In this document: in pieces, positions 1-64,000 of the stretch | How positions within the stretch are numbered: position 1 is the first letter of the stretch | Layout: the number at the start of each line of letters is the position of its first letter | NCBI GenBank assembly: GCA_046290465.1 | Contig: JBKAGP010000001.1 | Coordinates: 4,960,001 to 5,024,000, forward strand | DNA length: 64,000 nucleotides | From: Planctomycetota bacterium | GTDB taxonomy: Bacteria > Planctomycetota > UBA1135 > UBA2386 | Direction: 5' to 3' | Made by a program: the position numbers and the translations under genes | Notes under the pieces: generated by a model | What the model was told of the DNA's origin: nothing | What the model saw: the letters and a program-made list of their open reading frames with translations, nothing else | Database searches by the model: none

Positions 1-2
1 GC

Positions 3-1022
3 GTGGTCGTGCGGGAGCACGGCGGCTTCGACCGGCTGCTCCACGAAGAACGTGACGTGCCCGAGCCGCAGGCGGGGCAGGTCCGCGTGCGGATGCGCGC
101 GATCGGGCTCAACCACCTCGACACGTGGGTGCGTCGCGGCGTGCCGGGCCACACGTTTCCGCTGCCTCTGGTCTGCAGCAGCGACGGCAGCGGCGTGGTC
201 GACGCGGTCGGGCGCGGCGTGGCCCAGGTGCGGGAAGGCGACGAGGTCGTGGTGCTGCCGGGCGTCTCGTGCGGCGCGTGCGAACCGTGCCAGACGGGCG
301 TCGACCAGCTCTGCCGCCACTACGACATCCTCGGCGAGAGCTGTGACGGCACCGCGATGGAGTTCGTCTGCCTGCCGGTCGCCAACGTCGCGCCGAAGCC
401 CCGCGGGCTCGACATGGCCGAGGCCGCGTCGGTCGGTCTGGTGTTCCAGACCGCCTGGAACATGCTCGTCCGGCGCGCCGAGCTGCGCGCCGGCGAGACG
501 GTGCTGGTGCATGCCGGCCTGTCCGGGGTCGGTTCGGCGGCGGTGCAGATCGCCGCGGCGCTCGGTGCGCAGGTGATCGCGACGGCCGGCGGAGCCGCCA
601 AGTGCCAGCGCGTCGCCGCGCTCGGCGCCCACCACGTGATCGACTACCAGGCGACCGACTTCGCGACCGAGGTGCGCCAACTGACCGGCAAGGCCGGGGT
701 GCAGGTCGTGTTCGAGCACGTCGGCGAGGCGACGTGGTCCGGGTCGATGAAGTGCCTCGCGCGCGGCGGGCGGGTCGTCACCTGCGGTGCGACCACCGGC
801 GGCAACGTGCCGATGTCGCTGCACCAGGTGTTCTTCAAGAGCCTGTCGATCCTCGGCTCGACGATGGGCAGCAAGGGCGACCTGCGGCAGATCCTGCGCA
901 TGTTCGATCAGGGCCGCTTCCGCGCGGTGCTCGACCGTTCGCTGCCGATGGCGGAGGTCGCCGAGGCGCACCGGCTGCTCGAAGCGCGCGAGGCGATGGG
1001 CAAGGTCGTGCTGACGGTCTGA
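3..1022 (+). CDS. MDR-superfamily zinc-binding dehydrogenase / quinone oxidoreductase (probably 5'-truncated by window edge)
   Basis: NHLD..SDGSG N-terminal motifs, structural Zn motif CGACEPCQTGVDQLC, AGLSGVG nucleotide-binding motif, C-terminal GKVVL. Confidence 0.88.
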   Translation: MVVREHGGFDRLLHEERDVPEPQAGQVRVRMRAIGLNHLDTWVRRGVPGHTFPLPLVCSSDGSGVVDAVGRGVAQVREGDEVVVLPGVSCGACEPCQTGVDQLCRHYDILGESCDGTAMEFVCLPVANVAPKPRGLDMAEAASVGLVFQTAWNMLVRRAELRAGETVLVHAGLSGVGSAAVQIAAALGAQVIATAGGAAKCQRVAALGAHHVIDYQATDFATEVRQLTGKAGVQVVFEHVGEATWSGSMKCLARGGRVVTCGATTGGNVPMSLHQVFFKSLSILGSTMGSKGDLRQILRMFDQGRFRAVLDRSLPMAEVAEAHRLLEAREAMGKVVLTV

Positions 1023-1025
1023 GGG

Positions 1026-2645
1026 TCAGCGCGGTGGCACCGTGACGCGTGCGCCCTTGGGCAGCCGCACCGCACATCCCCGCCAGGCCGTGGCGATGCC
1101 GCGCACGTCAGCGTCGGTCGCGCCGATGCCGTACAGGTCGACGTGCGTGAGCGGCAGCGGCTGCAGGGCCTTCAGCACCGCGGAGTCGACCGACTTGCAC
1201 CATACGAGCCGCAGTTCGTGCAGGTTCGGAAGCTGCGCCAGCCGGCGAGCGGCGTCGCGATCGAGCCACTCGGAGGCTTTGAGGTCGAGTTCTTCGAGGA
1301 ACGGCTGCAGCGCGATCGTCGCCACGCAGCGGGCGGTCACGGCGGGCAGGTAGTGGCCGCGCGCGCCGATCGCATCGCGCGAACGGGGGGTGCCGCCGAG
1401 TTTCAGCGTTGTCAGCCGTTTGCCGGCGAGAATCCGGGCGAAGCGCGCGTCGTCGATCGCGGTCAGGCCGCTGATGTCGAGCGACGTCAGCTCTCCGAAT
1501 CGCTGCAGCGCGTCGAGGCCGGCGGCGTCGTAGTGATGGTTGGCGTGCAGCGACAGGCCTTTCAGGTTCGTGGGTAGCGCCTTCAGTATCGCGGTGCTGG
1601 TTCTGGGCAGGTTGCCGAGGTCCACCTTGCGAAGCCGCTTCATCGCAGCCAGCGAGCCCGCCACGTCATCCGTCAGTGAACGGCATCCATGCAGCAGGAG
1701 CGTCTCGATGGGGAGGTCGCGTAGTGCGGCGACGGCTGCGTCGGTGACGCCGACACCGTCCTGAACCGGCTGCTTCTCCTTCGGTTCCTGCCGGCCGCCG
1801 ACGAACAGGTCGTCGAACCCGGCGGCCGTCTGGCCGAGGAAGGCGCCCATGCAACCGCTCAGATCGAGGTGGCGCAGTTCGCTCAGGTTGCGCAGCAGCT
1901 TGACGTCGTCTGCGGACAGCGAGATGCAGGAAGCGAGCTCGAGGCGGCGCAGTCCAGGAAGCCGGGCGACTTCGGCGATGGCGCTGCCGTGGAACTCGCG
2001 GCAGCCCGACAGCACCAGCTCACGCAGCGACGGCAGCGTGCCGAGGCTTTCGACGGCGCTGGTCCTGATGCCGGTGTAGGAAAGGTCGAGATGCTCGAGC
2101 TGCGGGATGGCGCGCAGCTGCCCGAGGGTCTTGCCTCGAACCTGTGAACAGCCGGCCAGCGACAGCCAGCGCAGGTTGCTCAGGTTGCCGAGCTGCGAGA
2201 CGCCGGCGTCGCCGATGCGTACGCTGCGCGTGACCCCTCGCGCGTCCGGCATGCTCTTGCTCAGGTCCAGGTGGGTCAACGTGGTGAACCGGACGAGTCT
2301 GGCTACCGCGTCGTCGTCAAAGTCATAGCCACGAAGGTACTCGACGTCGGCGGGAACCGCGTCCAGCTCTGCGGGGGACTTGCACTCGTGCCACTCGATT
2401 GGCGGGGCTGGATCTGGTGCCGGATCCTGTACCGGGGTCGGGCCGCTGCGACGCGCCTCGTCGTCGTGCAGTGCGACGCCGACGGCGGCGCCGATCGCCA
2501 GCACGACCAGCGCTGCTGCCAGCCAGCGCGGCACGGCGCCGCGTGCCTCGCGGCGAACGACGTGGGGGTGTCGGTCACAGAGCACTTCGTCGAGCAGCCA
2601 GTCCAGCTGGCGTTCGCGGGCGATGTCGAGAGCAGTCGCGGTCAT
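1026..2645 (-). CDS. Single-TM leucine-rich-repeat protein, putative anti-sigma factor
   Basis: ATG at 2645 overlaps the ECF sigma stop (ATGA); short N-terminal domain, TM WLAAALVVLAIGAAVGVAL, then many ~25-aa LxxLxxLxLxxC repeats. Confidence 0.8.
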   Translation of the reverse strand: MTATALDIARERQLDWLLDEVLCDRHPHVVRREARGAVPRWLAAALVVLAIGAAVGVALHDDEARRSGPTPVQDPAPDPAPPIEWHECKSPAELDAVPADVEYLRGYDFDDDAVARLVRFTTLTHLDLSKSMPDARGVTRSVRIGDAGVSQLGNLSNLRWLSLAGCSQVRGKTLGQLRAIPQLEHLDLSYTGIRTSAVESLGTLPSLRELVLSGCREFHGSAIAEVARLPGLRRLELASCISLSADDVKLLRNLSELRHLDLSGCMGAFLGQTAAGFDDLFVGGRQEPKEKQPVQDGVGVTDAAVAALRDLPIETLLLHGCRSLTDDVAGSLAAMKRLRKVDLGNLPRTSTAILKALPTNLKGLSLHANHHYDAAGLDALQRFGELTSLDISGLTAIDDARFARILAGKRLTTLKLGGTPRSRDAIGARGHYLPAVTARCVATIALQPFLEELDLKASEWLDRDAARRLAQLPNLHELRLVWCKSVDSAVLKALQPLPLTHVDLYGIGATDADVRGIATAWRGCAVRLPKGARVTVPPR

Positions 2646-3157
2646 CGGTTCCTCCGTTCGATGCAGTCGCGCAGCGCACGGCGGGCGCGCTGCGCCAGGG
2701 TCTTGACCCCGTTGGGTTTCAGGCCGACGCGATCGGCGACGGCGTGCCAGTCGAGCCCGTCCCGGTAGTGCAGGTCGAGCGCCTGGCGCGAGCGCGGCTG
2801 CAGCTGTTCGAGGCAGCCGCGCAGCCGGTCGACGAGTTCGTCGCCGCCGTCGCGGTCGGCGGTCTCGGCCCACAGCTGGTCGACGGCGGCCGCGACCTCA
2901 CGTTCGCGGCGACGCCGCCACCAGCGCCGCGAACGCAGCCACTGGTTGCGCGCGATGCCGAGCGCGAACGCGCGCACGTCGGCGACGTCCCGCTGTGCGT
3001 CGTGGTGCGCGGCCAGCATGGTCTCCTGCGCCAGGTCGTCCGCCTCGTGGGCGGACGCGCCGAGCGCGCGCAGGTAGCGCCATACGGTCGTGTGCAGATC
3101 CACGGCGGTGCAGGAGGCTTCCGTCGGTTCGATCGCGAGGCTCGTGCCAGGGTTCAC
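2642..3157 (-). CDS. ECF RNA polymerase sigma factor
   Basis: Region 2 VWRYLRALGASAHEADDLAQET...GIARN and region 4 LQPRSRQALDLHYRDGL..VA...GVKTLAQRARRAL; start (GTG 3157) uncertain. Confidence 0.85.
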   Translation of the reverse strand: MNPGTSLAIEPTEASCTAVDLHTTVWRYLRALGASAHEADDLAQETMLAAHHDAQRDVADVRAFALGIARNQWLRSRRWWRRRREREVAAAVDQLWAETADRDGGDELVDRLRGCLEQLQPRSRQALDLHYRDGLDWHAVADRVGLKPNGVKTLAQRARRALRDCIERRNR

Positions 3158-3244
3158 GCGGGGAGGTCGCCGCGGCCGCGCGATGCTATTCGAAAAAGAA
3201 CGGATTCCTGCACGGCGGGGCGGCCCCGCCGACATCAGCCCTGC

Positions 3245-3505
3245 ATGACTGCGATGATGCAATCGTTCCTTCCCTGGATCTTCTGCCTGTTCCTGACGCC
3301 GACGACGGCCGACAGCAACGGCTGTTGCCCGCCCGGCTGCTGCCCGGAACCCTGCTGCGAGGTCTGCGAGCCGGCCTGCTGCGACGAAGGCTGCTGCGAT
3401 GAGGGCTGCTGCGACGCAGGCAGCCGTGACGAAGGCAGCGCCGAGGCCCAGGCCTCGTCGTGCTGCGAGACGGCGACGCCGTGCTGCGGCACGTCGCGCG
3501 ACTGA
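3245..3505 (+). CDS. Small Cys-rich (metallothionein-like) exported protein, 86 aa
   Basis: Hydrophobic N-terminus followed by 8 CC doublets in an acidic background (18 Cys in total); ends 16 nt before the ECF sigma start. Confidence 0.7.
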   Translation: MTAMMQSFLPWIFCLFLTPTTADSNGCCPPGCCPEPCCEVCEPACCDEGCCDEGCCDAGSRDEGSAEAQASSCCETATPCCGTSRD

Positions 3506-3521
3506 GGCGTAGACTGCGCCG

Positions 3522-4043
3522 ATGCGCACCGCGCTCGACCCGGACACGTTCACCCAGGCGTTCGCCCGCAACGGGCGTGCACTGTGGGTGATCGCGTCCG
3601 CGTGGGTCGGGCGCGCCGAGGCCGAGGACCTGGTGCAGGAGGTCGCGCGGGTCGCGTGGGAGCGACGCGCGCAGTTCTGTGACGGGGACGATCCTGGGCC
3701 GTGGTTCGCGACCATTGCGCGGCAGCTCGGCGCCAACTGGCGTCGTCGCCGTCGCCCCGAGGTGCGCGACAACGAGGCCTTGCCCGAAGTGGTCGCGTCG
3801 ACGATCGCGGCCGCGGACTGGCCGTTCGACGCCGATCGCGCGGGACTCTCCGACGAGCTTGCGGCCGCACTGTCGCGGCTGCCGGAGGTCGCGCGCGCGG
3901 CGCTGCTGCTGCACGTCGTGCTCGGCCACGGCTTCGCCGAGATCGCACGCATGCTCGGGACCAACGAGAACACCGCGGCGAGCCACGCCCGCCGCGCACG
4001 ACTGGCGCTGCGAGAGGCGCTGACCCCAGCGAGGGAACGATGA
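3522..4043 (+). CDS. ECF RNA polymerase sigma factor
   Basis: AEAEDLVQEV..AW..W..TIAR region 2; LSRLPEVARAALLLH..G..FAEIARMLG..ENTAASH..RAR region 4. Confidence 0.85.
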   Translation: MRTALDPDTFTQAFARNGRALWVIASAWVGRAEAEDLVQEVARVAWERRAQFCDGDDPGPWFATIARQLGANWRRRRRPEVRDNEALPEVVASTIAAADWPFDADRAGLSDELAAALSRLPEVARAALLLHVVLGHGFAEIARMLGTNENTAASHARRARLALREALTPARER

Positions 4044-4657
4044 GCGAACCAGACGACGACCGGATCGACGACCTGCTGCGCGCCGCGTTCGTGCCGCCGC
4101 CCGACGAGGCGTTCGCCGCGATGGCCGAGTCCGCGCGGCAGGATGCACCCGCGCCGGGCGCGGCGCCGCGGCCGCTGTGGCCGTGGCTGCTGGCGGCCGC
4201 CGCCGTGATGCTGGTCGGCGTGCTGGTGTTCGATGCGCTGCAGCGCCCGGATCGTCCGGACGCCTACCGTCCTGCCGAACTCGGCGCGATGTGGGCCGCG
4301 GCCTACGACCACGCGATCGACACCGGCTTCGGCGGTGGGGGCTGCTGCGAGGCGCCCACCGACCTGGCCCAGCGCTGCCGGGAGGTCTGCGGCCAGGCGC
4401 TGTCGTTCGGCGGCCGTGGCGACGTGCAGCTGCTCGGTTGCTACTGCGGCCTTTCGACGGGCGGTTGCCTCGGGCTGATGCTGCAGGTGGACGGCGCGCC
4501 GATCAGCGTGTTCGTGCTGCGCGCCGACCAGGATCCGCGGCCGGTGCTCGAAGGCCGCGACGAACTGGTGCTGCAGCGGCGCGCGCTCGGCGAACTGGTG
4601 CTCTACTCGATCGGCTACGAACGGCGCGAACAAGCGCTCGCCGGCTTCTCACTGTAG
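4040..4657 (+). CDS. Putative anti-sigma factor with Cys-rich extracytoplasmic domain
   Basis: ATGA overlap with the sigma gene; IDDLLRAAF N-terminus, one TM (WLLAAAAVMLVGVLVF), then CC..C..C..CYC..C domain. Confidence 0.7.
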   Translation: MSEPDDDRIDDLLRAAFVPPPDEAFAAMAESARQDAPAPGAAPRPLWPWLLAAAAVMLVGVLVFDALQRPDRPDAYRPAELGAMWAAAYDHAIDTGFGGGGCCEAPTDLAQRCREVCGQALSFGGRGDVQLLGCYCGLSTGGCLGLMLQVDGAPISVFVLRADQDPRPVLEGRDELVLQRRALGELVLYSIGYERREQALAGFSL

Positions 4658-5272
4658 GTCGGCGAGCAGCAGGTCGTCGATCTGCTGGCTGATGTGCAGG
4701 TAGGCGCGCACCTCGGCGTCGAAGTGCGCGTCCTTGGACCGGGTATCGTCGATGGCCTCGGTGTCGCGTCGTTCGAGCATGCCGTCGGCGTAGAGCGCGA
4801 ACACGGCGCGGGCGCGCCTGGTCGAGTGGCGGCGCATGGCCTCGATCGTGCCCGAGATGAACGACATGATCGCGCCGAGCTGGATCAGTCCGTAGCAGGC
4901 CCGCCAGAGGTTGAACGTGGCCGCGACCGACAGCGCCAGCACCAGCACGACCACCGCCGGCCAGAACGCGCGACGGTAGATCGGGTGCGGCTCGTCGTTC
5001 TGCACCTGGTGCAGGTAGACGGTCGCCGGCAGGCGGCGATACCAGTCGCGCAGCGTGCCGAACAGGCCGCCGGCGCCGCCGATGATGCAGCCGAGGGCGC
5101 CGCCGATCGAGCCGCTGACCTCGCCTGCGCCCTGCGCCCAACCGATCGCGTAGACGACCATGCCGAGGCCGGCGGCGATACAGCCGCCGCTGAGCACGAC
5201 GCCGCCGACCATCAGCCAGCGGGGCATGCAGACGATGCTGCGGAGCGGGATCGGGTTCTCGTTCTTCTTCAC
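4649..5272 (-). CDS. 4-TM membrane protein, probable anti-sigma with C-terminal anti-sigma-like domain
   Basis: GTGA overlap with the upstream ECF sigma; four hydrophobic segments; C-terminal LYADGML-x14-D...AEVR. Confidence 0.6.
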   Translation of the reverse strand: MKKNENPIPLRSIVCMPRWLMVGGVVLSGGCIAAGLGMVVYAIGWAQGAGEVSGSIGGALGCIIGGAGGLFGTLRDWYRRLPATVYLHQVQNDEPHPIYRRAFWPAVVVLVLALSVAATFNLWRACYGLIQLGAIMSFISGTIEAMRRHSTRRARAVFALYADGMLERRDTEAIDDTRSKDAHFDAEVRAYLHISQQIDDLLLADLQ

Positions 5273-5712
5273 GGGGTGAGCCTCTTCTTGAGTTTCTGGA
5301 TGGCGGCGCAGCGGCGCGCGGCAACGGTGCCGAGCGAGCAGCCGAGCACGTTGGCGACCTCGCGGTAGCCGAGGCCCTCGACGGCGGTCAGCAGCAGCGT
5401 CTCGCGTTCGTCGTCGGGCAGCGCGCCGAGCGCGTGCAGCAGATCGCTGTGGTCGCTCGGCTCGGCGGCCGCAGGTTCCGGGTCGACGTTGCTGCGCGGT
5501 GCGCGGCGTCGATGGCGGTCGATGCAGCGGTTGCGCACCAGTCGGAACAGCAGCACCTCGGGGCCGGTCGCGAGGTCGAAGCGGTCCGGTTCGGCCAGCA
5601 GCCTGGCGAACACGTCCTGCACGATCTCCTCGGCATCGTGGCGGTTCTGCAGCAGCTGGGCGGCGAACCGCAACAGCCTGCTGCGCCAGGTGGTGAAGGT
5701 CTCGTCGATCAC
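5269..5712 (-). CDS. ECF RNA polymerase sigma factor (minimal, 147 aa)
   Basis: LLRFAAQLLQNRHDAEEIVQDVF...LFRLVRNRCID; LPDDERETLLL..VEGLGYREVANVLGCSLGTV. Confidence 0.88.
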   Translation of the reverse strand: MIDETFTTWRSRLLRFAAQLLQNRHDAEEIVQDVFARLLAEPDRFDLATGPEVLLFRLVRNRCIDRHRRRAPRSNVDPEPAAAEPSDHSDLLHALGALPDDERETLLLTAVEGLGYREVANVLGCSLGTVAARRCAAIQKLKKRLTP

Positions 5713-5841
5713 GGCAACGGCAACACGACCGGGTCCCGTGCCTGTTCAGAAAATCCGTGGCACGAATCTGCGACCGGGCAGGGGACGCGGGCTAGTAGGG
5801 GATGGTCGCAGACCGCGACCGAGACCCCAAGGAGACGTCCG

Positions 5842-6246
5842 ATGCCTGCCCACTCGTTGCTCACCGGGGCGCTGTGCGCCCTGACCCTGTTGCCGTTCGG
5901 CGAGACCACCTCGCCGCAGCTCGACATCCAGCGGCTCGGCGCCGAGGTCCGGCTGACCGTCGGCGGCCACGACGAGATCTTCGTCGGTGCCTTCCTCGGC
6001 TCGCTCGAGCCGACGCTGCAGCACTACCTGACCGGGTTGCCGCCGCTGCTCGGCGACGCCGTCTACCTCGGCGGCGGCATCGGCTATCCCGACGGCGGTT
6101 TCGTGCTGCCGCTGCAGCCGAGCGCGCTGCCGCCCGACGTGTCGATCTACGTGCAGGGCGTCACGCTGACCGAGGCGGGGATCCAGGCGACCGACGTCGG
6201 CAAGTTCTCGGTGTCCGAGCAGCAGATCGAGCCCGTGGGCAACTGA
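5842..6246 (+). CDS. Small secreted hypothetical protein
   Basis: AAGGAG RBS upstream of ATG 5842; signal peptide; beta-rich body ending LP..P.....IYVQGV. Confidence 0.7.
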   Translation: MPAHSLLTGALCALTLLPFGETTSPQLDIQRLGAEVRLTVGGHDEIFVGAFLGSLEPTLQHYLTGLPPLLGDAVYLGGGIGYPDGGFVLPLQPSALPPDVSIYVQGVTLTEAGIQATDVGKFSVSEQQIEPVGN

Positions 6247-6331
6247 GCTGCGGCTCGGTGGCCGGGCGATCGAAGGGTTGCCGCGGATACCGGTGGCGTC
6301 GCGCCGCCGAATCCGCAAGATGCTTCGCCCG

Positions 6332-7099
6332 ATGACCTCCCGAGTGCTGTCCGAGCGGCGCGGCGATGCCGTGCTCGTCACCCTCAACGCGCCCGAACGG
6401 CGCAACGCGATCGACCAGGAGATGGTCGACGGCCTGCACGCCGTGCTGGACGAACTCCAGCACGACGAGACCGTCGCCGCGATCGTGATCACGGGCGCGG
6501 GCGACAAGGCGTTTGCTGCCGGCGCGGACATCGCGCAGCTGCGCGATCGCACCTCGGCCGATGCGATGAAGGCGATCAACAGCGGCATCTTCAACCGCAT
6601 CGAGGAGTTCGCGACGCCGGTGATCGCGGCGGTCAAGGGCTACGCGCTCGGCGGCGGCTGTGAGCTGGCGATCGCGTGCGACCTGCGGGTGATCGGCGAG
6701 TCGGCCAAGATGGGCCAGCCCGAGGTCAAGCTCGGCATCATCCCGGCCGCCGGCGGCACCTACCGCCTGCCGCGCCTGATCGGGCTCGGCCGCGCGCGCG
6801 AGCTGGTCTACACCGGGCGCATGGTCGACGCCGACGAGGCGCTGCGCATCGGCCTCGCCAACCGGGTCGTGGCCGATGCCGAGGTCGTCGACGCGGCGCT
6901 GGCGATGGCCGACGAGATCGCCAAGAACGGCCGGCTGGCCGTGCGCGGCGCCAAGCGCTCACTCAACGCGCTGTCGCGCCCGGGCCACGAGAACGCGGTG
7001 GTGTTCGAGAGCTCGACGCAGGCGGTGCTGTTCGACAGCGACGACAAGAAGGCGCGCATGACCGCGTTCCTCGACAAGCAGAACCAGAAGAAGGGCTGA
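6332..7099 (+). CDS. Enoyl-CoA hydratase/isomerase (crotonase family)
   Basis: LNAPERRNA, AFAAGADI, GYALGGGCELA, QPEVKLGIIP with both catalytic Glu. Confidence 0.93.
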   Translation: MTSRVLSERRGDAVLVTLNAPERRNAIDQEMVDGLHAVLDELQHDETVAAIVITGAGDKAFAAGADIAQLRDRTSADAMKAINSGIFNRIEEFATPVIAAVKGYALGGGCELAIACDLRVIGESAKMGQPEVKLGIIPAAGGTYRLPRLIGLGRARELVYTGRMVDADEALRIGLANRVVADAEVVDAALAMADEIAKNGRLAVRGAKRSLNALSRPGHENAVVFESSTQAVLFDSDDKKARMTAFLDKQNQKKG

Positions 7100-7105
7100 T
7101 CCAAG

Positions 7106-7966
7106 ATGGCTGACACCAGGTTCCAGAAGGTCGCCGTGCTCGGCGCGGGCACGATGGGCGCGGGCATCGCGCAGGTCTGCGCGCAGGCCGGCTCGACGGT
7201 CGTGCTGTGCGACATCTCCGACGAGTTCGTCACCAAGGGCATGGAGCGCATCCGGGCGTTCCTGCAGAAGGGCGTCGACAAGGGCAAGACCACCGAGGAG
7301 CAGCGCGACCAGACGCTGACGCGGATCTCGACCAGCACCGACCGCGCCGCGGCGTGCCGGGACGTCGACCTCGTCGTCGAGGCGGTGCCCGAGAAGCTCG
7401 ACCTCAAGAACGGCATCTTCCGCGAGCTCGGCGAGGTCGTGTCGGCGGACTGCGTGCTCGCCAGCAACACCTCGTCGCTGTCGCTCGCCAAGGTCTTCGA
7501 CGGCGTGACGGGCCCGGAGCGCTGCATCGGCTGGCACTTCTTCAACCCGGTGCCGATCATGAAGCTGCTCGAGCTGGTGCGCACCGATGCGACTGGCGAA
7601 GACACGATCGCCGCGTCGCAGGACTACGGCCGGCTGCTGGGCAAGGAGCCGATCCTGGTCAAGGACAGCCCCGGCTTCGCCAGCTCGCGCCTCGGCGTGT
7701 GCCTCGGGCTCGAGGCGATCCGCATGCTCGAGGGCGGCGTGGCATCGGCCGAGGACATCGACAAGGCGATGGTGCTCGGCTACGGCCACCCGATGGGGCC
7801 GCTCAAGCTGACCGACCTGGTCGGCCTCGACGTGCGCCTGGCGATCGCCGACTACCTGCGCGACGAGCTCGGTCTCGAGGGCTTCGCCGCGCCGGAGCTG
7901 ATGCGCAGGATGGTCGCCGAGGGCAAGCTCGGCAAGAAGAGCGGCCAGGGCTTCTACACCTGGTAG
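7106..7966 (+). CDS. 3-hydroxyacyl-CoA (3-hydroxybutyryl-CoA) dehydrogenase
   Basis: GAGTMG, VEAVPE, ASNTSS, HFFNPV, PMGP, GKKSGQGFY motifs. Confidence 0.93.
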   Translation: MADTRFQKVAVLGAGTMGAGIAQVCAQAGSTVVLCDISDEFVTKGMERIRAFLQKGVDKGKTTEEQRDQTLTRISTSTDRAAACRDVDLVVEAVPEKLDLKNGIFRELGEVVSADCVLASNTSSLSLAKVFDGVTGPERCIGWHFFNPVPIMKLLELVRTDATGEDTIAASQDYGRLLGKEPILVKDSPGFASSRLGVCLGLEAIRMLEGGVASAEDIDKAMVLGYGHPMGPLKLTDLVGLDVRLAIADYLRDELGLEGFAAPELMRRMVAEGKLGKKSGQGFYTW

Positions 7967-7978
7967 CGCCCCGCTGCG

Positions 7979-9703
7979 CTACCAGCGAAAGCGCGACACC
8001 ATCTTGTCGTCGTCGCAATAGGTGGCGCTGGCCATGCCGCTGATGCCGAGCTGCTTCATCTCGGCGGTCAGCGCCTTGGCCATCTGCGCGAACATCTCGC
8101 CCTGCTCGCCGAGTTCGCCGCTCGCGGCGAAGATGCCCACCATCGCCTCCAGGCTCTCGCCGACCGGCGTCACGGCGACGCTGTTCCATCCCTTGGGGAA
8201 CGCGGCGAAGCGCTGCTGCAGGCCGGCGGGCAGTCCCTGGCGGCCGGCGGCGCGGGTGTCGAGCACGCTGCGCAGCGTGGCGCGCGCGCCCGGCTCGACG
8301 CCGATCAGCAGCAGGTCGTCGAGCACCGCGTATTCGACCTCGACCAGGCCGGCGAGCTTCATGCGGTAGACCTTGGTGCCGGCGTGCTCCTCGGACTTGC
8401 GCCCGACGTGCAGGCCGCGCGAGCGCAGTGCGGTGTCCAGCGACGCGCCGAACGCCTTGCCGTCCAGCAGCGACAGCCCGAACACGGTGCCGTTCAGCAT
8501 CGCCGCCGGGTTGTCCTCGAGGTCGTCGAAGTCGGCGTCCTCGAGCACGTTCGGCTGCTGCACCATCAGCATCTCCTTGCCGACCATGGCGAGCAGGTCA
8601 TCCTTGAGGTGGACCTTGGTCGCGTTCTGGAAGCCGTCGAGCATGTCGTCGAAGGTGAGCGGCGTGAAGTCCTCCATCGAGGTCCAGACGTCGGCGACGG
8701 TGTTGTAGAGCGCCATCAGGTCGAACGACGAGACCGAGAACGACTCGGACGCTGCCGGCACCGCGCCGAGCAGCCGCGGCCGTGCGCTGCTGCGCGGATA
8801 CATGTCGAGCATGCCGCGGCCGGTCTTGCCCATGCCGAACTCCATCACGCCGGCGATGGCCGTGCCGTCGGGCTGCAGCGTCAGCGTCAGGTCGCGCAGG
8901 GCGCCGATGCCGATCATGTCCATCAGGTCGCCGGGATCGACCGGGCCGCCGCCGTTGTCGGCGGCCATCATGGCCTTCATCGCCTTGCCGAGGTCGGCGT
9001 GCAGGTACAGCGGCGCGGCGCCCATCGCGCCGGCGAAGCGGTCGGTGCGCGCGAGCAGCTGCTTCGCGTCCTTGGCGAGCGAAGTGCCGCCGATCATGAC
9101 CAGGCTGCCGTCGATCATCGTCGGCAGCGCCGCATCCGGCTCGTCGCCGCCGTTGTCGGTGCGTCGCAGGGTCAGGTCGCCGACGACCAGGTCGACCAGC
9201 TGCTGGTCGGCCGGCTTGGTCTTGTCGACCATGCTGGCGAACTCCTTGGCGACGGCGGCGAGGTCGAACGAGCCGTCGGAGGTCAGCGCGATCACGAACG
9301 ACAGCGGCGGCACTTCGCCGTAGTCCATCGCGTCGACGAAGTGGTCCCAGTCCATCTGCAGCGAGACGATCAGGTCGCCGCGCCACTCGTTGAGCAGGCC
9401 GTCGACGAGCTTGGCGTCGAACACGCCCTGGTCGCGCAGCTGCTGCAGGCCGAGGTCGAGGCGCTGGGTCGCCATCTGCATCAGCGGCGCCAGCGTCGCG
9501 CCGTTCATCAGCTTGCTGGCCTGGGTCTTGGCGAACCGTTCGCGCCACTTGGTGGGCGAAGCGACCCGCAGCACGACGGCCGAGTCGCGCGGGACGAATC
9601 GGTTGGACGGCTGGGTCGCCTGGGTAGTCGATTGGGCCGGAAGGACGGAGAGGGTGGCCAGCGCGGCGAGCGCGGCGGCCGGGAGGATGCGATGGTTGGA
9701 CAT
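7979..9703 (-). CDS. Secreted hypothetical protein (possibly DUF3352-like)
   Basis: Signal peptide MSNHRILPAAALAALATLSVLPAQ; long ORF with genome-typical codon usage. Confidence 0.65.
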   Translation of the reverse strand: MSNHRILPAAALAALATLSVLPAQSTTQATQPSNRFVPRDSAVVLRVASPTKWRERFAKTQASKLMNGATLAPLMQMATQRLDLGLQQLRDQGVFDAKLVDGLLNEWRGDLIVSLQMDWDHFVDAMDYGEVPPLSFVIALTSDGSFDLAAVAKEFASMVDKTKPADQQLVDLVVGDLTLRRTDNGGDEPDAALPTMIDGSLVMIGGTSLAKDAKQLLARTDRFAGAMGAAPLYLHADLGKAMKAMMAADNGGGPVDPGDLMDMIGIGALRDLTLTLQPDGTAIAGVMEFGMGKTGRGMLDMYPRSSARPRLLGAVPAASESFSVSSFDLMALYNTVADVWTSMEDFTPLTFDDMLDGFQNATKVHLKDDLLAMVGKEMLMVQQPNVLEDADFDDLEDNPAAMLNGTVFGLSLLDGKAFGASLDTALRSRGLHVGRKSEEHAGTKVYRMKLAGLVEVEYAVLDDLLLIGVEPGARATLRSVLDTRAAGRQGLPAGLQQRFAAFPKGWNSVAVTPVGESLEAMVGIFAASGELGEQGEMFAQMAKALTAEMKQLGISGMASATYCDDDKMVSRFRW

Positions 9704-9854
9704 GGTGGTGGCCCCGGATGGCGGGTGCGGGCCGCCGGTGGCCGAGCCGGGCGGGATCCTGTCGCGAATCCTCGGTGGCAGGGTGGCGAGGTCCGTCAGG
9801 AGGTCTCCACAAAACGTCGGAACCGGTCGGTTCCGGGCACGTTCGCCGCCCGCC

Positions 9855-10928
9855 ATGAAGATGCTCGCCGCGCTGGTCGCCCTCTCGTCCGCCCTGGTGC
9901 CCGCTGCGGCGCAGGCCCCGCAGCTGACGTCGGTCGATCGCTACGCCGACGGATCCTGCGGGGGCGTGCTCGTCGACGCCGCCGCCAGCACCGCGTTCTG
10001 CATCGAGGTCACCCGGCACCGCGCGGAGCTGTGGCTCGACGCGCGGCACGAAGGGGCCGACGGGGCGCGGCGGGTCGCGCCCGGCAGCGACGAGGAGCAG
10101 GCGTTCTTGCGGCGCCTGCAGCAGTGGGGCAAGGCCGCGTTCGACGACGAGCTGCGCGCCCGCATCGAAGCGGCCGACGACGTGCACCATCGCGGCCAGG
10201 GCTGGTCGTTCGCGTCGTTCGACCGCTACAAGGAGGCGGCGGTGCTCAACCGCCTCGCGCTCTATCGCCGCATCCACGCGGCGACGATCACCGACGTGAT
10301 CCGGGGGCGCGGCACGGTGCGGTTGTCGCTCAAGGTGCGTGACGGGCTGGGTGCTGCGCGGTTGGTGACGTTCCGTCGCCTGGAGCAGACCACGCTGCGC
10401 ATGCACTTCGGGGACGCGCAGCAGCCGGTCGCCTACGACTCGGTCGACGAACGGTTCGTGCTGCAGGCGATGCGGGCCTACACCGAGAAGAACATCCCGG
10501 CGCGCGGGCTCGAGTTGCTGTGGCAGGGGGCCAAGCTGTGGCCGATGGGGGCCTCGCGCGACGCGATGGCGGTGTTCGCGGTGCTGAAGGAGTACTGCTG
10601 GCAGAGCTCGCCGCGGCTGGCCAACGCGTTCTACGTCAAGGACGGCGGCTCGACGATCTACGCGCTCGTCGACATGCGCAGCCGCGCCTACGAGGTCAAG
10701 TTCGACAAGGCGATCGGATCGACGACGATCGGTCGGATGTACGAACGTCAGGGCAAGGACGAGTGGCAGCTGGTGGCGTTGGGCAGCGATCGCGAGGCCG
10801 AACTGCTGGCGGGCTTCCGCTCGCTGCTCGCGCGCATCGGCGAGCGCGACCGGCCGATGCTGGCCGGCTGGCTCGAGCGCTACGCGAAGCTGCAGGCCGA
10901 GGCCAAGATCAAGGGGAAGCGGAGCTGA
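9855..10928 (+). CDS. Secreted hypothetical protein with three internal repeats
   Basis: Signal peptide ending AAAQA; motif VAxxSxxE occurs three times. Confidence 0.7.
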   Translation: MKMLAALVALSSALVPAAAQAPQLTSVDRYADGSCGGVLVDAAASTAFCIEVTRHRAELWLDARHEGADGARRVAPGSDEEQAFLRRLQQWGKAAFDDELRARIEAADDVHHRGQGWSFASFDRYKEAAVLNRLALYRRIHAATITDVIRGRGTVRLSLKVRDGLGAARLVTFRRLEQTTLRMHFGDAQQPVAYDSVDERFVLQAMRAYTEKNIPARGLELLWQGAKLWPMGASRDAMAVFAVLKEYCWQSSPRLANAFYVKDGGSTIYALVDMRSRAYEVKFDKAIGSTTIGRMYERQGKDEWQLVALGSDREAELLAGFRSLLARIGERDRPMLAGWLERYAKLQAEAKIKGKRS

Positions 10929-12111
10929 TCCGTTGTAGCGCGTCGGCGACGTCGCTGCGCCGGCGGCGCGCATCGCGGTCGACGTGCAGCACGAACTCGA
11001 CGTTGCGCGGCTGCGGCGACGGTCGTGTCGGGCTGGTCCGGTAGCGCTTGTAGCTGCGCTGGAACGTGCGCACGGCGCCGTGCTCGCCGGCGATCGCGAC
11101 CAGCCGTTCGAGCGGCACCATGCCGTCGGTGCTGTAGCTGATCAGCAGGTGGCGGGCCGGCATCGTCGCGACCGCCTGCGCAAACGCGTCGGCCGCCAGG
11201 CGGCGGTCGTTGAACGCGCTGCGGCGCTGCTTCCAGTCGGGTCGGATCGCCGCCTTGAAGCCGCGTTCGGTCGGCGGCGGCAGCTCGGGGCGATCCCACA
11301 GCACCAACGAGTTGAGCACGTGGTAGTTGCTCGCGTAGGGGTGCTGGTTGTAGGGCGGGTCGAGGTAGGCGACGTCGGCCGGCGCGTCGAGCACGTCGCC
11401 GACCGTCGCCGCGTCGACGTCGAGCACGCGGTGCCGACGGCCGTTGTCGAGGAACTGCAGCGGTTGCAGTTCGAGGTCGGCCAGGATCCGGTGCAGCGCG
11501 GTGCCGTTGGCGCCGCCCCAGCCGGCGTGGAAGCCCTTGAACACGCCGCTGGTGTTGGCGAGCCAGCACGCCTGGTAGAGCAGCGGGGTCAGCAGGCACG
11601 CTGCCGCCGGGCCGTCGCAGCTGCCGTCCTCGGTCCACCGCTGGATCTGCGCGCGGATCGCGTCGATGCGGCGGCCGGTCGCGCGCCGGTAGAACATGCG
11701 TTCGCGCGCGGGGTCGGGCGCGTCGTCGTCGGCGGGGCACAGCGTGCGCGTGACCCAGTCGTCGATGCCGTCGAGCGCCGCCAGCGTTGCCAGCGCCTGC
11801 CGGTAGCCGCCGAGGCGCGGCAGCGGCGGCGGCTCCGGGCACGCGATCGCCGCCGTGTTGACGACCCGCGCGTACGGTTCCCAGTCGTTGCTGACGACCG
11901 CGAAGCCGCGCTGCTTGGCGAACCGCGACACCACCCCGCTGCCGGCGAACGCGTCGACGAACGTCGCGCGAGTCGGCGCGACGCCGGTCGCATCGAGCGC
12001 CGCGCCGATCAGGTCGAGCAGGTTCCGCTTGTTGCCGAGGTACGGCAACAGCTGGTGGAACACGAACTCGTCGGTCGAGCGCGCGGCGTGCTGTCCGTGG
12101 CGGTAGCGCAA
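10909..12111 (-). CDS. DNA N6-adenine methyltransferase (D12/Dam-like class), no adjacent restriction enzyme
   Basis: PYLGNK, DAFAGSG (SAM motif I), ND, YLDPPY (motif IV), ISYS. Confidence 0.88.
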   Translation of the reverse strand: MRYRHGQHAARSTDEFVFHQLLPYLGNKRNLLDLIGAALDATGVAPTRATFVDAFAGSGVVSRFAKQRGFAVVSNDWEPYARVVNTAAIACPEPPPLPRLGGYRQALATLAALDGIDDWVTRTLCPADDDAPDPARERMFYRRATGRRIDAIRAQIQRWTEDGSCDGPAAACLLTPLLYQACWLANTSGVFKGFHAGWGGANGTALHRILADLELQPLQFLDNGRRHRVLDVDAATVGDVLDAPADVAYLDPPYNQHPYASNYHVLNSLVLWDRPELPPPTERGFKAAIRPDWKQRRSAFNDRRLAADAFAQAVATMPARHLLISYSTDGMVPLERLVAIAGEHGAVRTFQRSYKRYRTSPTRPSPQPRNVEFVLHVDRDARRRRSDVADALQRISSASP

Positions 12112-12121
12112 GGAGGCGCGG

Positions 12122-12661
12122 CTACTGCGGCCAGTTCAGGCCGTCCGGGAGCTCCGGCCGTTCGACCTGCCACAGGCCGTCGGCGACCAGCACCAGGCTG
12201 CCGTGTTCGTTCTTGGTCATCTTGCCGCGCACCTTCATCAGGTCGAGCAGCCGCGTGTCGGGCAGGCCGGCGGTCTCGACTGGCGTGCCGTCGGGGCCGC
12301 GGAACTCGACCAGCAGTTCGTGCTCACGATGCGCCTCGGCCGTGTCGCAGCAGTAGTCCCACGGCGTCTTGCAGCCCTCGGCGTGCACCTCGCCGCAGTA
12401 CTTCAGCTCCGTGTCCATCAGCTTGACGATGGCGAAGCCCTTGGTGATGTCCTGGATGCGTCCCTGCACGACCAGCGTCGCGTCGCCGGGGCCCTTGTCC
12501 TTGGCTTCGAGCACGGTGATCGCAGCGCCGGGGTCGGCCGCCAGCGCGAACGCGGCGCCTGCGTCGGCTGTGGGGGTCGGTTGCGGCTCGGTCGGCGCGT
12601 CGCCACCGCACGCGGCCAGCAGGGACAGGACGGAAAGGAACAGGAATCGCTTCGGGATCAT
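12122..12661 (-). CDS. Cys-rich lipoprotein at the end of the efflux operon
   Basis: Lipobox LLAAC; YCGEVHAEGCKTPWDYCCD motif; OB-fold-like beta pattern; ATGA overlap with the permease. Confidence 0.75.
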   Translation of the reverse strand: MIPKRFLFLSVLSLLAACGGDAPTEPQPTPTADAGAAFALAADPGAAITVLEAKDKGPGDATLVVQGRIQDITKGFAIVKLMDTELKYCGEVHAEGCKTPWDYCCDTAEAHREHELLVEFRGPDGTPVETAGLPDTRLLDLMKVRGKMTKNEHGSLVLVADGLWQVERPELPDGLNWPQ

Positions 12662-13809
12662 GTGCGGCCTCCGATGGCCTCTACCAGGGGGATGCGAACG
12701 GCCCGGACGGCTGGCACGATGCCGCCGAGCAGGCCGGATGCCAAGGCCGCGCCCAATCCGGCGGCGCGGCTGTAGATGTCTGCCTCGAGCAGCAGCGCTC
12801 CCATCGGGTAGCGCAGCGAGACGGCGCCGATGCCGAGCGCGACCAGCGTGCCGATGGCACCGCCGAGGAACGCGACCAGCAGCGACTCCTGCACCAGGCC
12901 GATCGCGACCCGCGCCGGCGAGTAGCCGAGCGCACGCAGCGTCGCTAGTTCGCGCGTTCGTGCGAGCACGGCGGCGAACATGGTGTTGGCGCACGCGAAC
13001 GCACCGGCGACCACGGCCATGATCGCCATCCAGCGCGCCAGCGCCGCGATCGGAGTCAGGCTGCTGGCGAGCTCGCGCATCAGCACCGGTTCGGGCACGG
13101 CGTCGACCTCGAGGTCGACGCGGCGCGCGGCGAACAGGCGCACGCCCTTCTCGAGTTCGCGGGCGCGGTCGCGGTCGGCCAGCTTGAGCACGACGCACGA
13201 CACGTCCTCGCGTTTGGTCGCGAGCATGATGTCGGCCAGCCGGCCCCAGATCTCGGCCTCGTAGACGGTGCCGGGCGCGGCGAAGTGGCCGACGATGGTG
13301 AACGGCTGGCGCTCGACCGGGAACGTGCGGCCGATCGCGACGTCGTCGGCGGTCAGGCCCATGCGCGCCGCGGCCAGCGCGCCGACCATGATCTCGTTGG
13401 GGCCGCGCGGCTCGCGGCCGGCGACGACGGTGACCTGGTCGTGCACCAGGTAGGCGGCTTCGGTGACGCCGCGCAGCAGCCCGACCTGGTTGCCGTTGCG
13501 GGTAGCGATGTGCAGTTCGACCGACGCGGCGCGGCGGCCGTCGACCTCGAGCACGCCCGGTGCCGAGGCGGCGGCGACCTCGGCGTGGCCACGGCCGACG
13601 ACCGAGCGGACCAGGTCGACCTCGGCGGACGAGCCGAGCAGGTAGACGACGTCGTGCCGTTCGTTGCCGATCGCGGCCTGGTGCATGCCGTCGGCGAACG
13701 CGCTCATCGCGACGACCAGCAGCGTCGTCGCCGCGATGCCGCCGACGGTCACGACGGTGCGCACGCGTCGACGCAGCAGGTTGCGCAGCAGGTATCCGAG
13801 CGGCAGCAT
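12658..13809 (-). CDS. ABC transporter permease (MacB/FtsX family)
   Basis: RNLLRRRVRT N-terminus, periplasmic domain, NTMFAAVLARTRELATLRALG. Confidence 0.9.
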   Translation of the reverse strand: MLPLGYLLRNLLRRRVRTVVTVGGIAATTLLVVAMSAFADGMHQAAIGNERHDVVYLLGSSAEVDLVRSVVGRGHAEVAAASAPGVLEVDGRRAASVELHIATRNGNQVGLLRGVTEAAYLVHDQVTVVAGREPRGPNEIMVGALAAARMGLTADDVAIGRTFPVERQPFTIVGHFAAPGTVYEAEIWGRLADIMLATKREDVSCVVLKLADRDRARELEKGVRLFAARRVDLEVDAVPEPVLMRELASSLTPIAALARWMAIMAVVAGAFACANTMFAAVLARTRELATLRALGYSPARVAIGLVQESLLVAFLGGAIGTLVALGIGAVSLRYPMGALLLEADIYSRAAGLGAALASGLLGGIVPAVRAVRIPLVEAIGGRT

Positions 13810-14951
13810 CAGTCGGCCTTCACGCTGAGGGACAGGGGCCGGCGGGCGACGGCGAATGCCGGCGGGATCGACGCGACGATGCCGACGACCAGGGCGGCCA
13901 GCAGCGACTGCGCCACCATGCGCCCGCTCGGAGCGAGGTCGATGCCGTGGCCTTCGACGCCGAGCGTGATCGGCCAGATGGTCAGCAGCAGCCAGACGAT
14001 GCCGGTGCCGAGCACGCCGCCGACCAGGCCGAGGCCGATGCCTTCGCCGGCGATCAGCGCCATCAGCATGCGCTTCTGCATGCCGACGGTCTCGAGTACG
14101 CCCATCTCGCCGATGCGCGACTCCGCGCTGATGAACACCGTGTTGGCGACGACCAGCGCGACGACCAGCACGCCGAGGTAGCCGAGCCAGCGCGCGAAGT
14201 CGACGACCTCGGTGATCTCGGCGATCGCCGCGGCGACGAACGCCTGCATGCCCTTGGTGTCGGTGCGGGCCTCGTCGGTGCGGAAGTGCTCGTCGATCCG
14301 GGCAGCGATCTCCTCCGGGTCGGCGTCGGGGGCGACCTTGACCAGGAACTGCGTCGCCGCGCCCTGGCGCTTGCGGGCCAGGCTCAGCTGGTCCAACGGG
14401 ATGAACGCGAGGTTGCCGACCGCGGCGGTATCGCTGCGCACGATGCCGCTGACGTACACGTCGACCTCGCCGAGCTGCACGCGTTCGCCGACCCGGATCT
14501 GGCGGCGCTCGGCCAGCCGTTCGCCGACCAGGGCGCCGTCGCTGCGACCCTTCCAGTCGGCGATGCTGCCTGCGATCTCCTCGAGGTCGTAGAGCGCTTC
14601 GAGCTGGTCGTGGGGCACGCCGTGCAGCGTCACCAGGTCGAGGTTCGACCGGCACGAGTTGATGAACACCAACGTCGTCAGCACGTCCTGCACGCCGTCG
14701 ATCTTGCGGATGTCGCGCTCGTAGCGGACCGGCAGCTCGCTGGTCAACGGGCAGAAGCGGCTGTCCTGGAACACCACCAGCACCGGCCGCGAAGTGCGCT
14801 CGGCGAGGTCCTGCACGCCGCCGTCGACGGTGCGCACGAACGCGAACAGCATCATCGCCAAGGTGCCGCCGAGCACGGTCAGCAGGCTGCGCATGCGCGC
14901 GCGGAACGCGGTGCGCACCACGTAGGGGAAGAACGCGAGCAGTTCACGCAT
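13809..14951 (-). CDS. ABC transporter permease (MacB/FtsX family)
   Basis: [29 protein letters not shown], 4-TM layout. Confidence 0.9.
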
Positions 14952-15630
14952 GGGCGGCCTCCGTGACGATCTTGCCCTTGTCGAGGTGCACGATGCGGTC
15001 GGCCTTCCTGGCCGCCAGCGGGTCGTGCGTCACCATCACCAGCGTCTTGCCGAACTCGTCGACCAGCCGCCGCAGCAGCGTCATCGTCGCGGTCGCGGAC
15101 TCGCGATCGAGGTTGCCGGTCGGCTCGTCGGCGAACATCACCACCGGGTCGGTCACGATGGCGCGCGCGATCGCGACGCGCTGCTGCTGGCCGCCCGACA
15201 TCTGACGCGGCAGGTGGTGGGCGCGCTCGGTCAGGCCGACCGCGGCGAGCGCGGTCGCGATGCGCTTGCTGCGCTCGGCCTTGCTCATCTTGAGCAGCAG
15301 CAGCGGCACTTCGACGTTCTCGAACGCGGTCAGCACCGGGATCAGGTTGTACTGCTGGAACACGTAGCCGACGGCGCGCGTGCGCCAGCGCGCGAGCTGG
15401 CTCGGCGCCATCTCGTGCACCCGTTCACCGTCGACGACGACGGTGCCGTCGGTCGGTCGATCGATGCCGGCCAGCATGTGCAGCAGCGTGGTCTTGCCGC
15501 TGCCGGACGGTCCCATCAGGCAGACGAACTCGCCCCGCTCGACGTCGAAGTCGAGGTCGGCGACCGGGGTGACCGACTCGGCGCCGGACGAGAACGTCTT
15601 GGTGACGTTGCGCAGTTCGATCAGGCTCAT
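14944..15630 (-). CDS. ABC transporter ATP-binding protein (MacB/LolD-like)
   Basis: Walker A GPSGSGKT, signature MSGGQQQR, Walker [15 protein letters not shown]. Confidence 0.95.
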
Positions 15631-17111
15631 CGTCGGGCCTCCTGGACGGCCTCGCCGTCGGTCACGTCGTCGAGCACGACGCGTTGGGTGGGGGACAGCG
15701 GGCCGCGCACGATCGCGTCGTCGCCGCGTTCGCCGGCGGCCTGCACGGCGACCGCGCGCACGCGCTTCGTCGCGGGGTCGTAGACGAACACCTGGCCGCC
15801 GCGGACCGCCGCCTTCGGCACGCGGAATGCCGCGATCGTGCGACCGGCGGCCTGCTCGGTGCCGCCCTCGGGCGCCAAGAAGCGGGCCCGGCAGAGGGTC
15901 TCGGGGCGCAGCAGCGCCGGCGGGTCCTCGAGGCCGATCTTGACCTGCAGCGTGTTCTTCAACATGTCGGTCTCGTGTTGCAGCCGCTGCACGACGCCGT
16001 GCACGACCGTGTCGCCGGTCGCCTCCGAGGTGACCTCGACACGTTGGCCCGCGTGGATGCCGGCGAGCGAGTCGAGCGGCACGTCGATGCGGGCACGCAG
16101 CTTCTTCGGGTCGTAGATCGCGACGACGCCGGTTGCGCCGTGGCCGACCATGTCGCCCGGCTCGGCCTCGAGGCGCATGACGATGCCCCCGACCGGAGAA
16201 CGCACCGTGGCCCAGTCGAGTTCGCGCTCGGCGATCGTGTGCTCGGTGCGCGCCTTGGCGAGCATCGCCTCGGCCTTCTGCACGTCGGCCGTGGCCTGCG
16301 CGACGCCACCGCGAAGGTCGACCGGGTCGGCGGCGAGCTGCTTGCACAGCTCGAGCGCGTCGCGCTGCGTAGAGAGCTCGGTGCGCAGGCCGTCGAGCTG
16401 GCGTTGCTTGGACTGCACCCGCGCGGTGGCGGCGTCGGCGTCGGCGCGCGCGCGCTCGAGGGCGACCGGGTAGCTCTGGCCGGCCTCGGCCAGCCGGAGC
16501 TGTGCCTTGACCGTGGCGGCGGCGCTGGCCGCTTCGGCGCTGGCCTGCCGCAGCTCCTCCTCGACGGTCGCTTCGCGAGTGGCGACGGCGGCGATGCGGT
16601 TGTGGGCCTCGACGACGCGCAGCTCGTTGTCGGCGTTCTGTCGCAAGCGTTCCTGTGCGAGCCGCAGGTCGGCGTTGGCGCGGGCCAGCCCGGCCTCGGC
16701 CTCGCGCACCGTCGCGACGGCGCGGTCGCGGGCGGCCTGCAGGTCGGCGCTCGCCAGCTGCGCGATGACGGTCTCGTCGGCGATGATCTCGGCTCCCTCG
16801 AGCACCGCGAGCGTCTCGATGTGGCCGCTGACGAGCGGCCGCACGATGTACGGGAACGGATCGGCCTCGACCCAGCCGACGGCTTCGGTCGTCGCCCGCG
16901 AGGACGCGACCTGCACCCCGTCGGTGACCGCGGTGATGCCGGCCATGCGCACGGCGCGCGGCGGCAGCAGCAGCGGCACGACGAACGTCGCGGCGACGGC
17001 GAGCGCCAGCACGAGGACGCCGCCGACGAACAGCCGCGGGCCGAGCGGTCGCTTCGGCACGGCGGCCTGCGACTCGTCGATGCGCAGGGCAGACAGGTCG
17101 ACGTTGCTCAT
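15627..17111 (-). CDS. Efflux membrane fusion protein (periplasmic adaptor, long coiled coil)
   Basis: N-terminal TM, VRPLVSGHI lipoyl half, long helical hairpin, VRSPVGG, LLRPETL. Confidence 0.9.
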   Translation of the reverse strand: MSNVDLSALRIDESQAAVPKRPLGPRLFVGGVLVLALAVAATFVVPLLLPPRAVRMAGITAVTDGVQVASSRATTEAVGWVEADPFPYIVRPLVSGHIETLAVLEGAEIIADETVIAQLASADLQAARDRAVATVREAEAGLARANADLRLAQERLRQNADNELRVVEAHNRIAAVATREATVEEELRQASAEAASAAATVKAQLRLAEAGQSYPVALERARADADAATARVQSKQRQLDGLRTELSTQRDALELCKQLAADPVDLRGGVAQATADVQKAEAMLAKARTEHTIAERELDWATVRSPVGGIVMRLEAEPGDMVGHGATGVVAIYDPKKLRARIDVPLDSLAGIHAGQRVEVTSEATGDTVVHGVVQRLQHETDMLKNTLQVKIGLEDPPALLRPETLCRARFLAPEGGTEQAAGRTIAAFRVPKAAVRGGQVFVYDPATKRVRAVAVQAAGERGDDAIVRGPLSPTQRVVLDDVTDGEAVQEARR

Positions 17112-18316
17112 CGGGCTTGCTCCTCGGTCTCGGGCACGCGCGGCCAGCCGTGTGCGGTGGCGAAGCGCACCGTTGCGACGGCGTGGGCGGACGAAGCGCG
17201 GCGGTGCTCGGCGATCGCCTGCAGGTATTCGGACGCGGCCCGCGCGAACGGCTGGAACGCATCTGGCTCGACCTCGAGCGCGGCGCGCGCCGCGTCGAAC
17301 GCGGTCTGCCTGGCGGTCAGCGCGCTGCGCGCGGCGTCCCGGTTGGCGGCGGCCGTCTGCAGCTCGTCGCGCGCGACGCTCGCCTCGCGGCGCGCCTCGA
17401 GCAGCGCGTCCTCGACGTCGTGGCGGGCGGCTTCGCGGCGGTCGCGCGCAGCGGCCGCCAGGCCGTGCATCGCGAACGGGATGTTGAGCATGCCCATGGC
17501 GCGCAGCGGGTCGCCGCGCAGCGAGACGTTGGGGCCGATCTGGAACGACGGATACTGGTCGGTGACCGCCTTGCGGAAGTCGCGATCGGCGACCTCGAAG
17601 CGGGCCACGGCGAGCGCCAGGTCGGGGCGTGCCAGCAGCTCGCGATCGTCGCCGCGGACCTCCACGCTGGGCTCGTCGGTCTGCACGTCGAGTGCCGCGG
17701 TGGCGGGCAGGCCGAGCAGGTGCCGCAGTCGCGCGAGCTGGTCGCGGCCAAGGCGCGCCAGCTCCAGCCGTTCGCTGCGGGCGCGGGCCGTGGCGGCGCG
17801 CAGCATGGCGGCCGCGACCGGACTCGCCAGGCCGCTGCGCTCGAACGCGGCGACGTCGAGGTCCAGCTCGGGTGTCGGCAGCGTGGTCGCGACGTGGTGC
17901 AGGGCGAACGCCTCGGCGAGCTCGCCGAGCGCGCGCCACCGGGCGACGGCGAGCTGCGTGGCGGCTTCGACGGCGCGCGCTTCGGCGGCTTCGATCGCGG
18001 CGCCGCGCGGGCCGAACCCGAGCAGCGCGATCGGGTCGAGCATCACGCCGACGGCCTCGTTGCGGCCGCGCCATTCCCCCGTCGCGGGCAGCGGCACGGT
18101 GCGCGCGGCGCCGGCCGCGCGAGCGCGCGCCTCGGCCGCGCGCAGCTCGGGGTGCTGGCGCAGGGTCCGCAGCACGGCGGCGTCGAACGTGAAGCTGCCG
18201 CCTTCGCGCGCCGCGACCTCGGCGGCGATGGTGGCGACGTCGGCGGCGTCGCTCTGGTAGGCGACGCAGCCGAGTGGCAGCAGGAAAACCAGGATGGAGA
18301 ACGGGCGTGCCGACAT
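17108..18316 (-). CDS. TolC-family outer-membrane efflux lipoprotein
   Basis: Lipobox-like PLGC; HPELRAAEAR, RPDLALA, QYPSFQIG motifs; ATGA overlap with MFP. Confidence 0.78.
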   Translation of the reverse strand: MSARPFSILVFLLPLGCVAYQSDAADVATIAAEVAAREGGSFTFDAAVLRTLRQHPELRAAEARARAAGAARTVPLPATGEWRGRNEAVGVMLDPIALLGFGPRGAAIEAAEARAVEAATQLAVARWRALGELAEAFALHHVATTLPTPELDLDVAAFERSGLASPVAAAMLRAATARARSERLELARLGRDQLARLRHLLGLPATAALDVQTDEPSVEVRGDDRELLARPDLALAVARFEVADRDFRKAVTDQYPSFQIGPNVSLRGDPLRAMGMLNIPFAMHGLAAAARDRREAARHDVEDALLEARREASVARDELQTAAANRDAARSALTARQTAFDAARAALEVEPDAFQPFARAASEYLQAIAEHRRASSAHAVATVRFATAHGWPRVPETEEQAR

Positions 18317-18348
18317 GGCGGTGCGGGATCGGGCGAACGGAGCGGTCC

Positions 18349-18386
18349 GTCGACGGTCCGGCACGCGAGCGCGTCCGGTCGTCGAC
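18349..18386. promoter_or_regulatory. Imperfect stem-loop between the Cys-rich leader stop and the TolC start
   Basis: gtcgacg-gtccgg-cacgc ... gcgt-ccgg-tcgtcgac inverted repeat. Confidence 0.4.
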
Positions 18387-18401
18387 TCGGATCGCGGCTC
18401 G

Positions 18402-18932
18402 CTAGATCAGCAGCACCTGGGTGGCGCGCAGCGCCGTCGTGCGGTCGATCCGTGGGGGGCCACGATCGAAGCAGAACGGACGTGCCGCCTCGATCACGCG
18501 CACGACCGGCTGCGGCAGCGGGGCGATCCAGCAGATCACGGCCGGCATCGGCGACAGCTTGGCGACGTCGACGTTGGGCGCCATCTCGACGTCGAACGCG
18601 ATCGTCACGCAGCAGCCACCGTCACAGTCCGAGCCAGCATCGCCGTCGGAGCCAGCATCGCCGTCCGAGCCAGCATCGCCGTCATCGTCGCGGCCGTCAT
18701 CGTCACCGGCAGCGATGCCGCCATCGTGCGTGCCCGACGGCTCGCAGCAGCCGCAGCAGTCGTCGTCGGCGGGCTGCGCTTCGGACGCGCAGCAGGCGTG
18801 CGCCGTCACCTCGCTGCACGCCCCGATGCACGTGCGCACCGTGACCCTGCTCGTCAGCGCGACGAGCATCAGCGCGATCATCGTGACCCACAGGATGGGT
18901 CGAGCGGCGCTGGTTGTGGTCGGGTTGGCCAT
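18402..18932 (-). CDS. Cys-rich exported leader protein with RGPP motif (DUF2946/CzcI/HYC_CC_PP-like)
   Basis: N-terminal hydrophobic segment, 13 Cys including CC, CCGCC and CC, acidic repeats, C-terminal RGPP-x13-LLI; first gene of the efflux operon. Confidence 0.72.
   Translation of the reverse strand: MANPTTTSAARPILWVTMIALMLVALTSRVTVRTCIGACSEVTAHACCASEAQPADDDCCGCCEPSGTHDGGIAAGDDDGRDDDGDAGSDGDAGSDGDAGSDCDGGCCVTIAFDVEMAPNVDVAKLSPMPAVICWIAPLPQPVVRVIEAARPFCFDRGPPRIDRTTALRATQVLLI
18627..18680. repeat. 3 x 18-bp tandem repeat (gtc(c/g)gagccagcatcgcc) encoding GDAGSD x3
   Basis: Direct reading of the sequence. Confidence 0.9.
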
Positions 18933-19000
18933 GCGGTTGCGGTCGCGCAGGGTGACTGGATCTCCATCGGCTGTCAAGCCCGGGGAATCCACCCGGTAGC

Positions 19001-19285
19001 TCATACCTTCTGTTTGCGGGCCCACTGGGCGTGCCGCTGCAGCTCGGGCGAGGCCCGCAGCGCCGCCAGCGACGCGAACCTGCGGGCCAGCGTCATCTCG
19101 TCGTAGAAGCGGTGCACCGCCCGGTGGCAGAGGCGGCACAGGTGCACCCCCTGCTGCAGGTGATCGCGATCGTAGGTGCGGCGGAAGAACGTGCGCCGGT
19201 GCACCTTCTTGGGGATCAGGTGGTGGAACGTCAACTCCCGCTCCGCGGAGCACAGTTCGCAGCGATCGGGGGCGTGGCGGGGCAT
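19001..19285 (-). CDS. Small HNH-nuclease-like protein
   Basis: CELC...TFHHLIP...LCRLCHRAVH zinc/HNH-like pattern. Confidence 0.7.
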   Translation of the reverse strand: MPRHAPDRCELCSAERELTFHHLIPKKVHRRTFFRRTYDRDHLQQGVHLCRLCHRAVHRFYDEMTLARRFASLAALRASPELQRHAQWARKQKV

Positions 19286-19386
19286 TTTGGGAGCCTCCTA
19301 GGGTACCCGGGGCCATGTCACCAAGCTGTCATCCCGCCGACCGGGTCCTGCCGACGCGGCCGCCGGCGGCGTAGCATCGCCGCCTC

Positions 19387-22056
19387 ATGCCCTCCATCCG
19401 TGCCGTCGTCACGTCCCTCTGTGCCGCGCTGCTGCCGCTGCCGGCCGCACTCGCCCAGGTGCCCGATCCGGTCGACTTCTTCGGCCACGAGGTCGGCGCC
19501 GACTACAAGCTGATCAACTACACCGACATGGTGGCCTACTTCCGCAAGGTCGAGGCTGCCAGCGACCGCATCAAGCTGGTCGACATCGGGCCGACCAGCT
19601 ACGGCCAGCGGATGTGGATGTCGGTGATCACGTCGCCGCAGAACCACGCGCGCCTCGATCGCCTGCGCGAGATCAGCCACACGATGGCGCACCCCGAAGG
19701 CGTGTCCCGCGAGCAGGCCGAAGCGCTGGCCCGGGAAGGCTGCGCGGTGATCTGGATCGACGGCGGCCTGCACGCGACCGAGACGATCGCCGGGCAGAAC
19801 ATCATCGAACTGGTCTGGCGCATGACCTCGCGCGACGACGCCGAGGTGCGCCGCATCCTCGACAACGTGGTGCTGCTGGTGACGCCGGTCAATCCCGACG
19901 GCTACGAGCTGGTGGCCAACGCCTACCGCGCGACGCGCAGCACGCAGACGCCGGTGCTCTACCAGCGCTACGTCGGCCACGACAACAACCGCGACTTCTA
20001 CGCGTTGAATCAGCTCGAGGCGCGCAACATCAGCCGCGTCTTCTATCGCGGCTGGTGTCCGCAGGTGATGTACAACCACCACCAGACCGCGCCGCGCAAC
20101 ACGATCATCTACACGCCGCCGTTCCGCGATCCGTTCAACTACCAGATCGATCCGCTGGTGGTGCGCGGCATCGAGATCGTCAGCGCGCACATGAACCACC
20201 GGTTCGCGCTCGAGGACAAGCCGGGCGTGATCTCGCGCAGCGGCGCTTCGTACTCGGCGTGGTGGAACGGCGGGCTGCGCTCGACGACCTACTTCCACAA
20301 CATGATCGGGATCCTGACCGAGTCGTTCGGTCGGCCCGAGCCGACCCGGATCACGCAGACGCTGTCGCGGCGGCTGCCGTACCACGACTACCCGCAGCCG
20401 GTCGGCTCGCAGCTGTGGCACGCGCGCCAGACGGTCGAGTACCTGCAGACCGCCAACTTCGCGATGCTCGACTACGGCGCGCGCTTCGGCGACGACCTGC
20501 TGCTCGGCATGTACACGATGGCGTCGCGCGCAATCGCCAAGGGGCGGCGCGATCACTGGACCGTCACGCCCAGGCTGGTCGAGGAGGCGAAGCGGCGCGA
20601 CGACGACACGGTGTTCTCGGACCGCAGCTGGCGCGACCCACGCGCCTACGTGCTGCCGGCGGACCAGCCGGACTGGTCGGCGGCGACGCGGCTGGCGCGA
20701 ACGCTGTGGCGCGGCGGGATCGACCTGCACGTCGCCGAGGAGGCGTTCCCGCTCAACGGCAAGGTGATGCCGAGCGGCTCGCTGGTGATCCGCTGCGACC
20801 AGCCGTACCGGGCGCACCTGCTCGACATGATGGAGCCGCAGTGGCACCCCGACGACATGCGCAACGGCAAGCCGATCCCGCCGTACGACGCCGCGGGCTG
20901 GACCCTGTCGATGCAGATGGACGTGCGCGTCGAGCGCACCTACGAAGCGCTGGACGGACCGTTCGAGCCGCTGGCCGAGCTGCCCGCGTTCGCGCGGCGG
21001 GACCTGCCGGTGGCGGGCAGCCACTGGCGGCTCGACGCGCGCGACCTGCACACGATCGTCGCCGTCAACCGGCTGCTGGCCAAGGGCTGCGACGTGCGCA
21101 TCGGCGAGGATGGCCATTACCGCGTGACGGTCACTCCGACGGCGAGCGCGGTGCTCGGCAAGGCGGCGCGCGAGCTCGGCGTGCGCGCCGTGGCCAGCAA
21201 CGGCGAACTCGACGGCAGCCGGGTGCGGCCGGTGCGCGTCGGCCTGTTCGACGTGTTCGGTGGGCACATGGCGACCGGTTGGGATCGCTGGCTGCTGGAG
21301 CAGATGGAGTTCCCGGTGGCGACGGTCTGGGGCGAGCGCATCCAGCGGGGCAACCTGCGCCAGGACTACGACGTGCTGGTGTTCCACACCGGCCTGCCCG
21401 GGCCGCGCGACCTCGATCGCGCGCGTCGTCGCCGCAACCCGCCGGACCTCGACAAGCTGCGCGCCGCGCTGCCGCCGTTCGAGGACTGGAGCGACCTCGA
21501 GCAGCGCGTCGTGCAGCTGACCGGGGACAAGGCGCTGCCGGCGATCCGCGAGTTCGTGCGGCAGGGCGGCACGCTGCTGGCGCTGGGCCGTGAGGTCGAG
21601 AAGGTGGTGCGCCACTTCGACCTGCCGGTCGAGGTCGGCACCCACGTCGGCGATCCGGACGCCGAGGGCGGCCGTCGTCGCACGACCCGTGAGGAATACT
21701 ACGTGCCGGGATCGCTGCTGGGCATCGACGTCGACACGTCGCACCCGCTGGCGCGCGGCGCGAGCGCGGAGATGGCGGCGATGCTCTACCGCACCGCGAC
21801 GATCCTCGATGTTCCCGATCCGAAGCCGACGATCGACGTGGTCGCGTCCTACCGCGCGCAGGACCCGTTGCTCAGCGGTTGGGCGATCGGCACCGAGCAC
21901 CTGCTCGGCAAGGCGGGGGTCCTCGAAGCCCGGGTGGGTGCGGGGCGGATCGTGCTCTACGGCATCGACGCGACCTATCGGGGGCAGCCGCTCGGCACGG
22001 CCAAGATGTTCTTCCAGGGCATCTTGACCGCCCAGGAACAGGCCGCGCGCCGCTGA
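19387..22056 (+). CDS. Secreted M14-family zinc carboxypeptidase with C-terminal GATase-like domain
   Basis: Signal peptide; GLHATE, NPDG, HDNNRD, NHHQ motifs. Confidence 0.88.
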   Translation: MPSIRAVVTSLCAALLPLPAALAQVPDPVDFFGHEVGADYKLINYTDMVAYFRKVEAASDRIKLVDIGPTSYGQRMWMSVITSPQNHARLDRLREISHTMAHPEGVSREQAEALAREGCAVIWIDGGLHATETIAGQNIIELVWRMTSRDDAEVRRILDNVVLLVTPVNPDGYELVANAYRATRSTQTPVLYQRYVGHDNNRDFYALNQLEARNISRVFYRGWCPQVMYNHHQTAPRNTIIYTPPFRDPFNYQIDPLVVRGIEIVSAHMNHRFALEDKPGVISRSGASYSAWWNGGLRSTTYFHNMIGILTESFGRPEPTRITQTLSRRLPYHDYPQPVGSQLWHARQTVEYLQTANFAMLDYGARFGDDLLLGMYTMASRAIAKGRRDHWTVTPRLVEEAKRRDDDTVFSDRSWRDPRAYVLPADQPDWSAATRLARTLWRGGIDLHVAEEAFPLNGKVMPSGSLVIRCDQPYRAHLLDMMEPQWHPDDMRNGKPIPPYDAAGWTLSMQMDVRVERTYEALDGPFEPLAELPAFARRDLPVAGSHWRLDARDLHTIVAVNRLLAKGCDVRIGEDGHYRVTVTPTASAVLGKAARELGVRAVASNGELDGSRVRPVRVGLFDVFGGHMATGWDRWLLEQMEFPVATVWGERIQRGNLRQDYDVLVFHTGLPGPRDLDRARRRRNPPDLDKLRAALPPFEDWSDLEQRVVQLTGDKALPAIREFVRQGGTLLALGREVEKVVRHFDLPVEVGTHVGDPDAEGGRRRTTREEYYVPGSLLGIDVDTSHPLARGASAEMAAMLYRTATILDVPDPKPTIDVVASYRAQDPLLSGWAIGTEHLLGKAGVLEARVGAGRIVLYGIDATYRGQPLGTAKMFFQGILTAQEQAARR

Positions 22057-22146
22057 GTGCGGCGGCGAGAGAATCGCGGAGCATCGGACGCGGCGCCTCG
22101 TCGGTGCGCGCCTCGCCTGAACCCCACAGATCTCTCCACCCGCCAC

Positions 22147-23106
22147 ATGCTTCGCATCGTCAGCTCGTTCGCCGTTTGTTCGGCGCTCGCTCTCGCCCAG
22201 GAAACTCCGGATACCACCGAGGCCGCGCCGCCGGCGCTGCCGCAGGCCAACAGCGACGAGGCGCGCGCGCTCGTCGACAAGGCGATCGACAAGCTGATCG
22301 CGTATGGGCGCGGTCGGTTCGCCAGCAGCGAAGGCCAGGACCAGGCGATGCTGCGCCAGGCCGGGTTGCCGTTCGGTCCCGAGGACACCGAGGTCGACGG
22401 TGGCTGGCATCGCGACGTCGTCTGGGGCGATGCCGACGGCCGCGAGTTCGTGCGTGCCAACGGCCGCATGCTGGCCAAGGTCGACGGCGACTGGCGGCTG
22501 CGTCGCGACAAGCTGTCGGGCGGCGTCAAGGTGCCGTTCACGGCCGATCCGGGCTACCTGCTGACGGTGCTGAAGCGCCTGCCGAAGGCGGCGCGCGCCG
22601 TCGAGCACGTCGAGGCCGGCAAGCTCAAGGGCAAGCAGTGTGCGATCCTGACCTGCAAGCTGACCGGGGACGCGGCGCTGGAGTTCGCCGATTCGGGCGC
22701 GATCCCGGACGTCGGCGGCGGCTTCGGCGGCATGATCGTGATGGGTGGCATGGGCGCTCTGGGCGGCGAACCGCCGCGCCCCGACTTCGAGACCTGGCTG
22801 GCGTTCTTCGTCGATCGGGACAGCGGCGATCTGCTGCGCTTCGCGGTCAAGTCGTTCCAGACCGACGAGATGATGGGCAACATCGCCGTCCAGGTCGCCG
22901 GCGCCGGCGGCGTCGTCGAAGAGGTCGAGGAAGAAGAGGAAGAGGAGGCCGAGAACGCCCCGGTCAAGTGGAAGCGCGGCTTCCCCAACATCAAGCCGAA
23001 GAAGGACCAGTCGGTGCTCGACTACCGCCTCGACTTCAAGGACCTCGGCCTCGCCGAGCCGCCGACCCTGGCCGACGACCTCAAGGCGCTGCTGCGGCTG
23101 CGTTAG
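22147..23106 (+). CDS. Secreted hypothetical protein
   Basis: Signal peptide ending ALALAQ; Gly/Met-rich and poly-Glu linkers. Confidence 0.7.
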   Translation: MLRIVSSFAVCSALALAQETPDTTEAAPPALPQANSDEARALVDKAIDKLIAYGRGRFASSEGQDQAMLRQAGLPFGPEDTEVDGGWHRDVVWGDADGREFVRANGRMLAKVDGDWRLRRDKLSGGVKVPFTADPGYLLTVLKRLPKAARAVEHVEAGKLKGKQCAILTCKLTGDAALEFADSGAIPDVGGGFGGMIVMGGMGALGGEPPRPDFETWLAFFVDRDSGDLLRFAVKSFQTDEMMGNIAVQVAGAGGVVEEVEEEEEEEAENAPVKWKRGFPNIKPKKDQSVLDYRLDFKDLGLAEPPTLADDLKALLRLR

Positions 23107-23213
23107 GAGCGCGTCCATGTAGTGGACGCGCTGCCAACCGTGATCGCGGAAGCGGCGTGTACGCTTGCGGACGGGGCTTTGCCCGCTAGGCGCCACCGCG
23201 CAGCGCGAGAGCG

Positions 23214-23288
23214 CAAACACCGCATGCCGAACCTGGTTCATCCTGCGCCACGTGGCGCAGGCGAACCAGGTTCGGTATGCGGTGTTTG
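23214..23288. repeat. 75-bp near-perfect palindrome between convergent genes (possible bidirectional terminator or REP/MITE-like element)
   Basis: caaacaccgcatgccgaacctggttcatcctgcgccac|gtggcgcaggcgaaccaggttcggtatgcggtgtttg. Confidence 0.85.
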
Positions 23289-23301
23289 GTTCGGGGTGGT
23301 G

Positions 23302-23997
23302 TCAGTGGACGATGGAGGCGAGGTCTTCGGGGTAGTGGCGGATCAGGCAGGCGGGGCAGATGCCGTGCGTGAACTTGGTGCCGTTCAGGTCGTGGAAGTA
23401 CTGTTCGATGCGCTGCCACTGGTCGGCGTCGTTGCGAACGGCGTGGCAGTGGCCGCACATCGGGACCAGGGTCGCGATCTCCTCGACGCGCTTCAGACAG
23501 CGAGCCAGTTGCCGGTTGCTGCGACGCAGCTCCATCAGGTGCACGACCTGGTCGGCCAGGCGCTGCAGCGTCCGCCGCGCGACTTCGTCGAACGTGCGGG
23601 TGCGGTTGTCGATCAGGCACAGCGTGCCGAGCGCGTAGCCGTCGGAGTCGACCAGCGGATGTCCTGCGTAGAAGCGGATGCCATCGGCGGCGGTGACCTG
23701 CGGGTTGTCGCGGAAGCGCGGGTCGGCGGTCGCGTCGGTGACGATCAGCGCCTCGTCCGACTCGATCGCGTGCGTGCAGAACGACAGCTCGCGCGCGACC
23801 TCGCCACGCGGGCAGCCGTGCGCGGCCTTCGACCACTGTCGACGTTCGTCGATCAGGCTGACGACCGCGACCGGCGTGTCGCAGACCTCCGCCGCCATCG
23901 CGGCGAGTTCGTCGAAGGCCAGCTCGCTCTTGGTGTCGAGCAGTTCGTAGCTGCGGAGGGCGGCGACGCGTGCCGGTTCGTCGGTGGTGGTGGACAC
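23302..23997 (-). CDS. GAF-domain protein with C-terminal Cys/His zinc-binding motif, no catalytic output domain
   Basis: EPARVAALRSY..LDT, SFCTHAI, DPRFRDNP, RFYAG.PL, GTLCLID; tail PMCGHC...FTHGICPAC. Confidence 0.85.
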   Translation of the reverse strand: MSTTTDEPARVAALRSYELLDTKSELAFDELAAMAAEVCDTPVAVVSLIDERRQWSKAAHGCPRGEVARELSFCTHAIESDEALIVTDATADPRFRDNPQVTAADGIRFYAGHPLVDSDGYALGTLCLIDNRTRTFDEVARRTLQRLADQVVHLMELRRSNRQLARCLKRVEEIATLVPMCGHCHAVRNDADQWQRIEQYFHDLNGTKFTHGICPACLIRHYPEDLASIVH

Positions 23998-24040
23998 GGT
24001 GGCAGGTGCAAGTAGGGGAATGGCGAGGGATGATGGCGAG

Positions 24041-24985
24041 ATGACGACACGCATCTGGTTGGCGGCGATGCTCACGACCTTCTGCGCAACCTGGACTTCG
24101 GCACAAACTACGCCCAGTTCCGATGGTGGCCTTCCCCATGTGAAGACCCCTAGTCCGTGGCAGCAGGGTCGATGGGTGCCGTTCGTGTTGGTCTGGCCGA
24201 CAGGTGATGCGGATGGCGACGCTGCGCGCCTGCAGGCGCTGGCCGACGCCGGCTTCGCTGCTGCCTTGCTGGACGAACGTGCTGACTCGCAACAGCTGGG
24301 AAAATCCCTGTTCGCGATCCGCCAGCGCTACCGCATCGACCAGGGGGCGCTGCATGCGCTGGTCGGCGCCGATGCCGACACGGCGCTCGCGACCCTGCTG
24401 GCGCAGCGGCACGAGTTCCAGACGGTGACCGTGTTCGGCGCCGCGGCCGATGCCGACCTGAAGGCCGTGCGGCGCCTGCGCACCCGGCGCGTGCACGCCG
24501 TGCAGGGTGCGGATGCCGAAGCGCTGGCGCAGCATCTGCGCCGACTCCACGACGCCCGCACGCCGAAGGGCGCCGCCGCCAAGGTCGCGCGCACGCTCGA
24601 CTCGTTCCACGACGCCGCCGCGGTCGGGGACGAGGACCGCTACTTCGCGATCATCCCCGACGATGCCGTGTTCCTCGGCACCGACGCGACCGAGCGCTGG
24701 ACCGGCAAGCAGTTCCGCGACTTCGCGATGCGCTACTTCGAGCGGCCGTCGGCGTGGACCTACGTGCCGCTCGAGCGCCACATCACGTTCTCGGACGATC
24801 GCAAGCTGTGCTGGTTCAGCGAGGCGCTCGACAACGCCGGCTACGGCGAATGCCGCGGCAGCGGCGTGATGGTGCTGCGTGACGGCAGCTGGGTGCTGCG
24901 CCAGTACAACCTGACCGTGCCGGTGCCCAACGACCTGATGGCGGACGTCGCCAGGCAGATCCGTCGGCACACCGACGGCAAGTGA
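24041..24985 (+). CDS. Secreted SnoaL/NTF2-like domain protein with N-terminal degenerate hydrolase-like domain
   Basis: C-terminal LDSFHDAAA..YF....FLGTDATERW...WFSEAL..G.CRGSGV...QYNL. Confidence 0.75.
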   Translation: MTTRIWLAAMLTTFCATWTSAQTTPSSDGGLPHVKTPSPWQQGRWVPFVLVWPTGDADGDAARLQALADAGFAAALLDERADSQQLGKSLFAIRQRYRIDQGALHALVGADADTALATLLAQRHEFQTVTVFGAAADADLKAVRRLRTRRVHAVQGADAEALAQHLRRLHDARTPKGAAAKVARTLDSFHDAAAVGDEDRYFAIIPDDAVFLGTDATERWTGKQFRDFAMRYFERPSAWTYVPLERHITFSDDRKLCWFSEALDNAGYGECRGSGVMVLRDGSWVLRQYNLTVPVPNDLMADVARQIRRHTDGK

Positions 24986-24994
24986 GCGCCGCCG

Positions 24995-26569
24995 CTACGA
25001 GCTGCAGGACAGCGCCGAGCAGCCGGGCTTGTGCCGCGCCCACTCCGGCCGCTTCGCCGCCAGGTCGTCGTGCTCCGGCTGCTCGTCGAACGGTCGCTGC
25101 ATGACGTCGAAGAGCCGCTGCAGCACGCTCGCGTCGCCCTTCTCGGCGGCCTCGATCGCCGTCTGCGACAGCCAGTTGCGCAGCACGAACCTGGGGTTGG
25201 TCGCGCGCAGCAGGGCGGCGATCTGCTCCGGCGCGATCGTCTCGAGCCGCGTGCGCTGCCACCAGCGGCGCAGCCAGGCGACGCCGCCGTCGAGGTGCCG
25301 CTGCGACGGCTTGCCGTAGAACGCCTCGGCCGTGCTCGCCGGCATCGTCGTCGGTTCGGCGTCGGCCGTGACGACGTCGCAGAGCGAACGGAAGAAGATC
25401 GTCATGTCGGTCTCTTCCTTGCCGAGCCAGTCGAACAGGTCCTGCAGCAGCTGGCCGTCCTCGGCGTGGCCGCCGTGCGTGATGCCGAGCTTCTGGGCGA
25501 ACCGTCGCCCCGCCTCCGCGCCGTAGACGTCGCGATAGTGGTCGAGTGCGTCCTCGGCTGGCTTCTCGTCGCCGTCGAGCAACGGCAGCACCGCCTCGCA
25601 CAGGCGCGCGACGTTCCACAGGCCGATGCCGGGCTGGTTGCCGAACGCGTAGCGGCGCTGGCGGGCGTCGGTGGTGTTGGGCGTCCAGCCGAGCTGGAAG
25701 TCGTCGGTCCAGCCGTACGGGCCGTAGTCGATCGTCAGGCCGAGGATCGACATGTTGTCGGTGTTGAGCACGCCGTGCACGAAGCCGACCGCCTGCCAGT
25801 GCGCGACCAGCTTCGCGGTGCGCGCGGCGACCTCGCGCAGCCAGCCTGTGTAGCCGTCGACACCTTGCCCGGCCGCCTCCGGAAACCAGTGCGCGAGCGT
25901 GAAGTCGACGAGCTTCCGCAGCAGCGGCACGTCGCCGCGCGACATCGGCAGCTGGTAGTTGCCGAACCGGAGGAACGTCGGCGCGACCCGGCAGACGATC
26001 GCACCCGGTTCGCGCTGCGGGTTGCCGTCGTAGAACATGTCACGCACGACGTCGTCGCCGGTGCGCACCAGCGACAGCGCCCGGGTCGTCGGCACGCCGA
26101 GCGCGTGCATCGCCTCGCTGCACAGGTATTCGCGGATCGACGAGCGCAGCACCGCGCGGCCGTCGGCGGCGCGCGAGTAGGCGGTCGGTCCGGCGCCCTT
26201 GAGCTGCAGTTCGACCCGTTCGCCGTCGGGGCGCAGCAGTTCGCCGAGCACGATCGCGCGGCCGTCGCCGAGCTGGCCAGCCCAGTGGCCGAACTGGTGG
26301 CCGCCGTAGTTGGCCGCGTACGGGTCCATCCCCGGCCACAGCGCGTTGCCGGCCAAGACCCGGGCCGCGTCGTCGCCGTCGAGCAGTTCTGCGGACAGCC
26401 CGAGTTCGGCGGCCAGCGGCGGCGACCAGTGCAGCATCTGCGGCGCGGCCACCGGCGTCGGCTGCACCCGCGACCAGAGCGCGCCGAGCACTTCGCGCGC
26501 GCGCGGTTCGGTGTCGGGGTCCCCGGGCAGCGAGTCGAGCAGCTGGCGTTGGAAGGTCGGCGGCGCCAT
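24995..26569 (-). CDS. selO: Protein adenylyltransferase SelO (YdiU)
   Basis: YGGHQFG..AGQLGDGR, QLKGAG.T.YSR..DGRAVLRSSIRE, HGVLNTDN, IDYGPY, C-terminal CSALSCSS. Confidence 0.95.
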   Translation of the reverse strand: MAPPTFQRQLLDSLPGDPDTEPRAREVLGALWSRVQPTPVAAPQMLHWSPPLAAELGLSAELLDGDDAARVLAGNALWPGMDPYAANYGGHQFGHWAGQLGDGRAIVLGELLRPDGERVELQLKGAGPTAYSRAADGRAVLRSSIREYLCSEAMHALGVPTTRALSLVRTGDDVVRDMFYDGNPQREPGAIVCRVAPTFLRFGNYQLPMSRGDVPLLRKLVDFTLAHWFPEAAGQGVDGYTGWLREVAARTAKLVAHWQAVGFVHGVLNTDNMSILGLTIDYGPYGWTDDFQLGWTPNTTDARQRRYAFGNQPGIGLWNVARLCEAVLPLLDGDEKPAEDALDHYRDVYGAEAGRRFAQKLGITHGGHAEDGQLLQDLFDWLGKEETDMTIFFRSLCDVVTADAEPTTMPASTAEAFYGKPSQRHLDGGVAWLRRWWQRTRLETIAPEQIAALLRATNPRFVLRNWLSQTAIEAAEKGDASVLQRLFDVMQRPFDEQPEHDDLAAKRPEWARHKPGCSALSCSS

Positions 26570-26610
26570 GCGTCCTTCCTACCACAACCCGGCGCGCATA
26601 GATTGCCCGC

Positions 26611-27126
26611 GTGGCCTCCGTCTCGAGCTTTCCGCCGGTCGCTTCGCGCGACGCGCGCGTGCTGGTCCTCGGCAGCATGCCGGGCGTCGCCTCGCTCGAG
26701 GCGCAGCGCTACTACGCGCACCCGCGCAACGCGTTCTGGCCGATCATGGGGGACGTGCTCGGGTTCGACGCCGAACTGCCCTACGACCGACGGCTGGCCG
26801 CGCTGCGCTGTGCGGGCATCGCGCTGTGGGACGTGCTGGCGCGCTGCGTGCGCGAGGGCAGCCTCGACAGCGACATCGAACGCGACTCGGTCGAGGTGCA
26901 CGACTTCGCCGGGTTCCTGCAGCGACACCGCGAGGTCCAGGCGGTGCTGTGCAACGGCGGCGCGGCCTTCCAGCTGTTCCGTCGGCACGTGGCGGGGGCA
27001 TTGCCAGCGCCGTTCGCGGGGTTGCCCGTCCGTCAGATGCCGTCGACGAGCCCGGCCAACGCCGGCATGCCACGAGAACGCAAGCTCGAGCTCTGGCGCG
27101 CGGCGCTCGAGCCGTGGTTGCGGTGA
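26611..27126 (+). CDS. DNA-deoxyinosine glycosylase (UDG family 6)
   Basis: LGSMPG..SL..YYAHPRNAFW, LWDV, GSLDSDI, PSTSPAN. Confidence 0.9.
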   Translation: MASVSSFPPVASRDARVLVLGSMPGVASLEAQRYYAHPRNAFWPIMGDVLGFDAELPYDRRLAALRCAGIALWDVLARCVREGSLDSDIERDSVEVHDFAGFLQRHREVQAVLCNGGAAFQLFRRHVAGALPAPFAGLPVRQMPSTSPANAGMPRERKLELWRAALEPWLR

Positions 27127-27240
27127 GTCGCAACGTCGCTGCGACCGTCGTCGCGCGGATCGGGCCGACGTGACGGCGAATCGTCGGGGCGCTGCGGATA
27201 CCCTGCTCGCGCTCGCACCCACCAATCCCCGCTACCCACG

Positions 27241-28941
27241 ATGCTTCGCACCACCCTCGCCGCATCTGGACTGCTCTGCGCCTCGCTCGCCGCACAGGGC
27301 TTCCAGTACCCCAACTTCAACCAGGCCACCCAGCTCAATCTGCTCGGCAGCGCGGCCGTCACCGGCAACTCGCTGCGGCTGACGGCCAACGTCAGCAACC
27401 AGAGCGGCTGGGCCTGGCGCCAGGAATCGTGGCCGGTCGTCAACGGCTTCGAGACGACGTTCTCGTTCCGCGTCACGCCGCCGCAGTTCGGCACCAAGGC
27501 CGAAGGCCTCGCGTTCGTCATCCACGACGGACCGGCCGGCAACACCACGACGGCCGGCACCGTGTGGGGCATGGGCTACGGCGTCGGCGCCAACAACTCG
27601 AGCGGCATCCCGCGTTCGATCGCGATCGAGCTGGACACCTACCTCGACCCGTTCCTCAACGACACCAGCGCCAACGAGCTGACCGTGCACACGCGGGGCA
27701 CCACCGGCAACAACGAGAACGAGGTCTACTCGATCGGCCGCACCACGCTGCCGGGCAACTTCTCGGACGGCCAGCCGCACATGCTGCGCGTCGTCTACGT
27801 GCCGGGCACGCTCGAGATCTTCTTCGACGGCGGCGCCACGCCGTCGCTGTCGATCGCCTACGACCTGATCAACGGCGGCAACTTCCTCAACGGCGGCGCG
27901 GTGTCCGGCATCGGCAGCGCCAACGGCACCGCCTACCTCGGCTTCTGCGCGACCACCGGCGCCGGCTCGCTGACCGAGCTGGCCGAGATCCTGTCGTGGG
28001 ACTGGAGCTCGACGCCGCTGACCGATCCCTGCTACCAGGGCACGCTCGGCCAGGACACGCTGACCATCAACGGCAGCACCGGCGGCTTCTTCCGCAGGGT
28101 CGAGGTGGCGACGCACCAGGCGTTCGACATCGGTCTGCTCGACCCGCCGGGCTTCGGCGCCGGTGCGCCGTACGTGCTGTTCGGCTCGCTGCTGCCGCAA
28201 CCGAGTGCGCCCGGCTCGGTGCTGCCGTTCGGCAACGCCTGCTTCCCGATGCTGCCGCAGGGCGCGACGGAGCTGGTCCTGGCCGACTCGTTCGGCTTCG
28301 GGCTCGGCCTGGTGCCCGCCGGCGTGACCCCCTACACGATCGCCGTGCCGCAGGGGGCGCTGACGTTCCCGATCGACCTGACGCTGCAGGCGGTGACGCT
28401 GGCGTCGCCGGCGTCGCTGGGGCTCAGCAACGCCGTCGAGCTCGGCATCGCCGTGGCTCCGGCGCCGACCATCAGCACGATCACGCCGCTCAGCGCGGGC
28501 GTCGGCAACGCGATCACCGTCAACGGCAGCGGCTTCGTGCCGGGTGCCAGCCTGACCGTCGGCGGCGTCGCGGTGACGCCGTCGCTGTTCGAGTCGGACC
28601 GCATCGTGTTCCCGTATCCGGCCAACCTCGGCTGCGATGCGCCGCTTGCGATCACCAACCCGGACGGCAAGAACGTCGGCGCGACGCTCAACCCGACGCC
28701 GGTGGTCACCGGCACGGTGCTCGGCTCGGGGCCGGCGACGGGCGGCGCGGTGTTCGTCGTGCAGGGGCAGGGCTTCGCGCCCGGTTCGACGGTGACGATC
28801 GGCGGTGCGCCGGCCAACGTGATCGGGGCCAGCGGCCTCGCGGTCACGATGAACACGCCGCCGGGCACGCCCGGTGTGGCGACGGTGATCATCACCACGC
28901 CGGGTGGCTGCACCGCGCAGACGACCTACACCTACCAGTAG
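27241..28941 (+). CDS. Secreted L-type (legume) lectin-domain protein with IPT/TIG domains
   Basis: LRLT, FETTFSF, AEGLAFV, IAIELDT, AYLGFCATTG lectin motifs; two C-terminal PTIS..P..G..ITVNGSGF repeats. Confidence 0.85.
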   Translation: MLRTTLAASGLLCASLAAQGFQYPNFNQATQLNLLGSAAVTGNSLRLTANVSNQSGWAWRQESWPVVNGFETTFSFRVTPPQFGTKAEGLAFVIHDGPAGNTTTAGTVWGMGYGVGANNSSGIPRSIAIELDTYLDPFLNDTSANELTVHTRGTTGNNENEVYSIGRTTLPGNFSDGQPHMLRVVYVPGTLEIFFDGGATPSLSIAYDLINGGNFLNGGAVSGIGSANGTAYLGFCATTGAGSLTELAEILSWDWSSTPLTDPCYQGTLGQDTLTINGSTGGFFRRVEVATHQAFDIGLLDPPGFGAGAPYVLFGSLLPQPSAPGSVLPFGNACFPMLPQGATELVLADSFGFGLGLVPAGVTPYTIAVPQGALTFPIDLTLQAVTLASPASLGLSNAVELGIAVAPAPTISTITPLSAGVGNAITVNGSGFVPGASLTVGGVAVTPSLFESDRIVFPYPANLGCDAPLAITNPDGKNVGATLNPTPVVTGTVLGSGPATGGAVFVVQGQGFAPGSTVTIGGAPANVIGASGLAVTMNTPPGTPGVATVIITTPGGCTAQTTYTYQ

Positions 28942-28982
28942 GTTCGAGAGCCAGTAGGTTCGAGAGCCAGTAGGTTCGAGAG
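28935..28982. repeat. 3 x 16-bp perfect tandem repeat ccagtaggttcgagag overlapping the stop codon
   Basis: Direct reading; followed by a G8 run. Confidence 0.92.
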
Positions 28983-29021
28983 AGAGGGGGGGGCGCCTCC
29001 CGGGTCCCCCTGCCTGGGCCG

Positions 29022-29672
29022 CTACCGCCGCTCGATGACCTCGTCGAGCGGGTAGCGCACCTTCGGCGCGGCGGCGTACTTGTCGTCCGCCGAGCGGTAG
29101 CCGACCGCACACGCGCACAGGGTCGCATAGCGCGTGTCCTTGAGCCCGAGCAGTTCGTCGTAGCCAACCATGTCGATGCCTTCCATCGGGCAGGTGTCGA
29201 CCCCCAGCGCCGCCGCCGAGGTCATCAGCTGGCCGAGCGCGATGTAGGCCTGGCGCGCGTTCCAGCCGAACAGGTCCTTGGCCGCCCAGCCCTTGACCAG
29301 GAAGCCGGCGATGACGTCGCGGTAGCCCTTCATCGCGTCGACCTCGGTGCCGCGCACCTCGCACTGGCGCGCGATGAAGCGGTCGACGTCGTCGTCGGTG
29401 GTCGTGCGCAGCGCGGTCAGCACGACGTAGCGGTCGGCGTCGACGACCTGCGACTGGTTCCACGATGCCGCGCGCAGCTGCTCGCGCAGGTTCTTGTCGT
29501 CGATGACCAGGAACTTCCACGGCTGCAGGCCGAACGACGACGGCGCCAGCACCAGCGACTGCTCGAGCGCGGCCCAGACGTCGTCGGGGATCTTCTTGTC
29601 CGGGTCGAACGCCTTGGCGGCGTAGCGCCAGTTGAGCCGCTCGAGGAGCTGTTCGGGGGTTAGTTGCGTCAT
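29022..29672 (-). CDS. NfsB-like nitroreductase / NAD(P)H-flavin oxidoreductase
   Basis: WRYAAKAFD, LAPSSFGLQPWKF, WNQSQV, DTCPMEG, PKVR. Confidence 0.92.
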   Translation of the reverse strand: MTQLTPEQLLERLNWRYAAKAFDPDKKIPDDVWAALEQSLVLAPSSFGLQPWKFLVIDDKNLREQLRAASWNQSQVVDADRYVVLTALRTTTDDDVDRFIARQCEVRGTEVDAMKGYRDVIAGFLVKGWAAKDLFGWNARQAYIALGQLMTSAAALGVDTCPMEGIDMVGYDELLGLKDTRYATLCACAVGYRSADDKYAAAPKVRYPLDEVIERR

Positions 29673-29674
29673 GA

Positions 29675-31588
<1,914 letters not shown>

Positions 31589-31672
31589 TTCCGGTGGGGT
31601 TCGAGGTTGGCTTCGAGTTTCTGGGGGTAGCAGGATTGCGACCTGCCCGGCAAGGTTCAAGGGGGCCGGGGC

Positions 31673-31707
31673 CAGCGGGGGTGACAGCGGGGGTCACAGC
31701 GGGGTCG
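31673..31707. repeat. 3 x ~12-bp tandem repeat cagcgggggt(g/c)a in the divergent htpG/acyltransferase intergenic region
   Basis: Direct reading. Confidence 0.7.
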
Positions 31708-31789
31708 CCGCCGTGCCGGTCGCCCGCTGCCGGTGGCCCGAATGTGACTTTGTGCTTGCGGCGCCGACGGCAGGCGCGAGCTTGGGGCG

Positions 31790-32830
31790 ATGCCCGGCGA
31801 GCAGGCCCTCGGTGCCGGCCGCCGCGAGCGGCTCGACGCGATCCAGTATCTGCGCGCCGTCGCGGCGCTGATGGTCGTCGTGCACCACGCCAGGAACGCG
31901 GACCCGGGCGGCTGGCTGTTCAACCCGCTCGAGGACTACCAGCTGCTGGCGCGCGGCGTCGACGTGTTCTTCGTGATCAGCGGCTTCATCATGTACTTCG
32001 CCGCGCGGCACGAACGGCCGCGGGAGTTCCTGCTCAAGCGGGTGATCCGGGTCGTGCCGCTCTACTGGCTGGCGACGGCCATGCTGATCGCGGTGGCGGC
32101 GTGGTTCGGCGATCCGCTGCTGCGCGATCTCGACGCCGCGCGGGTGCTGCAGTCGCTGGCGTTCGTGCCGCACTACGACCCGTCGGGGCAGCCGTTCCCG
32201 GTGCTGGTGCCCGGCTGGACGCTCAACTACGAGATGTTCTTCTACCTCGTGTTCTTCGTCGGCCTGCTCGGCGGCCGGCTGCTGGGCACGCTCAACGTCG
32301 CGATCCTGGGCCTGGTCGCGGCCGGCCTGCTGGTCGACTTCGACGGCGCCGTGATGCGCACCTACACCCACGGCCGCATGCTCGAGTTCCTGGCCGGCGT
32401 CTGGCTCGGCTGGCTGCACGCCCGTCGGCGCATCCCGCCGGCGCTGAGCCTGGTCGGGCTGCTCGGCTTCGTCGGGCTGCTGTGGCCGCCGCGGCCCGGC
32501 GGCTTCGAGGCCGGCACCTTCGCGGTGGCAGCGTGCAGCACGCTGGTCGTCACGGGCGCCGTCGCGCTCGGCGAACGCGCCCCCGTCAGCCGCGTCGCGC
32601 GCCTGCTCGGCGACGCCAGCTACTCGATCTACCTGACCCATACGATCCTGCCGCTGCGCGCCGCCAAGGCGCTGTGGCGCGAGGTCCCGCTGGCCGGCTG
32701 GCCGCAGTTCGTCGGCTACCTGGTGTTCGCCGTGCTGGTCTCGACCGTGGTGGGCGTGCTGGCCTACCTGCTGTTCGAACGGCCGGTGCTGCGCTGGCTG
32801 CGCCGGATCTGGCTGCGGCGGTCCGCCTGA
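31790..32830 (+). CDS. Acyltransferase family 3 (OafA/ExoZ-like O-acyltransferase)
   Basis: IQYLRAVAALMVV.HH, GVDVFFVISGF, WTLNYEMFFY, LGDASYSIYL.H, ERP. Confidence 0.92.
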   Translation: MPGEQALGAGRRERLDAIQYLRAVAALMVVVHHARNADPGGWLFNPLEDYQLLARGVDVFFVISGFIMYFAARHERPREFLLKRVIRVVPLYWLATAMLIAVAAWFGDPLLRDLDAARVLQSLAFVPHYDPSGQPFPVLVPGWTLNYEMFFYLVFFVGLLGGRLLGTLNVAILGLVAAGLLVDFDGAVMRTYTHGRMLEFLAGVWLGWLHARRRIPPALSLVGLLGFVGLLWPPRPGGFEAGTFAVAACSTLVVTGAVALGERAPVSRVARLLGDASYSIYLTHTILPLRAAKALWREVPLAGWPQFVGYLVFAVLVSTVVGVLAYLLFERPVLRWLRRIWLRRSA

Positions 32831-32941
32831 GCCCGCCGCTGGCGCGCGAGCCGTGCCCGCAGCCGGATTCGCGTGCAGTCCCGGCGCGATTGCGGGATGC
32901 TATCGGCCGGTCCCAACCAAGCGCTGCAGCCCTCGCTACCC

Positions 32942-34801
32942 GTGGACAGCCATCGCCTCTTCTCGCTGATCTGCCTGCTCAACCAGTGCGTACTCGCCTG
33001 GATCTTCGCGGGCTTCTTCGGCGCCCTCCTGCGTGGACGGGCGCAGTGGCTGGCGAGCTTCTTCCTGGCGTTCGTCGGCCTCGGCATCGGCCTGACCGCG
33101 GTGGTGGTGCGCATCTGGCTGTCGTCGATCCCGGAGACCGCCGGGCCCGAACTCGACGAAGGGGCGCTGGCGGTGCGTGGGCTCTACGGCGTCTACCTCG
33201 CCGGCAAGCTGCTGTTCGTCGCCGGCCTGGTGCGCGGGGTCGTGCGTTGGCGGGACGAACGTCCGGGCGGCCCGGCCTGGCTGGTCGCGGTGATCGCCGT
33301 CGCGGCCTTCGTGGTCGGCTTCGTGCTGCCGACGATCGAATCGGTGCTGCTCGTGCAGGGGCCGATCGTCGCACTCGCATGCGCCTACGCGGCGTCGCGC
33401 CTCGGGGCCTCGGACGAGCAGCGGCTCGCCGACGCGGGCCGCCAGACGGTGCGCGTGGTGCTGACGGCGATGGCGGTCATCTGGTCGCTCTACGTCGTCG
33501 CGACGCTGTTCGCGGGCCCGGTCGACCCGCGGGCGCTGCAGCCGTTCGGCTTCCTGCTGCGCTACAACTCGCTGATCGACCTCACCCTGCAGGTGGTGCT
33601 CGCCACCGGCCTGATCGTCGCGGTGCTGTCGGAGGCGCACGCCCGCACGCTGGCGGCGCAGAACGAACGGGACCGCCTGCGTTCGCAGGTGATGCGCGAC
33701 GACAAGCTGCGGGTCACGGCGACCCTGATCAGCGGCGTGGCGCACGAGATCAACAACCCGTTGACCGCGATCATCGGCTACGCCGACGACCTGTCCTCGG
33801 CCGATGCGGCGACGCGCGAGCGCGCCGCCAACATCGTGCGCGAACAGGCCGAACGCTGCCGCGCGATCGTGCAGCGCATGTCGGTCATCGGCCGGCGCCG
33901 GCTGCTGACGACCAGCACGTTCGGCGTCCGTGCCAAGGTCGAAGCGGTCGCGGCCGGGTTCGCGCCGCGCTGCGAAGAGCACGAAGTCGCGATCGAGGTC
34001 GGCGTCGACGAGGGCCTGCACGTGACCGCCGACGCGACCGGCTTCGAGCAGGTGCTGACCAACCTGGTGTCCAACGCGATCGCCGTGTCGCCACGCGGTT
34101 CGGCCGTCGTCGTGCGTGCGGAGTCGACCGAGAACGGCATGCGGCTGTCGGTGCGCGACCACGGTCCGGGCATCGCGCAGACCGACCGCGGGCGGATCTT
34201 CGAGCCGTTCTGGACGACCAAGCGGCCCAACCAGGGCACCGGCCTCGGGCTCGCGGTCGCCGACGCCATCGTGCACGCGCACGGCGGCGCGATCGACATC
34301 GTCGACGCGACGGGCGGCGGCACCGAGTTCGTCGTGCTGTGGCCGTGGCGAGCGACGACCAGCAGCGAGTCGCCGCTGCCGTCGACCAGGCTGCATTCGA
34401 AGCCGGAGGCGGCTGCTGCGGGCGCGGCCGACCAGGCCCGCATGCTGATCATCGACGACGAGCCGCTGGTCCGTTCGACGATCCGCCGGCACGCCGAGAA
34501 CCACGGCTGGCAGGTCGACGAGGTCGATTGCGCCCTCGAAGGCCTCGAGCGGCTGATGGCCGATCCCGGCGGCTTCCGCGCGATCGTCTGCGACATGCGC
34601 ATGCCGGGCATGTCGGGCGTCGAGTTCCACGACGAGCTCGAGCGCCGCGCACCCGAACTGCTGGCGCGCACGCTGTTCGTCACCGGCGACCTCGCCTCGC
34701 AGGAGATGGCGGCGTTCTCGCAGCGCTGCCGCGCCGAGATCGTCACCAAACCGTTCGTCACCCGCGAACTCGTGCAGCGCCTCGCCGACCTCGCCTCCTG
34801 A
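32942..34801 (+). CDS. Multi-TM hybrid sensor histidine kinase with receiver domain
   Basis: About 7 TM segments, HEINNPL, NLVSNA, DHGPG, GTGLGL, receiver IIDDE..CDMRMP..KP. Confidence 0.92.
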   Translation: MDSHRLFSLICLLNQCVLAWIFAGFFGALLRGRAQWLASFFLAFVGLGIGLTAVVVRIWLSSIPETAGPELDEGALAVRGLYGVYLAGKLLFVAGLVRGVVRWRDERPGGPAWLVAVIAVAAFVVGFVLPTIESVLLVQGPIVALACAYAASRLGASDEQRLADAGRQTVRVVLTAMAVIWSLYVVATLFAGPVDPRALQPFGFLLRYNSLIDLTLQVVLATGLIVAVLSEAHARTLAAQNERDRLRSQVMRDDKLRVTATLISGVAHEINNPLTAIIGYADDLSSADAATRERAANIVREQAERCRAIVQRMSVIGRRRLLTTSTFGVRAKVEAVAAGFAPRCEEHEVAIEVGVDEGLHVTADATGFEQVLTNLVSNAIAVSPRGSAVVVRAESTENGMRLSVRDHGPGIAQTDRGRIFEPFWTTKRPNQGTGLGLAVADAIVHAHGGAIDIVDATGGGTEFVVLWPWRATTSSESPLPSTRLHSKPEAAAAGAADQARMLIIDDEPLVRSTIRRHAENHGWQVDEVDCALEGLERLMADPGGFRAIVCDMRMPGMSGVEFHDELERRAPELLARTLFVTGDLASQEMAAFSQRCRAEIVTKPFVTRELVQRLADLAS

Positions 34802-34811
34802 GCGGTCCGGT

Positions 34812-36158
34812 TCAGAAGCGGATCGCGATCGCCGGCGTGTTGATCATGCCGCGCCACAGCAGCCGGTCGTTGGCGCGCCAGACGGTCGGTTCGAAGTGGA
34901 AGCGGATGGCGACGTCGCGATCGCCGGCGAGGCCCGCCACGCCATGTTCGCCGTCGCTCCAGTAGTCGGCGAGCACGACGACCGAACGGATCGAACCGAC
35001 CGGCTGCGGGGCCTTCAGCCACTTCGCGGCCGTCAACACCGACAGGCCGTCGCGCTGCCGCCACCGCTGCCCGTCGACCAGCAGGTCGAAGTGGAACGGC
35101 TGCGGGATCTGCGCCAGGGTCGTGCCGGTGACGTTGTAGCCGCGCACCCGATCGGAGTCGTTGCGCAGCTGCACGGCGACCACCAGCGGGCGGCCATGGG
35201 GGCGGTTGGTATTGGCGACGATGCGGGCGCGCATGCCGTCGACCGGCGCGCTCCACGCGCCGACGACGCCGCGCACGGCAAAGCCTACCGACACCTCGAG
35301 TGGCTCGGCGAACGCCGGCGCGGCGCCGGCCGCGGTCGGCACGGCCCGCAGGGTCAGCTGCAGCCGGAACGCGCCGGGGACCTGCGGCACCAGCCCCATG
35401 CGCTGGTCGGGCTCCGGCACGATGCCCTGCGAGAAGCCCCAGCGGAAGTCGCGGCGGGCGCCGTCCGGCGTCGGTCGCACGGTCAGCAGCGGCCCGATGC
35501 CCGGGCACGGCACGCGCAGGTCGGTCAGCCGCACCGTCAGCGCGGAGGCCTGCGCGGCGAACGTCCCGTCGACGCCGGCGACCGGACCCTGGACCTTGCC
35601 CTGGGCGTCGACCACGGCGGCTTCGAGCACCAGCGGCACGACCGCGGCGCCGTCGTTGTCGGCGAGCGCGCGGGCGCCGAGCTGCACGTCGGTCTCGCCC
35701 TGCTCCCGCGCCACGACCCGGCACGGTGTGGCGGTCCTCGCGTGGCCCTCGAGCTCGAACCGGATGTCGGAGAACAGGTCCCAGCCTGCCTGCACGCCGC
35801 GCAGTTCGACGGCGAGCCAGTCGTTCTCGGCGACTTCGTCGCGGGCTTCGGGGCGGGTCGTCGCGATCGTCACGACGACGGCCAGCGCCGCTGCGGCGAG
35901 CAGCCAGATCGGCGACCAGCGCGTCCGACGCAGCGCCGCGATCGGCGGCGGCGGCGGTGCCGCCTCGTTCTCGCCGAGCGCCCATCCGAGTTCGGCGCGC
36001 GCCGAGCGCAGCAGCCGGACCCGTGCGCCGAGCCGGTCGTCCTGCGCCACCCGCGTCGCGACGCGCCGCGCGTGTTCGGGCGCGAGTTCGCCGTCGAGCC
36101 AGGCGACCAGGGTCGCGTCGTCGAGGAGGTCGGCGTCTCGTTGCTCAGCCTGGTTCAT
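34812..36158 (-). CDS. Single-TM anti-sigma factor with large extracytoplasmic domain
   Basis: LVAWLDGEL N-terminal anti-sigma motif, TM WLLAAAALAVVV, ATGA overlap with sigma. Confidence 0.78.
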   Translation of the reverse strand: MNQAEQRDADLLDDATLVAWLDGELAPEHARRVATRVAQDDRLGARVRLLRSARAELGWALGENEAAPPPPPIAALRRTRWSPIWLLAAAALAVVVTIATTRPEARDEVAENDWLAVELRGVQAGWDLFSDIRFELEGHARTATPCRVVAREQGETDVQLGARALADNDGAAVVPLVLEAAVVDAQGKVQGPVAGVDGTFAAQASALTVRLTDLRVPCPGIGPLLTVRPTPDGARRDFRWGFSQGIVPEPDQRMGLVPQVPGAFRLQLTLRAVPTAAGAAPAFAEPLEVSVGFAVRGVVGAWSAPVDGMRARIVANTNRPHGRPLVVAVQLRNDSDRVRGYNVTGTTLAQIPQPFHFDLLVDGQRWRQRDGLSVLTAAKWLKAPQPVGSIRSVVVLADYWSDGEHGVAGLAGDRDVAIRFHFEPTVWRANDRLLWRGMINTPAIAIRF

Positions 36159-36685
36159 CGTTCGTCTCCCAGATCCTGCAGGGTCTCCGCCAGCCGCAGC
36201 GTGGCGGCGGCGATGCGCGACTTGACGGTGCCGAGCGGCAGCTCGAGGGTCGCGGCGATGGTGCGGTAGTCGAGGCCTTCGACGACGCGCAGCACCAGCG
36301 CGTCGCGCAGCGCCGGGCTCAGCGCGTCGATGGCGCGGTGCACGCGTTCGCGCCGCTCGGCGGCGCTCGACGCGGTGAACGGGTTGCTGGCGAAATCCGC
36401 GACGGCGGCCTCGTCGAGCGACAGGTCGAGCTGGGTGGCGCTCGGTTCGCGGCGGCGACGACGGCGCAGCCGCTCGGCGAACCGGGCCAGCGTGCGCACC
36501 GCGATGCGATGGGCCCAGGTGGTCGGCGCCGACTCACCGCGAAACGCCGGCCACGCGCGGACCAGCTCGCGGTGCACCTCCTGGGCGCCGTCGCGGGCGT
36601 CCTGCCCGCACCAGCGCGCGGCGAGCGCGTCGACCCGCGGCGCCATCGCGCGGGTCAGTTCGTCGAGCTGTGGGCGCGTTGCCAT
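36155..36685 (-). CDS. ECF RNA polymerase sigma factor
   Basis: FRGES..TTW.HRIAV; LSPALRDALVLR..EGLDY..IA..L..PLGTVKSRI. Confidence 0.9.
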   Translation of the reverse strand: MATRPQLDELTRAMAPRVDALAARWCGQDARDGAQEVHRELVRAWPAFRGESAPTTWAHRIAVRTLARFAERLRRRRRREPSATQLDLSLDEAAVADFASNPFTASSAAERRERVHRAIDALSPALRDALVLRVVEGLDYRTIAATLELPLGTVKSRIAAATLRLAETLQDLGDER

Positions 36686-36809
36686 GCGTGCCCGGTTTGG
36701 TGGCGTCGGTGGGCCTTCGGGTTCGGTGCGCACGGCGATTTTTCGGCCGCGCGATCCCGCGCCGGCGCCTGCCAGCTACGCTGCCTGGGCCGACGAAGGC
36801 GACACTACC

Positions 36810-37532
36810 ATGGAAGACAACAACCCCTACCGCAGCCTCGAAGCGCCGCCCGCGGCGTTCGCTGCCGCCAACGAGAAGGCGGCGTTCCTCAAGAAGGTCT
36901 ACGGCATCCTGCTGCTCGGCGTGCTGGGTTTCGCCGCGACGCTGTTCGCGTGCGCGACGGTTCCGGCGCTGACCGACCTGACCTGGCGCTTCGCCAACCT
37001 GATCTACGGCAACGGCCTGATGGGGTGGGCCATCTACATGGCCATCTTCCTGGGCGGCTCCTGGCTCGTGCAATCGGTCGCCGAGAAGCGCCCGATCAAC
37101 GCGTTCGCCTACGCTGGCTGGGTCGTGCTGATGGCCCTGATGGTCGCGCCGGTGGTGCTGATCGCCAGCGAAGCGCACGGCGTCGGCATCATCCAGCAGG
37201 CCAGTGCGTTGACCGCACTCGTCTTCGGTGGCCTGACCGTCTACGTGCTGTGGACCGGCAAGGACTTCTCGTGGATGCGCGGCCTGCTGATGCTCGGGTT
37301 CCTGGTGCTGGTCGCGACCAGCCTGCTCGGCTGGGTGCTCGGCTTCTCGTTGGGCCTGTGGTTCTCCGGCCTGGTCGTGCTGCTGGCCGCCGGCTACATC
37401 CTCTACAACACCAGCGTGATCCTGAACCACCTGCCGACGCACATGGCGATGACCGGCGCGATCACGCTGTTCACGGACGTGGTGCTGCTGTTCAAGCACA
37501 TCCTGATCCTGCTGATGAACAGCGACGACTGA
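36810..37532 (+). CDS. Bax inhibitor-1 / YccA family membrane protein
   Basis: FLKKVY, about 7 TM, KDFS, ILYNTS, LFTDVV. Confidence 0.9.
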   Translation: MEDNNPYRSLEAPPAAFAAANEKAAFLKKVYGILLLGVLGFAATLFACATVPALTDLTWRFANLIYGNGLMGWAIYMAIFLGGSWLVQSVAEKRPINAFAYAGWVVLMALMVAPVVLIASEAHGVGIIQQASALTALVFGGLTVYVLWTGKDFSWMRGLLMLGFLVLVATSLLGWVLGFSLGLWFSGLVVLLAAGYILYNTSVILNHLPTHMAMTGAITLFTDVVLLFKHILILLMNSDD

Positions 37533-37547
37533 TTGCGTCACCGGAGC

Positions 37548-37596
37548 GGCGCCCGTCCGTCGTCGGGCGCCCGTCCGTGTTGGGGCATCCGTCCGG
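37548..37596. repeat. Three direct repeats ggc(g/a)(c/t)ccgtccg at 18-bp spacing between convergent genes
   Basis: Copies start at 37548, 37566 and 37584. Confidence 0.75.
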
Positions 37597-37621
37597 TTCG
37601 AGCGCGGCGGAGCGCCGTGCG

Positions 37622-38326
37622 TCAGTCGCGCCAGAGCGCCGCGCCGCCGCTGAGCCCGGCGATGTTGTCGATCACCGAGACGTCGTCCGGCAGGTCGACG
37701 TGCATCTTCTTGGCGTTGCCGCCGCCGATGTAGAGGTGGTCGAAGTGCGTCAGCGCGCGCATGTTCTCGATCGCCATCAGCACGCGCTTCTGCCACTTCT
37801 TGTTGCCGACCGACTTCCGCGCGAAGTTGCCGAGGTGCTGGTCGTAGGTCTCGCCCTTGCGGAACGGCTGGTGCGAGATCTCCAGGTGCGGGCACAGGCG
37901 GCCGTCCTGGTAGAGCGCCGTGCCGAAGCCGGTGCCGAGCGTGATCACCATCTCGACGCCGTCCCCGGCGATCACCGCGAGGCCCTGCACGTCGGCGTCG
38001 TTGGCGACCCGCGCCGGCTTGCCGAACGCGCGCTCGAGCGCGTCGGCGAGGTCGTAGCCACACCACGCGTCGTTGCCGAGGTTCGGCGCCGTGCGCACGA
38101 CGCCGTCGCGCACCATGCCCGGAAAGCCCGTCGAGATCCGCGTCGACTCCGGCAGTTCGCTGGTGAACTCCTTCAGCAGCGCGACCACCGCGTCCGGATG
38201 CGCGCCGATCGGCGTCTCCATGCGGATGCGGTCACAGATCGGTTCGCCGTGGCCGTTCAGCACGGTCGCCTTGAGGCCGGAGCCGCCGATGTCGAAGGCC
38301 AGGGTCGCCTGAGCGGTGGTGGGCAT
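37622..38326 (-). CDS. ppgK: ROK-family polyphosphate/ATP glucokinase
   Basis: DIGGSGLK, GFPG, NDAD, TLGTGFG, LEISH, LYIGGGN. Confidence 0.75.
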   Translation of the reverse strand: MPTTAQATLAFDIGGSGLKATVLNGHGEPICDRIRMETPIGAHPDAVVALLKEFTSELPESTRISTGFPGMVRDGVVRTAPNLGNDAWCGYDLADALERAFGKPARVANDADVQGLAVIAGDGVEMVITLGTGFGTALYQDGRLCPHLEISHQPFRKGETYDQHLGNFARKSVGNKKWQKRVLMAIENMRALTHFDHLYIGGGNAKKMHVDLPDDVSVIDNIAGLSGGAALWRD

Positions 38327-38473
38327 GGCGTGACATGCTACAAGGCTGTGCTGCTCCATGATGCTGTCGGTTCCTTCGACAGCCGCACGCGCGCGGCTTG
38401 AACGTCGAGAGTTACGGCAGTGCTAATCCTGCGGCACCGGATTGGTCGATCCTGAGACCGGAGAGGTGACCGT

Positions 38474-38869
38474 ATGCGATTCATGGTGATCGACGACGAG
38501 CGGACTGCGCGCACCGAACTGGCGCTGCTGCTCGCACGATGGGGGCGGGTCGAGGAGGCCGAGAGCGCCCAACAGGGACTGACGAAGATCCGCGAGGCGA
38601 TGGCGGCGAGCGATCCGTACTCGCTGGTCTGCGTCGATCTGTGCATGCCCGGCGAGGGCGGTCTGGAGGCGCTGAACGCGATCCGCGACCTCGACGAACG
38701 GTCCGGAACGGACCGCACCGAGGTCGTGATGGTGACGTCGTCCGACGACAAGCACGACGTCATCGAGGCGTTCCGGCAGCAGGCCGATGCCTACCTGGTC
38801 AAGCCGGTCTCGGCGGCGAAGATCGAAGAACTCGTCGCGCGGCTCGGCGGCGGGGAGGGGCAGCGATGA
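38474..38869 (+). CDS. Single-domain response regulator (CheY-like)
   Basis: VIDDE, VDLCMP, VTS, KP; GAGG RBS. Confidence 0.9.
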   Translation: MRFMVIDDERTARTELALLLARWGRVEEAESAQQGLTKIREAMAASDPYSLVCVDLCMPGEGGLEALNAIRDLDERSGTDRTEVVMVTSSDDKHDVIEAFRQQADAYLVKPVSAAKIEELVARLGGGEGQR

Positions 38870-39429
38870 AGGGCGTCATCTTCGTGATCTTCGAGGAGTT
38901 CATCACCGAGAACTGGGGCGCGGAGACGTTCGAAGACCTGCTCGACGACTGCCCGCACGCCGCCAACGAACCGTTCATCGGGCCGAAGTCGTATCCCGAT
39001 GCGTGGATCGTCGACCTGCTGACGGCGGCCTGCACGCGGCTGAACCTGGCGGCGCCCGACGCGCTGCGCGCATTCGGCAGGTTTGCCTTCGGCGGGCTGA
39101 TCTCGCGCTACCCGAACTTCGTCGACGGCGTCGAGCACCCGCGGCAGCTGCTGCTCGCCGTGCACGACATCATCCACGTCGAGGTCAAGAAGCTGATGGA
39201 GGGCGCGACGCCGCCCAACCTCTACTACGACGACGTCGACGGCGATCCCGACACGCTCACCGTGCACTACGAGTCGGCGCGTGGGCTGTGCGCGCTGATG
39301 GAGGGGTTGCTGGAGGGTGCCGCCGAGCACTTCGGCATCGGCATCGAGCACGAGCAGACCGCGTGCACCCACCAGGGCGCCGCGCGCTGCACGTTCGCGC
39401 TGAAGTTCCTGCAGCCGGTGGCGAGCTGA
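38866..39429 (+). CDS. H-NOX heme nitric-oxide/oxygen binding protein
   Basis: MKG.IF N-terminus, proximal His in IIHVEVKKL, PP, YxSxR (YESAR), C-terminal C-x7-C. Confidence 0.93.
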   Translation: MKGVIFVIFEEFITENWGAETFEDLLDDCPHAANEPFIGPKSYPDAWIVDLLTAACTRLNLAAPDALRAFGRFAFGGLISRYPNFVDGVEHPRQLLLAVHDIIHVEVKKLMEGATPPNLYYDDVDGDPDTLTVHYESARGLCALMEGLLEGAAEHFGIGIEHEQTACTHQGAARCTFALKFLQPVAS

Positions 39430-39430
39430 G

Positions 39431-41110
39431 ATGGACGACGCTCGCTGGGAACGTCGGCTCGAGCGAGAGCGGGCGCGCAACGCGGCGCTCGAGAAGGTCG
39501 TCGAGGACAAGACGCGCGAGCTGTACCTGGCCAACGAACGGCTGCGGCAGCACAACGAAGGCCTCGAGGTCATGGTCGAGGAGCGCACCGCGGACCTGCG
39601 CGCGGCGCTGGAGGCCGCCGAGGCGGCCGGTCGCGCCAAGACCGAGTTCCTGGCGCAGATGAGCCACGAGCTGCGCACGCCGCTGCACGGTCTCAACGGC
39701 ACCATCGACGCGTTGACGCGCACCGAGCTCGGCGCCGAGCAGCGTCGCCTGCTCGACCTGTGTCAGGCTTCGGGCGCCCGCCTGTTGCGCGTGATCGGCG
39801 ACGTGCTCGACTTCTCGCGCATCGAGTCCGGCAAGCTGGAGTTCGAAATGCGGCCGGCCAACGTCGGCGAGATCGTGCTGGCGGCAGCATCGTCGTTCGC
39901 GGCGGCCGCCGAGCAGAAGGGGCTGCGCTTGACGCACGCGTGCGTCGGCGACGACGTCTGGATGCGTGCCGACTCGCACCGGCTGGGGCAGGTGCTCGCC
40001 AAGCTGCTCAGCAACGCCGTCAAGTTCACCGAGCACGGCGAGATCGCCTTGCGCGCCGAGGTGCGGCGAGACGACGGACACCTCACGGTCAGCTGGCAGG
40101 TGCGCGACAGCGGCTGCGGCATGACGCCGGAGGCCGCCGAACGGATCTTCGATGCGTTCCGGCAGGCCGAGGCCGCGACCACGCGGCGGTTCGGCGGCAC
40201 CGGGCTCGGGCTTTCGATCGTGCGCGGCATCGTCGAAGCGATGGGCGGCACGATCCGGGTCGAGACCCAGGTCGGCGTCGGCACGACGTTCACGTTCGAG
40301 ACCCGCCACGAGGCTTGTGCGAGCGAGGCGAACGTCGCGCAGCTGGCGCCGTCGGCGCTCGACCTCGGCGGCAAGAAGGTGCTGGTCGTCGACGACCATC
40401 CGATCAACCGCACGCTGTGCGAGACCATGCTGGCGGGCTGCAACTGCGAGCTGCTGTTCGCCGCGAGCGGCGCCGAGGCGATCCTGCAGGTCGCCCGTAG
40501 CGCGCCGGACCTGGTGCTGATGGACTGCCACATGCCGGGCATGTCCGGCCTCGAAGCGACGCGCGCGATCCGGTCGACGGGCTACCAGAACCCGATCCTG
40601 GCCGTGTCCGCCGATGTCACTACCGACAACGCGACCGCGGTCGTGGCCGCCGGCATGCAGGGCATCCTCGGCAAGCCGTTCCGCCAGTCGGACCTGTTCG
40701 AGTCGATCACCGAGCTGCTGGACGGTAGCGGCCGGTTCGCGGCGGCCGTGCCGGAGGACCTCGACGACGCCCTGCCGCTGTTCGCGCCGGACTCGGCGCT
40801 CGAACTGCTCGGCGGCCACCGCGACATGGTCGCGCGGCTCTGCGAGGTCTTCCTCGAGGAGCTGCCGGGCAACCTCGACAACCTGCGGGCCGGCGTCGCC
40901 GACGCCGATGCCGCGGCACAGGCGCAGTTCGCGCACTCGTTGAAGGGGGCGTCCGGTGTGGTCTGTGCGGTGCGCCTGCGCGACCTGTGCGCCGACCTCG
41001 AGGCGAAGGGCCGCGAGGGGCAGTGCCAGCCGGACCGGCTCGACCGGCTCGAGGCGGTCGCGCGGGAGACCGAGGCGGCGCTGCGCGCGTGGCTCGCAGC
41101 GTGCCCGTAG
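39431..41110 (+). CDS. Soluble hybrid histidine kinase (HisKA-HATPase-REC-HPt), H-NOX-associated
   Basis: ERERAR..ALE...EDKTRELY N-terminal coil, MSHELRTP, SNAVKFT, DSGCG, GGTGLGL, MDCHMP, AHSLKG. Confidence 0.93.
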   Translation: MDDARWERRLERERARNAALEKVVEDKTRELYLANERLRQHNEGLEVMVEERTADLRAALEAAEAAGRAKTEFLAQMSHELRTPLHGLNGTIDALTRTELGAEQRRLLDLCQASGARLLRVIGDVLDFSRIESGKLEFEMRPANVGEIVLAAASSFAAAAEQKGLRLTHACVGDDVWMRADSHRLGQVLAKLLSNAVKFTEHGEIALRAEVRRDDGHLTVSWQVRDSGCGMTPEAAERIFDAFRQAEAATTRRFGGTGLGLSIVRGIVEAMGGTIRVETQVGVGTTFTFETRHEACASEANVAQLAPSALDLGGKKVLVVDDHPINRTLCETMLAGCNCELLFAASGAEAILQVARSAPDLVLMDCHMPGMSGLEATRAIRSTGYQNPILAVSADVTTDNATAVVAAGMQGILGKPFRQSDLFESITELLDGSGRFAAAVPEDLDDALPLFAPDSALELLGGHRDMVARLCEVFLEELPGNLDNLRAGVADADAAAQAQFAHSLKGASGVVCAVRLRDLCADLEAKGREGQCQPDRLDRLEAVARETEAALRAWLAACP

Positions 41111-41111
41111 C

Positions 41112-41873
41112 TCAGCGGCGTCGAGATCCGACCGCGATCTGCATCAGGTCGGCGGCCATCGTGACCTTGCCGTCGAAGCGGGCGCGCGCCTGCTGGCACA
41201 GGTCGACGCCGTCGCACTCGGGATAGAAGTGCGTCAGCACCAGCTCGAGGGCGCCGGCGCGCTGCGCGTAGTCGGCGGCGAGTCCGGGCGTCAGGTGGCC
41301 TTCGAGCTTGTGGCCGTCGGGTGAGGCGGTGTCGCAGACGAACACGTCGACGTCGCGCGCCAGCTCGACCAGCTCTTCGCAGGTGTCGGCGTCGCCCGAC
41401 AGCGCGACGACGCCGGCCGCGGTGCGCAGCCGGTAGCCGAGGCTCTGGGCCGTGTGCCGGATCGGGATCGACGTGACCTCGAACCCGTGCACCTGCGCGG
41501 TGCCCGGCAGCCACTCGACCAGCTCCAGTTCGTAGTCCTTCGGCTCCAGCCACGGCCAGGCCTGCGTCAGCAGCGCGACCAGCCGCCGCAGTCCCGGTGC
41601 GCCGTGGATCGACAGCGGCGGGCGCGGGCTGAGGTGCGGCGAGCGCAGCGCGAACAGCAGGGCGGCGAGGTCGGCGCAGTGGTCGGTGTGGTAGTGGGTC
41701 AGCAGCACCGCGTCGAGCTGCGCGGGCGACACCCCGGCCTGGGCGAGGCGCCGCAGGGTCCCGGGCCCGCAGTCGACCATGACGCGCCGGTCGTCGTGCT
41801 CGATCAGGTAGCCGGCCGGAAAACGGTCGGCCACCGGCACCGAAGTGCCGGAGCCGAGCACGGTGAGTTGCAT
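41112..41873 (-). CDS. Metallo-beta-lactamase-fold hydrolase (RNase Z/BN-like)
   Basis: LGSG, DCGPG, THYHTDH, SGD, GHLT, LTHFYP. Confidence 0.88.
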   Translation of the reverse strand: MQLTVLGSGTSVPVADRFPAGYLIEHDDRRVMVDCGPGTLRRLAQAGVSPAQLDAVLLTHYHTDHCADLAALLFALRSPHLSPRPPLSIHGAPGLRRLVALLTQAWPWLEPKDYELELVEWLPGTAQVHGFEVTSIPIRHTAQSLGYRLRTAAGVVALSGDADTCEELVELARDVDVFVCDTASPDGHKLEGHLTPGLAADYAQRAGALELVLTHFYPECDGVDLCQQARARFDGKVTMAADLMQIAVGSRRR

Positions 41874-42082
41874 GCGTTGCAACGTAGCAGTGGCGCCGTT
41901 CGCCGTCGCGTGACTTGCCGATGACGCAGGGGGCTTGGCGCATCGTTTGCCCGATTGCCGGCGCGGTTGCGGTCGCGACATGTCTCGATTCGGGGCGGCG
42001 TGATCAAGGCGCCAGTCGCACCGGCCGAAGGGTCGATGACCGGCGTAGCGGATCCGCGCCGGCAGCTCAGAATCGAGAACCT

Positions 42083-42748
42083 ATGCAACAACGCAGTCTG
42101 CTTCGCCCGTCCCTTGCCCTCGTCGCCGTGCTCGGCGCCTGCGCCGGCGGCCCCGACCGCCAGGATGCCCCGATCAAGGTCGAGGAGATGATGACCTGGA
42201 TCGAGAAGGTGCACATCGAGGCCGAGCGCGCGCGCGACGCGATCTCCGACTCGTTCGAACGGCTCAACACGCTCGCCGGTGGCCGCTTCGAGGGCGACTC
42301 CGCCGCGGTCGTCTACGCCCGCTTCGTGCAGTCGATCGACGTCGCCGAACAGCAGGCCAAGCGCTACCGCGACGTGGTCGCGCCGATGGTCGCCTCGGCC
42401 GGTCCGGTGTTCGCCACCTGGCAGGCGGACGTCGAGATGATCCAGTCGGAGCGGCTGCGCCAGCGCAGCGAGATGCGCTTCCAGATCGCCAAGGAGCGCT
42501 ACGACGCGATCGCCAAGGTCGCGGTGCCGGCGCAGGAGCAGTACGACCTGTTCGTGCGGGCGCTGCGCGACCACGCGCTGTTCCTCGGCCACGACCTCAA
42601 CGCCGGCTCGATCGACGACATCCAGGAAGAGGTCAAGCTGGTGGCGCAGAACGCGCTGCAGCTGGACCAGAACCTCGAGTCGACGATGGCCGCCTCGCGC
42701 GCCTACGTCGAGCAGTCGTCGCTGCCCGCCGCCGCACCCGGACGCTAG
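42083..42748 (+). CDS. Alpha-helical coiled-coil lipoprotein (DUF2959-like)
   Basis: Lipobox VLGAC; all-helical; LRDHALFLGHDLNA; its stop abuts the next start. Confidence 0.7.
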   Translation: MQQRSLLRPSLALVAVLGACAGGPDRQDAPIKVEEMMTWIEKVHIEAERARDAISDSFERLNTLAGGRFEGDSAAVVYARFVQSIDVAEQQAKRYRDVVAPMVASAGPVFATWQADVEMIQSERLRQRSEMRFQIAKERYDAIAKVAVPAQEQYDLFVRALRDHALFLGHDLNAGSIDDIQEEVKLVAQNALQLDQNLESTMAASRAYVEQSSLPAAAPGR

Positions 42749-44977
42749 GTGACCCCGACGCTGCTGATCCTGCTGCTGGCGGCGCTCGCGCTCGCCTTCG
42801 CGGCGACCTGGCAGCGCCAGGCAGAACTGCGTCGGCAGCGCGACGCCGTGCGCGAACGCGCCGAGCTGTCCGCGGCGAGCAGCGGTGCGGCGCCGCTGCA
42901 GCTGCCGGTCGTCGACCTGCAGAAGTGCATGGGCTGCGGCACCTGTGTGCGCGAGTGCCCCGAGGAGGGCGTGCTCGCGCTGGTGCACGGCCAGGCGGCC
43001 GTCGTCAACCCTACCGGCTGCGTCGGCCACGCCCGCTGCGTGTCCGAGTGCCCGGTCGACGCGGTGACGTTGACGCAGGGGGACCTGCAGCAGCGCGACG
43101 ACGTGCCGGTGCTCGACGCCGAACTGCAGGCGGTCGGCAACGACGGCCTGTTCCTGGTCGGGGAGATCACCGCGCGCTCGCTGATCCGCGTTGCGGCCGA
43201 ACAGGGGGTGTCGGCGGGCCGCGCGATCGCGCGGCGGTGCGCCGAGCCGGGGCCGGACGGCGTGCTCGACGCCGTCGTCGTCGGCGCCGGACCGGGCGGC
43301 ATCGCCTGCGCGTTGGCCTGCCGCGAGGCGGGCCTCGACTTCGCGCTGCTCGACCAGGAGCCGTTCGTCGGCGGTGCCGTCGCCAAGTATCCGCGCAAGA
43401 AGCTGGTGCTGACCGACCGGATCGACCTGCCGCTGCACGGCCGCCTGCCGCGCCGCGAGTACGAGAAGGAAGAGCTGGTCGCGCTGTGGCAGGATCTCGG
43501 CGAACGGCACGAGCTGCCGTTCGTCGGCGGCGTCGCGTTCGAACATGTCGAGCGGCAGGACGACGGCACGTTCGTCGTGCATACCGACGCCGGCGGCTAT
43601 CGCGCCCGCAACGTCGTGATCGCGGTCGGCCGACGCGGCCAGCCGCGCCGGCTCGGCGTGCCGGGTGAGGACCAGCCACACGTCGCCTTCGGCCTGCTCG
43701 ACGCCGCCAGCTACGCCAACGCGCACTGCGTGGTCGTCGGCGGCGGCGACAGTGCGGTCGAGACCGCGATCGCGCTGGCCGAGCAGCCGGGCAACGACGT
43801 GACGCTGGTCTATCGCCAGGAGGCCTTCTTCCGGCTGCGCAGCAAGAACCGCAAGCGGCTCGAGCAGCAGGTCGCCAGCGGATCCCTGCAGACGATGCTG
43901 GCGACCGACGTGCAGGCGATCGGCGCCGACCACGTCGAGGTCGCGCAGCGGCAGGAGGCCGGCGGCCCGGTGGCGGTGCAGGTGCGCGCCGACCATGTGT
44001 TCGTGCTCGCTGGCGGGGTGCCGCCGTTCGAGCAGCTGAAGCGCAGCGGCGTCTCGTTCGACGCCGCGCTGCATCCAGAGGAGGCCGCGCCGGCGGACGA
44101 CGGCGCGCGCAGCAGCCTGCTGTGGGCGGTCGGCTGTGGCCTGCTGCTGGCGGCGGCGACGCTGGCGTTCGTGCTCTGGCACGCCGACTACTACCTGCAG
44201 GCCTCGGGGCTGCGCGCGGCGCATCCCAAGCACGCGTTCCTGCGGCCGGATCACGGCCTCGGGCTGTGGTTCGGGCTGCTCGCGTCCGGCGCGATGCTGG
44301 CCAACCTCGCCTACCTGCTGCGGCGGCAGCAGCTGTGGGGCGTGCGCTTCGGTCGCCTGTCGACGTGGATGAACGTGCACGTCGCGACCGGCGTGATCGC
44401 CGTGCTGCTGGTGATGCTGCACGGCTCGATGGCGCCGCGCACGACACCCGGTGGCTATGCGTTCTGGGGTCTGGCGGTGCTGCTGCTGACCGGCGCGATC
44501 GGGCGCTGGTTCTACGCCTGGCTGCCGCGGTCCGCGAACGGCCGCGAGCGTCGCCTCGACGAGCTGCGGCAGGACCTGCACGAGCGCAAGCGGCGGCGGG
44601 CGGACGATCCGTTCGCGGCGGCGGCGCGCGCCGAGACGCTCGCGCTGATCGAACGGCGGCAGTGGCACGGCAGCTGGTTCGGTCGCGCGCTGGCGCTGGT
44701 CGGCCTGCAGTGGGACCTGTGGCGCACGCGGCGTCGCATCCGCGATCTCGGTCGCGAGCACGGCGCCGATGCCGCGTCGCTGGCCCGCGAACTGCACGAG
44801 GCGCGGCAGGCGCACGGCACCGCGGTGGCGGTGGCGCACCTCGAGGACCTGCGCGCGCTGCTCGGCACGTGGCGCTGGCTGCACCGCTGGATCGCGCTGC
44901 TGACGGTGCTGCTGGTGGTGGTGCACGCGGTGATCGCGATCGGCCGCGGCGTGTTCCGCGACGGAGGCGGCCTGTGA
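42749..44977 (+). CDS. Membrane-anchored ferredoxin / TrxB-like FAD-NAD(P)H oxidoreductase / di-heme-b membrane-domain fusion
   Basis: N-terminal TM; CMGCGTCVRECP and CVGHARCVSECP; GAGPGG; GGGDSA..YR; C-terminal TMs with two Hx13H pairs. Confidence 0.85.
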   Translation: MTPTLLILLLAALALAFAATWQRQAELRRQRDAVRERAELSAASSGAAPLQLPVVDLQKCMGCGTCVRECPEEGVLALVHGQAAVVNPTGCVGHARCVSECPVDAVTLTQGDLQQRDDVPVLDAELQAVGNDGLFLVGEITARSLIRVAAEQGVSAGRAIARRCAEPGPDGVLDAVVVGAGPGGIACALACREAGLDFALLDQEPFVGGAVAKYPRKKLVLTDRIDLPLHGRLPRREYEKEELVALWQDLGERHELPFVGGVAFEHVERQDDGTFVVHTDAGGYRARNVVIAVGRRGQPRRLGVPGEDQPHVAFGLLDAASYANAHCVVVGGGDSAVETAIALAEQPGNDVTLVYRQEAFFRLRSKNRKRLEQQVASGSLQTMLATDVQAIGADHVEVAQRQEAGGPVAVQVRADHVFVLAGGVPPFEQLKRSGVSFDAALHPEEAAPADDGARSSLLWAVGCGLLLAAATLAFVLWHADYYLQASGLRAAHPKHAFLRPDHGLGLWFGLLASGAMLANLAYLLRRQQLWGVRFGRLSTWMNVHVATGVIAVLLVMLHGSMAPRTTPGGYAFWGLAVLLLTGAIGRWFYAWLPRSANGRERRLDELRQDLHERKRRRADDPFAAAARAETLALIERRQWHGSWFGRALALVGLQWDLWRTRRRIRDLGREHGADAASLARELHEARQAHGTAVAVAHLEDLRALLGTWRWLHRWIALLTVLLVVVHAVIAIGRGVFRDGGGL

Positions 44978-47016
44978 ACCTCAAGGCGCGCTCGATCGTC
45001 GTCGGCGTGGTCTCGGCCGTGCTGGTGCTGACGCTGACGATGGCGGCTGCCGAACGGCAGTCGCCGGGACCGATCTCGACCGTGCACGGCCGCCTCGCCG
45101 AGCTCGACGGAGGGGCTTCGTGTTCGAGCTGCCACGGCGGTTGGTTCGGCGACATGCGCGCGTCCTGCATCGAGTGCCACGAGGAGATCGCCGCCCAACT
45201 CGAGCACGGCAACGGCCTGCACGGCGTGCTCGGCAAGGAGGCGGCGCACCAGTGCGCGACGTGCCACAGCGAGCACCACGGCGAGACGTTCCAGCAGGTC
45301 AACCGGCTGGCGTTCGCCCAGGCCGGCGTGCCCGACCCGGAGGCGTTCGACCACCGCATGATCGGCTTCGACCTCTCCGGTGCGCACGACCAGCTGAAGT
45401 GCGACGCGTGCCACGAGCACGCCTACGCCGAGGTATTGCCGGAGAACCAGCAGCGCTTCCTCGGCCTGCAGCGCGACTGCGGCTCGTGCCACGCCAACCC
45501 GCACGGAGGGCGCATGCAGATGACCTGTGTCACCTGCCATACGCAGTCGGACTTCACGCAGCGGTTCGTGTCGAAGCACGACCGCTGGCTGCGGCTCGAG
45601 GGGGCGCACGGCGGCGTCGACTGCCGTTCGTGCCACCAGGCCGGGAGCGCGCACGCGCTCGAGGCGCTGCGGCCGGGGGAGCTGTCAGCGCGCGGTTGCG
45701 CCGACTGCCACGAGTCGCCGCACGTCGCGGCGTTCGTCGCCGGCAACGGCGGCTGCGCGAGCTGCCACCAGCAGGAGTTCGAGCACTTCGACGACGACCG
45801 TCTGGCGCTGACCGCCGAACAGCACGCGCACAGCGGCTTCGCGCTCGGCGCGCCGCACGACCGGCTCGCGTGCACGGCGTGCCACGACGCGGCGGGCACG
45901 TTCGCCGAACGGCACCCCGGGCGCGCGCCGACCGACTGCCGCGCGTGCCACCAGGATCCGCACGGCGGCCAGTTCGACGGCAGCCCGTTGGCCGAACAGG
46001 ACTGCGTCAGCTGCCACGAACGCACCCACTTCGCACCGCACCGCTTCGACGAGGCGATGCACGCGCGCACGGCGCTGCCGCTCGACGGCCGGCACGCCGA
46101 GCAGCGCTGTGAGGCATGCCACGAGGTGCGGCCGCCCGATTCGGTCCGGCAGTTCCGCGGCACGCCGTCCCGATGTGAGAGCTGCCACGGCGATGCGCAC
46201 GACGACGCGTTCGCGGCGCATCGCCAGCGGCTGGCCGCGCACCCGCGCGGCGCCTGCGCGCAGTGCCACGACACCGACGCCTGGACGAGTCTCGACCACG
46301 CGCGCTTCGACCACGCCGACTGGACCGGCTTCGGCCTCGACGGGGCGCACGCGCAGATCGAGTGCACCGACTGCCATGCGCGCACCGACACCCCGGACGC
46401 GTTGGGCCGGCGCTTCGGCCGGATCCCGGAGCACGACGGCACCGATGCGGCGGGTGACTGCGCGCGCTGCCACGGCGACCCGCACGAGGGCATCTTCGCG
46501 CGCGAGGGTGCCCCGCAGCAGATCGACGGCCGCGGCGGATGCCTGCGCTGCCACGACACCGCGTCGTTCCGCGCGCTGCCGCACGGCTTCGATCACAAGG
46601 CGTTCGCGGGCTTCGAGCTGACCGGCAAGCACGGCAAGCTCGACTGCTCGGCGTGCCACCAGGCGCTCGACGAGGCGACCAGCACCGGGCGGACGTGGGG
46701 CAAGGCCAAGGGGCGGGCGTGCGCCGACTGCCACCAGGATCCGCACGTCGGGCAGTTTGCGCGGTTCGGCAAGACCGACTGCCATCGCTGCCACAAGAGC
46801 GCCAACACGTTCGCGACGCTGTCGTTCCGCCACAACCTGGACTCGCGGTTCCGACTGGGCGAGCAGCACCGCAAGGTCGCCTGCAGTCTCTGCCACAAAC
46901 CCGAGACGAAAGATGGGCACACCTTCGTCCGATACAAGCCGCTGCCGACCAAGTGCGTCGACTGCCACGGTCGGGAAGAAGGAGGAGCGCCGAAACGGAG
47001 ACGGAGGCGCGAGTGA
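44974..47016 (+). CDS. Exported multiheme cytochrome c, 23 CxxCH motifs
   Basis: GGAGG RBS, GTGA overlap, signal peptide; 23 CxxCH counted in 680 aa, arranged in tri-heme repeats. Confidence 0.93.
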   Translation: MNLKARSIVVGVVSAVLVLTLTMAAAERQSPGPISTVHGRLAELDGGASCSSCHGGWFGDMRASCIECHEEIAAQLEHGNGLHGVLGKEAAHQCATCHSEHHGETFQQVNRLAFAQAGVPDPEAFDHRMIGFDLSGAHDQLKCDACHEHAYAEVLPENQQRFLGLQRDCGSCHANPHGGRMQMTCVTCHTQSDFTQRFVSKHDRWLRLEGAHGGVDCRSCHQAGSAHALEALRPGELSARGCADCHESPHVAAFVAGNGGCASCHQQEFEHFDDDRLALTAEQHAHSGFALGAPHDRLACTACHDAAGTFAERHPGRAPTDCRACHQDPHGGQFDGSPLAEQDCVSCHERTHFAPHRFDEAMHARTALPLDGRHAEQRCEACHEVRPPDSVRQFRGTPSRCESCHGDAHDDAFAAHRQRLAAHPRGACAQCHDTDAWTSLDHARFDHADWTGFGLDGAHAQIECTDCHARTDTPDALGRRFGRIPEHDGTDAAGDCARCHGDPHEGIFAREGAPQQIDGRGGCLRCHDTASFRALPHGFDHKAFAGFELTGKHGKLDCSACHQALDEATSTGRTWGKAKGRACADCHQDPHVGQFARFGKTDCHRCHKSANTFATLSFRHNLDSRFRLGEQHRKVACSLCHKPETKDGHTFVRYKPLPTKCVDCHGREEGGAPKRRRRRE

Positions 47017-48686
47017 GCACGACAAGGCATCTGGGCGCGTCGCTGGCCGCGCTGCATCTGGTCTGCGGCGGACTGGCCGCGCAAGGAGAGCGCTTCGAGC
47101 GCCTCGACCTGCGCGTCTCGGCACCGCGACCGAACGGGCAGTGTGTGATCGACCGCGGCAAGCGCGAGAAGGTCGAGGTCGGCGATCGCGTGGTGCTGTC
47201 GCCGCGCGGCGGCCAGCCGTTGACCGGTCGCGTGCTGCAGGTCGAGGACCGCACCGCGCTGGTGCAGCTGCTCGACCCCAAGGCTTCGGTGGCACGCGGC
47301 ACGCGTGGCCACGTGCTGATCCCGCGGACGCGCAAGCAGCAGGCCGGGCCCGATCCGGCCGATCCGGCGGTCGAGCCGCAGCCGCCGACCGGTGAGCCGG
47401 GCGCGCAGGATCCGCCGGGCGACGAGGTCTGGAGGCCGGGCATGCCGTTGCTCGGCCGTCACCGGGCGCCGCGGCCGAACGAACGCGACGCCCAGTTGCG
47501 CGGCCGCCTCTACGGCTCCAGCAACCTGGTCCGCACGCTCGACTCGTTCTCGCAGTCGTACGCGCGCGCCGGTGCCGACGTCGACGTCAACAACATCGAT
47601 GGCGACGGCGGCCGGCTGCGCTTCCACGGCGAGTTCGTGCACAGCGAAGAGGTCTCCGGCAACACCGGCAGCGACCTGCGCATCTACGAGCTCAGCTACG
47701 CGCACGGCGGCACGCGCTTCGACCCGTGGCGCTGGCAGGTCGGCCGCTTCCTGCAGCAGGACATGCCCGAGTTCGGGCTGCTCGACGGCATCGAGGTCGG
47801 CTTCCGCAGCGAGCACGGCGACCGCTTCGGCGCCAGCGTCGGCTACCTGCCCGAGCTCGACGACGACCTCGACAGCCTCGCCGACCTGCAGCTCGCGGCG
47901 TGGTACGTGTTCAACCCGGACGTGTCCGAACGGATCTCGTACGCGATCGGTTACCAGAAGACCTGGCACCGTTGGGACGCGGACCGCGACCTGATCGTCG
48001 CCAAGGCCCGCTATCTGCCGCACAGCGGTTGGGACGTGTCGTCGGCGATCTGGGTCGACATCTACGACAACGACGACAACCTCAAGGACGAGGCGTTCGA
48101 GTTCACGCGCGCCAACCTGTTCGCGACGCGTCGCTGGCAGGACGAGGGCGGCGTCGAGCTGTTCTACGACCACGAGGAGTATCCGGAGCTGCTGCGCAAC
48201 GAGACGCCGCAGACGCTGTTGCCGCAGACGTTGATCGGGGCGCACGTCGATCGCGTGTCGGCGCACCTGTGGACGGGTGGCGGCGACCGGGCGCAGTGGT
48301 TCACGCGCACGACCGGCTGGGTCGACGAGGAGGACGAGGGCTTCGCGTTCGAGCTCGGTGGTCGGCAGGACGACGTGCTCGGTTCGCGCACGCGCTCGGG
48401 TCTGGCGTTGTTCCACGTGAACGCGCAGACCAGCAACGTCACCGGCGTGCGTATCGAGCACGGCGGCGACTACCAGTTCGGTCGCCTCGACCTGCTCTAC
48501 GAACTCGGCTTCGTGCACTTCGACGACCAACCGTCCGATCGCAGCGAGTTGCTGCAGCACCGCTTCGCCGCGCTGGTCTCGACCGGCATGGGGTCGGGTT
48601 GGGACGCGACGTTCACTGGCGACGTCACCGTGTGGGACGAGGAGATCTCGTTCGGCGTCGGCATCTACCTGCAAAAGCTGTTCTGA
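47013..48686 (+). CDS. Outer-membrane beta-barrel (putative cytochrome-associated porin) with N-terminal beta domain
   Basis: GGAGG RBS, GTGA overlap, signal peptide, alternating aromatic/hydrophobic strands, C-terminal GVGIYLQKLF. Confidence 0.78.
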   Translation: MSTTRHLGASLAALHLVCGGLAAQGERFERLDLRVSAPRPNGQCVIDRGKREKVEVGDRVVLSPRGGQPLTGRVLQVEDRTALVQLLDPKASVARGTRGHVLIPRTRKQQAGPDPADPAVEPQPPTGEPGAQDPPGDEVWRPGMPLLGRHRAPRPNERDAQLRGRLYGSSNLVRTLDSFSQSYARAGADVDVNNIDGDGGRLRFHGEFVHSEEVSGNTGSDLRIYELSYAHGGTRFDPWRWQVGRFLQQDMPEFGLLDGIEVGFRSEHGDRFGASVGYLPELDDDLDSLADLQLAAWYVFNPDVSERISYAIGYQKTWHRWDADRDLIVAKARYLPHSGWDVSSAIWVDIYDNDDNLKDEAFEFTRANLFATRRWQDEGGVELFYDHEEYPELLRNETPQTLLPQTLIGAHVDRVSAHLWTGGGDRAQWFTRTTGWVDEEDEGFAFELGGRQDDVLGSRTRSGLALFHVNAQTSNVTGVRIEHGGDYQFGRLDLLYELGFVHFDDQPSDRSELLQHRFAALVSTGMGSGWDATFTGDVTVWDEEISFGVGIYLQKLF

Positions 48687-48694
48687 GGGCCATC

Positions 48695-49348
48695 ATGAAG
48701 ACCAGACGTTTCGGCAAGTGGGCCGCGGCCCTCGTCATGTTGGTCGCCGTCGTGGCGTGCACGATCAGCAACCCGCGCCGCGTCGAGCAGCATCGCTGGT
48801 GGTCGGGCTTCGGCCTGGTGGTGCCGCACGAGTCGTTCCCGGCCGACTGCAGCCTGTGCCACGTCGGCTCGTCGTGGAACAAGCTGGTCGCCGACTTCCG
48901 CTTCGACCACGGCGCGCGCACCGGCGTCGCGCTGCACGGCGCGCACGACCAGGCGGCGTGCCTGCGCTGCCACAACGACCGCGGCCCGGTGTCGGCCTAC
49001 AACGCCAAGGGCTGCGTCGGCTGCCACGAGGACGTGCACTACGGCGAACTCGGCCAGGACTGCGCGCGCTGCCACGACGAGGTGCTGTGGCGCGTGCCCA
49101 ACACGCGGGTCGCGCACATCCACACGCGCCTGCCGCTGATCGGCGCGCACATGCAGGTCGCCTGCCACCGCTGCCACGCCGGCGCGACGGTCACCAACTT
49201 CCGACCGACCGATCCCGACTGCAGCAGCTGCCACCTCAACGAGGCGATCGCGACCACCAACCCGCCGCACCAGGGGCTCGGCTGGACGCAGCAGCGCTGC
49301 GACCGCTGCCACCAGCCGACGGCCTGGCGGCCGGCGCAGGTGCGGTGA
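48695..49348 (+). CDS. Lipoprotein multiheme cytochrome c, 7 CxxCH motifs
   Basis: Lipobox VVAC; CSLCH, CLRCH, CVGCH, CARCH, CHRCH, CSSCH, CDRCH. Confidence 0.9.
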   Translation: MKTRRFGKWAAALVMLVAVVACTISNPRRVEQHRWWSGFGLVVPHESFPADCSLCHVGSSWNKLVADFRFDHGARTGVALHGAHDQAACLRCHNDRGPVSAYNAKGCVGCHEDVHYGELGQDCARCHDEVLWRVPNTRVAHIHTRLPLIGAHMQVACHRCHAGATVTNFRPTDPDCSSCHLNEAIATTNPPHQGLGWTQQRCDRCHQPTAWRPAQVR

Positions 49349-49475
49349 CCTGCGATCCCACACGGAGACCACGGCCCGGTCCCATCTGGAGACGGGCCAC
49401 TCACGGAATGACACAGGAGTGTCGATGACCCCCGAACTCGGAAGGAACGATGCGCTCCCCACGCGGAGTTCGATC

Positions 49476-52274
49476 ATGAAGACTCCTGTACGCAGGTTGG
49501 CGGTCCGTGCCGCGTCCCTGGCCATGGCCGGGGCGGTGCTGGTGCTGTCGATGTTCCCCGCTTCTTGCGTCGACCAGCAGGGGCGCGAGGCGTCCGTGGC
49601 GTCGGCCGAGTCCTGCATGCGCTGCCACAACGGCTCGCTGCACGACGACTACGCCGGACCCGGCCTCGAGAACCCGCACCCGTTCCCCGGTGATGCCGAG
49701 ATGCTGCGCTGCACGGCGTGCCACGGCGGCAACCCCAATGGCGCCGACGCGGCCACCAGCCACGTGCCGCCGCCGCCGTCGATCGGGGACCGTGACTTCC
49801 AGGATCAGAACGCGCAGGCGTACTTCAACAAGCTGACGCTCGCGGGCATCGACAAGGTCGACGACTACGAGGTCGACGGCGTCACCTACACCGGCCTGCA
49901 GTACCTGCAGTTCCTCAACCCGTCCGACCTGCGCGTCACCAGCATCGGCCAGGGCTGCGGCGAGTGCCACCAGCCGCACGCGACCGCGTCGATCCGTTCG
50001 CCGATCGGCAGCGAGATGGGCATCTTCTCGGGCGCCTTCTACGCGGTCGGCATGGCCAACGCGATCGCCGCGCACCAGGGACTGTTCGAGGACACGGCCG
50101 CCGACTACGGCTGGCGGGCGGTCGTCGATCCGGCCCACGTGCACGATCCCAACGCCGACGGCAAGGTCGGCGAACTGCTCGAGGCGCCGGTCTGGAGCTC
50201 GCGCGAGGACCAGGGCCCGGACTTCCTGTTCCGCAACCAGGACTTCGTCGTCGCCAACCTGGTCAACGACGTCAACGCCGACGGCTCGGTGGTCAGCGGC
50301 TCGCGGCTGGCCAAGCTCTACCAGGAACAGGTCGCGTTCACCTGTGGCGACTGCCACCTCGGCAGCAGCGGCGCCAACAACCGCTACGGCGACTTCCGGC
50401 CGTCGGGCTGCGCGGCGTGCCACATGCCGTACAGCCTCGACGGCCGCAGCCGCAGCCAGGACCCGAACGTGCCGAAGTTCGAGCCGCTCGACCCGGACGA
50501 CATCGACGACCCCGAGCGCGCCCACGTGCGTTCGCACCGGATCCGTTCGGTGGCGCGCACGCTGACCAACGGCACGCAGGTCGAGGGCATCGACGACTAC
50601 ACCTGCGCCGGCTGCCACCAGGGCAGCAACCGCATGGTCATGCAGTACTGGGGCATCCGCCTCGACCAGAACCAGGACGTTCGCCGCGGCCACCAGTACC
50701 CGGCCAACCCGGTCGACTTCGAGACCACGCGCAACGACACGCGCCTGTTCGACCCGCAGGTCGGCAACAACACGTTCAACGGGCGCAACCACCGTCAGTA
50801 CCTCCTGATGGAGGACTACGACGGCGACGGCCGTGACGACACGCCGGCCGACGTGCACTACGACGCGGGCATGGGCTGCGTCGACTGCCACGGCACCGTA
50901 GACCTGCACGGCGACGTCGCCGCGGCCAACAACGGCGACATCGTCAGCCGCATGACGCACGCCGTGACGATCAAGTGCGAGGACTGCCACGGCTCGGCGA
51001 CGGCCTACGCGCCGACCACGGTCGGCGAGAACTACGACGGCGAGACCGTCACGCTCGCGGTCGACAGCGCCGGCAACCCGCTGCGCCACGTCGAGGTGGA
51101 CTCGAACGGCGACTACTGGCTGACCAGCAAGGTCGACGGCCGCCGCCACTACGTCTCGCAGACGCTCGACGTGATCGTCGACAACGGCCGGACCAACCCG
51201 GTCACCGGCACGCCGATCTACACGCAGCACGGCTCGTTCGCGATGGGCCGCGACGACAACGACCCGGCGACCGGCATCGGTTCGCAGCAGACCGGCAGCC
51301 CGCACGCCGGCTTCAGCCACATGGACTCGATGCACTGCGCGTCGTGCCACAGCGCCTGGAGCAACTCGTGCGTCGGCTGCCACCTCGAAGGCGAGTACAA
51401 CGAGGGCAACAACTTCAGCAACATCACCGGCGAACGGATCGCGTTCCGCGAGCGCTTCGCCGAGTTCGTCTACCAGTCGCCGATCCCGTTCACGCTCGGC
51501 ATCGGGCCGGACAACGACATCCGCACGACCGCGGCCAACACCAAGGTGTTCTTCCGCTACCGCGACATCAACGGCGACCGCACGCCGGTGTTCGCGTTCT
51601 CGGACCGCAACGGCCAGGGCGGCAACACGGTCGCGCGGCCGACGCCGTCGCTGGGCCACAACGCGCTGATGGCGCACTCGATCCGCGGCCGCGTCAGCGC
51701 GACCAACGAAGGGCCGCGCTCGTGCGTCGCGTGCCACCTGACGAACGACGCGATCACCAACTACGGCTCGCAATACGCGGCGTTCCGGACGGCGCTCTAC
51801 GCCAACGACTACGGCAACCTCGACTACAACCTGCTCAGGCAGCACATCGGGCAGAACCCGGGTAACCAGCTCGACTCGCCGTTCTTCGTGCACATGGTCG
51901 CGGGCCTCGGCACCGGCCTCTACCTGTTCGACCAGAACGGCGCCGCGCAGAACCCGCTCGACGACAACGACGATCGCTACGGCAGCGACGGCGCTGCGCC
52001 GAACACCTACTTCAACCCGGCCGACGTGCGTTACGACCTCGACCGCGTGGTCGAGACCAACGGTGTCGCCAACGGCTCGAGCAGCATCCCGATGAACCAG
52101 CCGTTCCTCGGTCCGCTGCGCCGCGACGGGGCGCTCGACCCCAACATGACCGGGCCGCTCGGCACCACGCTGGCGCTGCGCCTGGCTGACCCGGCGACCG
52201 GCATCGTGCTCAACAGCTGGGTGGACGCGGACCGCACGGTCAAGGGCGACGCGAGCAACGTGATCGATCCGTAG
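49476..52274 (+). CDS. Large exported (probably lipoprotein) multiheme cytochrome c, 11 CxxCH motifs
   Basis: GGAG RBS; signal ending PASC; 11 CxxCH in 932 aa; D/N/G/T-rich inter-heme segments. Confidence 0.9.
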   Translation: MKTPVRRLAVRAASLAMAGAVLVLSMFPASCVDQQGREASVASAESCMRCHNGSLHDDYAGPGLENPHPFPGDAEMLRCTACHGGNPNGADAATSHVPPPPSIGDRDFQDQNAQAYFNKLTLAGIDKVDDYEVDGVTYTGLQYLQFLNPSDLRVTSIGQGCGECHQPHATASIRSPIGSEMGIFSGAFYAVGMANAIAAHQGLFEDTAADYGWRAVVDPAHVHDPNADGKVGELLEAPVWSSREDQGPDFLFRNQDFVVANLVNDVNADGSVVSGSRLAKLYQEQVAFTCGDCHLGSSGANNRYGDFRPSGCAACHMPYSLDGRSRSQDPNVPKFEPLDPDDIDDPERAHVRSHRIRSVARTLTNGTQVEGIDDYTCAGCHQGSNRMVMQYWGIRLDQNQDVRRGHQYPANPVDFETTRNDTRLFDPQVGNNTFNGRNHRQYLLMEDYDGDGRDDTPADVHYDAGMGCVDCHGTVDLHGDVAAANNGDIVSRMTHAVTIKCEDCHGSATAYAPTTVGENYDGETVTLAVDSAGNPLRHVEVDSNGDYWLTSKVDGRRHYVSQTLDVIVDNGRTNPVTGTPIYTQHGSFAMGRDDNDPATGIGSQQTGSPHAGFSHMDSMHCASCHSAWSNSCVGCHLEGEYNEGNNFSNITGERIAFRERFAEFVYQSPIPFTLGIGPDNDIRTTAANTKVFFRYRDINGDRTPVFAFSDRNGQGGNTVARPTPSLGHNALMAHSIRGRVSATNEGPRSCVACHLTNDAITNYGSQYAAFRTALYANDYGNLDYNLLRQHIGQNPGNQLDSPFFVHMVAGLGTGLYLFDQNGAAQNPLDDNDDRYGSDGAAPNTYFNPADVRYDLDRVVETNGVANGSSSIPMNQPFLGPLRRDGALDPNMTGPLGTTLALRLADPATGIVLNSWVDADRTVKGDASNVIDP

Positions 52275-52327
52275 CGCCGGCTACGGTCGATCACCGCACG
52301 CCCACTCGGCCGTCGAGGCCGAACGGC

Positions 52328-52705
52328 TCAGGGCTGCCGTCCGCCCATCGACACCTGGAAGCCGCGATCGCTGCGCACCGTGTACTGCACGGTCGCGTCG
52401 TCCTCGGTCACCGAGAACCGGATCGCGAGCTTGCGGGTGTTGGCGTCCCAGCGCGCCTCGCGGCCGCCGGGCTTCAGCACCCCGGTCGCGGTGACGCTCG
52501 GCGACATCGCCTGCCACGCGACGTCGGCCGGCCCCTTGCTCCACACCTCGACCTCGACGTCGATCGGCTCGGGTGCCTCGAACTGCAGGTGGATCGGGTG
52601 GCCGGCGCGGACCTGCATCGAGCCAGCGGTGCGGTGGTAGCTGCAGCTGCAGAACGCGGCGAGGGCCAGCAGCGCGGCGGCGCGGACGACGGGGTGGTTG
52701 CTCAC
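52328..52705 (-). CDS. Small lipoprotein, hypothetical
   Basis: GTGA overlap with the DTW gene; signal AAALLALAAFCSC; beta-rich. Confidence 0.6.
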   Translation of the reverse strand: MSNHPVVRAAALLALAAFCSCSYHRTAGSMQVRAGHPIHLQFEAPEPIDVEVEVWSKGPADVAWQAMSPSVTATGVLKPGGREARWDANTRKLAIRFSVTEDDATVQYTVRSDRGFQVSMGGRQP

Positions 52706-53865
52706 TCCGCCATCGTATCCTGCAGCGTGCGCAGCCAGCGAGCGACGGCCAGCGCGTTGGCGAGTCGACGGCCGGCCCGACCCCGGCACGGGATCGTCGG
52801 CAGGCTCAGGCCTTCGCGCTCGACGACCTGTTCGAGCAGGCCCGAGTTGTGCTGCACCTTGTTGCAGTAGCTCGCCTTCAGCAGCGTGTGCTCGAACGTC
52901 GCGGGCAGCACGGCGCGGCCCCAGGCGAGCGTCGTCGGGGTCCAGCTGGCGAACGGCGTGCCCGGCGGGGCGAACGCCTCGAACCGCCGGCGCGCGGCGG
53001 CGATCGGCTCGCCGTGCTCGAGCGCCGCGCGCGGCACGTCCATGTGGAACAGGTGCTCGTCGCTCGGCGGCGTGCGCTCGGGGCGGATCACCGCTTCGAA
53101 CGTCTCGCCGCTGTCGACGCGCGCCGCGACCCAGTGCAGCAGTTCGCGTTCGGTGTCCGGCGGCTCGTCCGGCAAGAGCGGCGCGGTCTCGGCGTAGCAG
53201 ACGACCACGCGCGGGTCGTAGAGCAGCCGGTCGATCGCCTTCGGTTCGCGGCGCCGTGCGCTGCGGAAGCGGCTGACGCGGCGCGACGAGCGGTGCTGGA
53301 TCTGCCGGTCGATCATCCCGTCGAACGCGCGCAACAGCTCGTCGAGGTGCTGATGGTCGGGCTCGACGATGCGCAGCGCCTCGACGATCGCCTCGATGGT
53401 CGAGATGTACTCGGGCTTGGGCTCGCGGCGGATCCGGTAGTTGCTCGGCGCCGACGGCTGCAGCTTGACGTGGCGGCGGTCGTGCAGCCACGCGTTCTCG
53501 CGGTAGAGCCGCCTGGCGTGGCTCCAGGTGCCGTCGATGACGATCAGCGTCGACGGCCACTCCGAGGACGGCAGGTCGGCGAGGTCGTCGGCGTCGCGGT
53601 GCGGAAACAGCACCGCCGCGTCGTCGGGCACCTCGACGCGCTGCTCGAGCGTGCCGGTGAAGCCGGGGGTCGGGACGTGCACCGACGCGTTGGGCATGCA
53701 CAGCTTGACCAGCCGCGCCGTGCCGAACGGGTGGCTGCGTTCGTGGGGGTGCTGCAGGACCACCAGCCGGGTGCGGGTGTCGACCGACGGCAGGCCTTCG
53801 CAGTAGCACAAGGCCTCTGGGCGCAGGCAGCGCAGGCAGCGCGGGGGCGGGGCTGGATCGGACAC
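52702..53865 (-). CDS. DTW-domain tRNA aminocarboxypropyltransferase (TapT-like) with C-terminal exonuclease-like extension
   Basis: CxxC..P...CxC, QHPHE, IDGTW, YRIRREP, STIEA. Confidence 0.85.
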   Translation of the reverse strand: MSDPAPPPRCLRCLRPEALCYCEGLPSVDTRTRLVVLQHPHERSHPFGTARLVKLCMPNASVHVPTPGFTGTLEQRVEVPDDAAVLFPHRDADDLADLPSSEWPSTLIVIDGTWSHARRLYRENAWLHDRRHVKLQPSAPSNYRIRREPKPEYISTIEAIVEALRIVEPDHQHLDELLRAFDGMIDRQIQHRSSRRVSRFRSARRREPKAIDRLLYDPRVVVCYAETAPLLPDEPPDTERELLHWVAARVDSGETFEAVIRPERTPPSDEHLFHMDVPRAALEHGEPIAAARRRFEAFAPPGTPFASWTPTTLAWGRAVLPATFEHTLLKASYCNKVQHNSGLLEQVVEREGLSLPTIPCRGRAGRRLANALAVARWLRTLQDTMAE

Positions 53866-54013
53866 GAGCGACCGGAGTCTAGCCCGCGAACCTCGGCAAC
53901 AACACGTCGGCGCGGGGCCGAATCGCGCGGTCGGGCGTACGCGGTTCGGCCGTCCGTCGTGCCGGTCTGCAAACTCGTCGTGACCGGTGTCGGCGGTGCG
54001 CTACGTTGCCGCC

Positions 54014-55708
54014 ATGCGTCGTATCGCCAGCGCCTGGTTCCTGTTGTTGGTCGTATCCGTGTGCCCCGGCATCCTCGTCGGCCAGGATCCGGGGGCCGGG
54101 CAGGCGGGCGGGACCGGCCCGGAGCAGCAGCAGGAGGGCAGCCAGGAAGGGCCGCAGCAGGCAGCTACGCTCGACCAGGACACCCGCGACGCGCTCGCCA
54201 ACCTGGCCGAGCAGCTGGTCAAGGACCGTGCGGCGCTGGCGCAGGCGCGGAGCGAGGGCAAGAGCGACGAGGTCAAGCGCCTGACCACGGTGATCGAAGA
54301 TGCGGAGGCGGAGTTCGCCAAGCTGACCGCGCGCGTCGACGTCAAGCACTACCAGGGCGGCGCCAAGGCCAAGTTCGACCTGCAGCAGGAGATCGAGGAG
54401 ATCCTGCGACCGTTGATGCGTCTGCTCAGCGACGCGACCGAAGGGCCGCGCGAGCTCGCCGAACTGCGCGCCGAGCTCGAACGGGTGACCGCGAAGAAGC
54501 GCATCGCCGAGAAGGCCAAGGCCAACGTGCTCCGGGTCCGGGACGCGTTGGCGCCGGATTCGCCGGCAAGGGCCGAGGCCGAGCGCGAACTGGAGGAGCG
54601 CTGGGACCCGGAGCTGAAGCGGCTCGGTAGCGAGATGCTCGTGCTCAACGCCTCGATCACCCAGCTCGAGGAAGGGCGCGAGTCGATCTGGGAGACCGTC
54701 GGCGACAACACGCGGGACTTCGTCGGTGGCGAGGGGCTCAACCTGGTGATCTGCGTGGCGGTGTTCACGCTGACGTGGCTGCTGGTCGGCTTCCTCGGGC
54801 GCCGCCTGCTCAAGCTGCGGCCGCGCGGCAGCTTCTCGCGCCGCCTCGGCGAAGTGCTGCTGCGCCTGGTCGCAGGCGTCACCGCGATGGTGACGACGTT
54901 GGCCGTCATCTACGCGCGCGACGACATGCTGCTGCTGGCGATCGCGTTCGTGGTGCTGATCGGGTTCGGCTGGGTCGTCATCAAGGCCGCGCCGCAGTTC
55001 CTCGACCAGATCCGCCTGGTGCTCAACGTCGGCGCCGTGCGCGAGGGCGAGCGCATCCTGATCGACGGGTTGCCGTACCGGGTCGAGTCGCTGCGCTTCT
55101 TCTCGTGGCTGAAGAACCCGCTGCTGCAGGGCGGCAACCTGCGCATGCCGCTCAAGGACCTGCTCGACAAGCGCTCGCGCCCGCTGGCCAAGGACGAGCC
55201 GTGGTTCCCGTGTGCGCAGGGGGACGTGGTCGCGCTCAGTGACGGCACGATCGGCGTCGTGCACCTGCAGACCCCCGAGGTCGTGACGATCTCGATGCGC
55301 GGCCAGCCGCAGCAGCACATCCCGACGCTCGACTTCCTCGAGATGAAGCCGCGCAGCTTGTCGGACGGGTTCGAGATCCGCGTGATCTTCGGCGTCGACT
55401 ACGGCCACCAGCAGGACGTGCTGACGGCGGTGCCGTCGAAGCTGGCCGACGCGATCCAGCAGCGCATCGCCGAGGACGAATCGTCCCAGCACCTGAAGGC
55501 CGTCAAGGTCGAGCTCAACAGCGCCGGTTCGAGCTCGCTCGACATGATCGCGCTGGTCGCCTTCGAGGGCGAGGCGGCGCTGCGCTACTACCCGCTGCTA
55601 CGGCGCATCAACCAGGCACTGGTCGCGGCGTGCAACGAACACGGCTTCGGCATCCCGTTCCCGCAGCTGACGGTGCACGGCATCGGCGAACGGGGCATGG
55701 AGGAATAG
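54014..55708 (+). CDS. MscS-family mechanosensitive channel with periplasmic coiled-coil domain
   Basis: Signal peptide, coiled coil, 3 TM, LNVGAVREGER, FGVDY, IPFPQL. Confidence 0.82.
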   Translation: MRRIASAWFLLLVVSVCPGILVGQDPGAGQAGGTGPEQQQEGSQEGPQQAATLDQDTRDALANLAEQLVKDRAALAQARSEGKSDEVKRLTTVIEDAEAEFAKLTARVDVKHYQGGAKAKFDLQQEIEEILRPLMRLLSDATEGPRELAELRAELERVTAKKRIAEKAKANVLRVRDALAPDSPARAEAERELEERWDPELKRLGSEMLVLNASITQLEEGRESIWETVGDNTRDFVGGEGLNLVICVAVFTLTWLLVGFLGRRLLKLRPRGSFSRRLGEVLLRLVAGVTAMVTTLAVIYARDDMLLLAIAFVVLIGFGWVVIKAAPQFLDQIRLVLNVGAVREGERILIDGLPYRVESLRFFSWLKNPLLQGGNLRMPLKDLLDKRSRPLAKDEPWFPCAQGDVVALSDGTIGVVHLQTPEVVTISMRGQPQQHIPTLDFLEMKPRSLSDGFEIRVIFGVDYGHQQDVLTAVPSKLADAIQQRIAEDESSQHLKAVKVELNSAGSSSLDMIALVAFEGEAALRYYPLLRRINQALVAACNEHGFGIPFPQLTVHGIGERGMEE

Positions 55709-55876
55709 CCTCGGAGCGTTGCCCGGGTCGGGTCGGCGAACGGCCCGTGGCAGGGCCGCTGGCGCGAGCTTGCGACATCTTAATGTGCCTGGTTGCCGCA
55801 ACCGGTCCCGGCTGTCGGACTAAGGGGGATCCAGTCGCGTGGAGGGGGCGGTGCCCCCGGCCGGCTGCCCCCGTTG

Positions 55877-57274
55877 ATGACGGCCCTCCCCGCAGCCTCG
55901 ATCGAACCGCACGGACGCCGGCCCGGCGATCGCTCCCCGGCACCCGCCGCGCTCGCCGCCGGTCCGTCCCGGCGTCGGGGACGCGCGCTGCTGCTGCTGG
56001 TCGCCGTCGGTGGGGCCCTGCTGGTCGCCGAACTGCTGCTGCGGGCGTTCGACCTGCCGCGCATCGGCAGCCGCTTCGTCAGCGTCGACTACGACGCCGG
56101 CACGTTCGAGTTCGACCGCGAACTGCTGTGGCGGCTGGCGCCGGCGGCCGGCGTCGACGACCGCAACCGACTCGGCCTGCGCGGTTGGCTGCCGCCGGGT
56201 GGAGGGGACGGGGCCGGTCGAGGAGACGAGGCCGGTGGCGCGGACGGGGCCGACTACCGCATCGTCTGCGTCGGCGACTCCTGCACGTTCGGCACGGGGG
56301 TGCGCGTCGACCAGACCTACGGCGCGCGGCTGCAGCGGCATGCGCAGGCGGCCCTTGGCGGGAGGCCGGCGCACTGTGCGCTGCTGGCGCTGCCCGGCTA
56401 TTCGACCTATCAGGACCGGGTGCTCGTCGACCGCGTGCTGCCGACGGCGGCGGCCGACCTGGCCGTGTTCTACTGCGGCACGTGGAACGACTTCCTGCCG
56501 GCGCTGCAGCACACCGACGCGGCGTGGGCCGAGGCGTTCTCCGGCGGTCGGTGCCATCTCGCCGAACTGTTCTCCCGGGCGCTGCAGCCAGAACTCGGGG
56601 TGCAGGCGCAGCAGCTCGCCGAGGCCTTCGTGCGCGGCGAGCAGCCGCGGCAGCGCCGCGTGCCGCTGCCGCAGTTTCGCGACAACATGACGGCGATGCT
56701 CGAGGTCGCGCGGACCACGGCGCAGGACGTGCTGGTGGTGCTGCCGCCGCTGCCGGCCGACACGCGCGCGCGCTTCCCGATCGCCGACGACTACCGCCGC
56801 GGCTGCCGCGAAGTCGCCGAGCGGCTTTCGGTCGACGTGCTCGACGCGCAGCAGTTGTTCGACGGCTTCGTCACCGCGCTGCCGCCGACGTTCCGTCAGC
56901 ACGCGCAGCCCGACCGGCTGCTGTTCACCGACAGCGCCCACCCGAGCGCGATCGGCCACGCGCTGCTGGCCTGGCAGATCCAGGCGCGGCGCAGCGGTCG
57001 CACCGGGGGGCCGGCGGTGGCACCGACGCTGCGCGGCGGCTCGGTCGACGGCGTCGCGACGTTCGAGTGCTCACAGGTCGACGGCGCGCTCGGCTACGCG
57101 ATCTACTACACCTCCGAGGACGCGGAGCCGATCTGCGGCAGCTTCGAGGTGCGCGAGGCGCGCGCGCTGCGCGTCACGCTGCCGCCGGGCACGCGGTTCC
57201 ACGCCTGTGCACAGGCCTTCGACGCCAGTGGGGCCGGGCCGATGTCGGACGTGCTGGTGCTCGACGGCAACTGA
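55877..57274 (+). CDS. Membrane-anchored SGNH/GDSL hydrolase-family protein with C-terminal beta-sandwich
   Basis: TM ending AELLLR, NRLGLR, GDSCTFG, GY, WND, DSAHP. Confidence 0.8.
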   Translation: MTALPAASIEPHGRRPGDRSPAPAALAAGPSRRRGRALLLLVAVGGALLVAELLLRAFDLPRIGSRFVSVDYDAGTFEFDRELLWRLAPAAGVDDRNRLGLRGWLPPGGGDGAGRGDEAGGADGADYRIVCVGDSCTFGTGVRVDQTYGARLQRHAQAALGGRPAHCALLALPGYSTYQDRVLVDRVLPTAAADLAVFYCGTWNDFLPALQHTDAAWAEAFSGGRCHLAELFSRALQPELGVQAQQLAEAFVRGEQPRQRRVPLPQFRDNMTAMLEVARTTAQDVLVVLPPLPADTRARFPIADDYRRGCREVAERLSVDVLDAQQLFDGFVTALPPTFRQHAQPDRLLFTDSAHPSAIGHALLAWQIQARRSGRTGGPAVAPTLRGGSVDGVATFECSQVDGALGYAIYYTSEDAEPICGSFEVREARALRVTLPPGTRFHACAQAFDASGAGPMSDVLVLDGN

Positions 57275-57334
57275 ACGTCGGGGCGACTGCCGTTGCGCGA
57301 CGGCCAGGACGTTGACCGCCCGGTCGGATGGGGC

Positions 57335-58681
57335 TCAGTCGGCGACGGCGAGGTGCATCGAGAGCGCGCCGCGCAGCAGCTCGGCATCGACCGGCTTGTG
57401 CAGCACGCCGTTGCAGCCGGCCGCGAGGCACTGCTCCTGACGTGCGGTCGATCGATCGCTGGTCAGGCCGAGGACCGGCGTGTCGGCGGTGCGTTCGCGC
57501 ACTTCGCGCATCGTCTGCGGGCCGCGCTGCGCGTCCGCGTCCATGTCGAGCAGCACCAGGTCGAACGTGCGTTCGTCCAGCAGGTGCAGGGCCAGTTCGG
57601 CGGTGGCGGCGACGGTGGTCTCGGCGCCGATGTCGTGCAGCAGCGTCGAGAACAGCTGCTGGTGGTCCTGCTGGTCGGTCATCAGCAACACGTCACCCTG
57701 CACACGATGCTCGCGCAGCGACGCGTCGGCGTCCGGCTGCAGCTCGGCCTCCATCAGCTCGACCTCCCAGTCGGGCGCGGCCTCGTTGGGCAGCGCGACG
57801 TGGAACTCGGTGCCGCCGTCGGGGCGCGTGGTCAGCTGCAGCGTGCCGCCCATCACCTTCGCCAGGCCGCTGGCGAGCGCGACGCCGAGGCCGTCCGGAT
57901 CCTCGAAGCCGGCGTGCACGTTGAGCAGCGCCAGATGCAGCCGGTCGTCGTCGGCGGACGCGCTGATGTCGACCGGTCCGATCGTGCACCGGTTGGTCGC
58001 GATCTGCAGCACGCGCGAGATCAGCTGGCGCACCCGCGACGGGTCGCCGACCACCCAGCGCGGCAGCGACGGCGACGGGTCGAAGCGCAGCTGCACCTCG
58101 CGTTCGCGGGCCAGCGGCATCATCTCGTCGATGCAGTTGGCCAGCACCTGGCGCAGGTCGTAGGTGTCGTGGGCCAGTTCGAGCTCGTCGTGCAGCAGGT
58201 CCTGGAGGTCCTCGATGTCGGCCATCGACGAGGCCAGCTGGCGGCCGTACGCGCGCAGTTGCTGCAGCCCGGCCGTCTGGTGTTCGCGGCTCTCGGCTGC
58301 GTCGATCGCCGCCAGCATGCTGGTCAGCGGGTTGCGCAGGTCCCGCATCGCCGCGGTCGGCGGCAGGGCGGTGGCCGCAGTGAGCGGTGCGACGACGGGG
58401 GCGGGGGCGCGCCCGGCAGCCGCCGGGGAGGCCTGGGTGGACCGCGCGCCGGCCTCGGCGCAGAGCCTCGCCAGTCCGATCGCGCACAGCAGGGCCGCCA
58501 GCGGCAGGGCCGTTCCCGATGGCATCGCGGCTTCGGCGAACAGCGCCGCGGCGGCGAGGATCAGCGACCGTCCGGCGAGGCGCAGCCGGCGCGGTTCGCA
58601 CCGGGTCAGTCCGACGCCGAGCATGGTCCACGCGAACGCGGCGCAGGCGGTCAGGATCGGTGCGAAGTCGACGTCGGCCAT
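57335..58681 (-). CDS. Degenerate hybrid histidine kinase (pseudokinase) with receiver domain
   Basis: 3 TM; H-box MRDLRNPL lacks His; GDPSRVRQ; eroded N/G boxes; receiver VLLDMD..LTS..KP. Confidence 0.75.
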   Translation of the reverse strand: MADVDFAPILTACAAFAWTMLGVGLTRCEPRRLRLAGRSLILAAAALFAEAAMPSGTALPLAALLCAIGLARLCAEAGARSTQASPAAAGRAPAPVVAPLTAATALPPTAAMRDLRNPLTSMLAAIDAAESREHQTAGLQQLRAYGRQLASSMADIEDLQDLLHDELELAHDTYDLRQVLANCIDEMMPLAREREVQLRFDPSPSLPRWVVGDPSRVRQLISRVLQIATNRCTIGPVDISASADDDRLHLALLNVHAGFEDPDGLGVALASGLAKVMGGTLQLTTRPDGGTEFHVALPNEAAPDWEVELMEAELQPDADASLREHRVQGDVLLMTDQQDHQQLFSTLLHDIGAETTVAATAELALHLLDERTFDLVLLDMDADAQRGPQTMREVRERTADTPVLGLTSDRSTARQEQCLAAGCNGVLHKPVDAELLRGALSMHLAVAD

Positions 58682-58730
58682 CGACGTCGTTATCGGCGGA
58701 TTCGCCCTGGTGCTGAATGCGGGCTGCCCC

Positions 58731-59369
58731 TCAGGTGCTGCCCGCGTCGGGCGCCAGCAGGCGGACGGCCTCGCGGTAGTCGTCGGGGTGATTCAGGTTG
58801 CGCAGGAACCGCAGCTCGGGGTCGATCTCGCGCAGTTCCTCGGCCTCGACGACGCGGCTGCTGGTCGCGTCGGCGAGTTCGCGCGGCCGCCGTGAGCCGG
58901 CAGCCAGCAGGCGGTCGGCGTGGGGCAGCACCGCGACCCGGTAGATCGCCGTCAGCGGCTGCAGCTTGTCGTTGGCGCGCGGCATCAGCACGTGCTCGTC
59001 GGCGAGCCGTTGGCACAGCGCCCGGACCGTCGCCGCCGTCAGGAACGGTTGGTCGCAGCCGACCGTGATCGCGGCGTCGCCGTCGGCGAAGCCGTGCGCG
59101 TCGCGCAGCCGACGCAGGCCGGCCGCGATCGCCGCCAGCGGGCCCTCGCCCGGCATCTCGTCGAGGGCGACGTCGACGCCTGCGGGCATCGGCGGCAGGG
59201 CCTGGTCCGTGGCGCGGCCGATCACGACCACCGGCGAGGTGCAGGCGAGCAGGGTGCGGCACTGCCAGCCGAGCATCGTGGTGTCGCCGATCGGCAGCGA
59301 CTCTTTGGGCCGACCCATGCGTCGGCTTCGTCCACCTGCCAGAATGAGCGCGCCGAGCCGCATGCCCAT
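58731..59369 (-). CDS. mobA: Molybdenum cofactor guanylyltransferase
   Basis: LAGGRSRRMGRPK, GPLAAI, CDQPF, QPL.AIY, NLNHPDD. Confidence 0.88.
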   Translation of the reverse strand: MGMRLGALILAGGRSRRMGRPKESLPIGDTTMLGWQCRTLLACTSPVVVIGRATDQALPPMPAGVDVALDEMPGEGPLAAIAAGLRRLRDAHGFADGDAAITVGCDQPFLTAATVRALCQRLADEHVLMPRANDKLQPLTAIYRVAVLPHADRLLAAGSRRPRELADATSSRVVEAEELREIDPELRFLRNLNHPDDYREAVRLLAPDAGST

Positions 59370-59414
59370 CTTGTCCGGGATCCCCCGGTCGTTCGCAAGC
59401 GGCGACAGACACCG

Positions 59415-59741
59415 ATGGACCAACCCCAACCGAAGAAGGCCGACCTCGTGTCGCCGTTCCAGTTCCGCATCGAGTGGAAGGGCGGTGGCGCCTCCGACTA
59501 CAAGGCGCGCGACCTGCGCCTTGCGTGTCCGTGCGCGAGCTGCGTCGACGAACACACCGGCGCGCCGCTGCTCGATCCCAAGACCGTCGCCGCCGACGTC
59601 GCGCTGGTCGACGCCGAACTGGTCGGCCGCTACGGGCTGGCGTTCACCTGGAGCGACGGCCATCGCACCGGCATCTTCGCGTGGCCGATGCTGAAGCAGC
59701 TCGGGGAGCTTCACACCGGCGACGACGGGGGCGGCCGTTGA
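59415..59741 (+). CDS. DUF971 / GBBH-like N-terminal domain protein
   Basis: LRLACPCASC, VGRYGL...WSDGHRTGIF.W. Confidence 0.9.
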   Translation: MDQPQPKKADLVSPFQFRIEWKGGGASDYKARDLRLACPCASCVDEHTGAPLLDPKTVAADVALVDAELVGRYGLAFTWSDGHRTGIFAWPMLKQLGELHTGDDGGGR

Positions 59742-60454
59742 GCTCGCCGCAGGACTGGCACGAGGTCGAGAAGCGGACCCGGCGGGTGTTCGAGGCGGTC
59801 GACTGGGCGGCGCTCGGGGCGATCTACTTCCACGAGGACGGCGAACGGCACTGGGCCGAGCGGCGCAAGCTGGTCGTCGAGCTCGGCAGCCAGCTGGCGC
59901 GCCGTCTGGCGCGGCAGGTCGAACGCGGCGGGACCTCGCTGTGGGTCGGGGCGGGCGTCGCGGAGCTGCCGGTGTTGCTCGGCGAGGTGCAGGTGCTCGG
60001 CCGCAGCGTGGTCGCGTCGAACCTGATCGCCGAGGAGTGCGACGTGCTCAACGCGGCGCTCGCGGCGGCGGCGCCGGACCTCGAGCTGCGCTACGAGGCC
60101 GGCGACGCACAGCAGCTCGCCGGCGACCGGACGTTCGACCACGTTGGCTGCATCAGCGTGTTCACCGACCCGGAACGCTGGCCGGCATTGAGCGGCGTCA
60201 GCTACGGTCGGTTGGCGCCGGTGCAGCTCGACGTCGAGCAGTTCGTCGCCGAGCGCGAGCAGGCGCGCGCGCTCGCCGCGGCGGTGTTCGCGCGGCTGCG
60301 GCGGCCGGGGTGCATCACGACGTCCGCGGAGGAGGTGTCGTGGTTCCTCGAGCTGTGCGAGGCGCAGGGCCTCGAGGTCGAGGCGGCCGACGACCTGATC
60401 GAGACGGCGGTCGTCGGCGATCCGGTCGGCTTCCTGAGCGTGCGCGCCCCATAG
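59738..60454 (+). CDS. Hypothetical protein, SAM-methyltransferase-like fold
   Basis: TTG start overlapping the DUF971 stop; LWVGAGVAE motif-I-like, GDA, FDH. Confidence 0.6.
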   Translation: MSSPQDWHEVEKRTRRVFEAVDWAALGAIYFHEDGERHWAERRKLVVELGSQLARRLARQVERGGTSLWVGAGVAELPVLLGEVQVLGRSVVASNLIAEECDVLNAALAAAAPDLELRYEAGDAQQLAGDRTFDHVGCISVFTDPERWPALSGVSYGRLAPVQLDVEQFVAEREQARALAAAVFARLRRPGCITTSAEEVSWFLELCEAQGLEVEAADDLIETAVVGDPVGFLSVRAP

Positions 60455-60459
60455 GGGAC

Positions 60460-60505
60460 GCGACGTAGAGGGCGCAACGCAGGGGTCGCAACGCAGGGGG
60501 GGGGG
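60460..60505. repeat. 3 x 14-bp degenerate tandem repeat (gcaacgcagggg core) ending in a G10 run
   Basis: gcgacgtagagggc / gcaacgcaggggtc / gcaacgcagggggg. Confidence 0.7.
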
Positions 60506-60534
60506 CGCAGCCCGGCTGCAGAACGGAACGGCTG

Positions 60535-61428
60535 CTACTTGCCGCCGTCGGTCTTGCCTGCGTCGCTCTTGGCCGCGTCGCCCGCTGCCTTCTTCGGAGC
60601 CGGCTTCTTGGCCGGGGCCGGCTTCATGGTGATGCCCACCTCCATCTTGACGGAGCCCATCTGGCCGCCCATCTCCAGCTTGATCTGCAGCGTACTGTTG
60701 CTCGGCAGGCCGGTGGTGCGATCGATGGTGACCTTGCCGCTGGCCTTGGCGCTCTTGACCTCCATGCCGCCGGGCCCCTCCATCTCGTCGAGGTTCATCT
60801 TGAGCTGCTGCTCGAGCACGACGTTCTTGTCGTTGACCGAGACCAGCTTGTAGGTGATCTCGGTGTCGGTGTCGCCCATCTGGCCGAGCGGCAGCGCCTG
60901 CTTGACGGTCCAGGTCTCGCCGACGGCGATCGGCTGCTCGGGCATGCTGGTGACGATCTGCGACATCATCTCCTCGAGATTGACGCCGCCCGCGTCCTTC
61001 ATGTCGTCCGGGATCTTGACGTTGCTGGTCTTGCCGCGGTCGTCGAGCGTCATCGACGTCTTCTGGCCGACCAGGTCGGCGAGACCGCCGAGCATTCCCG
61101 GATCCGAGTCCTTGTCGTCGCTGTCGAACTCGACCTGCATCGGGCCGTCGGCGGCGGCCTTGACGCGCGTGATCTTCTGCTCGATGTCCGCCTTGTTGCC
61201 CTTGACGCTCTTGATCGTGAACGTCTGGAACATGTCCATCGTCATCTTCGTGGTCATCTTCTGACCGGCGACGTCCATGTTCATGGTCATGTCCTGGGTC
61301 ATGACCTGCTGGGCGACGGTGCCCTCCTTGAAGTTGAAGCGGAGCAGGTGCTTCGGCTTCTCTTGATCCTGGGCGAACGCCGGTGCGGCGAGGACGAGGG
61401 CGAGGGGAAGGATGCGTGCGGTGAACAT
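60535..61428 (-). CDS. Secreted hypothetical protein (DUF6263-like)
   Basis: AGGAG RBS; signal ending AFAQ; FDSD, PEQPIAVGETW motifs; Lys/Ala tail. Confidence 0.7.
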   Translation of the reverse strand: MFTARILPLALVLAAPAFAQDQEKPKHLLRFNFKEGTVAQQVMTQDMTMNMDVAGQKMTTKMTMDMFQTFTIKSVKGNKADIEQKITRVKAAADGPMQVEFDSDDKDSDPGMLGGLADLVGQKTSMTLDDRGKTSNVKIPDDMKDAGGVNLEEMMSQIVTSMPEQPIAVGETWTVKQALPLGQMGDTDTEITYKLVSVNDKNVVLEQQLKMNLDEMEGPGGMEVKSAKASGKVTIDRTTGLPSNSTLQIKLEMGGQMGSVKMEVGITMKPAPAKKPAPKKAAGDAAKSDAGKTDGGK

Positions 61429-61527
61429 GTAGGTCTCCTGAAGGGCTCCGGTGTGGAGCGGGTGGGATCATTCGTGCAAAGCTGCGCGAAGACCAGGGGC
61501 AAACGCCACGGACCGGGCGGTTTGCCG

Positions 61528-61600
61528 GACCGGCCCCCTCAGTGGCCGGTCACGTTCCGGGTCGGTCGCCCGGAACGCGGCGGATCCGCGGATCCGCCGC
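61528..61600. other. Three abutting inverted repeats (structured intergenic RNA or terminator)
   Basis: gaccggcc-N8-ggccggtc; cgttccggg-N7-cccggaacg; 24-bp perfect palindrome gcggcggatccgcggatccgccgc. Confidence 0.65.
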
Positions 61601-61623
61601 CTGCGATCCGCCCTGACGAATCG

Positions 61624-63531
61624 TCAGGGCTGGATCGTCAGTAGCACCGGGTTGGACGCTGCCGTGAACAGCTCGGTCGCGCCCAGCAGCACGGTCGCGA
61701 AGTGGGTGGTGCCGGTCGGGATCGCCGCCGACGGCGGCAGCGTGAACGTCGCCTGGGCGCGGCCCTCGCCGTCGAGCACGCCGAGGAACTGTCCGAACAC
61801 CGGGCCGTTGAGCCCGGCCAGCGTCAGGTTGGTCAGCGGGTCGAGGTTGAGCGGCAGCTGCACGGTCGGCGACAGCGCGGTGCCCGGCGCGGTGCCGGAG
61901 CCACCCCACGCGATCAGGTAGAGCGTCGCCGCCGGGTCCGCGCACGGCGCCAGCACCGTCGGGTGCAGCGTGCCGCCTGAGCTCAGCGACAGCGACGCGG
62001 CGAACGGTTGCGTCAACGGATCCTGGAACTCGAGCCCGGTCGTGCACGGGATCTGCTGCACGAACACGACCCGGTTGGTCTCGTTGTCGGCCTCGTTGCT
62101 CTCGCCGACGACGTCTGTGCGGTCGATCACCGCGTGCACCCACGACGCGTAGAGCGGCAGGCTGTACGGCAGCTTGGTCGAGAACGGCATCGACGTCTGC
62201 TGGTTGGCCGGCAGGCCGGCGAAGTCGACGTGGCCGAGGTAGGTGTCCTGCGGCGTGTAGCCAGCGGCGTTCTGGCTCAGGAAGAACTCGACGCGGAACG
62301 GACCGGCGGCGGCCGGGCCGTCGTTGGCGACGGACGGCGTGTAGGTCACCGGGTCGCCGGGCTGCAGCAGCGTCGCGCTCGCGTTCATGCTCGCGAACCG
62401 CAGCTGCGCCAGCGACGGGTCGCTGATCTGCACGTTCCAGTCGACCTGCTCGAGCATCACGTTCTGCGGGTCGCTGCGCACGCGGTCGCTCTGGTCGAGC
62501 ACCGTCGCCGAGACGGTGTGCGCGCCGAGCGAGAGCTGCGACGAGTCGAGCGTGAAGCTGGTCGCGTTGGCGCCCGGCTGCACGACGCCATCGACCAGCC
62601 ACTCGACGATCGGGTTGTTGCCCGCCGGCACGAAGTGCGTGATCGAGAACGTCTGCTGCGCCGGCACGATCACCTGCTGGGTCACGCCGTTGTCGGGCGT
62701 CGTCGACGTGACCACGTCGACGATCGAGTTGGTCACCAGGGTGATGTTCTCCTGGCAGACGCGGCACAGCACCTGGCCGAGCGAGCGCATCAGGCAGTTG
62801 TTGCGCGGGCGGTAGAGGCCGTACTGGTGGTAGCCGGCGCCCTGGAACGAGCTGATGCCCTGGGTGCCGTGCCAGATCTGCCACTTCATGCCAGCCGGGT
62901 CGGCGGTGATGTTGGGCTGGCTCGGCTCGCTGCCGGTGTAGGTCTGGCCGGCGTACTCGTACTCGTCGGCGAGCTGGCCGAGGCTGTGGCCGAGTTCGTG
63001 CGCCTGCACTTCGCTCATCTGGCTGCCGGTGTAGCTGACCGCGAACGTCGACGCGCAGCCGCCGTAGCGGGTGTCGTTGACCATCACCAGCACGCGGCCT
63101 TCGGTCGCCGGCGCCAGCGCGGCGTCGGCGAGCGCCTGCGAGGTGTTCTGGATGTAGAGGCAGCGGTCGACGCCGCCGTAGTTGTAGGTCGCGTCGTAGA
63201 CGGTGTTGACGTAGACGGGCGGCTGCTCGTCCGGTCGGTCGGCGCCGCTGTCCTGGCTGGCGCGGAACACCGTGTGCACGTTGTAGTAGGCCGCGAACGT
63301 CTGGTAGGGCTCCTTCTGGAACAGCGAGGTCAGGAATGCCTGGCAATCGTTGTTGAACTTGGTCTGCTCGTTGAGCTGGTAGCCGTCACCGAGGATCACG
63401 ATGTCGTAGCGGGTGTCGGTCGTGCCGTTGCTGATCACGGTGGTGACCGTCTGCGCGTGCAGCGACGCGGCCAGCATCGCCGCCGGCAGCAGCGCCTTGC
63501 CGAGCGGGCCTGCGCGGAGGAAGTTGCTCAT
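61624..63531 (-). CDS. Secreted M64-family (IgA-peptidase-like) metallopeptidase with CARDB-like and C-terminal beta domains
   Basis: DIVILGDGY, YGG, HELGHSLGQLADEY, YRP..NCLMR, C..C; VVGESNEADN. Confidence 0.88.
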   Translation of the reverse strand: MSNFLRAGPLGKALLPAAMLAASLHAQTVTTVISNGTTDTRYDIVILGDGYQLNEQTKFNNDCQAFLTSLFQKEPYQTFAAYYNVHTVFRASQDSGADRPDEQPPVYVNTVYDATYNYGGVDRCLYIQNTSQALADAALAPATEGRVLVMVNDTRYGGCASTFAVSYTGSQMSEVQAHELGHSLGQLADEYEYAGQTYTGSEPSQPNITADPAGMKWQIWHGTQGISSFQGAGYHQYGLYRPRNNCLMRSLGQVLCRVCQENITLVTNSIVDVVTSTTPDNGVTQQVIVPAQQTFSITHFVPAGNNPIVEWLVDGVVQPGANATSFTLDSSQLSLGAHTVSATVLDQSDRVRSDPQNVMLEQVDWNVQISDPSLAQLRFASMNASATLLQPGDPVTYTPSVANDGPAAAGPFRVEFFLSQNAAGYTPQDTYLGHVDFAGLPANQQTSMPFSTKLPYSLPLYASWVHAVIDRTDVVGESNEADNETNRVVFVQQIPCTTGLEFQDPLTQPFAASLSLSSGGTLHPTVLAPCADPAATLYLIAWGGSGTAPGTALSPTVQLPLNLDPLTNLTLAGLNGPVFGQFLGVLDGEGRAQATFTLPPSAAIPTGTTHFATVLLGATELFTAASNPVLLTIQP

Positions 63532-63998
63532 CGGCCACCTCCTGCGAGTTCGCGCACCTTACTGCCGGCGACCACGCCGAGCGGGACCTCGACGCCGCGC
63601 GGGTCGATGCGCGTGAAGCGGTAGCGGTCGGCCTCGGCGTAGCACGGCACGTTGACCAGCATGCCGATGCGCGAGTCGACGACGATGCAGCCACGCACGG
63701 TCGCCGGCTTGCCGACCGACGCGGGGTCGGTCGCGAACGGCCGCACGTCGAGCGGCACGTCGGCGAGTTCGACGCCGCGGGCATCGACGACCGACAGGCG
63801 CCAGTTGCTGTCGAAGCCCTTCGGCACGCCAGCCCAGGGGGCCTGCTTGCGGCTGGCGAAGGTCACGCCGAGGCCGTTGCGGTCGCCCTCGACGACCAGC
63901 ACGTAGTGGCCGTTGGCGACGGCGGGAGCGATCGGTGCGATCGGGTCGGCGGGCTTGGTCGCGGGGGCGGCGGCGGCGCGGTCGAGGGGCGATTGCGG
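63528..63998 (-). CDS. Hypothetical protein translationally coupled to the M64 peptidase (5' end outside window)
   Basis: Frame is open to the window edge; its stop overlaps the peptidase ATG (ATGA). Confidence 0.65.
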   Translation of the reverse strand, partial: PQSPLDRAAAAPATKPADPIAPIAPAVANGHYVLVVEGDRNGLGVTFASRKQAPWAGVPKGFDSNWRLSVVDARGVELADVPLDVRPFATDPASVGKPATVRGCIVVDSRIGMLVNVPCYAEADRYRFTRIDPRGVEVPLGVVAGSKVRELAGGGR

Positions 63999-64000
63999 TG

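Follow-up and report, generated by a model that had tools for sequence, protein, structure and literature searches.

A multiheme porin-cytochrome gene cluster with a predicted NADPH-type entry module in a marine planctomycete

Six genes and the predicted entry protein they include

Six genes, all reading in one direction, were found in the genome of a marine planctomycete (94% complete), within a window of 64,000 nucleotides, the whole stretch of DNA analysed (Table 1). The ORF coordinates bear out the arrangement described in an earlier note: g1 and g2 abut as TAG/GTG at 42748/42749, GTGA overlaps join g2 to g3 at 44974 and g3 to g4 at 47013, a gap of 8 nt ahead of 48695 separates g4 from g5, and g6 starts 127 nt past the end of g5. 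The CxxCH motifs of g3, g5 and g6 (23, 7 and 11) add up to the 41 hemes claimed there, and just 3 such motifs lie elsewhere in the window over all six frames. After 1000 shufflings of g3 the mean was 0.28 motifs and the maximum 3. A sigma-70 promoter and terminator scan of the cluster gave no match, and the reads found in three RNA runs numbered 0, 0 and 1, too few to bear on expression. Of the genes upstream, H-NOX was excluded from the system because it is present in 0 of 124 loci, and the metallo-beta-lactamase and DTW genes because they are confined to the closest relatives.

Table 1. The six genes of the cluster, in window coordinates
Gene	Position	Strand	Length	Product or predicted role
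g1	42083..42748	+	221 aa	DUF2959 helical lipoprotein, accessory (PF11172, E 1.6e-20)
g2	42749..44977	+	742 aa	Predicted entry module: anchor helix, ferredoxin, FAD domain, diheme-b domain
g3	44974..47016	+	680 aa	Putative 23-heme periplasmic wire
g4	47013..48686	+	557 aa	Predicted outer-membrane porin, C-terminal Phe
g5	48695..49348	+	217 aa	7-heme lipoprotein
g6	49476..52274	+	932 aa, counted from ATG	11-heme likely lipoprotein, candidate terminal reductase

The g2 protein carries, in order, an N-terminal anchor helix, a ferredoxin domain, a circularly permuted FAD domain of the TrxR/YpdA type and a five-helix diheme-b domain, and its AlphaFold model (pLDDT 86.9) contains the helices. The view of g2 as a flavo-FeS-cytochrome b protein in one chain stands, on the strength of a predicted NADPH-type flavin domain, Fe-S sites and the His pattern of two b hemes. 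The transmembrane Hx13H pairs reported earlier, H544/H558 and H712/H726, are invariant in 93/93 aligned fused homologues, as are the two WX3HX13H motifs that contain them (W540-H544-H558 and W708-H712-H726). Helix 4 reads TGAIG, with Thr in 92 of the 93, while SGxxG is found in 120/120 membrane-protein homologues of the Bacteroidota type. The assignment of [4Fe-4S] proved just half right, because one ferredoxin site has four Cys and the other only three; position 94, where the Cys is missing, is His in 68, Ile in 14 and Val in 11 of the 93 aligned rows.

The FAD domain bears an NADPH signature (GGGDSA, R356 and R362), and GGG(D/N)xA with both Arg is kept in 93/93 fused homologues. A redox-active CxxC ahead of the NADPH motif is absent from these, with no Cys among the commonest residues at 311-325 in the 93 rows, and it was found in 0/120 stand-alone flavoproteins of the Bacteroidota type. 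The same signatures are kept in 120/120 of these flavoproteins and in 120/120 stand-alone membrane proteins. The fold-search lists for g2 were taken up by matches to its flavin domain, the best PDB entries being YpdA (7a76, Z 23.3, rmsd 3.6 A over 262 residues) and TrxR-type ferredoxin:NADP+ reductases (FNRs). With YpdA/Bdr and these reductases g2 has in common the fold, the NADPH signature and the lack of a dithiol, but it is permuted and fused to its own ferredoxin and membrane domain, and it scores 138.8 bits against TIGR04018 (YpdA/Bdr), under the curated cut-off of 339.9.

The membrane half resembles the ferric-reductase-domain superfamily (NOX, SpNOX, MsrQ and MsrQ-like proteins), in which NAD(P)H electrons cross the membrane by way of flavin and two b hemes and the Hx13H pairs lie on helices 3 and 5. 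In contrast to that superfamily, g2 has a permuted flavin domain of the TrxR type on its N-terminal side, together with Fe-S relays, the output would go to a multiheme wire and a porin, and the PF01794 scores of 16.4 and 21.5 bits fall under the Pfam cut-off of 28. Atlas matches of the membrane domain reach feature scores of at most 0.89 and serve as leads only. NAD(P)H-fed proteins of the ferric-reductase family have precedent (PMC8238504; PMC12525009). Since the flavin/Fe-S module is fused to the diheme domain, direct coupling between them is implied.

The predicted wire, porin and outer cytochromes

Relatives of g3 carry 20-29 hemes, and the N-termini of homologues, read by eye, suggest that its N-terminal helix is probably an uncleaved inner-membrane anchor, which would place the protein in the periplasm. 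Its score of 51.6 bits against TIGR03508 (DmsE/MtrA decaheme) is under the cut-off of 192. The model of g4 (pLDDT 85.1) comprises a signal-like helix, a small beta domain at residues 28-104 and a barrel of 22 strands at 161-556 with no plug domain; its structural matches are outer-membrane barrels, so that the transmembrane beta-barrel claimed earlier is retained as a wide, plug-less prediction. The g4 family numbers 2196 representatives at E<=1e-3, and the last residue is Phe in 125 of 150 members. No match to the MtrB/PioB porin family (PF11854) of the MtrCAB, MtoAB and PioAB systems was found in g4 or anywhere in the 94%-complete genome; MtrB itself appeared in the fold search at rank 37 (Z 12.3) amid generic barrels, by which kinship is neither supported nor excluded. 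When the barrel (150-557) and g5 (22-217) were modelled as a complex, the score was 0.27 against a mark of 0.32, and this was counted neither way.

A lipobox-like Cys in homologues of g1, together with its DUF2959 match, agrees with the earlier call of a lipoprotein. In g5, Cys22 is invariant in 21/21 homologues. As judged from its sequence, g5 corresponds to the N-terminal core that is conserved throughout the outer cytochromes of this family; relatives have 10-40 hemes in this cytochrome, as against 7 here, and g5 is homologous to the 40-heme protein of Emticicia. The g6 protein, likewise, is likely a lipoprotein (Cys31 invariant in 20/20). The lipoboxes of g5 and g6 are, as sequence features, silent on which face of the outer membrane is occupied. 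The sequence of g6 is ExtM-like, yet not that of ExtM: it scores 63.3 bits against the ExtM model NF040943, under the cut-off of 800, clusters named ExtM are among its Atlas neighbours at 0.93, and the fold search returned no close solved structure.

This likeness, with the enzyme-like low heme density of g6 (85 aa per heme), would fit a model in which g5 and g6 lie on the periplasmic side and a small substrate for g6, such as an oxyanion, polysulfide or chelate, enters through the barrel, as in the Geobacter Ext cluster, with no true extracellular electron transfer. The Ext porin is linked to selenite and tellurite reduction, ExtM has been detected both in membranes and in the periplasm, and a neighbouring selenoenzyme works in the periplasm. 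We regard such a periplasmic end point as rather improbable, because g6 is found where g5 is short but is absent from 28/49 GTDB entries and 14/39 metagenome entries, in which g5 has 13-38 densely packed hemes (40 in Emticicia), an excess for feeding a periplasmic enzyme beside a 23-heme wire, and because the modelled barrel is wide and plug-less. The accessory g1 tracks the presence of g6, occurring in 19/21 GTDB-set entries with g6 and in 0/28 without it.

Conservation and relation to known conduits

Synteny, a point raised by the earlier note, was found to be wide. Among 401 sampled planctomycete genomes, the Fd-FNR module lies within 8 kb of 65/68 family porins, 35 of the 68 having built the search model; for porins outside model building the figure is 30/33, or 31/33 counting one frameshifted copy. 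All 45 porin-bearing genomes have the module (45/45), these co-occurrence counts being drawn among kin and not independent. Conversely, 12 of 77 Fd-FNR places had no porin at the search threshold. Eight of the 12 were re-examined, giving two divergent porins, one fragment of a porin where the contig ends, and no call for the other five; a ninth, L067, holds an orphan module interrupted by a stop. Despite gene orders shuffled between lineages, the five parts remain neighbours, with the flavin module fused to the membrane domain in one large clade and stand-alone in split relatives. A five-gene form was also found in a cultured Bacteroidota, Emticicia oligotrophica DSM 17448, on plasmid pEMTOL02, adjoining a cytochrome c maturation gene.

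The architecture had been thought unfamiliar, but it largely matches PCC3, a conduit predicted in 2017, inner-membrane diheme-b protein included, and so far known as a prediction (He et al. 2017, PMC5566968; Hoover 2023, PMC10734462). PCC3 was described as an inner-membrane protein with WX3HX13H, a periplasmic cytochrome of ~21 hemes, a porin and an outer cytochrome (PMC5566968). Both systems have a five-helix membrane protein with two WX3HX13H motifs, a periplasmic cytochrome of ~21-27 hemes at 26-30 aa per heme (23 and 29.6 in g3), a porin, for which 22 strands are also predicted in Leptothrix cholodnii PCC3, and an additional outer cytochrome that varies. On helix 4, PCC3 is described with SGXXG and g2 has TGAIG, a partial likeness of the form [S/T]GxxG. 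Among the split relatives the PCC3 order of membrane protein, periplasmic cytochrome, outer cytochrome and porin is seen. In contrast to PCC3, a ferredoxin/NADPH flavin module is here fused or adjacent: the PCC3 membrane protein is stand-alone at ~300 aa, whereas here it is part of a 742-aa fusion. The outer cytochrome of PCC3 has a median of 34 hemes (10-35 in Gallionellaceae), whereas g5 has only 7 (13-40 in the paralogue and relatives) and is paired with DUF2959 and the 11-heme ExtM-like lipoprotein. PCC3 was described from Proteobacteria and the present cluster occurs in Planctomycetota and Bacteroidota, and the two are likened by described features, not sequence homology.

In the parts of He et al. 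available (section 16 and Table S6, PMC5566968), an HX13H protein stands beside multiheme cytochromes, unannotated redox proteins of 412-805 aa, some of 412-425 aa, and Fe-S genes, in clusters mostly without a porin, unlike the present one; PCC4, as far as that text goes, was reported in Planctomycetes and has periplasmic cytochromes of 4, 5 and 10 hemes with no outer one, against 23, 7 and 11 here. In the literature surveyed, mostly non-subscription and in part seen as excerpts, an NAD(P)H flavoprotein was not found described as part of such a conduit cluster, nor the NADPH/Fe-S module as its near-constant partner; by these comparisons the cluster is a variant of a previously predicted conduit type.

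Shewanella MtrCAB and Geobacter Pcc/Ext also combine a barrel with periplasmic and outer multiheme cytochromes, but g4 has no MtrB/PioB family match and the heme counts differ, also for Geobacter Pcc (OmbB-OmaB-OmcB, with octaheme OmaB). They are fed from quinol through separate CymA, ImcH or CbcL proteins, and a gene of the NapC/NirT (CymA) family was not found in the 94%-complete genome. To our knowledge, it is the quinone pool that supplies electrons to the Gram-negative conduits characterised so far, whose roles lie in anaerobic respiration or the oxidation of metals. A Verrucomicrobia octaheme cluster and a Bacteroidetes six-cytochrome cluster are set apart by their descriptions.

For g2, a quinone link was weighed against the quinone-independent path of the earlier note. 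Electrons would then pass between the diheme-b domain and the quinone pool; the respiratory chain would either supply the wire or be supplied by it, with the NADPH module as one of the inputs, for example by NADPH:quinone reduction on the cytoplasmic side. He et al. hypothesised a quinone-active cytochrome b for the PCC3 protein with the same motif set (PMC5566968), and since proteobacterial PCC3 was described as four genes with the flavoprotein absent, such a membrane protein may work without an NADPH partner. Furthermore, the conserved periplasmic-loop residues Y481, Y482, R489 and H495 have no assigned role, and MsrQ, of the same superfamily as the diheme domain, binds ubiquinone, although the quinone appears there to be an acceptor rather than a donor (PMC12525009). 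With the NADPH module kept beside nearly every sampled family porin, and fused in one large clade, a quinone junction is considered unlikely, if still credible.

Direction of electron flow and meaning

With moderate confidence, we propose that the cluster is an envelope-spanning reductase working outward from NADPH, as a redox valve or for surface reduction, in an oxygen-respiring host, whose genome has three heme-copper oxidase matches. In this model, with topology taken from a positive-inside reading, the FAD in g2's cytoplasmic TrxR-type domain would take a hydride from NADPH, and single electrons would leave through two Fe-S clusters, probably a [4Fe-4S] and a [3Fe-4S] or His-ligated one, to the heme b on the cytoplasmic side (H544/H712) and from there to the one on the periplasmic side (H558/H726), in the manner of NOX/ferric-reductase proteins. 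The anchored 23-heme g3 would carry them across the periplasm, hemes of g3 and g5 would take them across the 22-stranded porin to the 11-heme g6, and g6 may reduce an external acceptor, such as Fe(III) chelates, quinone-like organics or similar. Such a machine could dump surplus NADPH or supply a strong reductant at the surface. Since the electron would be moved from the negative to the positive side, membrane potential would drive the flow and be spent; outward flow at the expense of proton-motive force would thus not be energy-conserving respiration of the Shewanella or Geobacter kind.

The opposite direction, electron uptake to make NAD(P)H, had been suggested earlier; the donor outside the cell could then be Fe(II), reduced humics, a cathode or the like. 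TrxR-type FNRs are reversible, and PCC3 has been found and expressed in iron oxidisers. However, inward flow would run against the redox gap as well as the membrane potential, at ~+30 kJ per mol electrons from reduced AQDS and +47 from an iron couple at 0 V, as computed with textbook potentials, not those of the cluster proteins; ordinary donors would thus have to be driven uphill, and the cluster encodes no energy-coupling subunit. An inward conduit is regarded as very unlikely.

As a wider and tentative reading, in which we place somewhat less than even trust, the outward reductase may represent a widespread, undescribed conduit class in oxygen-respiring Planctomycetota, Bacteroidota and probably Gemmatimonadota, Acidobacteriota and Myxococcota. 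It would be NADPH-wired, quinone-free and driven outward by membrane potential, joining a NOX-like reductase to a wire of 30-60 hemes reaching the surface, for redox balancing or surface reductive chemistry, not respiration. The NADPH module would offer a concrete electron source for the PCC3-type membrane protein, and the pEMTOL02 form in the cultured Emticicia strain puts the question within experimental reach. If true, an NADPH-fed conduit would put the same wiring to a different use, and extracellular electron transfer would extend to aerobic heterotrophs that abound on algae and in fresh water.

Gene content and spread

On re-reading of the window sequence, the six forward-strand genes (g1-g6), their junctions and their 23, 7 and 11 CxxCH motifs were all as the earlier note had stated, and 1000 shuffling trials of g3 gave at most three such motifs versus the real 23. 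Among 401 sampled genomes of the phylum Planctomycetota, g2 was matched by 80 at E<=1e-30, and 77 places with its ferredoxin plus NADPH flavin module (Fd-FNR) were kept at E<=1e-70, spread over 54 genomes. Fd-FNR is fused to a diheme-b membrane domain in the fused form and is a separate gene in the split form. In 30 of 32 fetched fused loci g2 is followed by a 23-26-heme gene and then by the porin, and all six genes occur together in 16; the two exceptions are L053, which is rearranged, and L067, with an internal stop and no cytochromes. Each of the eight fetched split loci holds Fd-FNR, membrane protein, 20-26-heme gene, 10-24-heme gene and porin. The porin model found 68 places in 45 of the 401 genomes, with Fd-FNR within 8 kb of 65 places and present in all 45 genomes; 35 of the 68 belonged to the model's own alignment, chosen for adjoining g2, and outside it Fd-FNR lay within 8 kb at 30 of 33 places, or 31 counting a frameshifted copy. 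Conversely, a porin at threshold was found beside 65 of 77 Fd-FNR places, and 80 metagenome loci showed the same layouts, many interrupted by contig ends. The parts thus travel together, which answers the earlier note's test of co-occurrence in other genomes.

Named relatives of the source genome (one contig, 6.59 Mb, 70% GC) belong to the Planctomycetota. The genome has three matches to heme-copper oxidase, and its DNA occurs in metagenomes labelled algae, aquaculture, marine and coral. Its paralogous cluster, 45% identical to the window cluster in g2 and 28% in the porin, is without g1 and g6 and has the 22-heme lipoprotein as its g5. In its third redox cluster FHA domains sit on redox proteins, which suggests phospho-regulation. 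H-NOX was not found beside the cluster at 124 other loci. The split five-gene form with ccsA was found on plasmid pEMTOL02, from the cultured bacterium Emticicia oligotrophica DSM 17448, and named family matches include Aquirufa and Saprospiraceae. The two halves of g2 are large families (7331 and 7998 of 8000 scored candidates), and the porin family has 2196 representatives. The glutamyl-tRNA-reductase-like gene of L074 hints at coupled heme supply.

Locations of the features discussed (window positions unless a locus is named; L, fetched locus; G:C, genome and contig, G000:C1 being the source; P, porin homologue)
Feature	Location	Content
Upstream genes	38474-41110	response regulator, H-NOX protein, hybrid histidine kinase
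g1	42083-42748	DUF2959 lipoprotein
g2	42749-44977	entry module, 742 aa
g3	44974-47016	23-heme cytochrome
g4	47013-48686	porin
g4 N-terminal beta domain	47094-47324	weak MreC-core match; seems duplicated in some homologues (P0241, P0328)
g5	48695-49348	7-heme lipoprotein
g6	49476-52274	11-heme lipoprotein, 932 aa
g6 acidic stretch	50811-50840	EDYDGxGRDD, invariant
Paralogous cluster	L005:6926-14533 = G000:C1:4844937-4852532	fused g2, 23-heme, porin, 22-heme lipoprotein
Third redox cluster	L006:60-17216 = G000:C1:2614-2631 kb	560-aa barrel-like protein unrelated to g4; FHA protein; WX3HX13H membrane protein with SGLLG; cNMP-binding/Fe-S protein; 15- and 17-heme cytochromes; 823-aa FAD/FHA protein; 1351-aa, 10-heme g6 homologue with LVIVD repeats
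Selenocysteine tRNA	G000:C1:5914319-5914417	
pEMTOL02 cluster	L077:7971-19769 (NC_018749.1)	ccsA; membrane protein, 281 aa; Fd-FNR, 440 aa; 23- and 40-heme cytochromes; 538-aa protein, porin-model match E 2e-30
Orphan fused g2	L067:2745-5129 (G240:C2)	internal TAG; cytochrome genes absent nearby
Cytochrome series	L183:1-16132 (G240:C11)	26-, 38-, 17- and at least 56-heme; g2 apparently frameshifted
Gene between porin and g6	L074:2219-3664	glutamyl-tRNA-reductase-like (recognised by eye); split-type cluster

The entry module and its published relatives

An AlphaFold model (pLDDT 86.9) and family scans gave g2 a ferredoxin and a TrxR-fold flavin domain, besides a helix at the N-terminus and five more membrane helices, with YpdA and TrxR-type ferredoxin:NADP+ reductases as nearest solved structures. 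The fold-closing motif (138-157) precedes the Rossmann domain, a circular permutation shared by 120 of 120 Bacteroidota-type relatives. Across 93 aligned rows (the window copy and 92 of 120 homologue hits) CxxC was absent from its place in TrxR, and neither the GGG(D/N)xA motif nor R356 or R362 varied. From what is established for TrxR-type proteins, such a signature without CxxC suggests that the flavin domain of g2 uses NADPH and a one-electron partner, not thiol chemistry. The flavoprotein, Fe-S and heme-b pattern that the earlier note had seen in g2 was recovered as predicted domains with the NADPH signature. The note's [4Fe-4S] assignment failed at the second site, where the same rows have three cysteines and His, Ile or Val in fourth position, so that a [3Fe-4S] or His-ligated cluster may be expected; the Bacteroidota-type set has three cysteines at both sites. 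W540-H544-H558 and W708-H712-H726 are invariant in the membrane domain, and a positive-inside reading would leave the flavin and Fe-S domains cytoplasmic with one heme per membrane face.

In the accessible text of He 2017 (PMC5566968), the porin-cytochrome type PCC3 is defined by WX3HX13H membrane-protein motifs, cytochrome sizes and a porin, which the window cluster largely shares when compared by described features, and unannotated redox proteins are listed next to similar membrane proteins. This conduit type was thus predicted in 2017, and the novelty implied by the earlier remark that no characterised system was recognised falls away for most of the architecture. Two defining features, the stand-alone membrane protein and the large outer cytochrome, fail in the window, so PCC3 membership is not claimed. 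By its described features the cluster would work like PCC3. The portions available of Hoover 2023 and the CL21 paper give PCC3 four genes and an untested function. No account of an NADPH module within such a cluster was found in the literature searched. He 2017 also proposed, in the same accessible text, that the PCC3 membrane protein is quinone-active, and a quinone-linked junction is accordingly a rival to direct feeding from NADPH; MsrQ and MsrQ-like proteins with NAD-binding domains, as far as their partial sources go, offer precedent for both. Neither MtrB/PioB nor NapC/NirT families were found in the source genome (94% complete).

Barrel and cytochromes

The g3 cytochrome has 29.6 aa per heme, 40 spare His and a conserved N-terminal hydrophobic helix. 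The barrel claimed earlier for g4 was borne out by a model (AlphaFold pLDDT 85.1) of a small beta domain and a plug-less, 22-stranded barrel (strands counted from the DSSP list), and the structural matches listed were membrane barrels throughout, no single one outstanding. Its backbone diameter is about 40 A, between 20- and 26-stranded barrels, as a geometric estimate from assumed shear numbers rather than a model measurement. The periplasmic wire might dock at the small beta domain. The lipobox Cys is invariant in both g5 and g6, and g6 (85 aa per heme) bears a weak resemblance to ExtM. A periplasmic end point, as in the Geobacter Ext cluster, is a rival to an external acceptor. Structure comparison found no close solved relative of g6, whose acidic stretch resembles a calcium-binding loop.

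When entries without g6 having <3.5 kb downstream were left out, g6 stood beside 46 of 47 short g5 genes (7-10 hemes) and none of 41 long ones (13-38 hemes), two loci being counted twice. A quick tree of the porin (46 rows) accounts for this pattern with just three changes, which can be taken as two gains plus one loss; in it a branch at 99% SH-aLRT separates the fused form from the other rows. Because the changes are so few, it is suggestive, statistically not strong, that g6 substitutes for the outer extension of g5.

Direction of electron flow

Electrons would most likely pass from NADPH through FAD, Fe-S and two hemes b to g3, the porin and g5, g6 and an external acceptor. On textbook values (NADPH -0.34 V, membrane potential 150 mV), outward transfer was computed as favourable down to a heme at -0.40 V (-8.7 kJ per mol e-). 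Inward flow, the rival by which the earlier note had allowed electron uptake to make NAD(P)H, is uphill by +30 to +47 kJ per mol e- on these potentials. Since outward flow would spend proton-motive force, a role as redox valve or as surface reductase is favoured over one in a respiratory chain. In conclusion, the cluster is real, conserved and mechanistically coherent, with a function predicted from sequence, and new here are its near-constant NADPH/Fe-S front end, the breadth of that front end in aerobic lineages and an apparently swappable outer module.
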